This document shows positions 1 through 64,000 of a stretch of 64,000 nucleotides of DNA, in pieces. The notes under the pieces are model-generated. The model made no database searches. It was given only the letters and a program-made list of their open reading frames with translations, and was not told where the DNA came from. The first letter of the stretch is position 1, and every line of letters starts with the position of its first letter. The stretch is from Bacilli bacterium (GTDB lineage Bacteria; Bacillota_I; Bacilli_A; RF39; UBA660). A program made the translations under genes and the position numbers. The stretch is taken from assembly GCA_017887425.1 (NCBI GenBank), contig JAGHHZ010000024.1:49534-113533 (forward strand). Direction: 5' to 3'.

Positions 1-836
1 CTTGCTCATTTAATAAATTTATTCCCATTTTAACATCTAAATTAAATAATCGCGATCATAGAAAAATAACAGTTATTGATGGTAAAGTCGCATTTACTGG
101 AGGAATAAATCTAGCTGATGAATATATTAATGAAATCGAAAGATTTGGTCATTGGAAAGATAACGGCGTTTTAATTAAAGGAGATGCAGTTTGGAATTTT
201 ACAGTTATTTTCTTATCTTTATGGGATTATATTCATGGAAAAAATGAAAACTTTGAAAGCTTTAGACCCAAACAAGAAGTTATTAACTCTCAAGGTTTTG
301 TTCAACCTTATGATGATACTCCTTTAGATAACGAAAGAGTAGGTCAAACTGTTTATTTAAATTTAATAAATAAAGCTGAAAAATACATTTATATTACAAC
401 ACCTTATTTGATTATTGATGATGAGCTAGAAAATGCTTTATGTGTAGCTGCTAAAAGTGGTATTGATGTAAGAATAATTACTCCAGGAATACCTGATAAA
501 AAAATAGTCAATGAAGTTACGAAAGCATATTATAATGATTTAATAGAAAATGGGGTAAAGATATACGAATATTCCAAAGGATTTATTCATGCTAAAACAT
601 TTTTAGTCGATGACAAAATAGCTACTGTAGGAACCGTTAATTTAGATTATCGTAGCCTATATCTACACTTTGAATGTGGTGTTTTGATGTATAAAACAGA
701 ATGTATTAAAGACATTAAAGAAGATTTAGAAGAAACATTAAGTGTTTCTAAACAAGTTTTAATTGATGATACTAAAGTAGGATTGTTTAGAAGTTTAAAA
801 AGAGCAATTCTTCGTTTGTTTTCTCCATTAATGTAA
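1..836 (+). CDS. cls: Cardiolipin synthase (phospholipase D family), 5'-truncated by the window edge
   Basis: The frame is open from position 3 and merges with ORF 408..836. Two HKD motifs are visible (HRKITVIDGKVAFTGGINL and HAKTFLVDDKIATVGTVNLDYRS). Confidence 0.85.
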   Translation, partial: CSFNKFIPILTSKLNNRDHRKITVIDGKVAFTGGINLADEYINEIERFGHWKDNGVLIKGDAVWNFTVIFLSLWDYIHGKNENFESFRPKQEVINSQGFVQPYDDTPLDNERVGQTVYLNLINKAEKYIYITTPYLIIDDELENALCVAAKSGIDVRIITPGIPDKKIVNEVTKAYYNDLIENGVKIYEYSKGFIHAKTFLVDDKIATVGTVNLDYRSLYLHFECGVLMYKTECIKDIKEDLEETLSVSKQVLIDDTKVGLFRSLKRAILRLFSPLM

Positions 837-837
837 A

Positions 838-872
838 ATAAAAGACATTATTCATCAATGTCTTTAAAAAAC
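838..872. terminator. Bidirectional rho-independent terminator between cls and the convergent HTH gene
   Basis: Hairpin AAGACAT-tattcatca-ATGTCTT flanked by A/T runs on both sides. Confidence 0.55.
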
Positions 873-1099
873 TCCGTAATTGGAACATTTAGCTTTTTAG
901 ATAAAATATAGACAAATTCTAAACTGAAAGTTTGATAACTATTATTTTCGATATTAGCAATTGTTCCTTCATTATATTGAATTAAATCGGCTAGTTGGAC
1001 TTGGGTAAGATTTTTTTGCTTTCTAATTCGCTTGATATTACGTCCAACAATTACATATATATATTTGTTATCGTCTTTATTTATCTTCATAATTTCCAC
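848..1099 (-). CDS. XRE-family helix-turn-helix transcriptional regulator (83 aa)
   Basis: HTH_3-like segment LTQVQLADLIQYNEGTIANIENN. Small Cro/CI-like protein. Confidence 0.6.
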   Translation of the reverse strand: MEIMKINKDDNKYIYVIVGRNIKRIRKQKNLTQVQLADLIQYNEGTIANIENNSYQTFSLEFVYILSKKLNVPITEFFKDIDE

Positions 1100-1201
1100 C
1101 TAATTAAATCTTCTCATAAACAAATAGAGAACAACTACATTTAATATATGTACTTTCTGGTAAAAATATGTTAAAATGATAAAAAGAAAGGGAAACAATT
1201 T

Positions 1202-1420
1202 ATGGAAAGAGATTATTTTAAAAAATTACAGGAATTGCGAATACAACAAGGTTATACTTATCAAAAAATGGCTGATAAACTCCATATTAGTAAGTGCTAT
1301 TATTGGCAAATTGAAAATAAACAAAGAAATTTAACTTACAAAATGGCTTTTCAAATTGCTAAAATTTTAAAAACAAAACCTGATAAAATATTTTTAGAAG
1401 AATTAAAAGCTTCTAAATAA
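1202..1420 (+). CDS. XRE-family helix-turn-helix transcriptional regulator (72 aa), divergent from the 848..1099 gene
   Basis: HTH segment YTYQKMADKLHISKCYYWQIENKQRNLT. RBS AAAGGGAAA lies upstream. Confidence 0.55.
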   Translation: MERDYFKKLQELRIQQGYTYQKMADKLHISKCYYWQIENKQRNLTYKMAFQIAKILKTKPDKIFLEELKASK

Positions 1421-1555
1421 TTATATTAAAATTAAACATTTATCATTTTAACAATCAAAATATTTTTAAGTTGATAACTACTTTACGGTAGTTTTTTCTT
1501 TTATTGCTTATAATAACAATAAAAATTAGCTAAATTTATTGATACTTATGATATA

Positions 1556-2596
1556 ATGGATATAGGTGTAAATATGAATATATATAACTATACAATTAAA
1601 CAATTAGAAGAATATTTTTTAAATAAAAATGAAAAGAAATTTAAAGCAACGCAAGTCTTTGAATGGTTATATCAAAAAAGAGTTACATCTTTTGATGAAA
1701 TGACTAATATAAAAAAAGAAGTGATTAATTATTTAAAACAAGATTTTAAATTTGAAGATTTAAAACTTTTGACTAAACAAGAAGATATTGATGTTTGTAA
1801 ATTCTTATTTGAATTAAAAGATGGCAATAAAATTGAAGCTGTTTTGATGAAACATGATTATGGTAATAGCTTATGTGTTTCTAGCCAAGTTGGCTGTAAT
1901 ATGGGATGTAAATTTTGTGAAAGTGGAAGATTAAAAAAAGTTCGTAATTTAGAAACAGGTGAAATGGTACTACAGCTTTTAAAGGTTGAAAAAGAATTAA
2001 ATATTCGTATTTCACATCTAGTTTTGATGGGTATTGGCGAACCATTTGATAATTATGACAATGTTATTAATTTTATCGATATTATTAATACACCTAAAGG
2101 AATTGCTTTAGGAAGCCGTCATATTACTGTTTCAACATGTGGAATAATTCCTAAAATAAAAGAGTTTATCAAAGATGGTAAACAAGTTAATTTAGCTATT
2201 AGTCTTCATGCTTCAAACGATAAATTAAGAAACGAATTAATGCCGATTAGTAAAGTATACAAATTAGATGATTTAATCAAAACTATTAAAGAATATATTA
2301 AGGAAACTAATAGAAGAGTAACATTTGAATATATTTTATTAAAAGGCATTAATGATAAAAAAGAAAATGCTTTAGAGTTAGCTAAACTTTTAAAAGGAAT
2401 GAATTGCTATGTCAATTTAATTCCTTACAATGAAACTAGTCATATCGAATTTAAAAAAAGTGACCAAAAAACAATTTTAAATTTTTATGACACATTGAAG
2501 AAAAACAACATTGGAGTTACAATTAGACGCGAATTTGGTAAAAAAGTAAGTGCTGCTTGTGGCCAATTAAGAGCTAACTACAAGGAGGAATTATAA
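1556..2596 (+). CDS. rlmN: 23S rRNA/tRNA adenine C2 methyltransferase RlmN (radical SAM, Cfr family)
   Basis: CNMGCKFCESG radical SAM cluster. The C-terminal CGQL motif is typical of RlmN. Syntenic position upstream of stp-pknB as in B. subtilis yloN. The true start may be the internal Met at 1574. Confidence 0.9.
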   Translation: MDIGVNMNIYNYTIKQLEEYFLNKNEKKFKATQVFEWLYQKRVTSFDEMTNIKKEVINYLKQDFKFEDLKLLTKQEDIDVCKFLFELKDGNKIEAVLMKHDYGNSLCVSSQVGCNMGCKFCESGRLKKVRNLETGEMVLQLLKVEKELNIRISHLVLMGIGEPFDNYDNVINFIDIINTPKGIALGSRHITVSTCGIIPKIKEFIKDGKQVNLAISLHASNDKLRNELMPISKVYKLDDLIKTIKEYIKETNRRVTFEYILLKGINDKKENALELAKLLKGMNCYVNLIPYNETSHIEFKKSDQKTILNFYDTLKKNNIGVTIRREFGKKVSAACGQLRANYKEEL

Positions 2597-3336
2597 TGGA
2601 ATATGCATATTTAACAGATCCAGGAAAAGTAAGAGATCACAATGAAGATAGTGTTATTATTGTTAAAAATGAAATGGGTGAAATCTTATTAGCTGTTGCT
2701 GATGGTATGGGAGGACATTGTGGTGGCGAAATTGCCTCTAGTATTGCTATTTCTCATATTGGAGACAGATTTAGAAAAACTAGTTCTGTTGGAACTAAAG
2801 AAGATGCCATTAGTTTTATTAAAGAAATAGTTAGTGAAGCTAATGTTTTGTTATATAAATATACCAGTGAACATAAAGAAAGTTCAGGCATGGGAACAAC
2901 GATAGTATTAGCTTTAGTAACAAAGGAATTTTTGTTATTTGGTAATATTGGTGATTCTTCAGGTTATGTGTTAAGGAAAAATAAACTTCACAAAATAACA
3001 ACCGATCATACTTTGGTAAGTTTACTAGTTAAATCTGGTGAATTGACCGAAGAAGAAGCTAAAGATCATCCAAGAAAAAATGTCTTAATGCGAGCTTTAG
3101 GAGCTACTAATACGGTTGAGATGGATATATTTGATGTCGAAAGAGATGTCGATGGTATTCTATTATGTAGCGATGGTCTTACTAACATGTTAGATGATGA
3201 ACAAATCGCTAAAGTACTAGTTGACGAAGATATTAATATTGAAGATAGATTAAAAAAATTAATCGTTAAATGTAATAATCGTGGGGGAACTGATAATATT
3301 TCTATTGCATATTTAAAGGATGGTGTAAAAAAATGA
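2596..3336 (+). CDS. stp: PP2C-family Ser/Thr protein phosphatase (Stp/PrpC)
   Basis: PP2C motifs DGMGGH, GDSSGY, LLCSDGLTN. Overlapping start/stop coupling with the flanking genes. Confidence 0.9.
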   Translation: MEYAYLTDPGKVRDHNEDSVIIVKNEMGEILLAVADGMGGHCGGEIASSIAISHIGDRFRKTSSVGTKEDAISFIKEIVSEANVLLYKYTSEHKESSGMGTTIVLALVTKEFLLFGNIGDSSGYVLRKNKLHKITTDHTLVSLLVKSGELTEEEAKDHPRKNVLMRALGATNTVEMDIFDVERDVDGILLCSDGLTNMLDDEQIAKVLVDEDINIEDRLKKLIVKCNNRGGTDNISIAYLKDGVKK

Positions 3337-5063
3337 TTACAAAAGGGGACAAAATAAATGATCGTTATCAGATTATTAAAACGATTGGCGAAGGTGGTAT
3401 GGCTAATGTCTATTTAGCTCAAGATACAATTTTAAATAGACAAGTAGCTGTAAAGATATTAAGAGGAGATTTAGCTGATGATGAAAAGTTCGTAAGACGT
3501 TTTCAAAGAGAAGCTCTATCAGCTAGTAAACTAAATCATCCTAACATTGTTGAAGTTTATGATGTTGGTGAAGATAATGGTCAATATTATATCGTTATGG
3601 AATATGTTAATGGTAAAACATTGAAAAGTTTAGTTAAAAAACGAGGTGCTTTAACTTTACCAGAAGTAATTGATATTATGACACAACTATTAAGTGCAGT
3701 TATGTGTGCTCATGATAGTTATATTATCCACCGTGATATCAAACCACAAAATGTTATGATTTTAGAAGATGGAAAAGTCAAAATCATGGATTTTGGGATT
3801 GCGATGGCTTTAAATAGTAATGAACTAACGCAAACCAATTCCGTTATGGGGTCAGTTCATTATCTACCACCAGAACAGGCTAATGGTAGTGGTTCAACAA
3901 TTAAATCGGATATTTATTCTTTAGGTATTTTAATGTATGAACTATTAACAGGTAAAGTACCATTTAAAGGCGATAATGCTGTGGAAATTGCTATTAAGCA
4001 GATGAAAGAACCTATTCCATCTGTTTGTAAACAAAATCCCGATATACCACAATCAATTGAAAATATTATTTTAAGAGCTTGTGCAAAAAATCCTAAAAAT
4101 CGTTATGATTCAGTTAAAGAAATGTATGAAGATGTTTTAAAAGCTTTAAACGAAGATGAGATGAATCAAAAGAAATTAGTCTATAAATATCCAGAACATG
4201 AATTAGAAGAAACAAAAGTTATGCCTAATTTAAGCCGTCTAGAAAAGAATCAAAAGGAGGAAGAAGAAGTGCCAAAAGTTAAAAAGAAAAAAAGCGTTAA
4301 AGATAAAATATTGTGGATAACTGGTGGCATTTGTGCAGTATTAGTTGCTTTAATCTGCTTATTTATCATTGTCTACCCTAAATTAGTTGAAGTACCTGAT
4401 GTTACAATTCCCGATGTTAGTAATTTAACTGTTCCAGAAGCTGAAGCTAAGTTAAAAGAAACAGGGTTATTAGTAGCTAGTGACGTTGAAGAAAAAGAAA
4501 ATGATGAAATCGAACCAGGAAAAGTTGTGGGAACTAATCCTCAAGTTGGAAGAACTGTTAAAGAAGGAACTGAAGTAACTATTATTATTGCTAAAGAAAG
4601 TGGTAAAGTAACTTTAGAAAATTATGTTGGAATGACTTATAAAACAGTTGAAGCTAATTTAAAAAATGCTGGATTAAATGTTATTGTCGAACCAAGAAAA
4701 ATTGCTAAAGATGATCAAGAAGATTATCAATATGATGAGTTCGATATAATTGAACAAAGTGCTAGTGAAGGAACATCTTTAGATCCAGGAGATACTATTA
4801 TTTTATACTATGCTGTATTTACAGTTGAGTATCCAAATTTCTTTGAAGAAAATTATACACTTGAAGCAGTTCAAGAATTCTGTGAAGAAAATGATGTTAA
4901 TTTAGAAGTTAATTATCAAACTAGTGATGAATATCCAGAAGGAACAATAATTAGTCAAAACCGTACCGGTGAAGTTATAGCAGGATCTACTTTAACTATT
5001 ACTGTAACCCAAAGAACTCCATCAGAACCAACAACTCCAGAAGTTCCAGAGACAATTGAATAA
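3333..5063 (+). CDS. pknB: Ser/Thr protein kinase PknB/PrkC with one TM helix and three extracellular PASTA domains
   Basis: Hanks kinase motifs (GEGGMANVY, HRDIKPQN, DFGIA, SVHYLPPE). TM helix ILWITGGICAVLVALICLFIIV. Three roughly 65-aa PASTA-like repeats follow. Confidence 0.92.
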   Translation: MITKGDKINDRYQIIKTIGEGGMANVYLAQDTILNRQVAVKILRGDLADDEKFVRRFQREALSASKLNHPNIVEVYDVGEDNGQYYIVMEYVNGKTLKSLVKKRGALTLPEVIDIMTQLLSAVMCAHDSYIIHRDIKPQNVMILEDGKVKIMDFGIAMALNSNELTQTNSVMGSVHYLPPEQANGSGSTIKSDIYSLGILMYELLTGKVPFKGDNAVEIAIKQMKEPIPSVCKQNPDIPQSIENIILRACAKNPKNRYDSVKEMYEDVLKALNEDEMNQKKLVYKYPEHELEETKVMPNLSRLEKNQKEEEEVPKVKKKKSVKDKILWITGGICAVLVALICLFIIVYPKLVEVPDVTIPDVSNLTVPEAEAKLKETGLLVASDVEEKENDEIEPGKVVGTNPQVGRTVKEGTEVTIIIAKESGKVTLENYVGMTYKTVEANLKNAGLNVIVEPRKIAKDDQEDYQYDEFDIIEQSASEGTSLDPGDTIILYYAVFTVEYPNFFEENYTLEAVQEFCEENDVNLEVNYQTSDEYPEGTIISQNRTGEVIAGSTLTITVTQRTPSEPTTPEVPETIE

Positions 5064-5887
5064 TGCAAGGAAAGATAATTAAAATTATCAGTAATAATTT
5101 TACTGTTTTAGCTGATAAGGAGTATATTTGTGGGGCGAGGGGAAAATTTAGAAATTTAAAAATCACACCATTAGTTGGTGATGAAGTAACTTTTGATGAA
5201 AAGAAAAAAATAATATTACAAATTTCTAGTCGAAAAAACAGCTTAATCAGACCACCGATTGCTAATATTGATCAAGCTTTGATTGTTGTTAGTGTTAAAG
5301 AGCCTAATTTAGATTTATATTTATTAGATAAACTTTTATGTCTTATCGAATTTAATAATATTAAACCAATTATTTGCTTTACTAAATTAGATTTATTAGA
5401 TGATTTAAAAGAAATAAAAAAAATCGAAGATTACTATCGTAAAATAGGTTATGAAGTTTATGAAAATAAAGATGAAAGTATAAAAAAAATATTTAAAAAT
5501 AAAATCACAGTTTTTGCTGGTCAGTCAGGAGCTGGAAAATCAACTTTATTAAATATTTTAGATAATTCTTTGAATCTACAAACTAATGATATTTCTAAAG
5601 CTTTAGGGCGAGGTAAACATACAACTAGACACGTAAGTTTACTTCCTATATTAGGTGGTTGGTGTGCTGATACACCTGGGTTTTCTAGTTTGAATTTAAA
5701 TGAGATGAGTCACAGTGATATTAAAGATAATTTTGTTGAATTTAATTTATACCGTGATAAATGTGCTTATAAAGATTGTATGCACGATAAAGAAGATGAC
5801 TGTGAAATTAAAAGAAGATTAGGTAAAGATATTTTAGAAAGTCGTTATGAAAATTATATTAAGTTTTTAAGAAAGGAAAAAATATGA
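5063..5887 (+). CDS. rsgA: Ribosome small-subunit biogenesis GTPase RsgA (CpgA)
   Basis: Circularly permuted GTPase with P-loop GQSGAGKSTLLN and a C-terminal zinc knuckle CAYKDCMHDKEDDCEI. Confidence 0.9.
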   Translation: MQGKIIKIISNNFTVLADKEYICGARGKFRNLKITPLVGDEVTFDEKKKIILQISSRKNSLIRPPIANIDQALIVVSVKEPNLDLYLLDKLLCLIEFNNIKPIICFTKLDLLDDLKEIKKIEDYYRKIGYEVYENKDESIKKIFKNKITVFAGQSGAGKSTLLNILDNSLNLQTNDISKALGRGKHTTRHVSLLPILGGWCADTPGFSSLNLNEMSHSDIKDNFVEFNLYRDKCAYKDCMHDKEDDCEIKRRLGKDILESRYENYIKFLRKEKI

Positions 5888-6519
5888 AAATATCTGCTTC
5901 ATTTTTATCAATTAAAGATAATTTAAAAGAAAATATCGATTTATTAACTAAATGTGATATTGATTATCTTCATTTAGATATTATGGATGGGATATTTGTT
6001 AAAAATAAAACATGGGATATTTCAGAAATTAAAAACTTAATTAATTATAATAAACCGTTAGATGTACATTTAATGGTTAGCGACGTTTATAAATATGTTG
6101 ACGAATATAAAGACCTTAATCCAGAATTTATAACATTTCATTATGAAGTTGATTTAGATATTATGGATATTATTAATTATATAAAGAAATATAATATTAA
6201 AGTAGGTTTGTCAATTAAACCAAATACAAAAGTAGATGAAATAATACCTTATTTACCATATCTCGATTTAATATTAGTTATGAGTGTCGAACCAGGTGAA
6301 GGAGGACAAAAATTTATAATTGATAGTGTTGATAAAATAAAAAAATTAAAAGAATTAAAAGAATTAAAAGGTGACTATTTAATTGAAGTTGATGGCGGTA
6401 TTAACGATAGTACAATTAGTTTAGTAAAAGATGTTGATATCGCTGTTATTGGAAGTTATATTACTAGTGGTAATTATGAAGAAAAAATTAAAAGTATAAA
6501 GGAGAAAATTTATGGATGA
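5884..6519 (+). CDS. rpe: Ribulose-phosphate 3-epimerase
   Basis: Motifs DVHLMV, ITFH, MSVEPGEGGQKF, EVDGGIN. Syntenic after rsgA. Confidence 0.9.
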   Translation: MKISASFLSIKDNLKENIDLLTKCDIDYLHLDIMDGIFVKNKTWDISEIKNLINYNKPLDVHLMVSDVYKYVDEYKDLNPEFITFHYEVDLDIMDIINYIKKYNIKVGLSIKPNTKVDEIIPYLPYLDLILVMSVEPGEGGQKFIIDSVDKIKKLKELKELKGDYLIEVDGGINDSTISLVKDVDIAVIGSYITSGNYEEKIKSIKEKIYG

Positions 6520-7054
6520 TATTTTGTTAGAAACCGAAAGTAGAATGGAAAGTGCAATCGAATCGTTAGAAAAAAAATTTACTAATATTAGAGCAGGGAG
6601 AGCTAATCCAAATATTTTAGATGGTGTTTTAGTTAATTATTATGGTGCTCCAACCCCTTTAAAACAATTAGCAAATATTTCAATTCCTGAAGCAAGACAA
6701 TTAGCAATTAAACCTTTTGATAAAAGTGCTTTAAGCGCTATTGAAAAAGGAATATACGAAGCTAATATTGGTTTAACGCCAAATAATAATGGTGAAATTA
6801 TTATTTTAAATATCCCAGCTTTAACCGAAGAGACAAGAAAAGAATATGTTAAACAAGCAAAACAAGCTGCTGAAGAAATTAGAATCGCTTTAAGAAATAT
6901 AAGACAAGATGCTAATAACGATGCTAAAAAATTAGAAGTTCCAGAAGATGACATTAAATATTGCACAAATGAAATTCAAGAATTAATCAATAAATATAAC
7001 AAAATAGTTGATGAAAAACTAGAGGTTAAAGAAAAAGAATTATTAAGCGTATAG
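6512..7054 (+). CDS. frr: Ribosome recycling factor
   Basis: Near-collinear with E. coli RRF (RAGRANPNILDGVLVNYYGAPTPLKQLA, TEETRKEYVKQAK). Its location after rpe rather than in a pyrH-frr cluster is unusual. Confidence 0.9.
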   Translation: MDDILLETESRMESAIESLEKKFTNIRAGRANPNILDGVLVNYYGAPTPLKQLANISIPEARQLAIKPFDKSALSAIEKGIYEANIGLTPNNNGEIIILNIPALTEETRKEYVKQAKQAAEEIRIALRNIRQDANNDAKKLEVPEDDIKYCTNEIQELINKYNKIVDEKLEVKEKELLSV

Positions 7055-7064
7055 GAGGAATATT

Positions 7065-8222
7065 ATGTTTCGAAAAAAACAAGATAAAGAGTTAAACTAT
7101 ACCAAAATAAATGATTTAGTTTCTTTATCACATAATGTCTTAAGAATATTGTTTATTTTATTAATTATTATTGGCGTTTACTGCTTAATTAGACTTATTA
7201 AAGAGGTTCAAATTTTACCATTTGTTTTAACTGTTTTAGGCCTTTTATCGCCGTTATTTATCGGAATTGTTGTGGCTTGGTTATTTGATCCTTTTGTCAC
7301 TTATTTAAATAAAAAAGGAATAAGAAGAGGACTAGGTGCGGCAATTAGCTATGCAATATTTTTGGGAATAATAGTTTTGATATTGACAGCTTTAATACCA
7401 CTATTATCTGAACAAGTAAATGACTTTGTAACGACAACAGTCCCAGCTTTATTTACAAGTGTCCGAGAATTTATTGATAATTTCTTTAACAGCTTAAATA
7501 ATATTGAAAACTTTGATGCTTTTGCAATGCGTGATGAAATATTTAATAATTTAGAATCAATAGCAACTAATTTAACTAGTTCATTACCAGATTTATTAGT
7601 TAGCATTGTCACTTCATTATTCTCAGGAATTGGCGTTTTTGCTGTCGGTTTAATTATTGGTTTTTACTTATTGTTAGATTTTGATAAAAATACTGATACT
7701 TTATTTAGCTTAGTTCCTAAAAAATACCGCAGTGAAACTAAAAAATGTTTAAATGCTGTTAATAAGCCTTTAAAAAGATTTGTCAATGGTGCCTTAATTG
7801 ACTGTAGTATTATTTTTGTAGTAACTACGATTGGCTTTTCAATTATCGGACTTAAAGCACCACTATTATTTGCTGTTTTTTGTGCGATAACTAATGTTAT
7901 TCCATATGCTGGACCATATATAGGGGGTGCGCCTGCTGTTTTAGTAGGACTTACTCAATCTCCGACAATTGGTATTGCTGTTTTAATCTTTATCGTTGTT
8001 GTTCAAGCAGTTGAAGGAAACTTATTACAACCATTTATTATGAGTAAAACAACTAAATTAAATCCTGTCACTATTATTTTAGGTTTGTTAGTATTTGGAT
8101 ATTTCTTTGGTATTTTAGGTATGATTTTATCAACACCAATTATTGGTGCAATTAAAGAATTAATTAACTTCTTTGATGAAAAATATGACTTTTTAAATTT
8201 TGAAAAAGATAGTGAAAACTAG
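7065..8222 (+). CDS. AI-2E family transporter (PerM/YtvI-like, UPF0118)
   Basis: Polytopic membrane protein of 385 aa with the characteristic C-terminal GxxGxxLxxP region. Confidence 0.75.
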   Translation: MFRKKQDKELNYTKINDLVSLSHNVLRILFILLIIIGVYCLIRLIKEVQILPFVLTVLGLLSPLFIGIVVAWLFDPFVTYLNKKGIRRGLGAAISYAIFLGIIVLILTALIPLLSEQVNDFVTTTVPALFTSVREFIDNFFNSLNNIENFDAFAMRDEIFNNLESIATNLTSSLPDLLVSIVTSLFSGIGVFAVGLIIGFYLLLDFDKNTDTLFSLVPKKYRSETKKCLNAVNKPLKRFVNGALIDCSIIFVVTTIGFSIIGLKAPLLFAVFCAITNVIPYAGPYIGGAPAVLVGLTQSPTIGIAVLIFIVVVQAVEGNLLQPFIMSKTTKLNPVTIILGLLVFGYFFGILGMILSTPIIGAIKELINFFDEKYDFLNFEKDSEN

Positions 8223-8266
8223 TCTTTTTTATTTAATTTATGATATACTATATTTGGTGGTTAATC

Positions 8267-8800
8267 ATGCAATATAATAATAAAAATCCTAAAATATTTA
8301 TTTTATCAGGTAAAGCTAAAAGTGGTAAAAATATGGTGGCTGATATCATTGAAGCATATTATACTGATAAAAAATGTATTCAATTATCTTATGCTTATTA
8401 TTTAAAACAATATATAAAAAAAATAACTAATTGGGATGGTAGTGAAGAAAATAAACCTCGTGATTTATTGCAATCGTTAGGGATTGATTTAATAAAAAAA
8501 ATAGATCAAAAATTATTGATTAGAAGAGTAATGGAAGATATTAAGGTTTATAGTTATTTTTATGATGTTATTATTGTGACAGATGCGAGATTAATCGAAG
8601 AAATAGAAGAACCTAAAAGAATATTTAATTGTATAACAGTTAGAATTAATAAAGATGATAATAATTTAACTGAAGAGCAAAAGAATCATATTACCGAAAC
8701 TAATTTAGATAATTATTCGAATTTTGATTATATAATCGAAAATAAAAATATAGAAGACTTGAAAAAACAAATTATAAATATTTTAAAGGAGGTATCTTAA
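8267..8800 (+). CDS. P-loop NTPase, possibly a dNMP-kinase-like hypothetical protein
   Basis: N-terminal Walker-A-like ILSGKAKSGKNMVA. The start is placed at the internal Met preceded by GGTGG. No further recognisable motifs. Confidence 0.4.
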   Translation: MQYNNKNPKIFILSGKAKSGKNMVADIIEAYYTDKKCIQLSYAYYLKQYIKKITNWDGSEENKPRDLLQSLGIDLIKKIDQKLLIRRVMEDIKVYSYFYDVIIVTDARLIEEIEEPKRIFNCITVRINKDDNNLTEEQKNHITETNLDNYSNFDYIIENKNIEDLKKQIINILKEVS

Positions 8801-9463
8801 ATGAAAGTAGTAGCAATCGATGGTCCAGCAGGAAGTGGTAAAGGAACTATCGCTAGTATATTATCGAAAAAATGTAATTTAGTAAACATCGACACAGGAG
8901 CAACATATCGCTGTGTAGCTTTAGCTTGTTTACGTAATAATTTGACTTTAGAAGATAAAGAAGAAATAATAAAATTATCTGGAGAAATCGATATTAAAAT
9001 TGATTTAGATAATAAAGTTTATTTAAATGGTGAAGACGTTACTGATGAAATTAGAAGTAAAGAGGTAACTAATATTGTCTCTCCCGTTTCTAGTATTGTT
9101 GAGGTAAGAAAAAATATGGTTGATTTACAAAGAAAAATGGCCAGTAACTATGATGTTGTCATGGAGGGAAGAGATATAACAACTGTTGTTTTTCCTAATG
9201 CTAATTATAAATTTTACTTAGATGCCTCATTAGAAAAGCGAGTTGAAAGAAGAATTAAACAAAATAAAGAAAAAGGCATTGATATGAGTTATGATGAAGT
9301 TTATGAAAATATTAAAGCTCGTGATTATAATGATATGCATAAAGAAGTAGGGGCATTAAAAAGAACTGATGAACAAATTTATATTGATTCTACTAATATG
9401 CCAATTGAAGAAGTTGTTAATAAATTTATTGAAGTAATAGAAGGTGATAAAAATGAATCTTAA
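8801..9463 (+). CDS. cmk: Cytidylate kinase
   Basis: VVAIDGPAGSGKGT P-loop with the typical CMP kinase layout. 220 aa. Confidence 0.9.
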   Translation: MKVVAIDGPAGSGKGTIASILSKKCNLVNIDTGATYRCVALACLRNNLTLEDKEEIIKLSGEIDIKIDLDNKVYLNGEDVTDEIRSKEVTNIVSPVSSIVEVRKNMVDLQRKMASNYDVVMEGRDITTVVFPNANYKFYLDASLEKRVERRIKQNKEKGIDMSYDEVYENIKARDYNDMHKEVGALKRTDEQIYIDSTNMPIEEVVNKFIEVIEGDKNES

Positions 9464-11204
9464 AGATTTATATATTGATTTTTTTATAAGTAAAGGACAT
9501 AAGCAGATTCCATCCGCTCCAGTTGTACCAGAAAACGATCCTTCCGTTTTATTTAATACAGCTGGTATGCAACCTTTAATTCCATATTTAATGGGTCAAC
9601 CTCATCCTTATGGAAAAAGATTGGTCGATTATCAAAAATGTATTAGAACTAACGATTTAGATAGCATTGGTGATAAAACCCATCATACTTTTTTTGAAAT
9701 GTTAGGTAATTGGTCATTGGGGGATTACTTTAAAAAAGAAAGCATTGGTTATAGTTTTGAATTTTTAACTAAAGTATTAAATATCCCTATAGAAAAATTA
9801 GCTGTAACTGTTTTTAAAGGTGAAGGAAACATCCCTCGTGATGACATTTCTGCTCAAACCTGGAAAAGTTTAGGAATAAGTGAAGATCGAATTGCTTATT
9901 TAGGAGTAGAAGATAATTTTTGGATTGCTGGAGAAACTGGTCCATGTGGCCCAGATACGGAAATATTTTATTTTAGAAGTAATGACGAAGTGCCTCAAAA
10001 ATTTGATCCAAAAGATGATAGATGGGTTGAAATATGGAATAATGTTTTTATGGAATTTTATAAAGATAATAGTGGTAATATAACAGAGTTACCTAAAAAA
10101 AATGTCGATACAGGAATGGGTTATGAAAGAGTAGTTGCTGTTTTAGAAGGGGTTACTGATAATTATTTATCGAGTGTATGGATTGACATTATTAAAAAAA
10201 TCGAAGAATTATCTAAATACAGTTATGAAGAAAATCCAACTAGTATGCGAATTATTGCTGACCATATTAGAACAGCTGTATTTATTTTAGGTGATGAGGC
10301 CGGTATTAAACCATCTAATACTGACCAAGGATATATTTTAAGAAGACTAATTAGACGTGCTATTAGACATGCTAAAAAATTAGAAATTGATGAAAATAGT
10401 AATTGGGAAGTTATTATCGCCAATATGATAATCGATAAATATGCCAAATATTATCATGAATTAACTAAAAATAAAGATGTTATTTTAGAAGGATTAACTA
10501 ATGAAAAGATCAAGTTTAATAAAACTCTAGCTAAAGGACTAAAAGAATTTGAAAAAATAACTAGTAATTTAGATACTAAAACATTGAATAAAGATTTAGC
10601 TTTCAAATTATATGATACTTATGGATTTCCAATTGAGTTAACAGTTGAATTAGCCAAAGAACAAGGAATTAATGTCGATGTTGAAGGTTTTAAAGAAAAA
10701 TTTAAAGCTCATCAAGAGTTATCTAGAACTGCTTCTAGTGGTAAATTTAAAGGTGGTTTAGCAGGTGATTCTGAAAAAGAAATAAAATATCACACAGCTA
10801 CTCATTTATTAAACGCAGCTTTAAAAGTAGTTGTTGATAAAAACGTTCATCAAAAAGGAAGTAATATTACTAGCGAAAGGATGCGTTTTGACTTTTCATG
10901 TGATCACAAATTAACTGATGAAGAAAAACAAAAAACAGAAGATTTAGTTAATCAATGGATTAATGAAGGATTAGATGTGACTATAACTGAAATGAGTAAG
11001 GAAGAAGCTTTAAAATCAGGTGCTGAATGTATGTTCATTGAAAAATATCCAGATATTGTAACTGTTTATAGTATCGGTGATATTTCTAAAGAATTATGTG
11101 GAGGACCACATGTTAAAAATACTAGCGAATTAGGTAAATTTAAAATTATAAAAGAAGAAGCTAGTAGTGCAGGGGTTAGAAGAATAAAGGCTATTTTAGA
11201 ATAG
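9453..11204 (+). CDS. alaS: Alanine--tRNA ligase, unusually short form (about 584 aa) with catalytic and editing (HxxxH/CGGxH) domains but no C-Ala domain
   Basis: N-terminal AlaRS signature FxxKGHxxxPSAPVVPxNDPSVLFxxAGM...HHTFFEMLGNWSLGDYFK. Editing motifs HTATHLL and CGGPHV. It sits at the canonical position upstream of ireB-ruvX-yrzB-mltG. ATG at 9453 follows GGTGA. Confidence 0.8.
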   Translation: MNLKDLYIDFFISKGHKQIPSAPVVPENDPSVLFNTAGMQPLIPYLMGQPHPYGKRLVDYQKCIRTNDLDSIGDKTHHTFFEMLGNWSLGDYFKKESIGYSFEFLTKVLNIPIEKLAVTVFKGEGNIPRDDISAQTWKSLGISEDRIAYLGVEDNFWIAGETGPCGPDTEIFYFRSNDEVPQKFDPKDDRWVEIWNNVFMEFYKDNSGNITELPKKNVDTGMGYERVVAVLEGVTDNYLSSVWIDIIKKIEELSKYSYEENPTSMRIIADHIRTAVFILGDEAGIKPSNTDQGYILRRLIRRAIRHAKKLEIDENSNWEVIIANMIIDKYAKYYHELTKNKDVILEGLTNEKIKFNKTLAKGLKEFEKITSNLDTKTLNKDLAFKLYDTYGFPIELTVELAKEQGINVDVEGFKEKFKAHQELSRTASSGKFKGGLAGDSEKEIKYHTATHLLNAALKVVVDKNVHQKGSNITSERMRFDFSCDHKLTDEEKQKTEDLVNQWINEGLDVTITEMSKEEALKSGAECMFIEKYPDIVTVYSIGDISKELCGGPHVKNTSELGKFKIIKEEASSAGVRRIKAILE

Positions 11205-11314
11205 TCTTTTTTTTATACTTTAATTTTTAATGACAATAAGTGTAAAAAAACTATATTAGCTTGTAAAATGTTTAATTTTTTGATAAAATTAAAATGTAAT
11301 AAGGTGGTGTTATT

Positions 11315-11554
11315 ATGGAAGAGACAAAAATCTTTACAACGGATGAATTGGAAGCTGAATTAATTACAGAAACAATTAAAGAAGTTGCTGAAATATTAGA
11401 AGAAAGAGGATATAATGCTAAAAATCAGTTAGTAGGATATTTAATGAGTGGCGATCCTGGATATATTTCTTCTCATAAAGAAGCACGAAACAAAATAACT
11501 AAATTTGAAAGAACAAGAGTTCTCGAAGTTTTAGTGGATAATTTTATTAAATGA
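11315..11554 (+). CDS. ireB: IreB-family protein (UPF0297/DUF965, YrzL-like)
   Basis: 79-aa acidic protein at the syntenic position after alaS. Motif GYNAKNQLVGYL..GDPGYISSH. Confidence 0.75.
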   Translation: MEETKIFTTDELEAELITETIKEVAEILEERGYNAKNQLVGYLMSGDPGYISSHKEARNKITKFERTRVLEVLVDNFIK

Positions 11555-11955
11555 GATATTTAGGCTTAGATTTAGGTACTAAAACATTAGGCTTAGCTAT
11601 TTCCAATGGCATGATTGCAACATCATTAAAAACAATTCACTTTAATGATTTAAAAGAGGCAATCGATAAACTAGAAAAAGTTATTATCGAAGAAAAAATT
11701 GATTTACTCGTTTTAGGTTTGCCTAAAAATATGAATAATACGATTGGACCAAGAGCAGAAGCGACAATTGAATTTAAAGAAATGTTAGAAAAATTGAATT
11801 ATCAAGTCGTCTTACAAGATGAAAGATTATCAACTGTGTCGGCCCATAATTATATGATCGAAGCTGATTTATCCAGGAAAAAAAGAAAAGAAAAAGTCGA
11901 TAGTTTAGCTGCCACTATTATATTACAGGCATATTTAGATAAGAAAGGAAAATAA
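11551..11955 (+). CDS. ruvX: Putative pre-16S rRNA nuclease / Holliday junction resolvase YqgF (RuvX)
   Basis: N-terminal LGLDLGTKTLGLAIS RNase H-like motif. Syntenic position. Confidence 0.88.
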   Translation: MRYLGLDLGTKTLGLAISNGMIATSLKTIHFNDLKEAIDKLEKVIIEEKIDLLVLGLPKNMNNTIGPRAEATIEFKEMLEKLNYQVVLQDERLSTVSAHNYMIEADLSRKKRKEKVDSLAATIILQAYLDKKGK

Positions 11956-11959
11956 TAAT

Positions 11960-12250
11960 ATGAAAGAAGAACAAATGAAATTTAAAGTAATTGACGATAA
12001 AGGAAAAGAAATAGAGTGTGAGGTTTTATTTACTTTTGAATCAGATGAAACTGGTAAAAATTATATTGTATATACCGATAATACAACTGACGAACAAGGA
12101 AATACTAAAGTATACGCTTCAATATATACACCAAATGAAGAAAATTTAAACTTAACCGCTATTGAAACCGAAAAAGAATGGAAGATAATAGAGACAATCT
12201 TAAATGAATTACAAGAAGAAGTTAAATCTAATATGGAGGATGGCGAGTAA
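11960..12250 (+). CDS. DUF1292-family protein (YrzB-like)
   Basis: Small acidic protein at the syntenic position between ruvX and mltG. Confidence 0.65.
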   Translation: MKEEQMKFKVIDDKGKEIECEVLFTFESDETGKNYIVYTDNTTDEQGNTKVYASIYTPNEENLNLTAIETEKEWKIIETILNELQEEVKSNMEDGE

Positions 12251-12268
12251 AATTACTCGCTTTATATT

Positions 12269-13321
12269 ATGAAGAAGTACGTTAATATTTATATTTTTGC
12301 CATCGTTTTTTTAGCAATCATTATTGTTGTCGGTTGTACATCTTATAATTTTGGAATTAGCCCAGTAACTAAAGAAAGTCAAGAAGTAACTTTTGAAGTA
12401 GAAGAAAATAGTACTTATTTGTCTTTAGCCCCAATTTTAAAAGAAAATAATTTAATTCGTTCCGAAACATTTTATAAAATATATATTAAAATATTTAATC
12501 CAAGCAATTTAGAAAAAGGTACCTATACTTTAAATCGTAATATGGGAGTTAAAGAAATTATCAATACTTTAGAACAGGGAACTAAAGCAGAAACTCTTTC
12601 TTTTGTTATTCCGGAAGGAAGACATATTACTGATGTTGCTGATTATATCAGTGAAGTAACTGATTATAGTAGTGAAGAATTATTAAATTATTGGCAAAGT
12701 GATGGATTGTTGGATACTTTAATCAATAAATATTGGTTTATTACTGATGAAGTTAGAAATGATAATTTAAGATATAGTTTAGAAGGCTACTTTTTTCCAG
12801 CAACTTATGAGATTTTTAAAAATAGTAGTATGCAAGAAATCACCTATAAAATGTTAGATAAAATGGATGAAGTTTTATCTAAATATAAAATAGAAATTGA
12901 AAACAGTGGTTATACTGTTCATGAATTATTAACTTTAGCTTCAATAGTTGAACACGAAGCAATATTAGATGAAGATCGTCCAATAATTGCGCAAGTTTTT
13001 TATAATCGTTTAAATCAAGGAATGAGGCTAGAAAGTTGTGCAACATTAGGTTATGCTTTAGGTGAGTGGAAATTAACTTATAATGCAGAGGATAGACAAG
13101 TTGATTCACCATATAATACTTATATGTATTATGGATTACCAGTAGGACCTGGTGGTTCCCCAGGTGAAGCTAGCATTAAAGCTGTTATTTATCCTGAAAA
13201 AAATAATTATTTATTCTTTTTAGCTGATGTTTATGATGAAAATTCGACTAAAACATACTATTCAGAAACTTATTCTGAACATCAACAGAAATGTTTACAA
13301 TATTTGGGGTATGCATGTTAG
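12269..13321 (+). CDS. mltG: Endolytic murein transglycosylase MltG (YceG-like)
   Basis: N-terminal TM helix followed by a YceG-like domain (LASIVEHEA, GLPVGPGGSPG). Syntenic. Confidence 0.85.
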   Translation: MKKYVNIYIFAIVFLAIIIVVGCTSYNFGISPVTKESQEVTFEVEENSTYLSLAPILKENNLIRSETFYKIYIKIFNPSNLEKGTYTLNRNMGVKEIINTLEQGTKAETLSFVIPEGRHITDVADYISEVTDYSSEELLNYWQSDGLLDTLINKYWFITDEVRNDNLRYSLEGYFFPATYEIFKNSSMQEITYKMLDKMDEVLSKYKIEIENSGYTVHELLTLASIVEHEAILDEDRPIIAQVFYNRLNQGMRLESCATLGYALGEWKLTYNAEDRQVDSPYNTYMYYGLPVGPGGSPGEASIKAVIYPEKNNYLFFLADVYDENSTKTYYSETYSEHQQKCLQYLGYAC

Positions 13322-13884
13322 AAAATATTGAAAAATACGCTAAAGAATATAATATTCCAATTATGCAAAAAGAAGGAATCGAATTTCTAACGGATTTTAT
13401 TAGAAAAAACAATATTAAAAAAATATTAGAAATCGGAACAGCAATCGGATATTCTGCTATCAAAATGGCTTTGGTCGATCAAAATATTGAAATTGTATCA
13501 ATCGAACGAGATAATGAAAGATACAAAGAAGCGGTTAAAAACGTTAAACTATTTAATTTAGAAAATAGAATTAAATTAATTAATCAAGATGCTTTTGATG
13601 TTGAATTAAACGACAAATTTGATTTAATTTTTATTGATGCTGCTAAAGCGCAAAGTATTAAATTTTTTACTAAATTTGAGAAAAATTTAAATGATAATAA
13701 ATATATTATTACTGATAATATTAACTTTCATGGACTAGTTGGTAGTAATGAAAAAATGAGCCGTAATTTAAAACAATTAGTTAGAAAAATATCGGATTAT
13801 GTAGATTTTTTAAAAAATAATAATAATTACATAACTAAATTTTATGATATTGGAGATGGAATAAGCGTTAGTATAAAGAGGTGA
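13315..13884 (+). CDS. Class I SAM-dependent O-methyltransferase (YrrM-like)
   Basis: SAM-binding motif ILEIGTAIGYSAI, acidic residue IERD and FIDAAK motif. Syntenic with B. subtilis yrrM. The internal Met start overlaps the mltG end. Confidence 0.8.
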   Translation: MLENIEKYAKEYNIPIMQKEGIEFLTDFIRKNNIKKILEIGTAIGYSAIKMALVDQNIEIVSIERDNERYKEAVKNVKLFNLENRIKLINQDAFDVELNDKFDLIFIDAAKAQSIKFFTKFEKNLNDNKYIITDNINFHGLVGSNEKMSRNLKQLVRKISDYVDFLKNNNNYITKFYDIGDGISVSIKR

Positions 13885-13889
13885 TCAAG

Positions 13890-15260
13890 ATGGAAGTAGT
13901 AATCGAAAAAACTATTAATGGTTATCGTCAAACTATAACTGATAAAGTTCATGGTAAAACACGTGTTAGAAGAACTAATAGTATCAGAAGAATTGAATCT
14001 TTGATTGCTAATTTACCAACTAATCCCCATTTTGTCGAAATCAATAATAAGGATATAAAAATAGTTTATCCTAATCGTCAAACTTTAGTTTTAAAAAAAT
14101 ATCAAAAAAATCTAGATAGTAGAGTTTATGAAAGAATATTAGATGGTATTGATGAAGATACACCGATTGTTAAAAATATCAAAAAAAATAACAAAAGACT
14201 AGCTACTTTAGCTTTAACTACAGTTGTATTAGCTTCTTCAATTATTGGCGTTACCACCTCTTTAGGTAATGATAAAACAGTTGAAACCGAATTTCTAAAT
14301 GCTCCAAGTCAATATGTTTATGTTGATAATTCTATTTCCCCTGATACTTTTGAATCTATTTCTCCTGATGTTGCGGAATCAAATCAACCAAGTTTAGTAG
14401 ATGAAGTAAACTTTAATTTGGAACAAAGAATTCTGCAAACTAAACAAATATTAAATAATCAAATAGCAAATAATAATAATATTCCACTTGCAACAAGAAT
14501 GGATGAGTATACGATTAATAAAATTGTTGGTTTTATCAATTCAGAAGATGGTAAATATACTTTTCAAATAGCTGAAGATTTTGGAATAGATCCTTATACA
14601 TTTGTATGTTTGATGATGGGAGAATCAAGTTTAGATCACGAAGCTACTATTCCTGGGGGTGCTTATTATAACGGTTTTGGTGTAGGAATATGTCAACTAG
14701 AATCTCCTAGTGGACAACAAATAACAGCATTTAATTATAGTACTAATCAAAGTGAAACTATATATGAGACAATGGAAAATGCGATTGATAAAAAAACAAA
14801 TATCAAAATGGGTATTATGCGCTATCAAAATGTGTTAGAAAGATATCATGGTAATGAAAAGCTAGCTCTTCAATCACATAATTTTGGTTACGGTTTAGTT
14901 GATTTAATCGTTCAGATTTATGCAAATGAGAAAGGTGTTTCTTTTGATGAAATAGTCGATAATTTTGAAGATACTGGATGGTTAAAATATGTCGAGCAAG
15001 CTAGTTCGGATCCAGTTGGTTTTGCTAATTCATTAGATATAAATAAATATAGTGACTATAGTGCGACAATTGAATATTTAAAAAATTGGCAATATGGTGG
15101 TTATGGTAATGGTAACTATTTAAAAAGTTTATATGGCTACTATTTAGGGGTTTATAGTAGTAACATTGTCGATGGCAATATTATTCAAACTAATTTGACT
15201 AATAATGAAGTTGTCGAAGTAGCACTCAGTGATATAAATGAAAATAATCATATTATTTAA
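13890..15260 (+). CDS. Membrane-anchored protein with a lytic-transglycosylase (SLT/lysozyme-like) domain
   Basis: Basic N-terminal cytoplasmic segment and a single TM helix (LATLALTTVVLASSIIGV). The C-terminal domain has an ES...GVGICQL...NFGYG arrangement reminiscent of family-1 lytic transglycosylases. The ATG follows AAAGAGGTGA. Confidence 0.45.
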   Translation: MEVVIEKTINGYRQTITDKVHGKTRVRRTNSIRRIESLIANLPTNPHFVEINNKDIKIVYPNRQTLVLKKYQKNLDSRVYERILDGIDEDTPIVKNIKKNNKRLATLALTTVVLASSIIGVTTSLGNDKTVETEFLNAPSQYVYVDNSISPDTFESISPDVAESNQPSLVDEVNFNLEQRILQTKQILNNQIANNNNIPLATRMDEYTINKIVGFINSEDGKYTFQIAEDFGIDPYTFVCLMMGESSLDHEATIPGGAYYNGFGVGICQLESPSGQQITAFNYSTNQSETIYETMENAIDKKTNIKMGIMRYQNVLERYHGNEKLALQSHNFGYGLVDLIVQIYANEKGVSFDEIVDNFEDTGWLKYVEQASSDPVGFANSLDINKYSDYSATIEYLKNWQYGGYGNGNYLKSLYGYYLGVYSSNIVDGNIIQTNLTNNEVVEVALSDINENNHII

Positions 15261-15318
15261 ACTGATATTAATTTATCAGTTTCTTTTTTATTTTATTTAA
15301 TGTATAATAAATAGCGTG

Positions 15319-16086
15319 ATGTTTATGGAATTAAAAGAAATCGAAAGAAGTATCATTAAAAAATATCGAAAAAAAATATTTGTTCCTTTCGTTAAAGCAA
15401 TTAAAGAATTTAATTTAATTGAAGAAAACGATAAAATTGCAGTTTGTATTAGTGGGGGAAAAGATTCGTTTTTGCTAGCTAAATGTATGCAAGAGATAAA
15501 AAAACATGGTAAATTTAATTTTGATTTAGAATTTATTGTCATGAATCCTGGATATAGTGAAGAAAATATCAATAAAATAAAAGAAAATCTAAATCATTTA
15601 AATATTGATGCTCATATATTTGAAACTCCGATTTTTGAATTTGCTGATACAACGGACAATCCATGTTATATGTGTGCGAAAATGCGTCGAGGATATTTAT
15701 ATAGTTATGCTAAAAGTATCGGTTGTAATAAAATAGCTTTGGGACATCATTTTAACGATGTTATTGAAACAGTTTTATTAAATATGATTTTCAACGGTAA
15801 TTTTAGTAGTATGGTGCCTTTTGTAAAGAGTACTAATTTTGAAGGTATGGCTTTAATTAGACCACTTTATTATGTCAAAGAAGAAGACATTATCAAATGG
15901 AGTAAGTCTAACGAATTAGAATTTTTAGACTGTGCTTGTAAAGTTACTAAAAAAAATAGTGGTCAAAGAATAGTTATTAAAAATTTAGTTAAAGAGTTAA
16001 ACAAAATATACAGTAAAGCTGATGTTAATATTATGACAAGTACAAAAAATGTTAATTTAAATACGATTTTGGGATATAAAAAATGA
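15319..16086 (+). CDS. TtcA-family PP-loop ATPase (tRNA 2-thiocytidine synthetase-like)
   Basis: PP-loop SGGKDS. TtcA hallmarks CYMCAKMRRG (CxxC-x-x-RRG), ALGHHFND (GHHxDD) and a third Cys pair (LDCAC). Confidence 0.75.
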   Translation: MFMELKEIERSIIKKYRKKIFVPFVKAIKEFNLIEENDKIAVCISGGKDSFLLAKCMQEIKKHGKFNFDLEFIVMNPGYSEENINKIKENLNHLNIDAHIFETPIFEFADTTDNPCYMCAKMRRGYLYSYAKSIGCNKIALGHHFNDVIETVLLNMIFNGNFSSMVPFVKSTNFEGMALIRPLYYVKEEDIIKWSKSNELEFLDCACKVTKKNSGQRIVIKNLVKELNKIYSKADVNIMTSTKNVNLNTILGYKK

Positions 16087-17042
16087 TCAAAGATTTATGC
16101 TTTGAAATAATTGAAACTTGTCCTAATAATTGTCTTTTTTGTTCATCCTGTTCTTCAATTGATAAAAGAAAAATAATTGATTTTGAACTATTTAAAAGAA
16201 CTATCGATCATTTATTAACTAAAGGTGGAATCGAAGAAATATCTTTATCAGGTGGAGAACCATTATTACATCCCAATATTTTTGAAATGATTAAATATTG
16301 CAAAGATAAAAATATTCGTGTTGTTTTATTTACTAGTGGTATAGTAAGAAGAAAAACTATCGATGAAATGTGTAAGAAGTATATTCCTAATTATATATTT
16401 TCTGGAATAGATAAAAAAGAATTGTTACTTTTAAAAGAAATAGGTTTAGATAAAATTGTCTTTGATTTTCAAGGCGCAGAAGTTGATACTTATAATACTT
16501 TAATGGGAACTAAAAATCAATTTACTTATATAGCTGATTCGATGTTAAGAGCTAGTTTAATAGGGTTAGATGTCGATGTACATTTTATTCCTTTGAAAAC
16601 TAATTATAAAGAATTTAAAGATATAATTGAAATATTAGAGATTTGTGGCATTAAAAAAATTAGTGTTTTAAACTTTGTTCCTCAAGGAAGAGGAAAAGAT
16701 AATCAAGAAAAATTAATGTTGAATGAAGATGAAATGCAAGAATTTGTTAAAATATACGAAAGTGTTAAAGATAAATTTTCTGGAACAATTAGAGTAGGGA
16801 TTCCTTTGCTTTCTAAAGATACCCATTTATGTACAGCGGGTTTGGATAAAATGGTTATAAAATATGATGGAAGAGTTTTACCTTGCCCAGCATTTAAAGA
16901 GTATGATCCTTTAATACTAAATAGGATGGGAATAAAAACACCTAATATCCATACTGATTTAGAAAAAGTAGAAATTCACAATGGTACTAGAAAGAAACCA
17001 TTATGTAAACAACTATATGGTTTTAATAAAAATTTAAAATGA
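16083..17042 (+). CDS. Radical SAM enzyme with a C-terminal Cys-rich (SPASM/twitch-like) region, translationally coupled to the TtcA-like gene
   Basis: CxxxCxxC cluster CPNNCLFC and the SGGEPLL motif. C-terminal cysteines at HLCTAG and LPCPAFKE. A 4-nt ATGA overlap with the upstream ORF. Confidence 0.7.
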   Translation: MIKDLCFEIIETCPNNCLFCSSCSSIDKRKIIDFELFKRTIDHLLTKGGIEEISLSGGEPLLHPNIFEMIKYCKDKNIRVVLFTSGIVRRKTIDEMCKKYIPNYIFSGIDKKELLLLKEIGLDKIVFDFQGAEVDTYNTLMGTKNQFTYIADSMLRASLIGLDVDVHFIPLKTNYKEFKDIIEILEICGIKKISVLNFVPQGRGKDNQEKLMLNEDEMQEFVKIYESVKDKFSGTIRVGIPLLSKDTHLCTAGLDKMVIKYDGRVLPCPAFKEYDPLILNRMGIKTPNIHTDLEKVEIHNGTRKKPLCKQLYGFNKNLK

Positions 17043-17054
17043 AAGAGGTAAAAT

Positions 17055-17423
17055 ATGAAAAATTTAAAAATTTGTAAAAGAGCTTTGGCTTTAACGACCG
17101 CATTAGGTATAACTTTATTTAGTGGATGTTCAAAAAATAATGATGATAGTTCTAGTGACCAAAAAGAAGAAAAGACATTTTGTGAACACTTGATTGTAGA
17201 ATTTGGAGGTCAACCAGTTATATTTAAAGAATGCGAAGGGTATGATGTTTTTTTTAATCGAAGCAAGGGTAGTACATATTACGAAGTATCTGAAGATGAC
17301 AGTCTTTTAGTAAGCGGATATACTTATACAGCAAATTATTATACAACCACTCATGAAACTATTGATAAAATAGAAGAAATGGCAATTGAAAAAGGAGCAT
17401 ATGTATATAAAACAAATAATTAA
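17055..17423 (+). CDS. Small lipoprotein (122 aa)
   Basis: Signal peptide with lipobox LFSGC. No recognisable domain. Confidence 0.55.
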   Translation: MKNLKICKRALALTTALGITLFSGCSKNNDDSSSDQKEEKTFCEHLIVEFGGQPVIFKECEGYDVFFNRSKGSTYYEVSEDDSLLVSGYTYTANYYTTTHETIDKIEEMAIEKGAYVYKTNN

Positions 17424-17477
17424 CATTTTGGGAAAGTGTGAAATTTTAATTATGACTAGTATATTTAGTAAAAAGTA

Positions 17478-17676
17478 TGGTATAATATAGATGTCTAGGG
17501 ATAGCGACAAGCTCATTTAGAAAAACCGACTAATTAACGAATATTGGGAATCTAATTCATCAACGGTGTTGAATGCTCAATTAATTTTGAGAATCCTAAA
17601 GTTGATGATGTGATGCCCACCTGGTAGAGACTAGGTTTTATCGTTAAGGGCCCGCATTCTTGGACTTTTTTTTTTG
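17478..17676 (+). ncRNA. Candidate small RNA or structured transcript (~180 nt) with its own extended -10 promoter and a terminal T-tract
   Basis: TGgTATAAT extended -10 at 17478..17486. The non-coding stretch has GC-richer islands (gatgcccacctggtagag, gggcccgc). It ends in a T10 run at 17666..17675. A separate TATAAT promoter for tkt follows. Confidence 0.35.
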
Positions 17677-17719
17677 TATAAAATATGATATAATGAGAAA
17701 AATAAAAGAGGTGATAATA

Positions 17720-19648
17720 ATGGACCGCGAAATAGTTAATAATATTAAAAGTTTAGGAATTGATATGATTGATAAAGCTGGAAGTGGCCATCCAGGAATT
17801 GTTTTAGGAGCAGCTTCAATTATTTACACTCTTTATGCTAAACATATGAATGTAAAGCAAGATGATCCATTATGGGAAAACAGAGATCGTTTTGTTTTAT
17901 CAGCTGGGCATGGTTCAGCTTTACTATATGCGACTTTATATATGGCAGGATTTAATTTGACTCTTGATGATTTAAAACAATTTAGACACATTCATTCTAA
18001 AACACCAGGGCATCCTGAATATGGGGTAACTGAAGGTGTGGATATGTCAACAGGGCCATTAGGTCAAGGCATTGCTTCCGCTGTCGGAATGGCTTTAGCT
18101 GGTAAAATCTTAAATAAGAAGTATGAAATCCCTAAAAAAAGTAAATTAGGAAAAGAGCAAAGTTTATTTGACTATAATGTTTATGTTTTATGTGGCGATG
18201 GCGATTTAATGGAAGGAATTAGTTATGAAGCTACATCTTTAGCAGGGAGTTTAAAACTTAACAATTTAATTGTTTTATATGATTCAAATAATATTAGTTT
18301 AGATGGCAAAACTGATAATGTTTTTGATGATAATATTATCGAACGTTTTAAAGCTTTAAACTGGAATACAATTCAGGTAAAAGATGGAACGATTATTTCA
18401 AGCATTGACAAAGCGATTGAAGAAGCTAAAAAAAGTGATAAACCAACATTAATTCAAATAAAAACGATAATTGGCGAAGGATCAATTAATGAAGGAACGA
18501 ATAAAGTTCATGGTTCACCTTTAGATAAAGATGATATTACTAAACTAAAATTAAATTTAAAAATCGAACCAGAAGAATTTTATGTCAACCAAGAAGCAAG
18601 AAATAATTTTATTAAACAAATAACTGAAAGAAGTTCAAAAAAATATGAATTATTTAATAAACAAGCTAAGGAATTAAAATATCAAAAAGAAGATATAAGA
18701 TTAGATTTAGGAAACTTACTTTTTGACTATAATTTAAAAGAATCATTGAGAGTAAGTAATGGTAAAATAATGCAAGAAATAGCTAAAAAAATCCCTAACT
18801 TTATTGGTGGAAGTGCAGATTTAGGTTCATCAACTAAGGTAGTACTACCTAATACATTAGAAAACTTCGTTGGCGACAATATTAATTTTGGGGTAAGAGA
18901 ACATGCGATGGGAGCTATATTAAATGGTTTAGCTTTAAATAATTTTTATGCTTTTGGCTCAACATTTTTAGTTTTTTCTGATTATTTAAAACCGGCTATT
19001 AGAATGAGTGCTCTTATGAATTTACCTGTTACTTATATTTTCACTCACGACTCAATTAATATTGGTCAAGATGGACCAACACATCAACCGATCGAACAAT
19101 TAGCATCTTTAAGAAGTATTCCTAATTTAGAAGTTTTTAGACCAGCTGATGCTAAAGAAATAACGGGATGTTGGGAATATATTATCAACAATAAAAAGCC
19201 AAGCTGTTTAATTTTATCGAGAAATGAAACTAGTCTTCTTGATAAGACTGATCGCCATTCAGTTAGTTATGGTGGATATATTGTTCGTAAAGAAGAAAAT
19301 TTACACGCTATTATTATCAGTACCGGTAGTGAAGTAGAATTAAGTATTAAAATAGCTGATACTTTATATGAAATGTATAAGTTAGATGTAAGAGTTGTAA
19401 GTATGCCAAATCGTGAACTGTTTTCAAAACAAAGTAAAGAATATCAAGAAGAAATTTTACCAAAAGGTTATCGGATAATAGTTATTGAAGCGGGAAGTAA
19501 ACAAGGTTGGGAAGGATTTGTCTATAACGATAAATATTTATTTACTTTAGATAAGTTCGGATATAGTGGTACCAAAGAAGAAGTAGCTAATGAAATGGAC
19601 TTTAGCTATGATCAAATCTTAAAAAAAATTATCAAATTACTAAAATAA
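17720..19648 (+). CDS. tkt: Transketolase
   Basis: TPP-binding motifs GSGHPG, GDGDLMEG and the transketolase signature HDSINIGQDGPTHQPIE. The start is placed at the Met after RBS AAAGAGGTGA (17720), not at the upstream ORF start. Confidence 0.92.
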   Translation: MDREIVNNIKSLGIDMIDKAGSGHPGIVLGAASIIYTLYAKHMNVKQDDPLWENRDRFVLSAGHGSALLYATLYMAGFNLTLDDLKQFRHIHSKTPGHPEYGVTEGVDMSTGPLGQGIASAVGMALAGKILNKKYEIPKKSKLGKEQSLFDYNVYVLCGDGDLMEGISYEATSLAGSLKLNNLIVLYDSNNISLDGKTDNVFDDNIIERFKALNWNTIQVKDGTIISSIDKAIEEAKKSDKPTLIQIKTIIGEGSINEGTNKVHGSPLDKDDITKLKLNLKIEPEEFYVNQEARNNFIKQITERSSKKYELFNKQAKELKYQKEDIRLDLGNLLFDYNLKESLRVSNGKIMQEIAKKIPNFIGGSADLGSSTKVVLPNTLENFVGDNINFGVREHAMGAILNGLALNNFYAFGSTFLVFSDYLKPAIRMSALMNLPVTYIFTHDSINIGQDGPTHQPIEQLASLRSIPNLEVFRPADAKEITGCWEYIINNKKPSCLILSRNETSLLDKTDRHSVSYGGYIVRKEENLHAIIISTGSEVELSIKIADTLYEMYKLDVRVVSMPNRELFSKQSKEYQEEILPKGYRIIVIEAGSKQGWEGFVYNDKYLFTLDKFGYSGTKEEVANEMDFSYDQILKKIIKLLK

Positions 19649-19687
19649 GACAAAATTTTTAACTTTTAGATTATATAATCAAATTAG

Positions 19688-20089
19688 GTGATACTAATGC
19701 GAGAATATAATCTTTTTGTTATTAAAAAAGAGTATTACGAATATTATCAAAGAAATCCTTTGTTTTTATTTGATATTTTAAAAAAATTATATGTTATGAA
19801 AGAAAACTTTAACTATGGTATTTCTTTATATAGTCAGTTATGTGAAAGAATAAATACATTTAATTTAAAATATTATTTAAATAGAAAATATCATTTAGAT
19901 AATGAAAGAACATTTTATATTGAAAAATCTTTTATCGAATTAAAACATACAAGGATAATCATTAGGTCTAAATATGATACTAAAATTATTAATGAGTTTA
20001 GCAATTTTAGTAAATATTTCTTTGTTTGTGATTTTATCAACAACGATTATTTTTGGTTAGATAGAAAAAATACTTTAATTTGTACATAA
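19688..20089 (+). CDS. Hypothetical protein (133 aa)
   Basis: ORF with AGGTGA RBS. Y/F-rich with no recognisable motifs. Confidence 0.4.
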   Translation: MILMREYNLFVIKKEYYEYYQRNPLFLFDILKKLYVMKENFNYGISLYSQLCERINTFNLKYYLNRKYHLDNERTFYIEKSFIELKHTRIIIRSKYDTKIINEFSNFSKYFFVCDFINNDYFWLDRKNTLICT

Positions 20090-20143
20090 TTTGTTTGAAA
20101 TATAGCTTTTAATGATATAATAGTAAGCATTAGGAGTGGTTAT

Positions 20144-20764
20144 GTGAAAGATTATACATTTGATAAAATATCAAGAGAAAAATTTATTAAAAATTATAAA
20201 ATAAAAGATAATCAAATTATCATTAATTTAGCTAGTAAAGAAAAATATGTGATACCTTATACAAAAGAAAATGAAGAAAAAATATTAGCTAGAATGGAAG
20301 AACAAGTAAATAGTTCATATATTAAACCATTAGGAGTGATTTATAAATCTTTAGTAGCAGGTTCTTACATTTGGATATTAATAGGTATTTATATGTATGT
20401 AGTAAGTGGTGGAATTTTAAACATTGCTTTAGCGTTAGGAACTTCTACATTATTTAATATAAAAATGTTTATTCATCAATCTAAAGTAAAGGATTTAGAA
20501 AAACAAAAATTCTTTCTTGAATACCGAAAAATGCTAAATGATAATATTAAAAAATCTTCTAATATGACTTTAGGAGTAGACAAAAAAATTGTAAAAAAAG
20601 TTGAACAAACAGAAGATATCCCAACATTTGATATTAATTCAATTGATAGCTATTCACTAAATGATTTAAAAAAGCTTAGAAGAAATATTTTACGTTTTCA
20701 AGAGTTTGGATTTGATGAAAAAACTAATGAAGAAAAAGATAAACGCTTAGAATATCATAAATAA
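20144..20764 (+). CDS. Hypothetical membrane protein (206 aa) immediately upstream of the atypical sigma factor
   Basis: GTG start after AGGAGTGG. Central pair of TM helices (YIWILIGIYMYVVSGGILNIALALG) with charged flanks. Confidence 0.45.
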   Translation: MKDYTFDKISREKFIKNYKIKDNQIIINLASKEKYVIPYTKENEEKILARMEEQVNSSYIKPLGVIYKSLVAGSYIWILIGIYMYVVSGGILNIALALGTSTLFNIKMFIHQSKVKDLEKQKFFLEYRKMLNDNIKKSSNMTLGVDKKIVKKVEQTEDIPTFDINSIDSYSLNDLKKLRRNILRFQEFGFDEKTNEEKDKRLEYHK

Positions 20765-20780
20765 TAAGGCAGGTGGTTTT

Positions 20781-22268
20781 GTGGAGTTAGTTTTACCTAA
20801 AAGTAATAATACTGCTGAAAATAAAAAATTATTTGAGCAACTTAATAGTGGTAATCTTTCAATACGTAATAAAATTATTGAAAAAAATTTAAGATTAGTT
20901 GAAATGACTATTCAAAAAAAATTACCAGATTTTTCTGATTTACCATATATGGATAAAGAAGATTTATTTGAAATTGGATGTATTGGATTAATCAAGGCTG
21001 TTGATAGTTACGATTTAGATAGAGGAAAAGCCTTTTCAGCTTATGCAGTTATTTGTATTAGAAACGAAATATTAATGTATTATCGAAAAAACAAAAAGTT
21101 AAGTTTAATTGATAGTTTAAATGAAAATGTTAGTGAAGAAGATGAACGAAGTAAAGTTGAACTTTTAGTATCTAATGAAGAAAGCATCGAAGATCAGTAT
21201 ATTCAAAAAGAAACTAGTATAGAGATGTTAGAACATTTATCTTGTCTAACAGAAATAGAAAAGAAAGCAGTTAAACTCTACTATGGTTTTGGAGAACGAC
21301 GATTTACTGACCGAGAAATTGCTCAAGAATTAGGATATTCACAATCTTATATAAGCAGAATATTAAAAAAAGCTCGACATAAATTAAAAGATTTGCTGGA
21401 AAATAAATCTTTTAATGAAATAGTTCAAGAGGAATATAGTTTTGAAGTTTCTGATGCATTCGCACTATTTAGTGAATATCCTCGAGCTAAAATTATTAGA
21501 ACAATTAAGAAGTTACCTAAGGCAAAAAGAAAATTGTTTTTAGATTGTTATCCAATTAATGGTAAATATGGATTAACATTTAAAGAAGTTTGCCAAAAAT
21601 ATAATTTATCTAGTAAAGTTTTATTAAGAAAATTAGATAAAATTAAAGAAGAAATTTTATTTTTAATTATACAAGATCAAAGAAAAACTAGACAAGTAGA
21701 TATTTTTAAACAACTTCCTGATTATCCAAAAGAAAAAGTACTTGAAGCAATTCATATGCTAGAAGAACCTAATCAAACTATTTTCACTCTACGTTATGGA
21801 ATTGATAGAAAAAATCAACTTAGTGTTGAAGAAATAGTTTCTAAACTAGAAGGAAAAGAATTAGATATTCCTTTAACACCTGAAAGTGTTATTAAAAATT
21901 TATTTGTATCTAGACAGACAATAAAAAGACTGGTTCAACAAGGAAACGGTATCAAAATAAAAACTAATTTTTTAAATTCTGAAGAGTTATTTTTTTCTAA
22001 TTTTCCTGGTTATTCTAAAGAACAAGTTTTATCACTATTTCCTAATTTATTAGAGCGAAGAAGAATAATAGTAGAATTGTGCTTTGGCTTAAATGGTAAT
22101 GAGACAAAAAGTATCAAAGAAATAGCTATAATGATGGGGTGCAGTCAAAAAGAAGTTAAACAAAGAGTAGAATATGTAATAAAAGTTTTGAATAAACAGT
22201 TAAAAGATCGGTATAAAGAGCCAGAAGATAGTAAAGTTTTGACTAAGAAAAAAGTTGAAAAAAGATAA
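20781..22268 (+). CDS. Sigma-70 family RNA polymerase sigma factor with three additional C-terminal region-4-like HTH modules (495 aa)
   Basis: Region 2 (LRLVEMTIQKK...EDLFEIGCIGLIKAVDSYDLDRGKAFSAYAVICIRNEI). Region 4 (LTEIEKKAVKLYYG...TDREIAQELGYSQSYISRILKKARHKL). Three further repeats share the region-4 pattern (LPKAKRKLFLDCYP...FKEVCQKYNLSSKVLLRKL; TIFTLRYGID...SVEEIVSKLEG; RRIIVELCFGLNG...IKEIAIMMGCSQKEVKQRVEYVIKVL). GTG start after AGGCAGGTGG. Confidence 0.7.
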   Translation: MELVLPKSNNTAENKKLFEQLNSGNLSIRNKIIEKNLRLVEMTIQKKLPDFSDLPYMDKEDLFEIGCIGLIKAVDSYDLDRGKAFSAYAVICIRNEILMYYRKNKKLSLIDSLNENVSEEDERSKVELLVSNEESIEDQYIQKETSIEMLEHLSCLTEIEKKAVKLYYGFGERRFTDREIAQELGYSQSYISRILKKARHKLKDLLENKSFNEIVQEEYSFEVSDAFALFSEYPRAKIIRTIKKLPKAKRKLFLDCYPINGKYGLTFKEVCQKYNLSSKVLLRKLDKIKEEILFLIIQDQRKTRQVDIFKQLPDYPKEKVLEAIHMLEEPNQTIFTLRYGIDRKNQLSVEEIVSKLEGKELDIPLTPESVIKNLFVSRQTIKRLVQQGNGIKIKTNFLNSEELFFSNFPGYSKEQVLSLFPNLLERRRIIVELCFGLNGNETKSIKEIAIMMGCSQKEVKQRVEYVIKVLNKQLKDRYKEPEDSKVLTKKKVEKR

Positions 22269-22303
22269 AAAAAATAGTAAAATATATTAAGGAGCTGATA
22301 ATA

Positions 22304-22513
22304 ATGTTATGGAATTTAGTATATTTATTAATTGGTTTAGTTGTTGGTGGAATTATAGGTTTTTTTGTAGCCCGTCATTTAATTCAAAAACAAATTAAGA
22401 AAAATCCACCAATCAATGAACAAATGATTAAAGCTATGATGACGCAAATGGGTAGAACTCCAAGTCAAAAACAAGTTAATCAAATGATGAAATCAATGAC
22501 AAAATATATGTAA
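22304..22513 (+). CDS. UPF0154 family small membrane protein (YneF-like)
   Basis: One N-terminal TM helix, then the conserved NPPINEQMIKAMMTQMGRTPSQKQVNQMMKSM segment typical of YneF. Confidence 0.75.
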   Translation: MLWNLVYLLIGLVVGGIIGFFVARHLIQKQIKKNPPINEQMIKAMMTQMGRTPSQKQVNQMMKSMTKYM

Positions 22514-22564
22514 AAGTATTAAATATACTTTTTTTTATGATATAATATGAAAAGGAGTGATAAA

Positions 22565-24208
22565 ATGACTAATAAAGAACTTGCTGATATTATGTATCCA
22601 GATGTTAGTAAAACAATTGAAGATTATGAAAAAATGTATCCTAAAAGAAACTTAGATGAAAAAGCTGTTGTTACTAGATTTGCTCCTAGTCCAACCGGTT
22701 TTGTTCATATGGGAAGTTTATTAGCCGCTTTTGTTTCAAGAAAAGCAACTAAAGATACTAATGGAGTTTTTTACTTAAGAATTGAAGATACTGATGGTAA
22801 AAGAAGTGTCGAAAATGGTATCGAAGGAATTATCAATGATTTAAAAGCTTTTGATATCAAAATAGATGAAGGAGCATTAAGTGAAACTGAAGAGATAGGT
22901 AGTTATGGCCCTTACATTCAAAGTAAAAGAATTGAAATATATCATACATTTGCTAAATGGTTAGTAGAAAATGATTATGCTTATCCTTGTTTTTGTAGTG
23001 AACAAGAATTAGAAGAAATTAGATCTTTACAAGAAGCTCAAAAACAAAGAATTGGTTATTACGGAAAAAATGCTAAATATCGTTTTATTTCTAATGAAGA
23101 AAAAGCTAAAAGAATTCAAAATGGCGAGAAATTCGTTCTTCGCTTAAAATCTACAGGTGACTTTAATAAAAGAGTAGTAATTAACGACTTAGTTAGAGGA
23201 CGAATAGAATATCCAGAAAATGATATTGATCATGTTTTAATCAAAAGTGATGGTGTACCTGTATATCATTTTGCGCATGTAGTCGATGATCATTTAATGC
23301 ATACGACTCATATTTCAAGAGGCGAGGAATGGTTACCATCAACCCCTTTACATATCGAATTGTTTAATAAATTCGGCTTTGAAATTCCTAAATTTTGTCA
23401 TTTAGGACTACTTATGAAAATAGATGACGAAGGAGTTAGAAGAAAGTTATCAAAACGTAAAGATCCAGAAGCCGCTGTTAGTTATTATCACGAAAAAGGA
23501 ATACCAGTTGAAGCTGTTAGTTTGTATTTAATGACTATCGCTAACTCAAATTTTGAAGGTTGGATGGATGCTAATCCAGGCAAATCAATCGATGAATTTA
23601 AATTTGATTATGCTAAAATGAGTAAAAGTGGTTCTTTATTTGATGTTAATAAATTACTTAATATTTCTAAAAACTACATTAGTCGTTTAAAAGCTATTGA
23701 TGTCTATGATGCTACACTTTCTTGGGCCTTAGAATTTGATAAAGATTTCTACGATTTATTAGTAAAATATAAAGATTATACAGTTAATATTTTAAATATT
23801 GAAAGAGAACAGAAAAAGCCAAGAAAAGATTTTGAATCTTATAGTAGTATTAAATCTTATATTTGGTATATGTACGATGAACTATTTAATAATTTGAATT
23901 ATGAATGGCAAAACATTACTGATAAAGATGAGATAAAAAAAATATTAGATGTTTATTTAAATAAATATGACATTAATGACGATAAAGATACTTGGTTTAA
24001 TAAAATGAAGGAAGTTTGTGATGAATTAGGTTATGCTTCTGATATGAAAAAATATAAAGAAAATCCTAATGATTATAAAGGTAATGTTGCTGACATTAGC
24101 AATGTTTTAAGAGTTGCTTTAACAACTAAATCTATGACACCAGATCTATATGAAATTATGCGATTATTAGGTAAAGAAAGAATAGAAAAAAGATTTAAGA
24201 TGGTTTAA
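22565..24208 (+). CDS. gltX: Glutamate--tRNA ligase
   Basis: HIGH-region RFAPSPTGFVHMGS. KLSKRKD is the KMSKS-equivalent. Collinear with B. subtilis GluRS. A C-terminal extension makes it about 547 aa. Confidence 0.88.
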   Translation: MTNKELADIMYPDVSKTIEDYEKMYPKRNLDEKAVVTRFAPSPTGFVHMGSLLAAFVSRKATKDTNGVFYLRIEDTDGKRSVENGIEGIINDLKAFDIKIDEGALSETEEIGSYGPYIQSKRIEIYHTFAKWLVENDYAYPCFCSEQELEEIRSLQEAQKQRIGYYGKNAKYRFISNEEKAKRIQNGEKFVLRLKSTGDFNKRVVINDLVRGRIEYPENDIDHVLIKSDGVPVYHFAHVVDDHLMHTTHISRGEEWLPSTPLHIELFNKFGFEIPKFCHLGLLMKIDDEGVRRKLSKRKDPEAAVSYYHEKGIPVEAVSLYLMTIANSNFEGWMDANPGKSIDEFKFDYAKMSKSGSLFDVNKLLNISKNYISRLKAIDVYDATLSWALEFDKDFYDLLVKYKDYTVNILNIEREQKKPRKDFESYSSIKSYIWYMYDELFNNLNYEWQNITDKDEIKKILDVYLNKYDINDDKDTWFNKMKEVCDELGYASDMKKYKENPNDYKGNVADISNVLRVALTTKSMTPDLYEIMRLLGKERIEKRFKMV

Positions 24209-24219
24209 ATCTTTTTTTT
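24191..24219 (+). terminator. Rho-independent terminator of gltX
   Basis: AGATTTAA-gatggt-TTAAATCT hairpin followed by T7. Confidence 0.6.
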
Positions 24220-24237
24220 ATGGTATACTAATAATAG

Positions 24238-25173
24238 GTGATAGCCATGCTATTAAATATAACTTTATTAATTCTAGGACTTATATTAATTATCGTTTCT
24301 TCTAATGTCTTTGTCGATAGTGCTTCTAATTTAGCTACTAGTTTTAAAGTGCCTAAAATGGTAATTGCCTTAACTATTGCTTCGTTTAGTACATGTGCTC
24401 CCGAACTAGCTATTTCTTTTAACAGTATTAGTTCTAATAATTATGATTTAACTTTAGCAAATGTAGTGGGTAGCTGTGTAGTTAATATTTTACTTATAAT
24501 TGGACTTGCTAGTATTGTCAAACCAGTTAAAGTTAAAACCGTGACAGTTGGTAAAGAGTTACCACTTCTAGTTATAACAACAGTTGTTTTTTGTATATTA
24601 TTTTCAGATGGTGAATTATCTAGATATGATGCAGGTATATTAATTCTATTGTTTGTTTTATTCGGAATATATTTATACAAAATGATAAAAAGATTTAGGA
24701 AAGTTGATGAAGATTATGCTAAAGTAAATAAAGTAAAAGCTATTATTTCAACAATACTATCAATTTTAGTTATTATTTTTTCTAGTGATTTAATTGTTAA
24801 TTCGACTTTGTATTTATCAGAGAGATTAAATATAGCCACTAAACTAATATCGATGATTGTAATAGTTATTGGAACGTCATTGCCAGAATTAATGATTACT
24901 ATTACATCATCTAAAAAAGGTGAGTTTGATATGACAGTTGGAAATATCATTGGAACTAATATATTTAATATATGTATTGTTCTAGGTCTTCCAACTTTGA
25001 TTTATGGATCTGTTTATAGTTCTGCATTTAATTATGTTGATTTAATTGCTGTCATTGTGGCTGCTGCTATGTTTTATTTTCAAAGTAGAAGTGAGCGAAC
25101 GATTACTAGACTTGAAGGCGTCATTATGGTGTCATTATTCATTTGTTATTATGCATATTTGATATTTTTGTAA
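24238..25173 (+). CDS. CaCA-family sodium/calcium exchanger (YrbG-like)
   Basis: Two alpha-repeat motifs (GSCVVNILLIIG and GTSLPELMITI) in a 10-TM protein. Confidence 0.8.
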   Translation: MIAMLLNITLLILGLILIIVSSNVFVDSASNLATSFKVPKMVIALTIASFSTCAPELAISFNSISSNNYDLTLANVVGSCVVNILLIIGLASIVKPVKVKTVTVGKELPLLVITTVVFCILFSDGELSRYDAGILILLFVLFGIYLYKMIKRFRKVDEDYAKVNKVKAIISTILSILVIIFSSDLIVNSTLYLSERLNIATKLISMIVIVIGTSLPELMITITSSKKGEFDMTVGNIIGTNIFNICIVLGLPTLIYGSVYSSAFNYVDLIAVIVAAAMFYFQSRSERTITRLEGVIMVSLFICYYAYLIFL

Positions 25174-25222
25174 AAAACTATTTACAATTAAATATAAATA
25201 TTGTATAATTGTATTTAGTTTT

Positions 25223-25297
25223 GCAGGTGTAGTACAGCGGTTAGTATACGGCCTTGCCAAGGCTGGGACGGCGGTTCGATTCCGCTCACTTGCTCCA
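25223..25297 (+). tRNA. tRNA-Gly (anticodon GCC)
   Basis: Hand-folded cloverleaf. Acceptor stem GCAGGTG/CACTTGC, D-arm, anticodon stem CGGCC/GGCTG with loop TTGCCAA, T-loop GGTTCGATTCC, discriminator U and an encoded CCA. Confidence 0.9.
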
Positions 25298-25306
25298 TTG
25301 AAAAAT

Positions 25307-25347
25307 AACTTACGGAATGTAAAAATTTCGTAAGTTTTATTTTATTT
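25307..25347 (+). terminator. Rho-independent terminator downstream of tRNA-Gly
   Basis: AACTTACG-(14 nt)-CGTAAGTT hairpin followed by a T-rich tract. Confidence 0.55.
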
Positions 25348-25568
25348 AAATTGATGTATTAGATAATTAATATTTTTTGCTAAGAAATTTTACTGTATTT
25401 TTTTCTTTAATAAATTGTGTGATGTAAAATTCTAATAATGTTTTATAAATATATAGAATATCCTTATTACTAATTGTTTCACTAGAAAAGTACATATCTA
25501 ATCGAGGTAAACCTATATCTATCAAATCAATACCAACATGATTTTCTCAAGGTTTAATTAATATAATT

Positions 25569-26357
25569 TTATATTTTTAATAGTTTTGTATAAGTGATTT
25601 CCCCTTGTTCGTCTTTTACTTTATTTTCTCTTGAAGTTATATGATTTACTTCACAATATCTTTTTTTGAATTCAGTTTCGTCTTTTAAAAGTTCTCGCAT
25701 ATCTTTTAAAAATATTTTATATGTTTCATCTTCGAAGAACATATTTTCTGGACTATCTTCACTATATTTTTTTGATAATCTTTTTATTGTATAGTTCAAA
25801 TAATCTTCGATATTTTCTTCTGGCATTCTTTCGTGAGCAACAAAGAAACTTCTGATAAAAACAATTTCTATTCTGGTATTTCTATCCGCCGAAGAAATTA
25901 ATTTACCATAAATACTTCTTGGATCATCTTCTTTAGAAGAACGGTGATCTTCAATGGCTTCTTTAATTATTGTTCTTTCTTCATCAGTAAAAAATTTTTT
26001 CATATTTTCGTCTTCAATAAATCTTTTAGCAGCAATCTTTTCATGAATTGTATGATCTTCATATTTTCCTAAGTCATGACAAGCTGCTATTGCATATATC
26101 ATATTATCATCTAATCCTAGTTTGAAAGTGTCATTTAAAGCAAATGCTCTTCTTATAACTTCAATGATATGAACAATTCCATGAGCTTTATCATTTGGTT
26201 CATATTGTGGAAAAATAAATTCTATAATGTACTTCTTTAATTCAGGATTGACATTTTTAGTATAATAATCGAATTCATCGATTCCAACTGCTTCTAAAAT
26301 TTTAGAGCGATATACATCAAAACTAACTTTAGGCTTCACTTTATTATATAAGATCAT
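25569..26357 (-). CDS. HD-domain phosphohydrolase
   Basis: HD motif region GIVHIIEV and AACHDLGKYEDH. 262 aa. Confidence 0.65.
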   Translation of the reverse strand: MILYNKVKPKVSFDVYRSKILEAVGIDEFDYYTKNVNPELKKYIIEFIFPQYEPNDKAHGIVHIIEVIRRAFALNDTFKLGLDDNMIYAIAACHDLGKYEDHTIHEKIAAKRFIEDENMKKFFTDEERTIIKEAIEDHRSSKEDDPRSIYGKLISSADRNTRIEIVFIRSFFVAHERMPEENIEDYLNYTIKRLSKKYSEDSPENMFFEDETYKIFLKDMRELLKDETEFKKRYCEVNHITSRENKVKDEQGEITYTKLLKI

Positions 26358-26548
26358 CTAAAGATAAATTAGAATTATCTTTTTTGATTTCAAAAAATAT
26401 TTCTTTTAAATTATTATTCATTATTCATCTCCAACTTTCTAAATATCTTTTATTATACAATTTTTATTACGAAAATAAAAGAAAAATTTATCTTTTCTAA
26501 TTAACAAAAATGTGTTATAATTTTAAACGGGTTGAAGGAGTGAATAAA

Positions 26549-27955
26549 ATGAAAAAAACTAAAATAATTTGTAGTATTGGACCTGCTAGTAGCAATCCTG
26601 ATATTATGTGTGAAATGGTAAAAAATGGAATGAACGTAGCTAGAATAAATTTCTCTCATGCAACTTTGGACGAAAGAAAAGAAGTTGTAAGTTCAGTAAA
26701 AAAAGTAAGAGAGATGACTGGTGAAAATGTCGCAATTTTATATGATACTAAAGGACCCGAATTTAGAAATGGTGTTTTAGAAAACGATCAAATAAATTTA
26801 GTTGAAGGAAAAACAATTAGAATTGTTAAAGAAAAAGTTTTAGGTAATGAAGAAAGATTTTCTGTTAACCATCCTAATGCTATTGACTCTATCAATATAG
26901 GTGATCGTATTCTATTAGAAAATGGATTAATGAGTATCGAAGTTATTTCTAAAGAAGAAGATGGTCTTACTTGCAAAATAATTGTTGGGGGAGTATTAGG
27001 TAACAAAAAAAGCTTAAGTGTTCCTGGTGTTCATTTAGACATGCCATTTGTTAGTGAAGAAGATAAAGCTGATATTATTTATGCTTGCGAACACGATGGT
27101 GATTTTTTAGCTTTATCATTTGTCTCAACGAAAGAAGACGTCTTACAAGTTAAAGAGATTTTAAAAGAACACAACCGTACTGATATGAAATTAATTGCTA
27201 AAATAGAAAGTACAACTGGAATTGAAAACTTAGATGAAATTGCAACTGTTGTCGATGGTATTATGGTAGCAAGAGGCGATTTAGGTGTCGAAGCGGCGAT
27301 GGAAGATTTACCAATCTTACAAACAAAAATAATTGAATGTTGCCGTAAACATGGTAGATTTTGTATTGTGGCCACTGAAATGTTAGAATCAATGAAAAAA
27401 AACAATCGTCCTACAAGGGCTGAAGTTTCCGATGTCGCTAATGCCGTTATTAACGGAACTGATGCTGTTATGTTATCTGGTGAAACAACAGTAGGAAAGT
27501 ATCCAGTGGAAACTGTAAAATGTATGGCTAATATTTGTGAAAATATTGAAAAACATTTAGATTATAAAATAAATAATGAATATATTAAAAAATCAATTGA
27601 TGGAGCTATTGCTTCTAATGTTGTCGAAACAGCTTCTTTATTAGATGCTAAATTAATTGTAGCTACTACTATGAGTGGTAAAACAGCCGCTAGAGTTAGT
27701 AATTTAAGACCAAAATGTTTAGTTTTGGCTACATGTCCAAATGAAAAAGTAGCAAGATCATTAGCTTTAAATTTTGCTGTTTATCCAGTTGTTACAAGTG
27801 TTTTTGATTCGATTGATAAAATAGTAGAGGATGCTAAAATTAAAGCTATTGATTTTGCTAATTTAAAAGAATCTGATATTATTTTAATAACTGGTGGTTT
27901 TTATAATGACCCTGAATTTAAAGGAACTAATTTTATGAAGATTGAAAGAATATAG
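26549..27955 (+). CDS. pyk: Pyruvate kinase (canonical paralog)
   Basis: All canonical motifs are intact (ARINFSHA, DTKGPEFR, AKIEST, MVARGDLGVE, ATEMLESM, MLSGETTVGKYP). The start is placed at the Met after GGAGTG. Confidence 0.92.
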   Translation: MKKTKIICSIGPASSNPDIMCEMVKNGMNVARINFSHATLDERKEVVSSVKKVREMTGENVAILYDTKGPEFRNGVLENDQINLVEGKTIRIVKEKVLGNEERFSVNHPNAIDSINIGDRILLENGLMSIEVISKEEDGLTCKIIVGGVLGNKKSLSVPGVHLDMPFVSEEDKADIIYACEHDGDFLALSFVSTKEDVLQVKEILKEHNRTDMKLIAKIESTTGIENLDEIATVVDGIMVARGDLGVEAAMEDLPILQTKIIECCRKHGRFCIVATEMLESMKKNNRPTRAEVSDVANAVINGTDAVMLSGETTVGKYPVETVKCMANICENIEKHLDYKINNEYIKKSIDGAIASNVVETASLLDAKLIVATTMSGKTAARVSNLRPKCLVLATCPNEKVARSLALNFAVYPVVTSVFDSIDKIVEDAKIKAIDFANLKESDIILITGGFYNDPEFKGTNFMKIERI

Positions 27956-27969
27956 TTTATTCTTTTTTT
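27946..27969 (+). terminator. Rho-independent terminator after pyk
   Basis: AAGAATA-tagtt-TATTCTT hairpin followed by T6. It overlaps the stop codon. Confidence 0.55.
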
Positions 27970-28026
27970 CTTGACTAAAACGGCGATATATCTTATAATT
28001 AATATAAGAATAAAGGGATGATAACC

Positions 28027-29442
28027 ATGAACAAAACTAAAATAATTGCTACTATAGGACCAGCTACAGCTAACCGTGAAGCTTTGAAATCTTTGATTAT
28101 TAATGGTGTTGATGCTTTTAGAATTAACATGACTTATTCTAGTTTGAATTTTTGTGAACAAATTATCGATATGATAAACAGTTTAAATACAATGTTAAAA
28201 ACTTATGTTGCAGTTATTTTAGATGTCAAAGGACCAACTATTAAAGTGGGACGAATTTCAAATGGTAAAGCTTTTTTAAGACAAGATGACAAAATAAGAA
28301 TATTTATGGATCCGGTTCTAGGAGATTGCACAAAATTTAGTGTTGACTACCCTGATTTAGTTAACGATGCAATTTTAAATTCTATTATTGAGGTGGATAA
28401 TGGAAATGTTGAATTACAAGTCTTAGATAAAGGCGATGATTATTTATTGTGCAAAGTTTTAAAAGAGGGAACAATTGAAGATAATAAGACTGTTAATTTA
28501 CCCAATATTAAATTAAATCGAAAATTTTTAAGTGAGCAAGACAAAGAAGTAATTAGGTTCGCTAATCGAAAAAATGTTGACTTTTTAGCGCTTTCTTATG
28601 TATCTAGTTCTGATGATGTTTTAGAGGTAAATGATTTATTAATAAACTTAGGTAATGATCATTTGCAAATTATATCTAAAATCGAAAACAATTATGCTTT
28701 AGATGATATTGATAACATTATTAAAGTTAGCGATGGAATTATTATCGATCGAAAAGATTTAAGTGTGGAAGTACCTTTAGAAAAAATACCAGGCATTCAA
28801 AAAAAGATTATCTCTAAATGTCATGCTAAAGGTGCTATCAGTATTGTGGCCACTGACTTATTATCTGCAACACACACCAATAGTTATCCTACTAGAGCAG
28901 AAGTATCTGATATTGCCAATGCTGTTTTAGATGGTACTGATACAATTATGTTATCTGATGAGACAACAATTGGTACCAATCCAATTGAAACTTTAAAATT
29001 ACTAGAGAAAATTATTCACACAGCTGAAGAAGATATCGATTATGAATATATGTTAGAGCAGTCTATTAAAACAGAAAAAAGAGATGCTACGGGTTCTTTA
29101 GCTTATAGTGTAGCAGGGTGTGCTTTAAGGTTAAAGTGCAAAGCCATTTTTACGCCAACGATGAGTGGTTATACTGCTAAAAAAATCAGTCGTTTTAGAC
29201 CGCTTTGTCCAATTATCGCACCTAGTCCTAATATTGATACTACTAAATCTTTAGCTCTTAATTTTGGTGTATATCCAATTTTAATCGAAGATTTAAAAAG
29301 CTTAGATGCGATTATTGAAAAGAGTAAAAAAATAGCGCAAGATGTTTTGCTACTAAAAGAAAAAGATAATATTATTATTACTGGTGGCTATCCATTTAAA
29401 AAAATAAAAAGTACTAATTTTATGAAGATAGAAGAAATATAA
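28027..29442 (+). CDS. Pyruvate kinase-like paralog with substitutions at conserved substrate-binding positions
   Basis: Same fold and length as pyk. Motifs are degenerate (FRINMTYSS, DVKGPTIK, IIDRKDLSVE, ATDLLSAT, MLSDETTIG), while KIEN and PTRAEVSD are retained. Confidence 0.75.
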   Translation: MNKTKIIATIGPATANREALKSLIINGVDAFRINMTYSSLNFCEQIIDMINSLNTMLKTYVAVILDVKGPTIKVGRISNGKAFLRQDDKIRIFMDPVLGDCTKFSVDYPDLVNDAILNSIIEVDNGNVELQVLDKGDDYLLCKVLKEGTIEDNKTVNLPNIKLNRKFLSEQDKEVIRFANRKNVDFLALSYVSSSDDVLEVNDLLINLGNDHLQIISKIENNYALDDIDNIIKVSDGIIIDRKDLSVEVPLEKIPGIQKKIISKCHAKGAISIVATDLLSATHTNSYPTRAEVSDIANAVLDGTDTIMLSDETTIGTNPIETLKLLEKIIHTAEEDIDYEYMLEQSIKTEKRDATGSLAYSVAGCALRLKCKAIFTPTMSGYTAKKISRFRPLCPIIAPSPNIDTTKSLALNFGVYPILIEDLKSLDAIIEKSKKIAQDVLLLKEKDNIIITGGYPFKKIKSTNFMKIEEI

Positions 29443-29453
29443 GGGGTGAAATT

Positions 29454-31841
29454 ATGTATAATTTAGGAGAACAATTTAAAATTGATTATGAGACAGTAAT
29501 GCCTAATCAAGAAGCCATTCTTCAAGGTCAAAAATATCGTTTTACTGTTTTAAGTGAACGTTTAATTAGAATTGAGTATCGTGAAAACGGTGTTTTTAAT
29601 GATGAATTAACTGAATTAGTTAGAAATCGTAATTTTCCAAAGCCAAAATTTGAAATTAAAGAAGATAGGAATTATCTCGAATTAACGACACCATACTTTA
29701 AACTTTTTTATGCCAAGGAGACTAAGATAAACAATAGTAAAAATTTTTATGTTCAAGTTTTAAATACAGATAGAAGTTGGCATTATAACCATGTTGAGGC
29801 AAAAAACTATAGTGCACCAGTCCTAATTGAAAAAGGTAAAATCGAAAATACCAAAAGTTTATATTCTTTAGATGGCTTTGTTTCAATTGATGATTCCAAA
29901 GGGAAAATTGTTACACCTGATGGTATAATTAAAGAAAATACTTATGAAGGAATCGACATTTATCTATTTGTTTATGTAAATGATTTTGATTTATGTTTGA
30001 AAGATTATTTCAATTTGACTGGTCATCCAGCATTAATTCCGAGATTTGCTTTGGGAAACTGGTGGAGTCGAAATAACGAATATGATGATACATCTTTAAA
30101 AGAATTAGTTGATAATTTTGTTCATCATAAAATTCCAATTTCGATTGTTTTATTAGACAAGGATTGGCACATTCGTACTTATAAAGATAAAGAACATTTA
30201 AAAACAGGATTTACTTTTAATAAAGAATTATTTAAGGCTCCTTATGAAATGATTAGTTATCTTCATTCTCAGGGAATTAGAGTTGGCTTAAATATTAATC
30301 CAACTGAAGGATTTTACAACATTGATGAATATTATGAACAAGCTAAAAAATATCTTACTCCTGATGAAAATGGAGTAATTCCTTATAATGTTTTAGATCC
30401 AAAGTGGATAGATGTTTATTTAAAAATATATATTCATCCATTAGATGCTTTAGGTGTAGACTTCTATTGGTTAGATTGTTATGACCGTAAAAATATCGAA
30501 CAAGATTATCTATTAAAACATTATCAATTTTATGATATGGAAAGAAACTACAAACGTCGTCCAATGGTTTTGGGATATAATGCCGGTCTTGCCCAACACC
30601 GCTATCCTGTATTATACGCTGGTAAAACAGTTGTTAGCTGGAATTCATTAAAACAAATCCCTAAATATAATGCTAGTGCTACTAATATTGGTATAACTTG
30701 GTGGAGCCATGACATTGGTGGTTATTTTCAAGGTGTTGAAGATAATGAATTATATACAAGGTATGTTCAATTAGGAACATTCTCTCCAATTTTAAAATTT
30801 GGAGCTGATAATGGTAAATATTATAAAAGAGAACCTTGGCGTTGGAGTGTTAAAACATTTGGTATTGTTAAGGATTACCTAGAACTAAGACATAAGTTAA
30901 TTCCTTATTTATATAGTGAAGCTTATAAATATAGTAAAGATGGAACTCCTTTAATAAAACCAATATATTATATCGCTCCAGAAATGTATGATGATTTATT
31001 ATATAGTGATGAATACTATTTTGGTAGTCAATTCTTTATTTGTCCGATTACTAAGAAAAAAGATTATGTTATGAATCGTGTTGTCCATAGATTTTATATG
31101 CCAGAAGGCATATGGTATGATTTCTTTACCGGTAAAAAATATCCAGGTAATAATAATTATGTATCTTTCTATAAAGATCAAAATTATCCGGTATTTGCTA
31201 AAGCAGGAAGTATTATACCTTTAGGGTACAATGATAACATCAACGATACAACGCCACCTAAAAATATGGAAATTCATTTTTTCCCTGGTATTAGTAATGA
31301 ATATTTACTATATGAAGATGACGGACTATCTAGTTTATATAAAAAAGGATTTTATTTATTAACTAAAATCGAATATAATTATATGCCAAGTAATTATACA
31401 GTAATAATTCGGGCTTTAGAAGGAAAGAGTGGAATAGTTCCAGATTATCGTAATTATAAATTGATATTTAGAAATGCTAAAAAAGCCACTGATGTTATTG
31501 TATATGAAAATAAAGAAGAAATAAAATGTAAATCATATGTATCAGGTCCAGACTTTATCGTTGAAATTGAAAATGTTCGTTCAATTGGTCAGTTAACAGT
31601 TAACTGTAAAGGTAAAGATATCGAATTTGATCCAACTCGTTTAATTAATGATGATATTGCCGGTATCCTAGATGACTTACAAATCGAAACTTTAATGAAA
31701 GAAAAAATCGATGCTATTATTTTTGCCGACATGCCAATTAAGAAGAAAAGAATAGCTATTAGAAAATTACGAAGAAAAGGTCTAGAACGTAAGTTTATTA
31801 AATTATTCTTAAGATTACTAGAATATATTGGTACAGTTTAA
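29454..31841 (+). CDS. Large glycoside hydrolase, GH31-like (alpha-glucosidase/alpha-xylosidase-like), 795 aa
   Basis: WWSHDIGGYFQG resembles the GH31 G-[AF]-D-[IV]-[CG]-G-F signature and a (beta/alpha)8-type central region. The nucleophile region YWLDCYD is non-canonical compared with WIDMNE. Confidence 0.45.
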   Translation: MYNLGEQFKIDYETVMPNQEAILQGQKYRFTVLSERLIRIEYRENGVFNDELTELVRNRNFPKPKFEIKEDRNYLELTTPYFKLFYAKETKINNSKNFYVQVLNTDRSWHYNHVEAKNYSAPVLIEKGKIENTKSLYSLDGFVSIDDSKGKIVTPDGIIKENTYEGIDIYLFVYVNDFDLCLKDYFNLTGHPALIPRFALGNWWSRNNEYDDTSLKELVDNFVHHKIPISIVLLDKDWHIRTYKDKEHLKTGFTFNKELFKAPYEMISYLHSQGIRVGLNINPTEGFYNIDEYYEQAKKYLTPDENGVIPYNVLDPKWIDVYLKIYIHPLDALGVDFYWLDCYDRKNIEQDYLLKHYQFYDMERNYKRRPMVLGYNAGLAQHRYPVLYAGKTVVSWNSLKQIPKYNASATNIGITWWSHDIGGYFQGVEDNELYTRYVQLGTFSPILKFGADNGKYYKREPWRWSVKTFGIVKDYLELRHKLIPYLYSEAYKYSKDGTPLIKPIYYIAPEMYDDLLYSDEYYFGSQFFICPITKKKDYVMNRVVHRFYMPEGIWYDFFTGKKYPGNNNYVSFYKDQNYPVFAKAGSIIPLGYNDNINDTTPPKNMEIHFFPGISNEYLLYEDDGLSSLYKKGFYLLTKIEYNYMPSNYTVIIRALEGKSGIVPDYRNYKLIFRNAKKATDVIVYENKEEIKCKSYVSGPDFIVEIENVRSIGQLTVNCKGKDIEFDPTRLINDDIAGILDDLQIETLMKEKIDAIIFADMPIKKKRIAIRKLRRKGLERKFIKLFLRLLEYIGTV

Positions 31842-31917
31842 ATTTTATTTGGATATATTATAAAATTATTGAATTTATTGTTAATTTATAATATAATAAG
31901 AGCATAGTTTTAAAATT

Positions 31918-32286
31918 ATGTTCTTTTTTTGGAGAGTGAATAATATGGTATATTTAATAAGTTTTGTTATCGCATTTTTGATTGTTTATTTGTTTTATTT
32001 TTTTACAGTCATTCTGCAAAAGAAAAAATACGATAAATTTAAAAAAAGTAATCAAGTTATGTACTTTGTTAATCGTTATAAATTAAATGTTAATAAAATA
32101 AATATAAAAAAATTTATTCATATTATCAGTTTAACAAATTCTTTAATAATAGCAATTGCTTTTACAGCTACATTTTTAGTAGAAAACATTTTATTACAAT
32201 TATTAATTGGATTACTTGTTTTAATACCATTAATATTAATTAGTTATAGTTTGATTGGAATTTATTTAAAAAAGGAGTGTCAATAA
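31918..32286 (+). CDS. Small hypothetical membrane protein
   Basis: Two or three predicted TM helices. Its end overlaps the leuS start. No motifs recognised. Confidence 0.35.
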
Positions 32287-34661
32287 TGAATACAAAAGAA
32301 ATAGAAAAAAAATGGCGTAAATATTGGGAGGAAAATAAAACTTTTAAAACTGATGTCTGGGATTTTAGTAAGCCTAAGTTTTATGCTTTGGATATGTTTC
32401 CTTATCCATCTGGTCAAGGATTACACGTTGGTCATCCAGAAGGATATACTGCTACTGATATTGTTTCAAGAATGAAGAGAATGCAAGGATATAATGTATT
32501 ACATCCAATGGGCTTTGATGCTTTTGGATTACCAGCTGAACAATATGCTATCAATACGGGAAATCATCCGGAAGGATTTACCTTAAAAAATATTGCTACA
32601 TTTACAGAACAATTAAAAATGTTAGGTTTTTCATTTGATTGGGATCGCGAAGTTTCAACATGTGATCCAAGTTATTATAAATGGACACAGTGGATTTTTA
32701 GTGAGTTATATAAAGATGGTTTAGCCAAACAAATTGAAATGCCTGTTAATTGGTGTCCAGAACTTGGAACAGTTTTAGCTAATGACGAAGTAATTGATGG
32801 TAAAAGTGAAAGAGGAGGATTCCCTGTTATTCGTAAAAATATGAAACAATGGGTAATCGATATCCCTAAATATGCTGAAAAGTTATTATCAGGATTAGAT
32901 ACCATCGACTGGCCAGAATCAACTAAAGAAATGCAAAAAAATTGGATTGGTAAATCAGTTGGTGCTCACGTTAAATTTAAGGTTAATGAAGATGAATTTA
33001 CTGTTTTTACAACAAGATGTGATACTTTATTTGGAGCAACTTATTGCGTCCTTGCTCCAGAACATGATTTAGTTGATAAAATAACAACTGAAGAATATAA
33101 AAATCAAGTTTCAGAATATAAAAAAATATGTGCTTCTAAATCAGAATTAGAAAGAACAGAACTAAATAAAGAAAAAACAGGTGTTTTTACCGGTGCTTAT
33201 GCTATTAACCCTGTTAATGGTAGAAAAATACCTATTTGGATATCAGACTATGTTTTAGCAACTTATGGAACAGGTGCTATTATGGCTGTTCCTGCTCACG
33301 ATGAAAGAGATTATGAATTCGCTAAAAAATTTAATCTAGAAATTATTCCCGTTATCGATGGTGGTGATATATCTTGTGAAGCATATGTCGGTGATGGATT
33401 ACATATTAATTCTGAATTTTTAAACGGATTAAATAAAGAAGATGCAATTAATAAGATGATTGATTGGTTAGAAGAAAATAACTTAGGAACTAAACACATT
33501 AACTATCGTTTAAGAGAATGGATTTTTGCGCGTCAAAGATATTGGGGTGAACCAATCCCAATTATTCATCTAGAAAATGGTCAAGATATATTAGAAACTA
33601 ATTTACCTTTAGTTTTACCAGAATTAGAAGATTATAGCCCATCTAAAGATGGCGCATCACCACTAGAGAAAGCAACTGACTGGGTTAATGTTGAAGTAAA
33701 TGGTATAAAAGGAAAAAGAGAAACATCAACTATGCCAGGATCTGCTGGCTCAAGTTGGTACTTCTTAAGGTATATTGATCCACATAATGATAAAGAAATA
33801 GCTGATAAAAAATTAATTGAACATTGGATGCCAGTTGATTTATATATTGGTGGACCAGAACATGCGGTTGGACACCTATTATATTCTCGAATGTGGAACC
33901 ACTATTTACACGAAAAAGGAATTGTTAATGTTGCTGAACCATTTCAAAAATTATTTCATCAAGGTATGATATTAGGTTCAAATAATGAAAAAATGAGTAA
34001 ATCAAGAGGTAATGTTGTCAATCCAGATGATATAATTAACGAATATGGTGCGGATACATTAAGATTATATGAAATGTTTATGGGACCACTTGAAATGAGT
34101 AAACCTTGGAGTGAACAAGGTGTAGCTGGCGCTCATCGTTTTATTGAAAGAGTATACCGCTTATATACTGAAGGTAACATCAAAGATGAAGAAAATAAAA
34201 ACTTAGAAAAAATATATCATCAAACAGTTAAAAAGGTAACTCAAGATTATGAAACTTTAAACTTCAATACAGCGATTAGTCAAATAATGATTTTTGTTAA
34301 TGCCGTTTATAAAGAAGAAATATTCCCATTAGAATATGCTAATAACTTACTTAAATTATTAAACCCTGTTATTCCATTTATTACTGAAGAGTTATGGAAT
34401 AGATTAGGTCACAATGATACTATTGCTTATGAGACTTGGCCTACTTATGATGAAGAAAAAACAAAAGAAGAAATGTTCGAAATGGTCGTTCAAGTTAATG
34501 GTAAAGTAAGAGGTAAAATTAGTGTTAGTATGGATACTCCTAAAGAAGAAATGGAAAGTTTAGCTAAAGAATTAGAAAATGTTAAAAGATATATTGAAAA
34601 TAAAGAAATTGTTAAAGTTATAACAGTTCCTAAAAAATTAGTCAATATTGTTATAAAATAA
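32286..34661 (+). CDS. leuS: Leucine--tRNA ligase
   Basis: HIGH region [21 protein letters not shown] ([10 protein letters not shown]), and editing CP1 domain. The Met at 32286 follows AAGGAG. Confidence 0.93.
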
Positions 34662-34678
34662 CGTAAAGGAGAATAAAA

Positions 34679-36286
34679 ATGAAAGATATATTGATAGGAG
34701 GAGCTTGGCCTTATGCAAATAACTCTTTACACATTGGCCATTTAGCAGCGTTACTACCTGCTGATATAATCGCGAGATATCATCGTGGTTGTGGCAATAG
34801 AGTAATTTATGTATCAGGTACTGATTGTCATGGGACACCAATTACTGTAAGAGCTAAAAAAGAAGGTGTAACTCCTGAAAGTATTGCGACAAAATATCAT
34901 GAAGAATTTGTTAATAGTTTTAAAAACTTAGATTTTTCTTATGATTTTTATACAGCAACAATGACTTTAGAACACAAAAAACAAGTTCAAGAATTTTATA
35001 AAATTATTTTAGACAATGGTTATATTTATGAGCAAGAAGATGAACAAGATTTTTGCCCTAAATGTAATGAATATTTATCTGATCGAGAAATAGTTGGAAC
35101 TTGTCCACATTGCGGTGGTAATGCAATGGGCGAGCAATGCGATGACTGTTTAAGTCCAATCAATCCTAAAGAACTAAAAGATAAACATTGTAAAATCTGT
35201 GGGACACCAACTATTATTAAGAAAAATAAACACTTATATTTTAAACTATCAGCCTTCCAATCATTATTAGAAAAATTAGTCGCTAATAGAGAAGATGATT
35301 GGCGCAAAAATGCTATTAATGAAACTAAAAAATATCTTAATTTAGGCTTGATTGACCGTGCTACAACTCGTCAATTAACTTGGGGTATCGATGTTCCAGT
35401 TGATGGCTATGAAGATAAAAAAATCTATGTTTGGATCGAAGCTGTTTTGGGATATTTAACTGCTAGTATGAAAGTATGCAAAGATCGTAATATTGATTTT
35501 GATGAATTTTTAACTGATAAAGAAAATTTAATCACTTATTTTGTTCATGGCAAAGATAATATTACATTCCATACTGTTATTTATCCAGCCTTGTTAAATG
35601 CCATTAATCCGAAGTGGCAATTACCTAAAAAAATTATTTCTTCAGAATATGTTAATATGAATGATGAAAAAATGAGTAAAAGTAAAGGTAATTTAATTAC
35701 TATGGATGAATTGGCTGATACTTATAATAAAGATACTGTAAGATATTATATGATTGCCAACGGACCAGAAAAAAAAGATGTTAATTTCTCAACTTCTGAT
35801 TTGATATTAAGTCATAATAAATTTTTAGTTGGTGTAATTGGTAACTTTATTAATCGTAATTTATCATTTGTCAATAAAAAATTCGATGGTGTTATTAAAA
35901 AAGCTGAAATTGATGTTGATATAATGGCACGTACTAAAGCTATTTATGATGAAGTTGGTAAATTAATTGAAGATGGCGAATTAAAACAAGCTCTTAATAC
36001 TATTATTGATTATGCTACTTTAGGTAATAAATACTATGATGAAAGACAACCTTGGATTCAAGTTAAAGAAGATATTAATGCTTTCAATGAAACAACTTAT
36101 ACTTGTGTTTATATTATGGCTAATTTATCTAACTTATTAAATCCATTTATACCAAGTAGTGCTGATAAAATCAAAAATATGTTAGGTTTAAAACCATTTA
36201 AATGGGAAGAGTACAAATTAGATTCTGATTTGAAAATCAATAATTTAGAATTGTTATTTAATCGAATTGATGAAACTAAAGAATAA
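34679..36286 (+). CDS. metG: Methionine--tRNA ligase (short form without C-terminal tRNA-binding domain)
   Basis: HIGH motif PYANNSLHIGHLAA, zinc knuckles CPKC...CPHC...CDDC...CKIC, and KMSKSKGN. Confidence 0.9.
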   Translation: MKDILIGGAWPYANNSLHIGHLAALLPADIIARYHRGCGNRVIYVSGTDCHGTPITVRAKKEGVTPESIATKYHEEFVNSFKNLDFSYDFYTATMTLEHKKQVQEFYKIILDNGYIYEQEDEQDFCPKCNEYLSDREIVGTCPHCGGNAMGEQCDDCLSPINPKELKDKHCKICGTPTIIKKNKHLYFKLSAFQSLLEKLVANREDDWRKNAINETKKYLNLGLIDRATTRQLTWGIDVPVDGYEDKKIYVWIEAVLGYLTASMKVCKDRNIDFDEFLTDKENLITYFVHGKDNITFHTVIYPALLNAINPKWQLPKKIISSEYVNMNDEKMSKSKGNLITMDELADTYNKDTVRYYMIANGPEKKDVNFSTSDLILSHNKFLVGVIGNFINRNLSFVNKKFDGVIKKAEIDVDIMARTKAIYDEVGKLIEDGELKQALNTIIDYATLGNKYYDERQPWIQVKEDINAFNETTYTCVYIMANLSNLLNPFIPSSADKIKNMLGLKPFKWEEYKLDSDLKINNLELLFNRIDETKE

Positions 36287-36313
36287 AATCTTTAGTTTTT
36301 TTTGTTAAATAAA
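36286..36313. terminator. Bidirectional terminator between metG and the convergent flippase gene
   Basis: CTAAAGA-ataaaa-TCTTTAG hairpin followed by T8. Confidence 0.55.
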
Positions 36314-37603
36314 TTACACATACTTTCTAACATCAACAATGTGATGAATCGTAACATAAATAATATTCACACTACTTGCAATTACTAAACTCCATAAACC
36401 TAGTCCCATATTACAACATACAATCAAGCAAACAGTTCTTAAAATCATACCAACTAATGTTCCAAACATAGCTGTATGAGATTTGCCAATTGCTTGTAAA
36501 GTGGATGTAAGGGGAGCTTGAATATAATGAAGTAGGCAAATAGGGGCTAAAACTTTAATGTAATTAATTCCTTCATTAGTATTAAAAATTAATTTTAAAG
36601 GTATTTCAGGAATAAAGGTAAAGATTAAAGTGGCAGGAATTCCTATCAACAAAGAAAAGAACAAAGCTTGTTTTATCTTATTTCTAACATATTCATATTT
36701 TTTATTACTATATCCTTGACTAACAATAGGTAATAGGGCTTGTGATATCGCACCAGTAAAAAATGAAGGTAATAATATAAGAGGCATAACATAACCATTT
36801 AAAACACCATATTCTGTTAAAATATATTGATTAGTAAAGCCTGTTTTAAGTAAAAAAAAGGTCAAGATAATTGGTTCAAAAAAGGCCCCAATAGTTCCGA
36901 TTAGACGACTACCAGTTGTCGGTAAACTTATTTCCAAAATATCTTTGATATTACTCAAATTAGGAGTAATATCATTTTTATTTAATTTAAAATTTTTAGG
37001 TAGAAAGAAAAATAAAATAATAATAGAAGTTAATTCACTAATAATATTAGATAAAATTAAAAATGCAACAGCATATTCTAAACCTTTCATTAAAAACAAT
37101 GGTGTAAATAAAATAATACTAATTAATCTTGTTATATCTTCGGTGATGTTAGAAACAACATGGGGAATCATTTTCTGTTTACCAAAAAAGTAACCTCTTA
37201 AAATGCTTGATATTGATATGAATGGTAAAACTAAACCAATAGCAATAATTGAATAATAGCTTCGTGGCTCATGCAATAAATTATCGGCAATAAATCTACC
37301 ACTTATTAATATGGTTAACATAATTAAAATATTAATAATAATAGCAATTGCTACAGCTGAAAAAACTAATTTTTTATTATTTCTTTTATCTTCAGAAACT
37401 AATTTAGAAATGGCTGTTGGCATACCTAAAGTGCAAATGGCGATAAACAACATAAAAGTTGGATTTACTAACATATATAATCCGATACCTTCAGTACCGA
37501 CTAATCTAGTCATAACAATTTTAATAACCATGCTTAAAATTTTCGTTATAAATCCACCAATAATCAAAATAATAGTAGCAACAACAAATTTATTTTTTTT
37601 CAT
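36314..37603 (-). CDS. MOP-superfamily polysaccharide biosynthesis protein / putative flippase (Wzx/MurJ/MATE-like)
   Basis: 429-aa polytopic membrane protein (about 12 TM helices) with an N-terminal KFVVATIILIIGGFITKILSMVIKIVMTRLVG segment typical of the polysaccharide biosynthesis protein family. Confidence 0.6.
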   Translation of the reverse strand: MKKNKFVVATIILIIGGFITKILSMVIKIVMTRLVGTEGIGLYMLVNPTFMLFIAICTLGMPTAISKLVSEDKRNNKKLVFSAVAIAIIINILIMLTILISGRFIADNLLHEPRSYYSIIAIGLVLPFISISSILRGYFFGKQKMIPHVVSNITEDITRLISIILFTPLFLMKGLEYAVAFLILSNIISELTSIIILFFFLPKNFKLNKNDITPNLSNIKDILEISLPTTGSRLIGTIGAFFEPIILTFFLLKTGFTNQYILTEYGVLNGYVMPLILLPSFFTGAISQALLPIVSQGYSNKKYEYVRNKIKQALFFSLLIGIPATLIFTFIPEIPLKLIFNTNEGINYIKVLAPICLLHYIQAPLTSTLQAIGKSHTAMFGTLVGMILRTVCLIVCCNMGLGLWSLVIASSVNIIYVTIHHIVDVRKYV

Positions 37604-37682
37604 AAATCACCTTTAAAAATATTAAATTTTACTATATAATATATATGTATAAGTCCTTGAAAATATTTAAAGGAGTGAAATT

Positions 37683-37958
37683 ATGGATATCGAATTTAAC
37701 AGTTTAGAAGAATTATATAATAGATTAAAACCAGCTTTAAATACTAAGCAAAGAGAAATGATAAGAAACGGTTATAACTATATAAAAATAGAAGATATTT
37801 GGAATTATTTAAAAGAAATAAAGTGGAAGAAAGCTAATAATTTAGCTTTATATGAGATGGTTAGTGATGTTTTAAATATCGATGATGTGGTAATTGATGG
37901 TTATTTAAAACAAAAATTAAATTTAAAATCAAGAGAAGTTTATTTTAAAGAAGAGTGA
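37683..37958 (+). CDS. Small protein upstream of relA, possibly a ComN-like post-transcriptional regulator
   Basis: 91 aa with a W..YL....W..K..N..AL segment. The assignment is from memory of the ComN/YrzD family only. Confidence 0.3.
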   Translation: MDIEFNSLEELYNRLKPALNTKQREMIRNGYNYIKIEDIWNYLKEIKWKKANNLALYEMVSDVLNIDDVVIDGYLKQKLNLKSREVYFKEE

Positions 37959-37962
37959 TAAA

Positions 37963-40107
37963 ATGAAAGTAACAAAAATCAGTAATTTTGAACAACTTTA
38001 TAAAAAATTACAAAAATATATTAAAAATACTGAAGAATTAGAAGAAATAAAAAAAGCTTATTTATTTGCTAATGAAAAGCATAAAGGACAAAAGAGAATA
38101 AGCGGTGAAAACTATATTATCCATCCTTTGAATGTTGCTTATATTTTAAGTGATATTCATGCGGATAGTAAAACTATTGAAGCGGCATTATTACATGATA
38201 CAATCGAAGATTGCGATGTAACTAAAGAAGAATTAGAGGAAAAATTCGGACAAGAAGTAGCTAAACTAGTTGAAAGTATTACTAAAATTAACAAATTAAA
38301 TTTTAGTGGTGATACTGATGCGATGATAGCAAATCAAAGAAAAATACTAGTTGGGTTAACGGAAGATGTAAGAGTTATTATTTTAAAACTGGCTGATCGA
38401 TTACATAATATGCGAACTCTATGGGCATTATCTGAAAAAAGACAAAAAGCTAATGCTAAAGAAACTTTAGATATATTTACTCCAATTGCTCATCGATTAG
38501 GTATTAATAGCATTAAATCAGAATTAGAAGATTTATCTTTAAGATATCTAAAACCTGATGTATATTATCAAATTGTCGAAAAATTAAATAAAACAAAAGT
38601 CGAAAGAGATAATTATATTGTGGAAATGATGGAAAGTGTTTCAAAAATATTGAATGATCACGGTGTTAAACATGAGATAAAAGGAAGAAGTAAAAGTATC
38701 TACAGCATTTATAAAAAACTAGATAAAGGAAAATCATTTAATGAAATATATGATTTATTAGCTTTAAGAGTTTTTGTTGATACGGAAGCTGAATGCTATC
38801 AAGCACTAGGTTTAATTCATTCAAAATTTAGACCAATTCCTAAAAGATTTAAAGATTATATTGCCATGCCTAAAACTAATATGTATCAATCTTTACATAC
38901 AACAGTATTTGGTATCGATGGTCAATTATTTGAAATCCAAATAAGGACTTATGAAATGGATAAAGTAGCTGAAAATGGTATTGCATCTCACTGGTCTTAT
39001 AAAGAAGGAAAATCTAATATGCAAAGTGAGATGGAACAAAAACTCCAATTCTTTAGAGTTATTATGGAATTAAAAAATGAAGAAAGTGAAGATCAATTTG
39101 TCGATTCTGTTAAAGAAGATGTTTTAAAAGATACCATTTATGTCTTCACACCAATGGGCGATGTTATTGAATTACCTAATGGCTCAACACCAATTGATTT
39201 TGCTTATCGCGTTCACTCTAAAGTAGGGGACACAACGGTCGGAGCAATCGTCAATAACAACATTGTTCCATTAGATTATAAATTGCAAGATAACGATATT
39301 GTTAAAATAAATACTAATAAAAGTTCCACACCTAGTAAAGAATGGTTAAATATTGTTAAAACAGCTCAAGCAAAAAATAAAATTAAAGCATTCTTCAATA
39401 AGACAATTAAAGAAGATAATCATAATAAAGGTGAAGATCTATTAAATAAAGAATTAAGAAAAAGAAAAATATCTAATGCGACATTTAATGAAAATATTGA
39501 TAAAATTTTAGAAGAATTAAAATGTGCGGATATTAATGAATTGTATATTAATATTGGCAACAATAAATATAGTCCAGCGCAAGTCGTTAATATTATAACT
39601 GATGATAATATTACTAAAGAAGAAATAATATTAAATAAAACCAAAGATAAAGAAGTTGTTTTGCCAAATGTTAAAAATGACATTATCGTAAGAGGAATCG
39701 ATGATATTAAAGTTAATATAGCTTCATGTTGTAAACCGATTCATGGTGATCGAATTGTAGGTTATATCACTAAGGGTTATGGTATTACTGTTCATAGAAT
39801 GGTATGTCCAAATGTTAGCGAATTAAATGAAAGATTAATTGAAGTTGAATGGAATGATTTAATTACTAAAAAATATCCAACTAGTTTATTAATTAAATCT
39901 TTAGATAATAAAAATATTTTAATGGAAGTTGTTGCTAAAACATCAAATAGCGATATTACCATTGAAAGTATTAAATCATTATCTAGTGGCAATGATTATA
40001 TTTATCAAATTACTGTGTTAGTTGAAAGTAAAGAAAAATTAACTAAATATATAAATGATTTAAGAATGATTCCTAATATTTTAAGTGTTGAAAGGTTGAT
40101 AAAATGA
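37963..40107 (+). CDS. relA: Bifunctional (p)ppGpp synthetase/hydrolase Rel
   Basis: HD hydrolase domain (HPLNVA, HDTIEDCD). Synthetase domain (RSKSIYSIYKK, DLLALRVF, YQSLHTTV). TGS and ACT domains. 714 aa. Confidence 0.93.
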   Translation: MKVTKISNFEQLYKKLQKYIKNTEELEEIKKAYLFANEKHKGQKRISGENYIIHPLNVAYILSDIHADSKTIEAALLHDTIEDCDVTKEELEEKFGQEVAKLVESITKINKLNFSGDTDAMIANQRKILVGLTEDVRVIILKLADRLHNMRTLWALSEKRQKANAKETLDIFTPIAHRLGINSIKSELEDLSLRYLKPDVYYQIVEKLNKTKVERDNYIVEMMESVSKILNDHGVKHEIKGRSKSIYSIYKKLDKGKSFNEIYDLLALRVFVDTEAECYQALGLIHSKFRPIPKRFKDYIAMPKTNMYQSLHTTVFGIDGQLFEIQIRTYEMDKVAENGIASHWSYKEGKSNMQSEMEQKLQFFRVIMELKNEESEDQFVDSVKEDVLKDTIYVFTPMGDVIELPNGSTPIDFAYRVHSKVGDTTVGAIVNNNIVPLDYKLQDNDIVKINTNKSSTPSKEWLNIVKTAQAKNKIKAFFNKTIKEDNHNKGEDLLNKELRKRKISNATFNENIDKILEELKCADINELYINIGNNKYSPAQVVNIITDDNITKEEIILNKTKDKEVVLPNVKNDIIVRGIDDIKVNIASCCKPIHGDRIVGYITKGYGITVHRMVCPNVSELNERLIEVEWNDLITKKYPTSLLIKSLDNKNILMEVVAKTSNSDITIESIKSLSSGNDYIYQITVLVESKEKLTKYINDLRMIPNILSVERLIK

Positions 40108-40541
40108 GACTTGTAGTTCAAAGAAGTAAAGAATCAAGTGTTACTGTTGATAAAAAGATAGTTGGTAAAATAAACTTTGGGTTAGTAGTTTTAGTGGGAT
40201 TTACCCATACTGATACTTTAGATGATATAAAACATTTAGCAAAAAAATTAGTCAATCTGCGTATTTTCGATGATGAAAATAAAGTTATGAATAAATCATT
40301 ATTAGATGTAAACGGAAGCATTTTATCAATATCACAATTTACTTTATATGCCGATACTAAAAAAGGAAATCGACCAAGTTATGTTAATTCAATGAAAGCT
40401 AGTGATGCAAGTCATCTATATGATTTGTTTAACGAAGAATTAAAGAAATACAATGTTGAAGTTCAAACTGGTATTTTTCAAGCTGATATGTTAGTTAATA
40501 TAAATAATGATGGTCCAGTAACTATTATTTTAGAAAGTTAA
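40104..40541 (+). CDS. dtd: D-aminoacyl-tRNA deacylase
   Basis: MRLVVQRS N-terminus and the SQFTLYADTKKGNRPS motif. Syntenic after relA. Confidence 0.9.
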   Translation: MRLVVQRSKESSVTVDKKIVGKINFGLVVLVGFTHTDTLDDIKHLAKKLVNLRIFDDENKVMNKSLLDVNGSILSISQFTLYADTKKGNRPSYVNSMKASDASHLYDLFNEELKKYNVEVQTGIFQADMLVNINNDGPVTIILES

Positions 40542-40569
40542 AATTTATCATGGTTTAGGGGAGGATTAT

Positions 40570-41628
40570 ATGATAAAAAATAAATTAGATTTTAAATTAA
40601 TCAACATTGCTTTAATTGCTATAATATGTTTCTTCATTTATCAATCAGGAGATTTGTGGTTAGGTATTTTAGATAAAATATTAAAAATTGTATTACCACT
40701 TTTAGCCGGATTTGCGATTGCTTATGCTTTATATCCGATTTTAGAAACTTTAGTTAAACACAAGGTTCCTAAAGGATTAGGCGTAGGAATTATAATCATT
40801 ACTTTAATTGCTATTATTGTTACCTTATTAGTTTTATTAGTACCATTATTATCTAATCAAATATTAAGCTTGATTGATTCGTTAATTATATTTATTAGGG
40901 AAGTATCAGCTAATTTTAATATCGATTTTGGTAATTTCGGTGATACATTAATGAATACTTTTAATGAAATAATTACTAATGTTGGTAAATTTGTCTCAGA
41001 TGGTGCGGTTAAAACAATAAATACATCAATTAGTGTTGTAACTAATATCTTTATCGCTTTAGCTTCTAGTGTCTACTTTTTGTTAGATATGGATAAAATA
41101 AGAAGAAGTATTAAATCTTATTTATCGGCAAAATCTAAAAAGTTATATGAGTATGTTGCTACTTTAGATGCTGAAATAAAAAATTACATCAAAGGATTCT
41201 TGATTTTAGTATGTATTAGTTTCTTCGAATATACTTTAATTTATTATATAATCGGTCATCCCAATGCATTGTTATTAGGCTTCTTATCGGGATTAGGAAA
41301 CTTTATTCCTTATTTTGGTGGCTTACTTGTTCAAGTAGTTGGAGTTATAACCGGATTCACAATCAGTCCAGCTTTAGGCTTAACTGTTATTATTGTAACT
41401 CTTATTACTTCGTTGATTGATTCTTATGTTTTAAATCCATTAGTATATGGTAAGAGTAATCAAGTCCATCCAATCGTTGTAATTGCAGCGGTATTCGGTG
41501 GGGGAATATTATTTGGTTTTGTCGGAATTATTATTGCTTTACCACTTTCAATTTTAATTATTACCAGTTATAAATTTTATGAAACAAATAGGAAGGTGAT
41601 TGAACTTGCTAAAAGAGATTCAAAATAG
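40570..41628 (+). CDS. AI-2E family transporter (second paralog)
   Basis: Polytopic membrane protein with the UPF0118 C-terminal region (GLGNFIPYFGG, LNPLVYGK). Confidence 0.7.
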   Translation: MIKNKLDFKLINIALIAIICFFIYQSGDLWLGILDKILKIVLPLLAGFAIAYALYPILETLVKHKVPKGLGVGIIIITLIAIIVTLLVLLVPLLSNQILSLIDSLIIFIREVSANFNIDFGNFGDTLMNTFNEIITNVGKFVSDGAVKTINTSISVVTNIFIALASSVYFLLDMDKIRRSIKSYLSAKSKKLYEYVATLDAEIKNYIKGFLILVCISFFEYTLIYYIIGHPNALLLGFLSGLGNFIPYFGGLLVQVVGVITGFTISPALGLTVIIVTLITSLIDSYVLNPLVYGKSNQVHPIVVIAAVFGGGILFGFVGIIIALPLSILIITSYKFYETNRKVIELAKRDSK

Positions 41629-42103
41629 AAGAAGTGTTAGAAATTATTTAACTGATGAAATAAGTAAAGATACTGTTTTAGATATTTTACAAGCTGGTAT
41701 TATGGCACCATCTGCTAAAAACAATCAACCATGGAGATTTGTTATTGTCTCTACTGATATTAAAAACAAAATAAGCGATAAAATGGTGGAATTAGTTGGA
41801 CCTAATAAAACCGCTGAAGTTATTAAAACTGTACCTTATTTAATTCTAGTTTATAACAAAGATAATGAGTATTTTAACCATTTATCAATTGGAGCTGCCA
41901 TTGAAAATATTTTGTTAGAAGCAACAAATCGAGGATTAGGTACTTTATGGATTGGATATATTAAAAAAATCGAAGATTATGTTAAAGAATTAGTGAATAT
42001 CGATTATGAATTAGTATCAGCTATTGCTATTGGTGTTAAAAATGAAGACCCAGTAGCTAGACCAAGATTAAAATTAGAAGATGTTTTGATTGAAACGAGT
42101 TAA
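41600..42103 (+). CDS. Nitroreductase-family protein
   Basis: N-terminal RRSVRNY motif and PSAKNNQPWRFVIV. The true start is probably the TTG at 41606. Confidence 0.75.
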   Translation: MNLLKEIQNRRSVRNYLTDEISKDTVLDILQAGIMAPSAKNNQPWRFVIVSTDIKNKISDKMVELVGPNKTAEVIKTVPYLILVYNKDNEYFNHLSIGAAIENILLEATNRGLGTLWIGYIKKIEDYVKELVNIDYELVSAIAIGVKNEDPVARPRLKLEDVLIETS

Positions 42104-42156
42104 AGCATCTTTTTTCTTATCTTGAAAATAATACTATATTTTGATATAATTTATTT

Positions 42157-42792
42157 ATGAAATATGTAATTGATGGTATTGAATATGAAGTTATATTAGT
42201 TAAAAAGAACAATAAAAATACCTATATTAGAGTTAAAGAAGACGGTAAAATATATATAACAACTAATTATTTAGTTAGTAAAAACTATATAAAACAATTA
42301 TTAGATAATAATTACCAAGCAATAAAAAAGATGATTGAAAGAAACAACATTAAACAAGAAAAAAACAAATCATTTTATTTTTTAGGGAAAAAATATGATA
42401 TTATTATTGTTCCAACTTTTGAAATTGATATAACAGAAGATAAAATATTTGTAAAAAGCGAAGATTATTTAAATAAATGGTTAAAAAAACAAATTGAAAA
42501 AATATATAAAGAAAGGTTAGATTATATTTATAATTTATATCAAGAAAAAATACCTTATCCTAAATTAAGAATTAGAAAAATGTCGACTAGATGGGGTGTT
42601 TGTAATCGTAGTAATAATGTTGTAACATTAAATAGTGAATTAATAAAATATGGTATTAAACAAATTGATTATGTTATTGTTCATGAATTATCCCATTTTA
42701 TTTATTTTGATCATTCTAAAAATTTTTGGCTACAAGTTAGTAAGTATTGTAAAGATTATAAAGAAATAAGAAAAACTTTAAAAGAAGGTTAG
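42157..42792 (+). CDS. YgjP-like (DUF45/WLM) zinc metallopeptidase-like protein
   Basis: C-terminal HELSH (HExxH) embedded in VIVHELSHFIYFDHSKNFW, typical of the M48/YgjP-like family. Confidence 0.6.
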   Translation: MKYVIDGIEYEVILVKKNNKNTYIRVKEDGKIYITTNYLVSKNYIKQLLDNNYQAIKKMIERNNIKQEKNKSFYFLGKKYDIIIVPTFEIDITEDKIFVKSEDYLNKWLKKQIEKIYKERLDYIYNLYQEKIPYPKLRIRKMSTRWGVCNRSNNVVTLNSELIKYGIKQIDYVIVHELSHFIYFDHSKNFWLQVSKYCKDYKEIRKTLKEG

Positions 42793-42794
42793 AT

Positions 42795-43196
42795 ATGAAA
42801 AAAATATTACTAGTTTTATGTATTTTGTTAGTTGGATGTAGTAAACCAACTATTTATGATACATATGTAAAAAATTTAAAAGAAAATAATAATATTTCTG
42901 CTGATATTCCTTTTGATATTGAATTTTATATTGATAATGTTAATGAAAATAGAATAATTTATCAAGTTATCATTGATAATCCACAAATAGAAACAGACAA
43001 TGTAACGGCATTAGTTATTCATGACGGTAAAACTAATGATATTTTTCCAAGTGTTGGAATAGTTGATGAACCGATCGACTTGAATATTGATAAAGGAATT
43101 ATTTTGTTAGGATATATTGATCAAACTAGTGATATTAATTTTAAAGTTTTGATTGAAACAAATAATCAGCAATATATATATGAATACAAATATTGA
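42795..43196 (+). CDS. Lipoprotein (133 aa)
   Basis: Lipobox LLVGC at the N-terminus. Confidence 0.5.
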   Translation: MKKILLVLCILLVGCSKPTIYDTYVKNLKENNNISADIPFDIEFYIDNVNENRIIYQVIIDNPQIETDNVTALVIHDGKTNDIFPSVGIVDEPIDLNIDKGIILLGYIDQTSDINFKVLIETNNQQYIYEYKY

Positions 43197-43241
43197 CAAA
43201 AAATTTAATTATTCGCTTTTATAATAATAATGGTGATAATT

Positions 43242-43412
43242 ATGAAAGTAAAGGTATTTGATGAAGGTCATGAAAAAGATCTAGAAGATAGTGTTAATAA
43301 ATTTATCGAAGAACGTGACGATATAATTGATATTAAATATCAAGTTGCAATTAGTATTGTTGGCGAAGAACAATTATATTGTTTTTCGGCAATGATTATT
43401 TATGGGAAGTGA
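43242..43412 (+). CDS. Cse60-like small protein (56 aa)
   Basis: Pattern KVKVFDEGHEKDLED....DIKYQVA....EQLYCFSAMIIY recalled from the sporulation-controlled YteV/Cse60 family. Assignment from memory. Confidence 0.35.
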   Translation: MKVKVFDEGHEKDLEDSVNKFIEERDDIIDIKYQVAISIVGEEQLYCFSAMIIYGK

Positions 43413-43417
43413 TTAGT

Positions 43418-45064
43418 ATGAAAAAAAACACCTTTGTTGAAGGTGCGATGATATCGACGATTGGTATTGTATTATGTAAAATACTAGGAATAATTTATGT
43501 TATTCCTTTTCGTGCTATTATTGGAACTGAAGGAGCTATTTTATATAGTTATGCTTATACTATTTATGCTGTTTTTGCGTCATTATCTTCAACGGGAATA
43601 CCTACTGCTATGGCCAAAGCAGTTAGCGAATATAATACATTAGGATATTATGATGCACAAGAACGAGCCTATAAAATAGGAAAATATATTATCGTCGGAT
43701 TAGGAATTATTTGCTTTGTTGTTCTTTTTGCTTTTGCGCCTAATATCGCTTATTTAATTATTGGCGATATTGAAGGTGGCAATAGCATTGAAGACATTAC
43801 TTTTGTTATTAGAGTGATATCAACAGCATTACTTTTTATTCCGATTTTAAGTGTTAGTAAGGGATATGTTCAAGGACATAGGATGATGACGGTTCCAGCA
43901 ATTGCTAATGTAATTGAACAATTAGTTAGAGTTATTGTTATTGTTGGAGGAAGTTATTTAACATTAAATGTTTTTCATTTATCAATTACTACAACTGTAG
44001 GTGTTGCAACTTTTGGAGCAACAGCTGGAGCAATAGCGGCTTATTTGTATATAATTGCTAAAATAAATAAAAATAGAGAAGCTTTGATGCGAAATGAAAA
44101 ACCAACTAAAGCAGAATCTAAATTAACTAACAAAGTAATACTTAAAAGAATCGTTATTTATTCTTTACCATTTATTCTAATTGAATTTATTCGTTCTATT
44201 TATAATACAGTTGATATTTTTACTGTTGTTAAAGGATTAGTTTTTTTAGGGTATGATGTTAGTATTGCTGAAAATATTTTAAGTATTGTAACAACTTGGG
44301 GATCAAAGTTAAATATGATTATTTTAGCTATTACTTTTGGCATTACTATGAGTATAATTCCTAATATTGTTAGTAGTGCTACTTTAAAAAATTACAAAGA
44401 TGTTTCATTAAAAATAAATCAAGCTTTAAAAATAATTTTATTTATCTCCTTACCGATGACTTTAGGATTATGGTTTTTATCAAGTAGTGTTTGGACTTTG
44501 TTTTATGGCTATGATGCTTTAAGCGTCGATATATTTAGTTTCTTTATTCTTCAGTCGATTATTAATTCTTTCTTCTATATTTTAGTTGATACAACTAATG
44601 CTTTAGATAATCCCAAAGTTGCTTTAGGAACTTTATTAGGTAGTTTTATCTTGAAAGCAATTTTAAATGTTCCAATGATGCATTTGTTTAAATTTATAGG
44701 CATAGAAGCTTATTATGGTACTATTTTTACAACTATGTTAGTTCAAGGAGTATCAGTAATTTATCTATTATATAAATTGAAAAAATTGTATAAGGTAAGT
44801 TATCGAACAAGTATAAATCCAGCTATTAAAATTATTTTAATTAATGGTATTATGATTTTAAGTCTAATGATTATAAGATTATTCTTAGGAGAATTTGAAA
44901 CAACTAGACTATGGGCATTATTAGAAATAATTATTTATGCAAGTATTGGCGTTATTATATATTTTGTTTTATCTCTTAAAAATAATATATTTAATGAAGT
45001 ATTTGGTAAAGAATTTGTAAACAATATAACTTTAAAATTAAAAAAAGTTTTTTCTCATAGTTAA
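43418..45064 (+). CDS. Polysaccharide biosynthesis protein, SpoVB/YtgP-like putative lipid II flippase
   Basis: About 14 TM helices. The N-terminal FVEGAMISTIGIVLCKILGIIYVIPF segment is characteristic of the SpoVB/YtgP branch of the MOP superfamily. Confidence 0.65.
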   Translation: MKKNTFVEGAMISTIGIVLCKILGIIYVIPFRAIIGTEGAILYSYAYTIYAVFASLSSTGIPTAMAKAVSEYNTLGYYDAQERAYKIGKYIIVGLGIICFVVLFAFAPNIAYLIIGDIEGGNSIEDITFVIRVISTALLFIPILSVSKGYVQGHRMMTVPAIANVIEQLVRVIVIVGGSYLTLNVFHLSITTTVGVATFGATAGAIAAYLYIIAKINKNREALMRNEKPTKAESKLTNKVILKRIVIYSLPFILIEFIRSIYNTVDIFTVVKGLVFLGYDVSIAENILSIVTTWGSKLNMIILAITFGITMSIIPNIVSSATLKNYKDVSLKINQALKIILFISLPMTLGLWFLSSSVWTLFYGYDALSVDIFSFFILQSIINSFFYILVDTTNALDNPKVALGTLLGSFILKAILNVPMMHLFKFIGIEAYYGTIFTTMLVQGVSVIYLLYKLKKLYKVSYRTSINPAIKIILINGIMILSLMIIRLFLGEFETTRLWALLEIIIYASIGVIIYFVLSLKNNIFNEVFGKEFVNNITLKLKKVFSHS

Positions 45065-45115
45065 TGTGATATAATTATATTAAAGTAGTGGGAGTCAAAG
45101 AAGGAGTGTGTTTTA

Positions 45116-46396
45116 ATGAAAAAACTACTATTATTATGCGGTGTTGCTTTAATTTTATCAGGTTGTGCTATTAAAGGAGATTTTAAACTAGGAATCAATA
45201 GTGATAAAAATGTAGACTTTGGTATAACTCTTGCTTATGATGATGAATTGATCGAAGCATTAATGTCAATGGGATCAACAGATGAAACTTCTGAAGTAAC
45301 TGAGTATACTGATGAACAGAAATGGGAATTTGTTGATACTTTATTCGTTAGTGAAGACGGTTCATCACCAGAATCTTTAGGATTTACTGGCGAAAGATAT
45401 CAAGAAGAAGACTATAAAGGGTATACTTATACTAAAAATGTCGGTGATATCGATAGTATTACAGCCGACGATGCTAGTTTTAACTTAACAAGTGATTACT
45501 TAGAAATTTCTGAATCTAAATTATTTGCTAAGAATGGTGATAATTATGTATCTAAAATAACTTTCACACCAGCTGAAGAAACTGAAGGATACCAAATTGA
45601 AAGCAATATTACATTTACTGTTACATTACCTAATAAACCAATTAGTCATAACGCAGATAGTGTATCAGAAGATGGTAAAACTTTAACTTGGGAATTGACT
45701 ACTAATTCACAAGAAACAATTGATTTTGAATTTAATTTTTCAAGTTTCCCATTAATTCCTGTAATTATAGGTGCTGCTGCTTTATTAATAATAATTATTG
45801 TTGTTATAGTTATTGTTGCCAAAAGTAAAAAAGGACCTAAAAATCCTGAATCTCAAATTAATGAGGTAAAAACAGAAACTGTTTCAACACCAGCCAATGT
45901 AGAACCAACAAATCCAGTAACAACACCTGTAGAAAACAATCAAGCAATGAGTGAAATTAATGAAGTAAAACCAATGGATTTAAATCAAGAACCAAAACAA
46001 GAAGTAAATGTTCAACCTTTAGAAAAACCAGTTCAACCAGTGAATCCAGTACAAAATGTTACTGAAGTGAAGCCTGTTAGTCCAACAGGAGGATTAAATC
46101 AAGTTAATCCAACTGTACAAGCAATTAAAGAAGAACCAGTTTCACAACCAATAAACATGAATAATATACCTAATGTAGCTCAAGCTAATGTTAGTAATCC
46201 ACAACCAGTTAGTCCGCAAGTTAAACCAGAACCAACTGTACAAACTAATAGTAATTTAGAAAGCGCAACTATTCAAAATCCAAAAGTACCAGATCAAAGC
46301 TTTTTGAATTCATCTAGTAATGCTGAACCAGTAGAAAAATCTACTGCTCCAACAGTCGAAGATTTATTAAATTCAACACCAAAAAGAGACAACTAA
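45116..46396 (+). CDS. Lipoprotein with an internal TM helix and a Pro/Gln/Val-rich low-complexity C-terminal tail
   Basis: Lipobox ILSGC. Hydrophobic helix IPVIIGAAALLIIIIVVIVIVA around residue 215. Then about 190 aa of repetitive P/Q/N/V-rich sequence (PVQPVNPVQNV...). Confidence 0.5.
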   Translation: MKKLLLLCGVALILSGCAIKGDFKLGINSDKNVDFGITLAYDDELIEALMSMGSTDETSEVTEYTDEQKWEFVDTLFVSEDGSSPESLGFTGERYQEEDYKGYTYTKNVGDIDSITADDASFNLTSDYLEISESKLFAKNGDNYVSKITFTPAEETEGYQIESNITFTVTLPNKPISHNADSVSEDGKTLTWELTTNSQETIDFEFNFSSFPLIPVIIGAAALLIIIIVVIVIVAKSKKGPKNPESQINEVKTETVSTPANVEPTNPVTTPVENNQAMSEINEVKPMDLNQEPKQEVNVQPLEKPVQPVNPVQNVTEVKPVSPTGGLNQVNPTVQAIKEEPVSQPINMNNIPNVAQANVSNPQPVSPQVKPEPTVQTNSNLESATIQNPKVPDQSFLNSSSNAEPVEKSTAPTVEDLLNSTPKRDN

Positions 46397-46436
46397 TTGT
46401 TTCTTTTTCTATGGTATAATTAAAGTGGTGATATAA

Positions 46437-47408
46437 ATGAATTTAAAAAACATACCTAAAGTTGAACTTCATCTACATTTAGATGGTTCAGTAAGATTAG
46501 ATACAGCTAGTATGTTGACAGGAAAAAGCATTGAAGAAGTTAGAAGTTTAATGATAGCCAAAGAAAAATGTCATGATTTAAATGAATATTTAACTAAATT
46601 TAATTTAGCTAACGAAATAATGCAATCACAAGAAAATCTGACTAGAATAGCAAAAGAACTAGTGGAAGATTTAAAAAATGATAATGTTATTTATGCCGAA
46701 GTTAGATTTGCACCTTTGCTTCATACAAAAAAGGGGTTAACTGGTGAAGAAGTAATTGAAGCAGTTTTATTAGGCTTAAAAGATGAAGATTTAAAAGTCA
46801 ATTTGATTTTATGCATGATGCGTCAATTCAGTTTTGAAGATAATTTAAAAACAATCGAATTGGCTATTAAATATTTAGATAAAGGTGTAGTTGCTATTGA
46901 TTTAGCTGGTGCTGAAGCTTTATATCCAACCGCTAATTTTGAAAGACTATTTCAAATTGCTAAAGATAATAACATTTCTTTTACCATTCATGCTGGTGAA
47001 GCTGATGGGAAAGATAGTATTTTATCAGCAATAAATTTTAAAACTAAAAGAATTGGTCATGGTGTAAGATGTATAGAAGACAAAGAAACTTTAGATATGA
47101 TTAACAAAAATAATATAACATTAGAAGTTTGCCCAACTAGCAATATTCAGACTGATATATTTGAAAACTATCATGATCATCCAATTAGAAAATTATATGA
47201 TATGAATATATTAGTAACTATCAATGTGGATAATATGACTGTATCAAATATTGATTTAACTCAAGAATATGAAAAATTAGTTAAGAACTTTAATTTTACT
47301 TTAAAAGATTTTAAGAAAATGAATATAAATGCTATTAATGCGTCATTTTTAAAAGAAGAATTAAAAGAAAAGTATCGCGAAATTATCAATTTAAAAACAA
47401 ATGAATAA
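46437..47408 (+). CDS. add: Adenosine deaminase
   Basis: Metal-binding ELHLHLDGS N-terminal motif, plus HAGE and the (beta/alpha)8 amidohydrolase pattern. Confidence 0.85.
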   Translation: MNLKNIPKVELHLHLDGSVRLDTASMLTGKSIEEVRSLMIAKEKCHDLNEYLTKFNLANEIMQSQENLTRIAKELVEDLKNDNVIYAEVRFAPLLHTKKGLTGEEVIEAVLLGLKDEDLKVNLILCMMRQFSFEDNLKTIELAIKYLDKGVVAIDLAGAEALYPTANFERLFQIAKDNNISFTIHAGEADGKDSILSAINFKTKRIGHGVRCIEDKETLDMINKNNITLEVCPTSNIQTDIFENYHDHPIRKLYDMNILVTINVDNMTVSNIDLTQEYEKLVKNFNFTLKDFKKMNINAINASFLKEELKEKYREIINLKTNE

Positions 47409-47437
47409 TATTTCTTCTTTAGAAAGGGTTGATAGAT

Positions 47438-47806
47438 ATGAAAAAAATATTTCTTTTATTAATATATATTACTATTTTTGCTGGTTGTGATAAACCAATA
47501 TATGAACAAATTACTGCTGATGAAGCTCATGAAATGATAAGTAAAAAAGATGTCATTATTTTAGATGTTCGCGAAGATAACGAATTTAATCAAGGTCATT
47601 TAGAAAATGCTATCAATATTCCTTTTGATGAATTAGAAGATAGATTTATGAAAGAAGTAACTAGTGACAAAGACCAGATAATTATTCTTTATTGTCGTTC
47701 AGGTCATCGAGCGATGATCGGAGCTGAAACTTTAGCTAGCTTAGGATTTACTAATCTTTATACCTTTGGTAGTATTGATGATTGGGAATATGAGATAGTT
47801 AAATAA
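47438..47806 (+). CDS. Rhodanese-domain lipoprotein
   Basis: Lipobox FAGC. Active-site loop YCRSGHRAM (CX5R rhodanese cysteine). Confidence 0.7.
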   Translation: MKKIFLLLIYITIFAGCDKPIYEQITADEAHEMISKKDVIILDVREDNEFNQGHLENAINIPFDELEDRFMKEVTSDKDQIIILYCRSGHRAMIGAETLASLGFTNLYTFGSIDDWEYEIVK

Positions 47807-47853
47807 AAAATAATATCAACAAATAAAAAACATATACTTTATTGGGTGAGTAT

Positions 47854-49764
47854 ATGTTTTTTAAAAATATTCATATCAGAATCAAAATAGTAATGTTATT
47901 AATATTTTTTCTATTTGCTCTAATTATTGGTAAAGTATTTTATATCCAAGTTTTTTCTTATGAAAAATTAAATAATTATGCAACTGGTTTATGGAGTAGA
48001 AATTTACCTATTGAAGCTAATCGCGGTAAGATTTATGATAGAAACGGTGTAGTACTTGCTGATAATGTTACAACAACTTCTTTAGTTTTGATTCCCAATC
48101 AAATTGAAGATAAGGAAAAAACGGCTGAATTAATTGCTCCAATTTTAGGGATAAGTTATGAAGATATGTATGCTCATGTTAGTAAAAAAACATCGATAGA
48201 AAGAGTTCATCCTGAAGGAAGAAGATTAGATTATGAAACAGCCGATAAAATTAGTGATTTAGAACTACCAGGAGTATATTTATTAAAAGAAAGTAAAAGA
48301 TATTATCCTTATGGAGAAATGTTAGCTCATACTTTAGGTTTTGTTGGTATCGATAATCAAGGCTTATCAGGTTTAGAACTTATGTATGATGAATATCTAA
48401 CTGGTAGTTATGGTGCTATTAAATATTTCAGTGATGCGAAAGGTAATAAATTAGAACTATCAGAAATCTATGAGCAACCACAAGATGGCATCGATATTTA
48501 TTTAACGATAGATTATAATATTCAAATAGCTTTAGAAAGAGAATTGGATAATGTTATTAGTAAATATAATCCCGATCAGGCATTAGGAATTGTTATGGAT
48601 CCTAAGACAGGAGAAGTTTTAGCTATCGCATCACGTCCTTCTTTTGATCCTAGTAACTATGAAGATTATAGTACGGAAACAATCAATCGTAATTTACCAA
48701 TTTGGATGACTTATGAGCCAGGTAGTACTTTTAAAATAATAACTTTGGCTACAGCTTTAGAAGAAAATTTAGTTGATTTAGAAGAAGAACATTTTTATGA
48801 TGGCGGAGCAGTAACGGTAGGTGGTGCAACTATTCACTGCTGGAAACATGGTGGACATGGTGATCAAACATTTTTACAAGTTGTTGAAAATTCTTGTAAT
48901 CCAGGATTTGTTGATTTAGGTTTACGAATTGGTAAAGAAACTTTATTTAATTATATCGATAATTTTGGCTTTGGAGAAGTTACTGGTATTGATTTAAATG
49001 GTGAAGCAAGTGGTATTATTTTTGATATTGATAAAATAGGTGATTTGGAATTAGCAACAACGTCTTTTGGCCAAGGTGTGTCGGTTACGCCCATTCAACA
49101 AGTAACAGCTGTTAGTGCGGCTATTAATGGTGGAACATTATATACTCCTTATATTGTTAAAAGTTTAAATGAACCAGAAACTAATAGTATCATTGTGAAT
49201 AACGAACCTAAGGTAGTTAGAAAAGTAATAAGTGAAAATACTAGTGCCAAAGTAAGGTATGCTTTAGAAAGTGTTGTGGCTAATGGAACTGGAAGAAATG
49301 CTTATATTGCTAATTATCGAGTAGGTGGTAAAACAGGAACAGCCCAAAAAGTTCAAGATGGTAAATATTTAGTTGGAAATTATATTACTTCTTTCATGGG
49401 ATTTTTACCAGCTGATGATCCGGAAGTAGTAGTTTATGTAGCTATTGATAATGCAAAAGGAGTTACGCAATATGGTGGAACAATTGCAGCACCAATTGCT
49501 AAAAATGTCTTAAATGCTGCTATATCAGCTTTAGAAATCGAAGAAAGATATGATGGGATGACTAAAGAATATAACTATGGTGATAAAAGGTATTATACTT
49601 TACCTAACGTTGTTGGAATGGATACGAAAGAAGCAGTTACTAATTTAAAACCTTTTAAAGTTGAGTTTAGTGGTAGTGGTAGTAAAGTGATTTATCAATC
49701 ACCATCTACCAATAGCTATATGCAAGAAGGCGAAGTAGTAAGATTAATGCTAGGAGGAGATTAA
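47854..49764 (+). CDS. Class B penicillin-binding protein (FtsI/SpoVD-like transpeptidase) with one C-terminal PASTA domain
   Basis: N-terminal TM helix. Transpeptidase motifs (STFK, SCN, KTGTA). The C-terminal PASTA is TLPNVVGMDTKEAVTNLK. Confidence 0.88.
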   Translation: MFFKNIHIRIKIVMLLIFFLFALIIGKVFYIQVFSYEKLNNYATGLWSRNLPIEANRGKIYDRNGVVLADNVTTTSLVLIPNQIEDKEKTAELIAPILGISYEDMYAHVSKKTSIERVHPEGRRLDYETADKISDLELPGVYLLKESKRYYPYGEMLAHTLGFVGIDNQGLSGLELMYDEYLTGSYGAIKYFSDAKGNKLELSEIYEQPQDGIDIYLTIDYNIQIALERELDNVISKYNPDQALGIVMDPKTGEVLAIASRPSFDPSNYEDYSTETINRNLPIWMTYEPGSTFKIITLATALEENLVDLEEEHFYDGGAVTVGGATIHCWKHGGHGDQTFLQVVENSCNPGFVDLGLRIGKETLFNYIDNFGFGEVTGIDLNGEASGIIFDIDKIGDLELATTSFGQGVSVTPIQQVTAVSAAINGGTLYTPYIVKSLNEPETNSIIVNNEPKVVRKVISENTSAKVRYALESVVANGTGRNAYIANYRVGGKTGTAQKVQDGKYLVGNYITSFMGFLPADDPEVVVYVAIDNAKGVTQYGGTIAAPIAKNVLNAAISALEIEERYDGMTKEYNYGDKRYYTLPNVVGMDTKEAVTNLKPFKVEFSGSGSKVIYQSPSTNSYMQEGEVVRLMLGGD

Positions 49765-49765
49765 T

Positions 49766-50758
49766 TTGTTAATTTTAACTAAAGTAGCATTTGTCGTCAT
49801 GTTTAGTTTTATCATTTCTCTTATATTAGGATATATTTTAATACCAATTTTAAAAAAGAAAAAACTAGATCAAGTTTTAAATCGTTTTTTAGAAGAGAAA
49901 CACAAAAAGAAACATGGAACGCCGACAATGGGAGGAATTATTTTTATTGTTCCTTCTTTGATAATTGTTTTATTACTTTTATTATTTAATAAAATTGAAA
50001 TAAATTATAGTTTGTTAATAGTCTTATTTACTTTTATAAGTTATAGTTTGATTGGATTTATCGATGATTATTTAATTATTAAAAGACATAATAATAATGG
50101 TTTAAGTGAAAGTACTAAATTTGTTATGCAGTTGTTTGTTGCGGTTATATTTTTTTATTTATTTATGAAAGCTGGTAACGAACCATTACTTTGGATTCAC
50201 ACCTTAAATTTAAGATTAGATATTGGGTGGTTATATGGCTTATTTATTCTATTTGTTTTGGTAGCGGCAAGTAATGCTGTTAATTTAACCGATGGGTTAG
50301 ATGGTTTAGCAGGAGGTTTGTCTTTAATCGCCTTTTTAACTTTTGGAATAATAACTTATAATACTGGTTGGTTAGAAGGTTATGAAAGCGTTGCTTTATT
50401 TTGTTTTGCTTTAGTGGGAAGTATCTTAGGATTTTTAGTATTTAATGTTAATCCGGCTAAAATATTTATGGGCGATACCGGTTCACTTGCTTTAGGAGCA
50501 ACATTAGGAAGCATTGCTATTATAACAAGGCATGAGTTATTATTAGTTTTAATAGGAATAGTTTTTGTAATTGAAACACTAACTTGTATTATTCAAAGAA
50601 TATATTATAAATTTACTAAAAAAAGATTATTTTTAATGACACCAATTCATCATTCTTTTGAAAAAAGAGGTTGGCAAGAAGGAGATATTGTTAAATTGTT
50701 TTGGATTATTGGGTTAATTGCTTCTTTATTAGCGTTAACTTTTGGGGTAATAATATAG
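49766..50758 (+). CDS. mraY: Phospho-N-acetylmuramoyl-pentapeptide transferase
   Basis: TTG start. Motifs GFIDD, NAVNLTDGLDGLA, FMGDTGSL, HHHFE-like HHSFE. Confidence 0.9.
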   Translation: MLILTKVAFVVMFSFIISLILGYILIPILKKKKLDQVLNRFLEEKHKKKHGTPTMGGIIFIVPSLIIVLLLLLFNKIEINYSLLIVLFTFISYSLIGFIDDYLIIKRHNNNGLSESTKFVMQLFVAVIFFYLFMKAGNEPLLWIHTLNLRLDIGWLYGLFILFVLVAASNAVNLTDGLDGLAGGLSLIAFLTFGIITYNTGWLEGYESVALFCFALVGSILGFLVFNVNPAKIFMGDTGSLALGATLGSIAIITRHELLLVLIGIVFVIETLTCIIQRIYYKFTKKRLFLMTPIHHSFEKRGWQEGDIVKLFWIIGLIASLLALTFGVII

Positions 50759-50815
50759 CAACTATTTTTAGTTGTTTTTTTAAATGTTTTATTATAAAAT
50801 ATAGTTGGTGAGAAT

Positions 50816-51712
50816 ATGAATACTAGTGAAATGAAAATATTACTAACTAAGTATGTTTCATTTATTGATGGGATAAGTTTAAAGTATCAATATCCTGATA
50901 ATATTAAACATTTATTATATGTTATAGTGCCAGCTTTTGTTATAAAATATGGTTTAAAAAGAGAGCATTTTATTCTTAATTGTTTAAGTGAAATTCCAAT
51001 TGTTATAACGGGTAAAGAAGATCCAAGATATCAAGCTTTATATGTAAGTTATCCATATAAAGATAATACAATTAAAACTAAAAAACGTATTTATTTAAAT
51101 CGTTATAATAACATTCCGTTTTTACAATTAATCGATAATTTAGTTCATGAATTTAACCATGCTATTAATTCCTTTAAAAATGAAGTTACTATTAAAGATG
51201 ATATTTTTTATTTAAGAACGGGTTTAGCAAAAACTAGTTTTAATAAAGATACTTTAGAAATAATCGAAAAAGAAAAAACTTATGTTTTAGAAGAAATAAT
51301 TAATTCAAAACAAACGGAATTGATTATCGATATTATTAAAAAATTAAAAGATTTAAATATTGAAGATGTAAGAATTCAAAATACTTTAGAAGCAGTTAAA
51401 AATAGTGTCGATGACAAATATATCTCTTCATCTTATTTTTCAATGAAATATTATTGCCAAGAATTATTGAATAATAAAACATTTTTATTAACAATAGAGA
51501 ACTTAAGAATTGACGGTAATATCGATGATATTGAATATTGGTTTGATGGAATTTATGGTGATAAAGGATATAAAACATTAGTTAATTTATTATATCAGAT
51601 GATAGAGTTGCAAAATAAAAAAGGATTTTTTGTTAAAAGAAAAATCAAAGATACTGCTTTACAATTAGTTAAAATGAGTAAACAATTTAATCAAAATTGT
51701 AATTTGAAATAA
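50816..51712 (+). CDS. Hypothetical protein with an HExxH motif, inserted in the dcw cluster
   Basis: 298 aa. LVHEFNHAI is a possible zincin motif. No other recognisable domain. Confidence 0.4.
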   Translation: MNTSEMKILLTKYVSFIDGISLKYQYPDNIKHLLYVIVPAFVIKYGLKREHFILNCLSEIPIVITGKEDPRYQALYVSYPYKDNTIKTKKRIYLNRYNNIPFLQLIDNLVHEFNHAINSFKNEVTIKDDIFYLRTGLAKTSFNKDTLEIIEKEKTYVLEEIINSKQTELIIDIIKKLKDLNIEDVRIQNTLEAVKNSVDDKYISSSYFSMKYYCQELLNNKTFLLTIENLRIDGNIDDIEYWFDGIYGDKGYKTLVNLLYQMIELQNKKGFFVKRKIKDTALQLVKMSKQFNQNCNLK

Positions 51713-51747
51713 TTTGTGTTATAATCTTTGTAATTTTGGGGGTTATT

Positions 51748-52611
51748 ATGGAAGATGTTATAAAAATAGAAATTGTAAACAAAGGATTTCCTATTTACCA
51801 CAGTCAATATCTTGATTGGACAATTAGATTGGCGCAAATGAAAAAGAAAGATAAAGAAAAGATTTATCAATTATATAAAACATTGTTATCGTTAGTTGGG
51901 GAAGATTGCATTGCTGAACACTTACATTTTTTTATAAATGATAAGCCATTTCTTTATGAAAATATTCAAAATTTTGATATTGATGTAATGATAGAAAATC
52001 TAGTTAAATTAGATAAGATGCCATTTGAACAAGGAAAGATTTCTATTCATTTAAATCAAATGGTAAAGGAAAGTAAAAAAGAAGTTTTAGATACTTCTAA
52101 AGAACCCTTAAATTTATCTTATTTAAAACGAGTAAAAGAAATGGCCGAAAAAACAGATTATCCTTGCTTTTATTATTATCAAGTGCCAGTTCAGAAAGAA
52201 GAATTATTTGAAATATCTAAAGATAGTAATGGTTATAGATATTTAAAAATCAAAAAAGTTTATTTACCATATTTAAGATATTTAGATTTATCTAAAATTA
52301 ATTTTCAAAATGTTGATTTACGAGGAATCGATTTATCCTATACTAATATTAGCGATATCGATTTTTCTTCTCTTTATCAAAATAGTTTAGAAAATACTAA
52401 TTTTGAAGGTGTTGTTTTGCTTAGTAATACTTTATCTAATATTAATGCTAAAAAATCTAATTTGTGTGGAACATTTTTATCTATTGATATTACAACAACC
52501 AATATTGATAAGGCTAAACTTGATGATAGTGTTACTATATTATCTAATAATCATGTTTTTAGAAAAACTATTAAAAGTAGAAATAATATAAATTGTCGTC
52601 TTCATTTTTAA
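51748..52611 (+). CDS. Pentapeptide-repeat protein
   Basis: The C-terminal half has tandem A(D/N)LxX-type pentapeptides (LSKINFQNVDLRGIDLSYTNISDIDFSSL..NTNFEGVVLLSNTLSNINAKKSNLCGTFLS). The Met at 51748 follows GGGGG. Confidence 0.55.
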   Translation: MEDVIKIEIVNKGFPIYHSQYLDWTIRLAQMKKKDKEKIYQLYKTLLSLVGEDCIAEHLHFFINDKPFLYENIQNFDIDVMIENLVKLDKMPFEQGKISIHLNQMVKESKKEVLDTSKEPLNLSYLKRVKEMAEKTDYPCFYYYQVPVQKEELFEISKDSNGYRYLKIKKVYLPYLRYLDLSKINFQNVDLRGIDLSYTNISDIDFSSLYQNSLENTNFEGVVLLSNTLSNINAKKSNLCGTFLSIDITTTNIDKAKLDDSVTILSNNHVFRKTIKSRNNINCRLHF

Positions 52612-52691
52612 CTCGATTTTATAATCGAGTTTTTAATTTTGTGAATTTCTAAAACATATTTTTCTGCATAAACTTATTATGAGGGATAAAC

Positions 52692-53774
52692 ATGAAAAAA
52701 ATAGATTGGACTTTATTAATAAGCGTTATTATAATAAGTATTTTTGGAGTTTTAATGATTTATTCAGCTTCTTATATTTGGGCAGAATATAAATATGGTG
52801 ATGCCTTAAAATATGTTAAAAATCAGGGACTTTTTTTTATAGTTGGAATTATTTTAATGATAATAATTAGCAAAATCGATTATAAAATATATTTAAAAAA
52901 GTCTAATCTAATTTTATTGACTTGTTTAATTTTACTAGTTTTAGTTTTAATTCCTGGAATAGGTACAGTTAGAAATGGTAGTCGCAGTTGGTTTGGAATA
53001 GGTTCTTTTGGTATTCAACCGAGTGAATTTACTAAATTAGGTCTTATTATTTTCGTTTCTAAATATTTAGCTTGCAATGAAAAAGCAACTAAAAATTTTA
53101 AAGGTATTTTACCTGTCTTAGGATTATTAGTTTTAGTATTTGGACTTATTATGTTACAACCGGATTTTGGAACTGGAACTATTATTGTTATGTCGATAGT
53201 TGGTTTATTGTTTGTCGGTGGCGTTAATTTTAAATATTTTATTAGGTTAGGAATAGTTGGAGTTATTGGAATAGTTGGTCTAATATTGGCTGCTCCATAT
53301 CGACTAAGTCGTATATTATCTTTTTTAAATCCTTGGAGTGATCCTTTAGGAAGTGGCTTTCAAATTATTCAAAGTTTATATGCAATTGGTCCAGGAGGTC
53401 TATTTGGTTTTGGAATAGGTAATTCTAGACAAAAACACTTTTTTCTACCTGAACCACAAACAGATTTTATTTTTTCAATTATCAGTGAAGAATTAGGATT
53501 TTTAGGCTGTGTGATTGTCGTCGGTTTATTTATAACTATTTGTTATACAGGATTTAAAATATCCAAAAATTGTAATGATAGATTTGGAAAGTATTTATCT
53601 TTTGGAATTATTTTTCAAATTGCTTTTCAAGCCTGTTTGAATTTAATGGTTGTTGTCGGATTAATACCAGTAACAGGTGTAACGCTTCCTTTTCTATCGT
53701 ATGGTGGCTCATCTTTATTAATTACTTTATGCAGTATTGGAATAGTTTTAAATGTTTCTAGATTTCAAAGATGA
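52692..53774 (+). CDS. ftsW: SEDS-family peptidoglycan glycosyltransferase (FtsW/RodA/SpoVE)
   Basis: 10-TM SEDS protein with conserved QPSEFTK, PDFGT and LPEPQTDFIFS motifs. Confidence 0.88.
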   Translation: MKKIDWTLLISVIIISIFGVLMIYSASYIWAEYKYGDALKYVKNQGLFFIVGIILMIIISKIDYKIYLKKSNLILLTCLILLVLVLIPGIGTVRNGSRSWFGIGSFGIQPSEFTKLGLIIFVSKYLACNEKATKNFKGILPVLGLLVLVFGLIMLQPDFGTGTIIVMSIVGLLFVGGVNFKYFIRLGIVGVIGIVGLILAAPYRLSRILSFLNPWSDPLGSGFQIIQSLYAIGPGGLFGFGIGNSRQKHFFLPEPQTDFIFSIISEELGFLGCVIVVGLFITICYTGFKISKNCNDRFGKYLSFGIIFQIAFQACLNLMVVVGLIPVTGVTLPFLSYGGSSLLITLCSIGIVLNVSRFQR

Positions 53775-53994
53775 TTGATTTGGTAGATAAAGTGTATTAT
53801 GTTATTATAAAACAACTTTGAAAGAAGTGGTTTTATGCATGCTAATAATTTAGAAAAATCGATAGAATTATTAGAACAGTTATCTAATGTTTTTATAGCA
53901 TTTTTAATAAACGAAATTTCTTTGATATTAATAATATAATTAATGTTATAGCATTTCTTAAAAAAATGCTATAATATTAATAGAGGTATGTTGT

Positions 53995-54918
53995 ATGCGA
54001 ATTTTACATTGTTTTAACTGGCGTTTAACTGATATTATTCCTATTTTAGAAGATGTTAAAAGCCAAGGGTTTGATGCTATTCAAATCAATCCGATTCAAC
54101 CATTAAAAGAAGAAGGGTTAAAAGAGTGGTGGATGTCTTATCAACCAATCGACTTTAGTATTGGTAATTATTTTGGAACAAAAAAAGACTTAATCAAATT
54201 ATGTGAGGAAGCTGATAAGTATGGTTTAAGAATTTTTTCTGATGTTGTGATTAATCATATGGGTGCAGCTATCGATGATAATTTTAAACCGCATCCTAAA
54301 GTCAATTATCAATTACAAAAAGATGAGTATTGGCGCCCAAAAATTAAAGTTAGCGATTGGAAAAATAGGCAAGATGTCATTCATAATTGTATTAATTTGC
54401 CAGGTTTAAATGTATATCATCCATTTGTCGAAGATATGATTGTAAAATTTTTAAATGAACTAATTGATTGTGGAGTAACTGGATTTAGATTTGATGCTGC
54501 TAAATCGATTGGACTTCCAAGTGAAGGTTATCGTTTTTGGCCAAATATAATTTATCGTTTAAAAAAATATGGTTTATTTTTATATGGGGAAGTCATTTTT
54601 GAAGAGGATATTAAAGTACGAGACGAATATGCTTTATATATGCATATTTTGGGTAATTATGATTGTAGTAATCCTGATCAAATGGTAAAATATATTGAAA
54701 ATCATGATACTTTTTTAAGTGATGATGAATTAGGTTATAGCAAAAACTGGCCTAGTTCATTAATAATTAACGAATATAGTAATTTAGTCAAACATTATCA
54801 GAATACTTTATTTTATATGCGCCCATTTGATGATTCTTGGAAAGATGAAAAAATTAAAAACGCTCATAGTATTACTAAAGAGAAAATTAAAATATTAGAA
54901 TTTATGAAAGGAAAATAG
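53995..54918 (+). CDS. Compact GH13-family alpha-amylase-like protein (307 aa)
   Basis: GH13 conserved regions I (DVVINHMG), II (GFRFDAAKSI), III (LYGEVIFEE) and IV (YIENHDTF) are all present in a short polypeptide. Confidence 0.6.
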   Translation: MRILHCFNWRLTDIIPILEDVKSQGFDAIQINPIQPLKEEGLKEWWMSYQPIDFSIGNYFGTKKDLIKLCEEADKYGLRIFSDVVINHMGAAIDDNFKPHPKVNYQLQKDEYWRPKIKVSDWKNRQDVIHNCINLPGLNVYHPFVEDMIVKFLNELIDCGVTGFRFDAAKSIGLPSEGYRFWPNIIYRLKKYGLFLYGEVIFEEDIKVRDEYALYMHILGNYDCSNPDQMVKYIENHDTFLSDDELGYSKNWPSSLIINEYSNLVKHYQNTLFYMRPFDDSWKDEKIKNAHSITKEKIKILEFMKGK

Positions 54919-54920
54919 AA

Positions 54921-55595
54921 ATGATTAAATCTAAACATCAAGGACTGTTAGTTGTTATTTCAGCTCCATCGGGAGCAGGTAAGGGAAGTATTATAAATGA
55001 AATGCTCAACAAAGATAATAATTTATGGTTATCTATTTCTGCTACTAGTCGTCCTATTCGTACTAATGATGAAGAAGGAGTAACTTATTATTTTTTTACT
55101 AAAGAAGAATTTGAAGAAAAAATTAAAGAAGATTACTTTTTAGAATATGCTACTTATGCAGGAAATTATTATGGTACTCCAAAAGAACACATTCAAAAAC
55201 ATTTAGATAAAGGGCAAGATGTTATTTTAGAAATTGAAATTCAGGGAGCAATGCAAGTAAAAAAATTAATTCCTGAAGCATTATGTGTTTTTATTATGCC
55301 ACCATCATTAAAAGAACTAAAAAAAAGATTAGTTACTAGAGGAACTGATAATAAAGATAAAATCTTAGAACGTTTTAAAATAGCTTATCAAGAGATGAAT
55401 GAAGTTACTAAATATAACTATGTAGTTATTAATGATGATATTGATGTTGCAAGTGATAAAATATTATCGATTATTAAAGCTGAAAAATGTCGTGTCGATC
55501 GAATTGAAGAAGTCTTTTTAAATAATGAAGAAGAATATATGCACGAAATGTTATTAGAAGAAGATTTTGACAATAGCCCATTAAAAATAGAATGA
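54921..55595 (+). CDS. gmk: Guanylate kinase
   Basis: P-loop ISAPSGAGKGS and SATSRP..E..G..Y.F, collinear with Gmk. Confidence 0.88.
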   Translation: MIKSKHQGLLVVISAPSGAGKGSIINEMLNKDNNLWLSISATSRPIRTNDEEGVTYYFFTKEEFEEKIKEDYFLEYATYAGNYYGTPKEHIQKHLDKGQDVILEIEIQGAMQVKKLIPEALCVFIMPPSLKELKKRLVTRGTDNKDKILERFKIAYQEMNEVTKYNYVVINDDIDVASDKILSIIKAEKCRVDRIEEVFLNNEEEYMHEMLLEEDFDNSPLKIE

Positions 55596-55598
55596 AAA

Positions 55599-55624
55599 AA
55601 ATATGGATTGCTCCATATTTTTTT
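55599..55624. terminator. Bidirectional terminator between gmk (+) and the collagen-like gene (-)
   Basis: AAATATGGA-ttgc-TCCATATTT hairpin with an A-run upstream and a T-run downstream. Confidence 0.6.
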
Positions 55625-56411
55625 AGTTAATTCTTGTTATAGAAACGCTGGCAGAGTATAGATTATTTGGTACTAATTCGAAATCATTATATGAGGTGTT
55701 AATGAATCTATAGCTTGCTCCAGGAAGTGCTTCAAATATAGCATTACCATTAATTGTACCAGTTTCACAACATGAAAGTTTATTGTGGGTTGAAGAGTGT
55801 GCGATTAAAATGTCTTCTGGCCAGAATTGGTGAAATTCTATTCCTAGCGGTTTTTCTTCGCAATTGAAGTTATCATTTTTATGACTTCTAACATTTACCC
55901 ACCAATGGACGATATAGATTCCAGCTTCTGGAATAGAAAAGTCTCCAGTTGCAGGATTATATGTGATTTTGTTGGAAATGTTAGTATTTTGGAATAAAAT
56001 AGGGTTTTGTGATTGAACTGTAGAATTAGATCTATCGTGAACCATTGCATAACTATCTAAATTAATTCCAGGTCCAGCAGGTCCAGTAGGTCCAGTTGCA
56101 CCAGTCGCACCACTAGGTCCAGTAGGTCCAGTAGCACCAGTCGCACCACTAGGTCCAGTAGGTCCAGTGGCACCAGTCGCACCGCTAGGTCCAGTAGGTC
56201 CAGTAGATCCAGTAGCACCAGTAGCACCGCTAGGTCCGGTAGGTCCAGTTGCGCCGGTAGCTCCTCTAGGCCCAGTAGGTCCAGTACATCCACATGGTCC
56301 GGTAGGTCCTTGTTTTTGACGGTCAACTAAACACTTTATAACTTCGCATAAAGGGTTATTTCTACATTCGTCTTTTCTTAAGAATTCTTCAATTTTGTCA
56401 TTCTCGTTCAT
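55623..56411 (-). CDS. BclA-like collagen-repeat protein: short N-terminal domain, about 28 G-X-Y triplets, and a C1q/TNF-like C-terminal domain
   Basis: [33 protein letters not shown]... G-X-Y repeats built from a [12 protein letters not shown] 12-aa unit. The roughly 140-aa C-terminal domain has the beta-rich character of the BclA globular domain. Strong RBS AAAGGAGG. The gene is convergent with gmk. Confidence 0.75.
56068..56310. repeat. GC-rich tandem 9-bp (GGTCCAGTA-type) and 36-bp repeats encoding the collagen G-X-T triplets
   Basis: A ggtccagtaggtccagtggcaccagtcgcaccgcta unit repeats more than 4 times with single-base variants. Local GC is far above the window average. Confidence 0.85.
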
Positions 56412-56596
56412 CGCTTTTACCTCCTTTCACTTTATGTTATGTTGAATATTGAAAGTTGACTAAACGCATATCTCTTGTTTTAAAATTAAATTTTAAAAAC
56501 TAAACGAGTGTAACAGATATTATAAAATAATCGTAAAAATAGTGTTATTAACCTAATGGTAATTCGATTCAAATATAAAAAAAGTATAAAAAAAGC

Positions 56597-56624
56597 TTGA
56601 CAAACATATAATAAATGGTATAAT
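56597..56624 (+). promoter_or_regulatory. Sigma-A-type promoter of the infC-rpmI-rplT operon
   Basis: TTGACA, 16-nt spacer, TATAAT (near consensus). Confidence 0.6.
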
Positions 56625-56639
56625 TATAGAGAAATGAAG

Positions 56640-56750
56640 AAGGAAAGCGAGTATCCACACTCCACCTGATAGCTATAAGGCTATGGGTTAGTAAGCCGAT
56701 TTAATTGTGTTTATGGTAGGTGGATACTGTTCGTATCTACTTTTTTATTG
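56640..56750 (+). promoter_or_regulatory. infC-rpmI-rplT operon leader (L20-responsive attenuator-type leader) with a terminator-like hairpin
   Basis: Structured leader between the promoter and infC. It ends in a GGATAC-tgttc-GTATC hairpin followed by a T-run (CTACTTTTTTATT). Firmicutes L20 leaders occupy this exact position. Confidence 0.5.
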
Positions 56751-56762
56751 TTGGAGGTGTCA

Positions 56763-57296
56763 ATTATCGCAAATAAATCTAAAGATTCATTAATTAATGA
56801 ACAAATTAAAGCCAAAGAGGTTATGGTTATCGGACCAAATGGTGAACAATTAGGAACTAAAGGAATCAAAGATGCACTAACTTTAGCAAATTATGCTGGA
56901 TTCGATTTAGTTTTAATTAATCCAAATGGTAATCCACCAGTTTGTAAAATCATGGATTACAACAAATTTAAATATGAAAATAAAAAAAGAACTAAAGAGA
57001 ATTTAAAAAAACAAAGAGAAGCTAATTTGGAAATGAAAGAATATCGCTTGTCTGTTACTATCGATGTTCACGATTTTAATACGCGTGTAAAAAACAGTGC
57101 TAAATATTTGGAAAAAGGACATAAAGTAAAAGCTACTATTCGTTTTAAAGGTAGAGAAATGGCTCACCCAGAATTAGGACGTGAAGTTTTAATGCGTTTT
57201 GCTAGTGCCCAAGAAAGTGTAGCGATTATTGAACAACAACCTAAACTAGAAGGACGTATAATGTCGATGATTTTAGGTCCAAAAAAGGAAAAATAG
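56763..57296 (+). CDS. infC: Translation initiation factor IF-3 with a non-canonical AUU (ATT) start codon
   Basis: GGAGGTG RBS followed 5 nt later by ATT ATC GCA AAT AAA. The IF-3 sequence (VMVIGPNGEQLG, C-domain) matches. AUU initiation of infC is a conserved autoregulatory feature. Confidence 0.88.
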   Translation: MIANKSKDSLINEQIKAKEVMVIGPNGEQLGTKGIKDALTLANYAGFDLVLINPNGNPPVCKIMDYNKFKYENKKRTKENLKKQREANLEMKEYRLSVTIDVHDFNTRVKNSAKYLEKGHKVKATIRFKGREMAHPELGREVLMRFASAQESVAIIEQQPKLEGRIMSMILGPKKEK

Positions 57297-57309
57297 GAGG
57301 AATTAAGAT

Positions 57310-57498
57310 ATGCCAAAAATGAAAACTCATAAAGGAACAAGTAAAGTTTGTAAAGTAAGACCAGGTGGAACAATTAAAATTGGTCATCCTGGAACAAGAC
57401 ATAATACAGGAAAGAAAAATGCTGCTAGTAACCGTGCTGGTAGAACAGCATCAACTTTAAGTAATAGCGATTACAAAAGAATTAAGGATTTAATATAA
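57310..57498 (+). CDS. rpmI: 50S ribosomal protein L35
   Basis: MPKMKTHKGTSKVCKVRPGG N-terminus. 62 aa. Confidence 0.92.
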   Translation: MPKMKTHKGTSKVCKVRPGGTIKIGHPGTRHNTGKKNAASNRAGRTASTLSNSDYKRIKDLI

Positions 57499-57510
57499 GG
57501 AGGTAATAAT

Positions 57511-58032
57511 ATGGCAAGAGTTAAAGGTGGAACAATCAGTCGTGCAAGACATAAAAAAGTTTTAGATCAAGCCAAAGGATATTTTGGTAGTAAACATAGA
57601 CTTTACCGTACTGCAAATGAACAAGTAATGCATTCTGGTAAATATGCATTCCGTGATAGAAAACAAAAGAAAAGAGATTTCCGTAAATTATGGATTACAA
57701 GAATTAATGCAGCTTGTCGTCAAAATGATATTAGTTATTCAAAATTTATCAATGGTTTAAATAAAGCTGAAATTGATATCAACCGTAAAATGTTAAGCGA
57801 GATTGCTATTGATAATCCAAAAGCATTTACTGAATTAGTTAGTGTTGCTAAAGATGCTTTAGAAGGAAAAGTAACTAAAGCTGTTAAAGAAACTAAAACA
57901 GCTAAAACTGAAAAAACAAGTTCAGATTTAAGCAGTAAAACAGTTGCTGAATTAAAGGAAATAGCTAAAGAAAAGAATATCGAAGGATATTCAACAATGA
58001 AAAAAGCAGAATTATTAGAAGCTTTAAAATAA
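57511..58032 (+). CDS. rplT: 50S ribosomal protein L20 with a roughly 55-aa C-terminal extension carrying a Rho_N-like motif
   Basis: Residues 1 to about 118 are canonical L20 (MARVKGG...[11 protein letters not shown]). The extension is [53 protein letters not shown]. Confidence 0.85.
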
Positions 58033-58047
58033 GCTTCTTTTTTTTAC
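58018..58047 (+). terminator. Rho-independent terminator of the infC-rpmI-rplT operon
   Basis: GAAGCTT-taaaat-AAGCTTC hairpin followed by T10. It overlaps the rplT stop. Confidence 0.65.
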
Positions 58048-58050
58048 ATA

Positions 58051-58812
58051 TTGTATAATCATAAATATTATTATATAATTAATATGGTGGATAGTATGTG
58101 GAAAATTATAAAATGGCCATTAATTTATTTGGTAATTCAGTTTATATTAATATTTGCTTTAGCTTATTATTTTGTTAGTAATGGTAATAATATTGAAGGA
58201 TTTAATAATTTTTTAGTCGACAAACAAATATATATTGCGATTGCTTTAGGAATTATTTTTATCCCACTTTTAATTTATGGCTACCGTGACTTTAGGCAGG
58301 ATAGCAGAAAAATAAATGTTTTTGGTTTAATTTTATTAGGTATAATTATTAGTTTATTATATAATGTTTTTGCTTTTTATTTAAATGAATACTTTTTAAA
58401 AACTGATTTATATTCTAATCAAAATAATCTACTTACAACTTTAGTCATAACTGGATTAATTGGTCCTATAATCGAAGAATTGATGTTTAGAGGAATAATT
58501 TATAATGAATTAAAACTTAAAGTGTCTCCTATGAAAGCAATACTAATAACTACTTTATTTTTCGCAATAACGCATTTTAATGTCTTACAAATAATTTATA
58601 CTTTTGCAGTTGGCTTCTTATTTATTTTCTTTTATGAAAAATATAAAGACATCAAAGCTCCAATTATTTTACATATGACATTAAATATAACGACGACGTT
58701 ATTTTTACCATTATTGACAAAAAATATTTTTGCTGTTAATTATACTGTTTTTCTAATTAGTCTAGTTGGCTTATTTATTGCTTTTCAATATACGAAAATA
58801 TTTAAATCATGA
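58051..58812 (+). CDS. CPBP-family intramembrane glutamic endopeptidase (CAAX protease-like)
   Basis: Polytopic membrane protein with EELMFRG and FAITHF motifs. Confidence 0.7.
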   Translation: MYNHKYYYIINMVDSMWKIIKWPLIYLVIQFILIFALAYYFVSNGNNIEGFNNFLVDKQIYIAIALGIIFIPLLIYGYRDFRQDSRKINVFGLILLGIIISLLYNVFAFYLNEYFLKTDLYSNQNNLLTTLVITGLIGPIIEELMFRGIIYNELKLKVSPMKAILITTLFFAITHFNVLQIIYTFAVGFLFIFFYEKYKDIKAPIILHMTLNITTTLFLPLLTKNIFAVNYTVFLISLVGLFIAFQYTKIFKS

Positions 58813-58833
58813 TATAATAAAAGAGGTGATTAC

Positions 58834-59331
58834 ATGAAGAATTTATATATTGACTTTGACGGCGTAATAATGGATACCATCGGTGTTACTTATGATATGT
58901 TAGATAGATTAGAAGTTGACCGTAAAGACCCTGATAAAATGAAAGAGTTTTATTCTAATTTGAATTGGAAACAATTACTAACTTTAACGCCGATTATCAA
59001 TGATGGCTATAATTGTTTAAAAAAGATATTTGCTTCTAATAAGTTTAATGTAGCAATATTAACCCATGTTAATTCATTAGATGAAGCAGTTGCTAAAATA
59101 AACCATATTAGAAAATATTTTAAAGATGTAACAATAATTCCTGTTCCAAGGGAAATATCTAAAACTAAAATATGCTTAAGTAAAGATGCTATATTAATTG
59201 ATGATTATTCAGGTAACTTAAAAGAGTGGGAAAGTGAAGGAGGAATTGGCGTTCAATTTTCTCGTGATTTAGCTAAAGATAAAGGATTCCCAGTTATTGA
59301 TAGGTTAGATAAAATTATCGATATGTTTTAA
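58834..59331 (+). CDS. HAD-superfamily 5'(3')-deoxyribonucleotidase-like protein
   Basis: HAD motif I (LYIDFDGVIMDT) and the fold pattern of the NT5C family. 165 aa. Confidence 0.55.
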   Translation: MKNLYIDFDGVIMDTIGVTYDMLDRLEVDRKDPDKMKEFYSNLNWKQLLTLTPIINDGYNCLKKIFASNKFNVAILTHVNSLDEAVAKINHIRKYFKDVTIIPVPREISKTKICLSKDAILIDDYSGNLKEWESEGGIGVQFSRDLAKDKGFPVIDRLDKIIDMF

Positions 59332-59357
59332 TAATTTAAATAGAAAGAGGAAATATT

Positions 59358-60950
59358 ATGACTTTATTTATTGGTGCTTTGTTTTTTATGTTAGCATTTA
59401 CAATAGCCGATTTAAAAAAAGCTTTTCATATGCTTCAGCAAAATTGGTACAATGATGGAGATCGTTATTTAAAATGGATTAATAATAATAGTCGTTTTGT
59501 TTTTCTATGGTTTGATTATATTTATATATTTATATCTTTAATCGGATATTTTATCGATCCTAATATTTTAAGTATTATATTTATAATTTATTATTTTATA
59601 ATTACTTTTATGCTACTAGAAAGATATAAAAATGAGCAAGTAAAAAAACCATTAGTTTTTACTAGTCGTATTAAAAGAATGTGTGTAACAATAGCTATTT
59701 TATATTTAATTCCGGTAACAACTATTTTTCTAACTTTTGATGAAAATTTAATTTTTATTTATTACTTTATTATCGGCAGTTTAATTTATTTTAATTATTA
59801 TATTGTTTATTTGGCTAATATCATTAATAAACCAGTAGAAAAATTAGTTTATTTATATTATAAAAACAAAGCTAATAAAAAATTAAAAAGTTTAAATCAT
59901 ATGAAAGTTATTGGTGTTACTGGTAGTTATGGTAAAACTAGTACTAAAAATATCATTAGTGATATTTTAAATATTAAATATATTGCTTTTCCAACACCTC
60001 AAAACTTTAACACTAATTATGGTTTAATCAGAACAATTAATGAATATATTGATAAATATAACGATTATTTTATAGCTGAGCTAGGAGCTTTTAGAAGAGG
60101 TGATATCAAATCTAGAGCAAGTATTGTTAAACCTAAATATGGTGTTTTAACTAAAATAGGAACTGCGCATTTAGATACTTTTGGTTCGATAGAAAATACA
60201 ACTAAAGCTAAATTCGAATTAATTGAATCATTGCCTAAAGATGGAATTGCTTTTTTAAATATCGATGATGAATTACAAGTAAATTATCAATTAAAAAATA
60301 AAGTAAGAATAGTTTGGTACGGATTAAATGATGAAGCTGACGTATATGCTACAAATATCAAATATTCTAAAGATGGTATGAGTTTTAAAGTTCATTTTAA
60401 AAACGATAAAAACGCCTATGAATTTACGACTAAATTATTAGGTGAGGCTAACGTATACAATGTTTTAGCAGGAATAGCTGTTAGTAAAGAATTAGGCTTG
60501 AATATTGAAGAATTACAAAAAGGTGTTTCTCAAATCAGACCAATCGAACATCGATTGCAAATACGTAAATATGGTTTAATTACTTATATCGATGATGCTT
60601 ATAATTCTAATCCAGTTGGCTCAAAAATGGCTTTAGATGTTTTGAAACTAATGCCAGGTAAAAAAGTGGTTATCACACCAGGAATGATTGAGATGGGAAG
60701 CAAACAATATGAAGTTAATTATAACTTTGGTAGATTTATTGGTAGTAGTGTTGATTTAGCTATCTTAGTTGGAACTGAACAAACGAAACCAATTCAAGAG
60801 GGAATAAAATCTACTAAATTCAATTTAGAAAATTTAATTGTCTTAAACGATGTAAAAGAAGCAATAGCTATCGCTCAAACTTATTTTAAAAATCAAGAAA
60901 CCTATATATTATTAGAAAATGATTTGCCAGATGTCTTTAATGAGAAATAA
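59358..60950 (+). CDS. murF: UDP-N-acetylmuramoyl-tripeptide--D-alanyl-D-alanine ligase (MurF) fused to an N-terminal polytopic membrane domain
   Basis: Mur ligase P-loop GVTGSYGKTSTK. MurF-type motifs (NFNTNYG, IDDAYNSNP, VITPGMIEMGS). The first roughly 180 aa are hydrophobic with about 5 predicted TM helices, replacing the usual soluble domain 1. Confidence 0.75.
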   Translation: MTLFIGALFFMLAFTIADLKKAFHMLQQNWYNDGDRYLKWINNNSRFVFLWFDYIYIFISLIGYFIDPNILSIIFIIYYFIITFMLLERYKNEQVKKPLVFTSRIKRMCVTIAILYLIPVTTIFLTFDENLIFIYYFIIGSLIYFNYYIVYLANIINKPVEKLVYLYYKNKANKKLKSLNHMKVIGVTGSYGKTSTKNIISDILNIKYIAFPTPQNFNTNYGLIRTINEYIDKYNDYFIAELGAFRRGDIKSRASIVKPKYGVLTKIGTAHLDTFGSIENTTKAKFELIESLPKDGIAFLNIDDELQVNYQLKNKVRIVWYGLNDEADVYATNIKYSKDGMSFKVHFKNDKNAYEFTTKLLGEANVYNVLAGIAVSKELGLNIEELQKGVSQIRPIEHRLQIRKYGLITYIDDAYNSNPVGSKMALDVLKLMPGKKVVITPGMIEMGSKQYEVNYNFGRFIGSSVDLAILVGTEQTKPIQEGIKSTKFNLENLIVLNDVKEAIAIAQTYFKNQETYILLENDLPDVFNEK

Positions 60951-61026
60951 TAATTTCTCTTTTTTTGCGATTTGACAATTTTTTCATTTTAAAATATAAT
61001 AATAAACCGATAAAGGGGGAATTATT

Positions 61027-61680
61027 ATGAAAAGAGAGCTACGTGAATTAATTGTTTTGATATTTGAAGGGTATTTAGTAAGAAAAAATGAACATCGTTT
61101 ATATGATAGAGATAGTGCAATACCAGAACAAATTATATCAATGTATTATCAAGCAAATGAAGAACCACCTTTTAAAATTCTTTATAATAATTTTAAAAGA
61201 AAATACTTATATAATGAAAGTCGAATTGACGAAACACTTTCTGATGAAGAATTGGAAGGATTGGACCGTGTATATGATTATATAAGGGGGTATGATTTTA
61301 GTAAACAGAAATTTGATGTATTTGTCGAAGGATTGAAAATTCACGCATTATTATATTCTGCTTGTCCATATCCAGAATTTGGAGGACAATTAAGGGATAA
61401 CACAGCTGTTTTAAAAGATGAAATAGTTGAAGTACCACCTGCTAGTGAAGCTAAAAAATATTTTCAGTCATTTATTGGTTATAAATTACCTGAAGTAGAT
61501 TTTGCTGATCCTGCATCAATATTTTCTTATATTAATGCTTGTATTTATATAACAACCGAACTAATAAGAAATCAACCATTTACAGATGGTAATAAAAGAA
61601 CATTTAGAGCATTACTAAACTTAATGTTTAAACAACATAATTTGCCACCTGTCTATGTTAAGACTAAAGAAAGAGAATAG
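61027..61680 (+). pseudogene. Fic/Doc-family (Fido) protein gene interrupted by an in-frame amber codon; frame continues to 61842
   Basis: Doc-type motif QPFTDGNKRTFRALL (HxFxDGNKR-like). TAG at 61678..61680 is followed in the same frame by 53 sense codons (YKDALMKAMKKRDYASLNQFYYY...). These fit the conserved post-motif helix of Fic proteins. Confidence 0.5.
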
Positions 61681-61843
61681 TATAAGGATGCTTTAATGAA
61701 AGCTATGAAAAAAAGAGACTATGCATCTTTAAATCAATTTTATTATTATAAAATATGTGATTCAATTTATGATTTAGATATTGCTGAAGAGTTAAAAAAA
61801 GAAGACGAAAAAGTTTATTCTAAGAAAAAACCGAATAATTAAA

Positions 61844-61869
61844 AAATCTACTGCTTTAGTAGATTTTTT
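61844..61869. terminator. Bidirectional terminator between the Fic-like locus and murE
   Basis: AAATCTACT-gcttt-AGTAGATTT hairpin flanked by A/T runs. Confidence 0.55.
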
Positions 61870-63257
61870 AAGTGCTTTTTAACTTCGTCTAAATCACAAA
61901 ATTCGATAATTTTATCTTTTAATATTTGATAGTTTTCACTACCTTTACCAATAATTAAAACAATATCATTTTTATGAGCCATATTAATAGCTTTCTTAAT
62001 TGCTTCACTACGATCTAATACTATTTCATAATTTTTATAATCCTTGACATCACTAACTAAATCATTAGCTATATCAATAGGATTTTCTCCTCTTGGATCT
62101 TGACTTGTTACAATTGCATAATCACAGTTAGTAATTACATTATAGCCTTTACTAGGTCGTTTACTTCGATCACGTTCGCCTGGTTCAGAGAAAACAACTA
62201 TTAAACGATCATGTTCTAAACTGTTCATAAACTCTAATAATTTACTAATGCCATTAGGCGTATGAGCATAATCGACAATTACTTTAAAGTCTTGCCCTAA
62301 ATCGATATTTTCTAAACGTCCGCTAACTTTAATTTTATAAAGATTTTTAATTAAATCATTCATATTATATCCTAAATTTACTAAAGCAAGTAATGCGGCA
62401 CATAAATTATAAACATTAAACATAGCAATTAGAGGACTTTCAATTTCATATTCTTGATTTTGATAAATAATTTTAAATAATGTTTTATTTTCAAATAATC
62501 TAACATCTTTAAAATATAAGTCATTATCTTTATTTTTACCATAAGTATATATTTTTTTACAATGTTTACTTACTTCTAAATAATGTTCATCATCCTTGTT
62601 TAAAATACAAGGACCAATTGTATTTTCAAATAATTTACACTTACAATTGATATAGTTTTCTAATGTTTTATGAGTATTTAAGTGTTCTTTAGTAATGTTA
62701 GTTAAAATGCTACAATTAAATTTAATTCCATTAACTCGGTCATAGTGCAAAGCTTCACTTGATACTTCCATACTAACTGTTTTAATATTATTTTTAACCA
62801 TATCAGCAAATAAAGGAATTGTTTTATCTAAACTAGGTGTAGTGTTACTAGTTTTCTCTTTGTAATTATTATAATTAATACCATTAGTTCCAATATAGGC
62901 ACAATTATCAAGTAATTGATAAATAATTGTTGCGACAGTAGTTTTACCATCTGTTCCTGTTATACCAATCATATTTAACTTACGAGTAGGATAATCGTAG
63001 AATTTATTAATAATATCAACAAATGCTTGATTAGGATTGCCTACTTTAATAATCGGAACAGATTTTTTTCCAACATCATTTTTGACAATAATGGCAGCTG
63101 CTCCTTTATTAATCGCATCATCAATAAATAAGTGACGATCCATCGTTTTATTATCGATACAAATAAATAAATCACCTTTTTGAATATTAACAGAACTAGT
63201 CTTAATACCAGTTATTAAAGTATCATAAGGACAGTCAATTAATTCGTTTAATTTCAT
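61848..63257 (-). CDS. murE: UDP-N-acetylmuramoyl-L-alanyl-D-glutamate--diamino-acid ligase
   Basis: Mur ligase P-loop GITGTDGKTT and the MurE-specific domain arrangement. 469 aa. Confidence 0.85.
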   Translation of the reverse strand: MKLNELIDCPYDTLITGIKTSSVNIQKGDLFICIDNKTMDRHLFIDDAINKGAAAIIVKNDVGKKSVPIIKVGNPNQAFVDIINKFYDYPTRKLNMIGITGTDGKTTVATIIYQLLDNCAYIGTNGINYNNYKEKTSNTTPSLDKTIPLFADMVKNNIKTVSMEVSSEALHYDRVNGIKFNCSILTNITKEHLNTHKTLENYINCKCKLFENTIGPCILNKDDEHYLEVSKHCKKIYTYGKNKDNDLYFKDVRLFENKTLFKIIYQNQEYEIESPLIAMFNVYNLCAALLALVNLGYNMNDLIKNLYKIKVSGRLENIDLGQDFKVIVDYAHTPNGISKLLEFMNSLEHDRLIVVFSEPGERDRSKRPSKGYNVITNCDYAIVTSQDPRGENPIDIANDLVSDVKDYKNYEIVLDRSEAIKKAINMAHKNDIVLIIGKGSENYQILKDKIIEFCDLDEVKKHLKNLLKQ

Positions 63258-64000
63258 TTTCTCACCTTCTTAATTATAATTACAGCCACCAATCCGCCTA
63301 ACAAAATAATAATATAATTATAACTATTATTTTCGTTATTGATAATAGGTTCAGGTCTTGTTTTTTCTTCTTCATACTTATTAATTAAGCTATTAATATT
63401 ATCAACATTGCCATCAAAATTAATAAAATAGTCTTTAACCTCATTATTAATATTTTCATATTTGGTATCATTTTTATAAGTGTCATAATATTCTAGTAAA
63501 TTATTAACTTCTTCAGGTACTTCGTAAAGACTAGGGGCTATACTAGGAGTTTGATAATAATTAGTTAAATTCTCATAAGCACTAGCAATTTGGTAAATTA
63601 CTTTTTCGTTATTAGCTTGAGCCATTATTTCTAAACCATAAGGTAATCCATCGTTAAATCCCATAGGAATACTAATTGCTGGGAAACCAATTAAAGGAGC
63701 AGTACTAGAACTTGGTGTATAAATTTGACTATATTTAGCTTCAGCATTAGTATATAACTCTGTTTTTAAAGTAGGGTAGATAATAGCATCTATTTCATAT
63801 TCCTCAAATCTATTATTAGCTGATTTAATATTATTATTACGAATACTTAAATAATTTTGATAAGTGCTAGTTTCTCTATAATCATTATCACAATAATAAC
63901 CATTATAACCATTAATATATTGCGTATAACCGCCGTTTTTAATTAAGTCATCTAAACTTTTAATTTTGCTAGAAGTACCTTGAATATATTGATTAAAATT
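63254..64000 (-). CDS. Amidase-signature family protein (GatA-like), C-terminal part, with an unusual C-terminal extension ending in a TM anchor. The frame runs open to the window edge (5'-partial).
   Basis: The minus-strand frame is open from 64000. It contains the amidase C-terminal signature PLIGFPAISIPMGFNDGLPYGLEIMAQ, then about 100 extra residues ending in IIILLGGLVAVIIIKKVRK. It overlaps the murE start by 4 nt. Confidence 0.6.
   Translation of the reverse strand, partial: NFNQYIQGTSSKIKSLDDLIKNGGYTQYINGYNGYYCDNDYRETSTYQNYLSIRNNNIKSANNRFEEYEIDAIIYPTLKTELYTNAEAKYSQIYTPSSSTAPLIGFPAISIPMGFNDGLPYGLEIMAQANNEKVIYQIASAYENLTNYYQTPSIAPSLYEVPEEVNNLLEYYDTYKNDTKYENINNEVKDYFINFDGNVDNINSLINKYEEEKTRPEPIINNENNSYNYIIILLGGLVAVIIIKKVRK

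Follow-up and report, generated by a model that had tools for sequence, protein, structure and literature searches.

A forward-strand gene in the 64-kb window (the whole stretch of DNA that was analysed) encodes a MurF-type Mur ligase in which five predicted transmembrane (TM) helices stand in place of the N-terminal domain; we call its product membrane MurF. The features of the gene and its surroundings are collected in Table 1. The two co-oriented genes upstream probably belong to one transcription unit with it; a terminator-like site was found at 58017–58038, 3′ of rplT, and none directly before the murF gene. The window also contains murE, mraY, a PBP gene and ftsW, and has no ddl. By Pfam, mraY stands after the PBP gene, with ftsW further downstream; it is near membrane MurF without being adjacent, as a prior sequence-only reading of this DNA had noted. 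A second mraY lies just past the window end, and the clade of the window has two murE and two mraY genes. A 438-aa Mur ligase beside the second mraY was considered as a second MurF and rejected, being a MurE paralogue. No other MurF-like gene was found in the window, or within ±10 kb of the gene in 84 related loci.

Table 1. Features of the membrane MurF gene and of its surroundings, in window coordinates (KD, Kyte-Doolittle; AF2, AlphaFold2; K+R, mean lysine plus arginine count).
Feature	Position	Strand	Residues	Evidence and remarks
mraY	49766..50758	+	330 aa	next pathway enzyme; 8.6 kb upstream of membrane MurF; TIGR00445, 331 bits
Upstream co-oriented genes	58051..59331	+		CAAX/Rce1-like membrane protease (58051–58812) and NT5C-like protein (58834–59331); Pfam
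Shine-Dalgarno GAGG	59347..59350	+		7 nt 5′ of ATG; read from sequence; homologues share the same start Met
Full CDS, membrane-embedded MurF	59358..60950	+	530 aa + stop	ATG start; ORF list, identical protein on other contigs, full-length homologues
TM1	59361..59414	+	2–19	predicted outside to inside; KD 2.07; AF2 helix 2–28
Cytoplasmic loop 1 with amphipathic helix (predicted)	59415..59495	+	20–46	AF2 helix 30–43; K+R 5.3
TM2	59496..59546	+	47–63	KD profile; AF2 helices 45–49 and 52–62
TM3	59565..59621	+	70–88	KD 1.9; AF2 helix 68–92
Cytoplasmic loop 3 (predicted)	59622..59678	+	89–107	motif KKEQVKKPLxxTxRIKR; K+R 7.5
TM4	59679..59732	+	108–125	KD profile; AF2 helix 103–125
TM5	59748..59819	+	131–154	KD profile; AF2 helices 129–144 and 146–178
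Basic connecting helix	59820..59897	+	155–180	invariant N157, P159, E161, K175, L176; K+R 6.7
P-loop GVTGSYGKTSTK	59913..59948	+	186–197	T188–S195 and K197 invariant; aligns with MurF P-loop of 4qdi
Mur ligase central (ATP-binding) domain	59916..60482	+	187–375	Pfam PF08245 (Mur_ligase_M), E 4e-44
Mur ligase C-terminal domain	60549..60890	+	398–511	PF02875 (Mur_ligase_C), 33.9 bits vs 28.4 cut-off; holds invariant DDAYNSNP
C-terminal tail LLENDLPDxFNE	60909..60944	+	518–529	family-specific, invariant; alignment columns
murE	61848..63257	-	469 aa	makes MurF's substrate; 0.9 kb downstream, convergent; NCBIfam NF001126, 442 bits, over cut-off

The reading frame is continuous from the membrane part into murF, and at least 21 contigs from independent assemblies carry the identical 530-aa protein; full-length homologues are 56–98% identical to it. 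A single ORF of 525–544 aa is present in 83 of the 84 related loci, the exception being a MAG chromosome (L066) whose gene is split into ORFs of 201 and 212 aa. That split favours an artefact, in which a membrane-protein gene and a 5′-truncated murF were joined by sequencing or assembly error, or through a missed stop or frameshift, the very objection that the sequence-only reading had raised against its own proposal. Against this stand the unbroken ORF in the window, the many independent contigs and the 83 single-ORF loci, together with one AF2 helix predicted across the junction. Moreover, the split or short database entries have out-of-frame-looking tails at their ends, typical of frameshift errors in those entries. 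Fusion by frameshift or assembly is therefore rejected; the artefact reading is effectively refuted, with a probability close to nil.

Residues ~181–511 are of the MurF type by family models and by sequence and fold matches in the PDB, in agreement with the sequence-only reading, which had called everything from the P-loop GVTGSYGKTSTK onward MurF-like. The top NCBIfam model is TIGR01143 murF (224.4 bits, E 2e-66), with the next-best non-MurF models at 108 bits or fewer and murC, murD, murE and mpl far behind; models and PDB matches together place the protein closer to MurF than to MurC, MurD, MurE, Mpl, MurT, FolC or cyanophycin synthetase. The best PDB sequence matches are all MurF (4qdi, 1gg4, 4cvk, 3zl8, 2am1), as are the structures in the Foldseek top ten (E 6e-24 to 4e-18, TM (target) 0.48–0.70), among which the Acinetobacter baumannii and Thermotoga maritima entries reach 0.67–0.70. 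The P-loop has the GxxGKT[ST] pattern of the Mur ligase ATP-binding domain. It is invariant in the membrane MurF alignment, along with E241, H271, K285, R399 and DDAYNSNP (aa 412–419), whose counterpart in 4qdi is DDTYNANP. The TIGR01143 match starts at aa 176 and covers model positions 68–389 of 418, ending ~29 model positions early and leaving the canonical MurF C-terminus unmatched. The protein departs from the model at its N- and C-terminal ends and so falls short of the curated cut-off of 288.6 bits; family assignment is thus not automatic.

Residues 1 to ~155 contain five TM helices according to both KD hydropathy and AF2. The 19-residue windows above 1.6 are confined to aa 1–150, in five segments, and the N-domain modelled alone by AF2 (pLDDT 92.9) has confident helices at 2–28, 45–62, 68–92, 103–125 and 129–178. 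Averaged over 43 homologues, the K+R count per loop is 5.3, 7.5 and 6.7 on one face of the membrane, against 0.5 and 0.2 on the opposite face, which is a positive-inside pattern and predicts an N-out/C-in protein with five TM helices and a cytoplasmic ligase. Loop 1 has a near-invariant motif, KKxxHMLQQNWYNDGNRYLKW, with K21, H24, Q27, Q28, N29, Y31, R36, W40 and N44 invariant in two alignments; the invariant residues of loop 3 are E93, K96, L99, T102, R104 and R107. In the AF2 model the helix 146–178 runs unbroken from TM5 to the strand (183–188) that opens the ATP-binding domain, with no flexible linker. Pfam found no match to PF01225 (domain 1) in membrane MurF, whereas the neighbouring MurE does match, and positions 1–67 of the TIGR01143 murF model likewise have no match. 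Canonical MurF domain 1 is absent on this evidence, and residues 1–178 are instead a predicted all-helical membrane bundle. The sequence-only reading had proposed just such a replacement of the soluble N-terminal domain by about five TM helices, with topology prediction as the check; hydropathy, AF2, loop charges and the missing PF01225 match bear it out, over ~155–180 aa.

Identity among homologues in the N-domain is 44–98%, and 24 positions are invariant, of which ~20 are predicted to face the cytoplasm. The genome is AT-rich (25% GC), and hydrophobicity as a by-product of that composition was considered; it was rejected on the conservation, the positive-inside pattern and the AF2 confidence. 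Pfam search of 20 N-domain members (E ≤ 1) gave scattered single matches and no consistent one, and Foldseek of the N-domain against the PDB gave no fold match (best E 3.7, TM <0.25); the N-domain is therefore without an assignable family.

The fusion is widespread. A profile search with the N-domain, covering 1.84 billion representatives, yielded 1044 matches at E ≤ 0.001, and the domain is present in 293 GTDB species representatives; all carriers are MAGs of reduced-genome gut Bacilli/"Tenericutes", RF39-like in appearance. Architecture was read from the best 150 of the 1044 matches: of 45 proteins exceeding 185 aa, 37 run on into MurF catalytic sequence and 8 resemble fragments or frameshifted products, and none of the 150 has the N-domain standing alone as a gene of its own or attached to a non-MurF protein. 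Two complete chromosomes of ~1.5 Mb each (CP091739.1 and OW818670.1) carry the membrane MurF gene. The lineage survey suggested with the sequence-only reading turned up the same fusion widely, and this conservation indicates that the five-TM MurF fusion is real and under selection. Full-text searches and selective reading of a Mur-chimera survey and of RF39/RFN20 genome papers revealed no membrane-embedded MurF, and the PMC10868615 supplement has no murF/K01929 entry as text. Membrane MurF is apparently undescribed in the literature, and apparently a real, new form of a known enzyme.

We examined the neighborhood of the gene in the 84 loci. ddl is directly downstream in 57 of them, at a spacing of -32 to +29 nt (a representative scores 296 bits with NF002528, cut-off 262), and murI is nearby in 20; the window's own clade has no adjacent ddl. 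The ddl/murF pairing is of the Bacilli type, as in Bacillus subtilis and Staphylococcus aureus. The frequency of ddl directly downstream supports D-Ala-D-Ala addition as the reaction.

Established as antibiotic targets, the Mur ligases are cytoplasmic enzymes, soluble and built of three domains. Canonical MurF (TIGR01143; PDB 1GG4, 4QDI/4QF5, 4CVM, 3ZL8, 2AM1) is the best structural match of membrane MurF and shares with it the ATP-binding and C-terminal domains (~25–33% identity), the P-loop, the Mg/catalytic Glu and His, the Lys aligned to the carbamylated Lys, a DDxYNANP-type motif, and also the linkage to ddl. It differs in having the soluble domain 1 of ~80–100 aa where membrane MurF has the five-TM bundle, and in its last ~25 residues, replaced in membrane MurF by an invariant ENDLPDxFNE tail; hence also the family cut-off that membrane MurF fails to reach. 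The poly-gamma-glutamate synthetase PgsB/CapB also associates with the membrane, forms amide bonds and has an ATP-binding domain of the Mur-ligase type; unlike the five-TM MurF it has a single N-terminal anchor, and other substrate and partners, and it was not among the family-model matches of membrane MurF. MurT, a subunit of the lipid II isoglutaminyl synthase (6GS2, 6FQB), likewise has central and C-terminal domains with no uridine-binding domain 1, and acts at the membrane surface (PMC6085368). However, MurT is a soluble protein that works with GatD, has a C-domain of the DUF1727 type and amidates D-Glu. In sequence and fold it matches weakly (MurT model 39 bits, cut-off 800), membrane MurF being far closer to MurF and itself membrane-integral, and no GatD-like gene was found among the conserved neighbors of the membrane MurF loci. 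Natural Mur chimeras (MurE-MurF, MurD-FtsW, MraY-MurG, MurC-Ddl) also join a precursor enzyme to a further module, in some cases a polytopic membrane one, and are thought to organise the peptidoglycan pathway (PMC10214165, a survey of such chimeras). Chimeras add whole recognisable enzymes, whereas membrane MurF swaps a ligase domain for a module without known family. The survey was restricted to proteins >600 aa, a screen that would miss the 530-aa form (PMC10214165).

We favor, as reasonably probable, the reading that the protein serves its lineage as the working UDP-MurNAc-tripeptide:D-Ala-D-Ala ligase (MurF), in the form of an integral membrane protein with the five-TM bundle replacing domain 1; its putative activity would be ATP-dependent D-Ala-D-Ala addition to UDP-MurNAc-tripeptide. 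The ordinary MurF ATP-binding and dipeptide-binding domains (aa ~181–511) would lie on the cytoplasmic side. In Mur ligases the UDP/pyrophosphate end of the precursor sits in domain 1; here that domain would have been swapped for the N-out/C-in bundle, with a rigid helix joining bundle and core and with three conserved basic cytoplasmic segments (HMLQQNWYNDGNRYLKW, KKEQVKKPLxxTxRIKR and NKPIEK) set against the catalytic core. These segments may take the domain-1 role and grip the nucleotide-diphosphate head of UDP-MurNAc-tripeptide, so that catalysis would take place at the inner membrane surface and UDP-MurNAc-pentapeptide be released beside MraY. We infer that the genome encodes no MurF besides the membrane form, and that the product of membrane MurF passes to MraY.

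That a membrane-tethered MurF would place the last cytoplasmic step beside MraY had been proposed from the sequence alone, and is plausible; as a whole account tethering is probably incomplete, because of the invariant polar and charged cytoplasmic residues and the continuous helix to the core. In its strict form, an unlikely one in our judgment, this account has a housekeeping MurF whose five-TM part only anchors it, for localisation or for a complex with MraY/MurG, with no role in substrate binding, the catalytic core alone recognising the UDP precursor and needing no domain-1 equivalent. Mur enzymes joined in nature to membrane partners, MurD-FtsW and MraY-MurG among them, set a precedent, as does a Bordetella pertussis MurE-MurF chimera that lacks the MurF N-terminal 'cap' yet is active (PMC10214165). 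But a single TM helix would suffice as anchor, the join to the core is modelled as a rigid helix, and anchors usually evolve freely, whereas here the 24 invariant positions are mostly polar or charged and on the predicted cytoplasmic face. Such conservation points to a working replacement of domain 1 rather than a passive anchor, and together with the structural model suggests that the membrane domain takes over the domain-1 role besides tethering. Domain 1 is described in the same survey as the binder of the UDP-MurNAc-peptide precursor (PMC10214165).

A distinctly unlikely possibility is that MraY acts before MurF and that D-Ala-D-Ala is added to undecaprenyl-PP-MurNAc(-GlcNAc)-tripeptide (lipid I/II tripeptide). 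MurT, homologous to the Mur ligases but devoid of the uridine-binding domain, uses lipid II and lipid I and not UDP-linked precursors (PMC6085368), domain 1 is wholly absent from membrane MurF, and conserved Arg/Lys-rich loops at the membrane surface would suit a bilayer-held pyrophosphate. UDP has a pyrophosphate too, however, and basic loops therefore do not discriminate between the substrates. The canonical order of the cytoplasmic steps, with MurF before MraY, is moreover to our knowledge otherwise universal. In a milder version, the five-TM module may be a new membrane-embedded nucleotide-sugar/pyrophosphate-binding domain that docks on MraY and channels the product to it. Less expected again, and in our view very improbable, is that a canonical MurF is encoded elsewhere and that the membrane protein, a ligase derived from MurF, serves a different purpose, such as ligation of another dipeptide or amino acid, muropeptide salvage at the membrane, or modification of another envelope polymer. 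The murF score below the model cut-off, the family-specific C-terminal tail and the duplication of other wall genes in the window clade (murE, mraY) would fit this. Tight coupling to ddl in most lineages, invariant dipeptide-domain motifs, reduced genomes (as in the two ~1.5-Mb chromosomes) and the lack of a second MurF-like gene within ±10 kb in the 84 loci argue against it, as does a peptidoglycan pathway called complete in the RF39/RFN20 genomes surveyed in PMC7301438. Counted on the negative side of a working membrane-embedded MurF were its sub-threshold murF score, the described part of domain 1 in precursor binding (PMC10214165) and the want of an adjacent ddl in the window clade.

An entire bacterial lineage, widespread in human and animal guts (the 293 species representatives), thus seems to carry out the last precursor step by means of an integral-membrane MurF that lacks the domain credited with binding of the UDP-linked substrate. 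Should the genomes have no other MurF, domain 1 would be dispensable, or replaceable by a membrane module; nature would then also offer, fixed in the genes, an example of the membrane organisation proposed for the cytoplasmic peptidoglycan steps, an idea that has rested mainly on interaction studies and chimeras. Membrane MurF makes the choice between UDP-linked and lipid-linked tripeptide as substrate a testable question; were the lipid-linked substrate the true one, this order of gut Bacilli would finish building the peptide on the membrane carrier. Scoring below the NCBI curated murF cut-off, the gene could be missed by threshold-based annotation, and some of the 'missing step' calls made when the peptidoglycan pathway of these uncultured orders is reconstructed may stem from this.

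The membrane-MurF gene is one unbroken ORF with an ATG start and a GAGG ribosome-binding site 7 nt upstream, in a region of about 25% G+C. Pfam recognizes the central and C-terminal Mur ligase domains; the N-terminal Mur ligase domain, found in the neighboring MurE, gave no Pfam match. The top NCBIfam model is murF TIGR01143 (224 bits, E 2e-66), with murE, murC, murD, mpl and MurT models far below. Because only model positions 68 (aa 176) to 389 of 418 are matched, this score falls short of the curated 288.6-bit cut-off. Kyte-Doolittle windows above 1.6 mark five hydrophobic segments, all within aa 1-150 and none elsewhere in the protein. The sequence-only reading, a MurF whose usual N-terminal domain is exchanged for five-helix hydrophobic sequence, is accurate in every detail: the catalytic part is MurF-like, the soluble N-terminal domain is missing, and about five TM helices stand at the N-terminus.

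Features of the membrane-MurF gene and its surroundings; positions are those of the window unless marked aa (residues of membrane-MurF) or L001 (a longer, near-identical contig)
Feature	Position	Strand	Remarks
6S RNA	17489-17670	+	72 bits
sigma-70-family protein	20781-22268	+	495 aa; region-4 matches at aa 153-203 and 414-463
pyruvate kinase genes, two in tandem	26510-27955; 28018-29442	+	
mraY	49766-50758	+	330 aa
collagen-repeat protein gene	55623-56411	-	PF01391; 247-262 aa, length varying among contigs
rplT (L20)	57511-58032	+	
terminator-like hairpin	58017-58038		3′ of rplT
membrane-MurF	59358-60950	+	530 aa
Mur ligase central domain	aa 187-375		Pfam, E 4e-44
Mur ligase C-terminal domain	aa 398-511		Pfam
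LLENDLPDxFNE tail	60909-60944	+	invariant across the whole family; beyond the stretch matched by the murF model
sigma-70 promoter	60972-61000		perfect consensus; ahead of the Fic gene
Fic-domain gene	61027-61680	+	directly 3′ of membrane-MurF
murE	61848-63257	-	0.9 kb downstream of membrane-MurF, opposite strand
GatA-like amidase-signature protein	63254-64000, on into L001:13899-15644	-	581 aa
second murE	L001:15711-17027		438 aa; NF001126, 476 bits
second mraY	L001:17039-18028		329 aa

The index of the assembly collection places the identical 530-aa protein in 108 blocks, and it was read, in constant gene order, on at least 21 contigs of up to 225 kb from different samples. Searching proteins gave more than 100 homologs over the full length (519-548 aa, 56-98% identity, 98-100% coverage). 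Using patterns from the N-domain (the membrane part before the catalytic core) alone and scanning one genome per species, we found it encoded in 293 GTDB species; 83 of the 84 loci fetched join it to the MurF core in a single ORF of 525-544 aa. The exception, L066, has a split ORF with a pattern typical of frameshift error. A missed stop or frameshift was thus excluded, and the same fusion recurs through the lineage. We also searched an N-domain HMM against 1.84 billion cluster representatives, obtaining 1044 matches at E <= 0.001. Among the best 150 of these, 45 are longer than 185 aa; 37 run on into MurF catalytic sequence, the tails of the other eight look out-of-frame, and no other domain partner was found. 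By sequence, the N-domain seems confined to the membrane-MurF enzyme.

The closest solved relatives by sequence are the MurF proteins of A. baumannii, E. coli, P. aeruginosa, T. maritima and S. pneumoniae, whose alignments span aa ~181-488 at E 1e-35 to 2e-24, and the ten best structure matches of the whole model are all MurF (E 6e-24 to 4e-18; TM normalized to target 0.48-0.70). Family-invariant in the core are the P-loop, E241 and H271 (in the MurF-aligned motifs ELGA and TAHL), K285, R399 and DDAYNSNP; K285 aligns with the Lys that is carbamylated in MurD, MurE and MurF. The extreme C-terminus differs from that of canonical MurF, and its LLENDLPDxFNE tail may co-evolve with the new N-domain, for example by docking on its cytoplasmic loops.

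AlphaFold2 modeled the full protein with mean pLDDT 86.3 and pTM 0.71 (43-sequence alignment), and the N-domain alone with 92.9 and 0.85. Predicted helices are 2-28, 30-43, 45-49, 52-62, 68-92, 103-125, 129-144 and 146-178, the last continuing unbroken from TM5 to end at most four residues before the first ATP-binding-domain strand (183-188). Among homologs, mean K+R is 5.3 (loop 20-46), 7.5 (loop 89-107) and 6.7 (155-180), whereas the two short loops average 0.5 and 0.2. This charge bias is a clear positive-inside signature and, together with hydropathy and the AlphaFold2 helices, predicts an N-out, C-in topology with five TM helices, which places the ATP-dependent ligase in the cytoplasm, as required. 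The N-domain matched no Pfam family and, in Foldseek, no PDB fold (best E 3.7, TM <0.25). Its overall conservation is below that of the core (44-79% vs. 60-85% identity to the query), yet it has 24 invariant positions: K21, H24, Q27, Q28, N29, Y31, R36, W40, N44; E93, K96, L99, T102, R104, R107; T111, Y116, Y135, Y144; and N157, P159, E161, K175, L176. About 20 of these fall in the three cytoplasmic segments.

We think it fairly probable that the membrane module took over the grip on the nucleotide-diphosphate end of UDP-MurNAc-tripeptide. In place of the Mur ligase N-terminal domain it would hold that end, so that ligation would take place at the inner face of the membrane, with release of the pentapeptide beside MraY. 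This reading is favored because the N-domain is, in the model, rigidly connected to the core, because its conservation far exceeds what an anchor needs, and because its invariant polar and basic residues concentrate, as predicted, on the face meeting the catalytic core; a purely passive tether, in which the membrane domain only anchors the enzyme, is accordingly unlikely.

A switch to a lipid-linked substrate would have a precedent in MurT, a Mur-ligase homolog that lacks the uridine-binding domain and takes lipid II and lipid I as substrates but no UDP-linked precursors (PMC6085368); for membrane-MurF we judge such a switch quite improbable. The computed features of the basic loops fit a UDP pyrophosphate and an undecaprenyl pyrophosphate alike as ligand. 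That the protein is a diverged paralog beside an unseen canonical MurF seems very improbable; no canonical murF was found on contigs extending past the window end.

Membrane-MurF resembles the MurF family in catalytic residues (by sequence), structure and gene context, and is predicted to work like MurF, but it differs from standard MurF in falling below the curated model cut-off and in lacking domain 1, the soluble precursor-binding domain. We would class it with MurF as a subfamily of divergent structure rather than as a standard member. Mur chimeras that occur naturally, among them membrane-protein fusions such as MurD-FtsW, are described in a survey that took in only proteins >600 aa (PMC10214165); those chimeras add whole enzymes, whereas here the first domain is replaced. 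A full-text literature search turned up no report of a MurF carrying transmembrane helices. Since the sequences are already public, annotated automatically as MurF, what is new is the recognition of this architecture and what it implies, rather than the sequence itself.

All 80 loci listed come from MAGs or metagenomic scaffolds; two are complete chromosomes of ~1.5 Mb each. The records are labeled Bacilli, Tenericutes, Mollicutes or Mycoplasmatota, or bear the names Acholeplasma sp. CAG:878 and Clostridium sp. CAG:524/CAG:1000. Record names suggest that the carriers belong to RF39, RFN20 and ML615J-28, uncultured gut orders with reduced genomes; genome surveys predict a thin peptidoglycan wall kept in most such organisms (PMC10868615; PMC7301438).

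Across the family loci (L005-L084) the conserved unit is hydrolase-murF-ddl. In 60 of 84 loci an EstV-like alpha/beta-hydrolase gene (~247 aa) directly precedes membrane-MurF on its own strand; in 57, ddl follows immediately on that strand (gaps -32 to +29 nt; a representative scores 296 bits with NF002528, cut-off 262), and in 20 murI (glutamate racemase) is nearby. The ddl/murF pairing is usual in Bacilli (B. subtilis, S. aureus), and membrane-MurF holds the same place in it; this coupling is the strongest contextual evidence for its predicted MurF activity. The window's clade has lost ddl adjacency, and no ddl was found within the 64 kb.

In the window, genes for a CAAX-type membrane protease and an NT5C-like protein lie 5′ of membrane-MurF, with no terminator-like hairpin found ahead of it, and a PBP-mraY-...-ftsW cluster lies 5.6-11.5 kb upstream. 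The downstream Fic gene reads intact at 271 aa or split as 217+48, 59+196 and 88+169 aa in the near-identical contigs (L001-L004, ~11671-12494), which suggests ongoing decay or phase-variable frameshifting. Longer contigs continue past the window end with the amidase, a second murE and a second mraY. Both MurE paralogs of this clade (469 and 438 aa) exceed the NF001126 cut-off; the second murE and mraY are adjacent, next to the sporulation gene yabP, and the two sets may be vegetative and sporulation-specific. The extracytoplasmic amidase bears a hydrophobic segment at its N-terminus and a TM anchor at its C-terminus; it is probably co-translated with murE, since there is a 4-nt overlap between its 3′ end and the murE start codon. 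L20 carries a C-terminal extension of ~55 aa matching a Rho_N/SAP-like domain (PF00453 + PF07498), unusual for L20 and kept in the near-identical contigs. The collagen-repeat gene is a local G+C peak (0.43 vs. a background of ~0.26), and its product could be an exosporium or surface-fiber protein.
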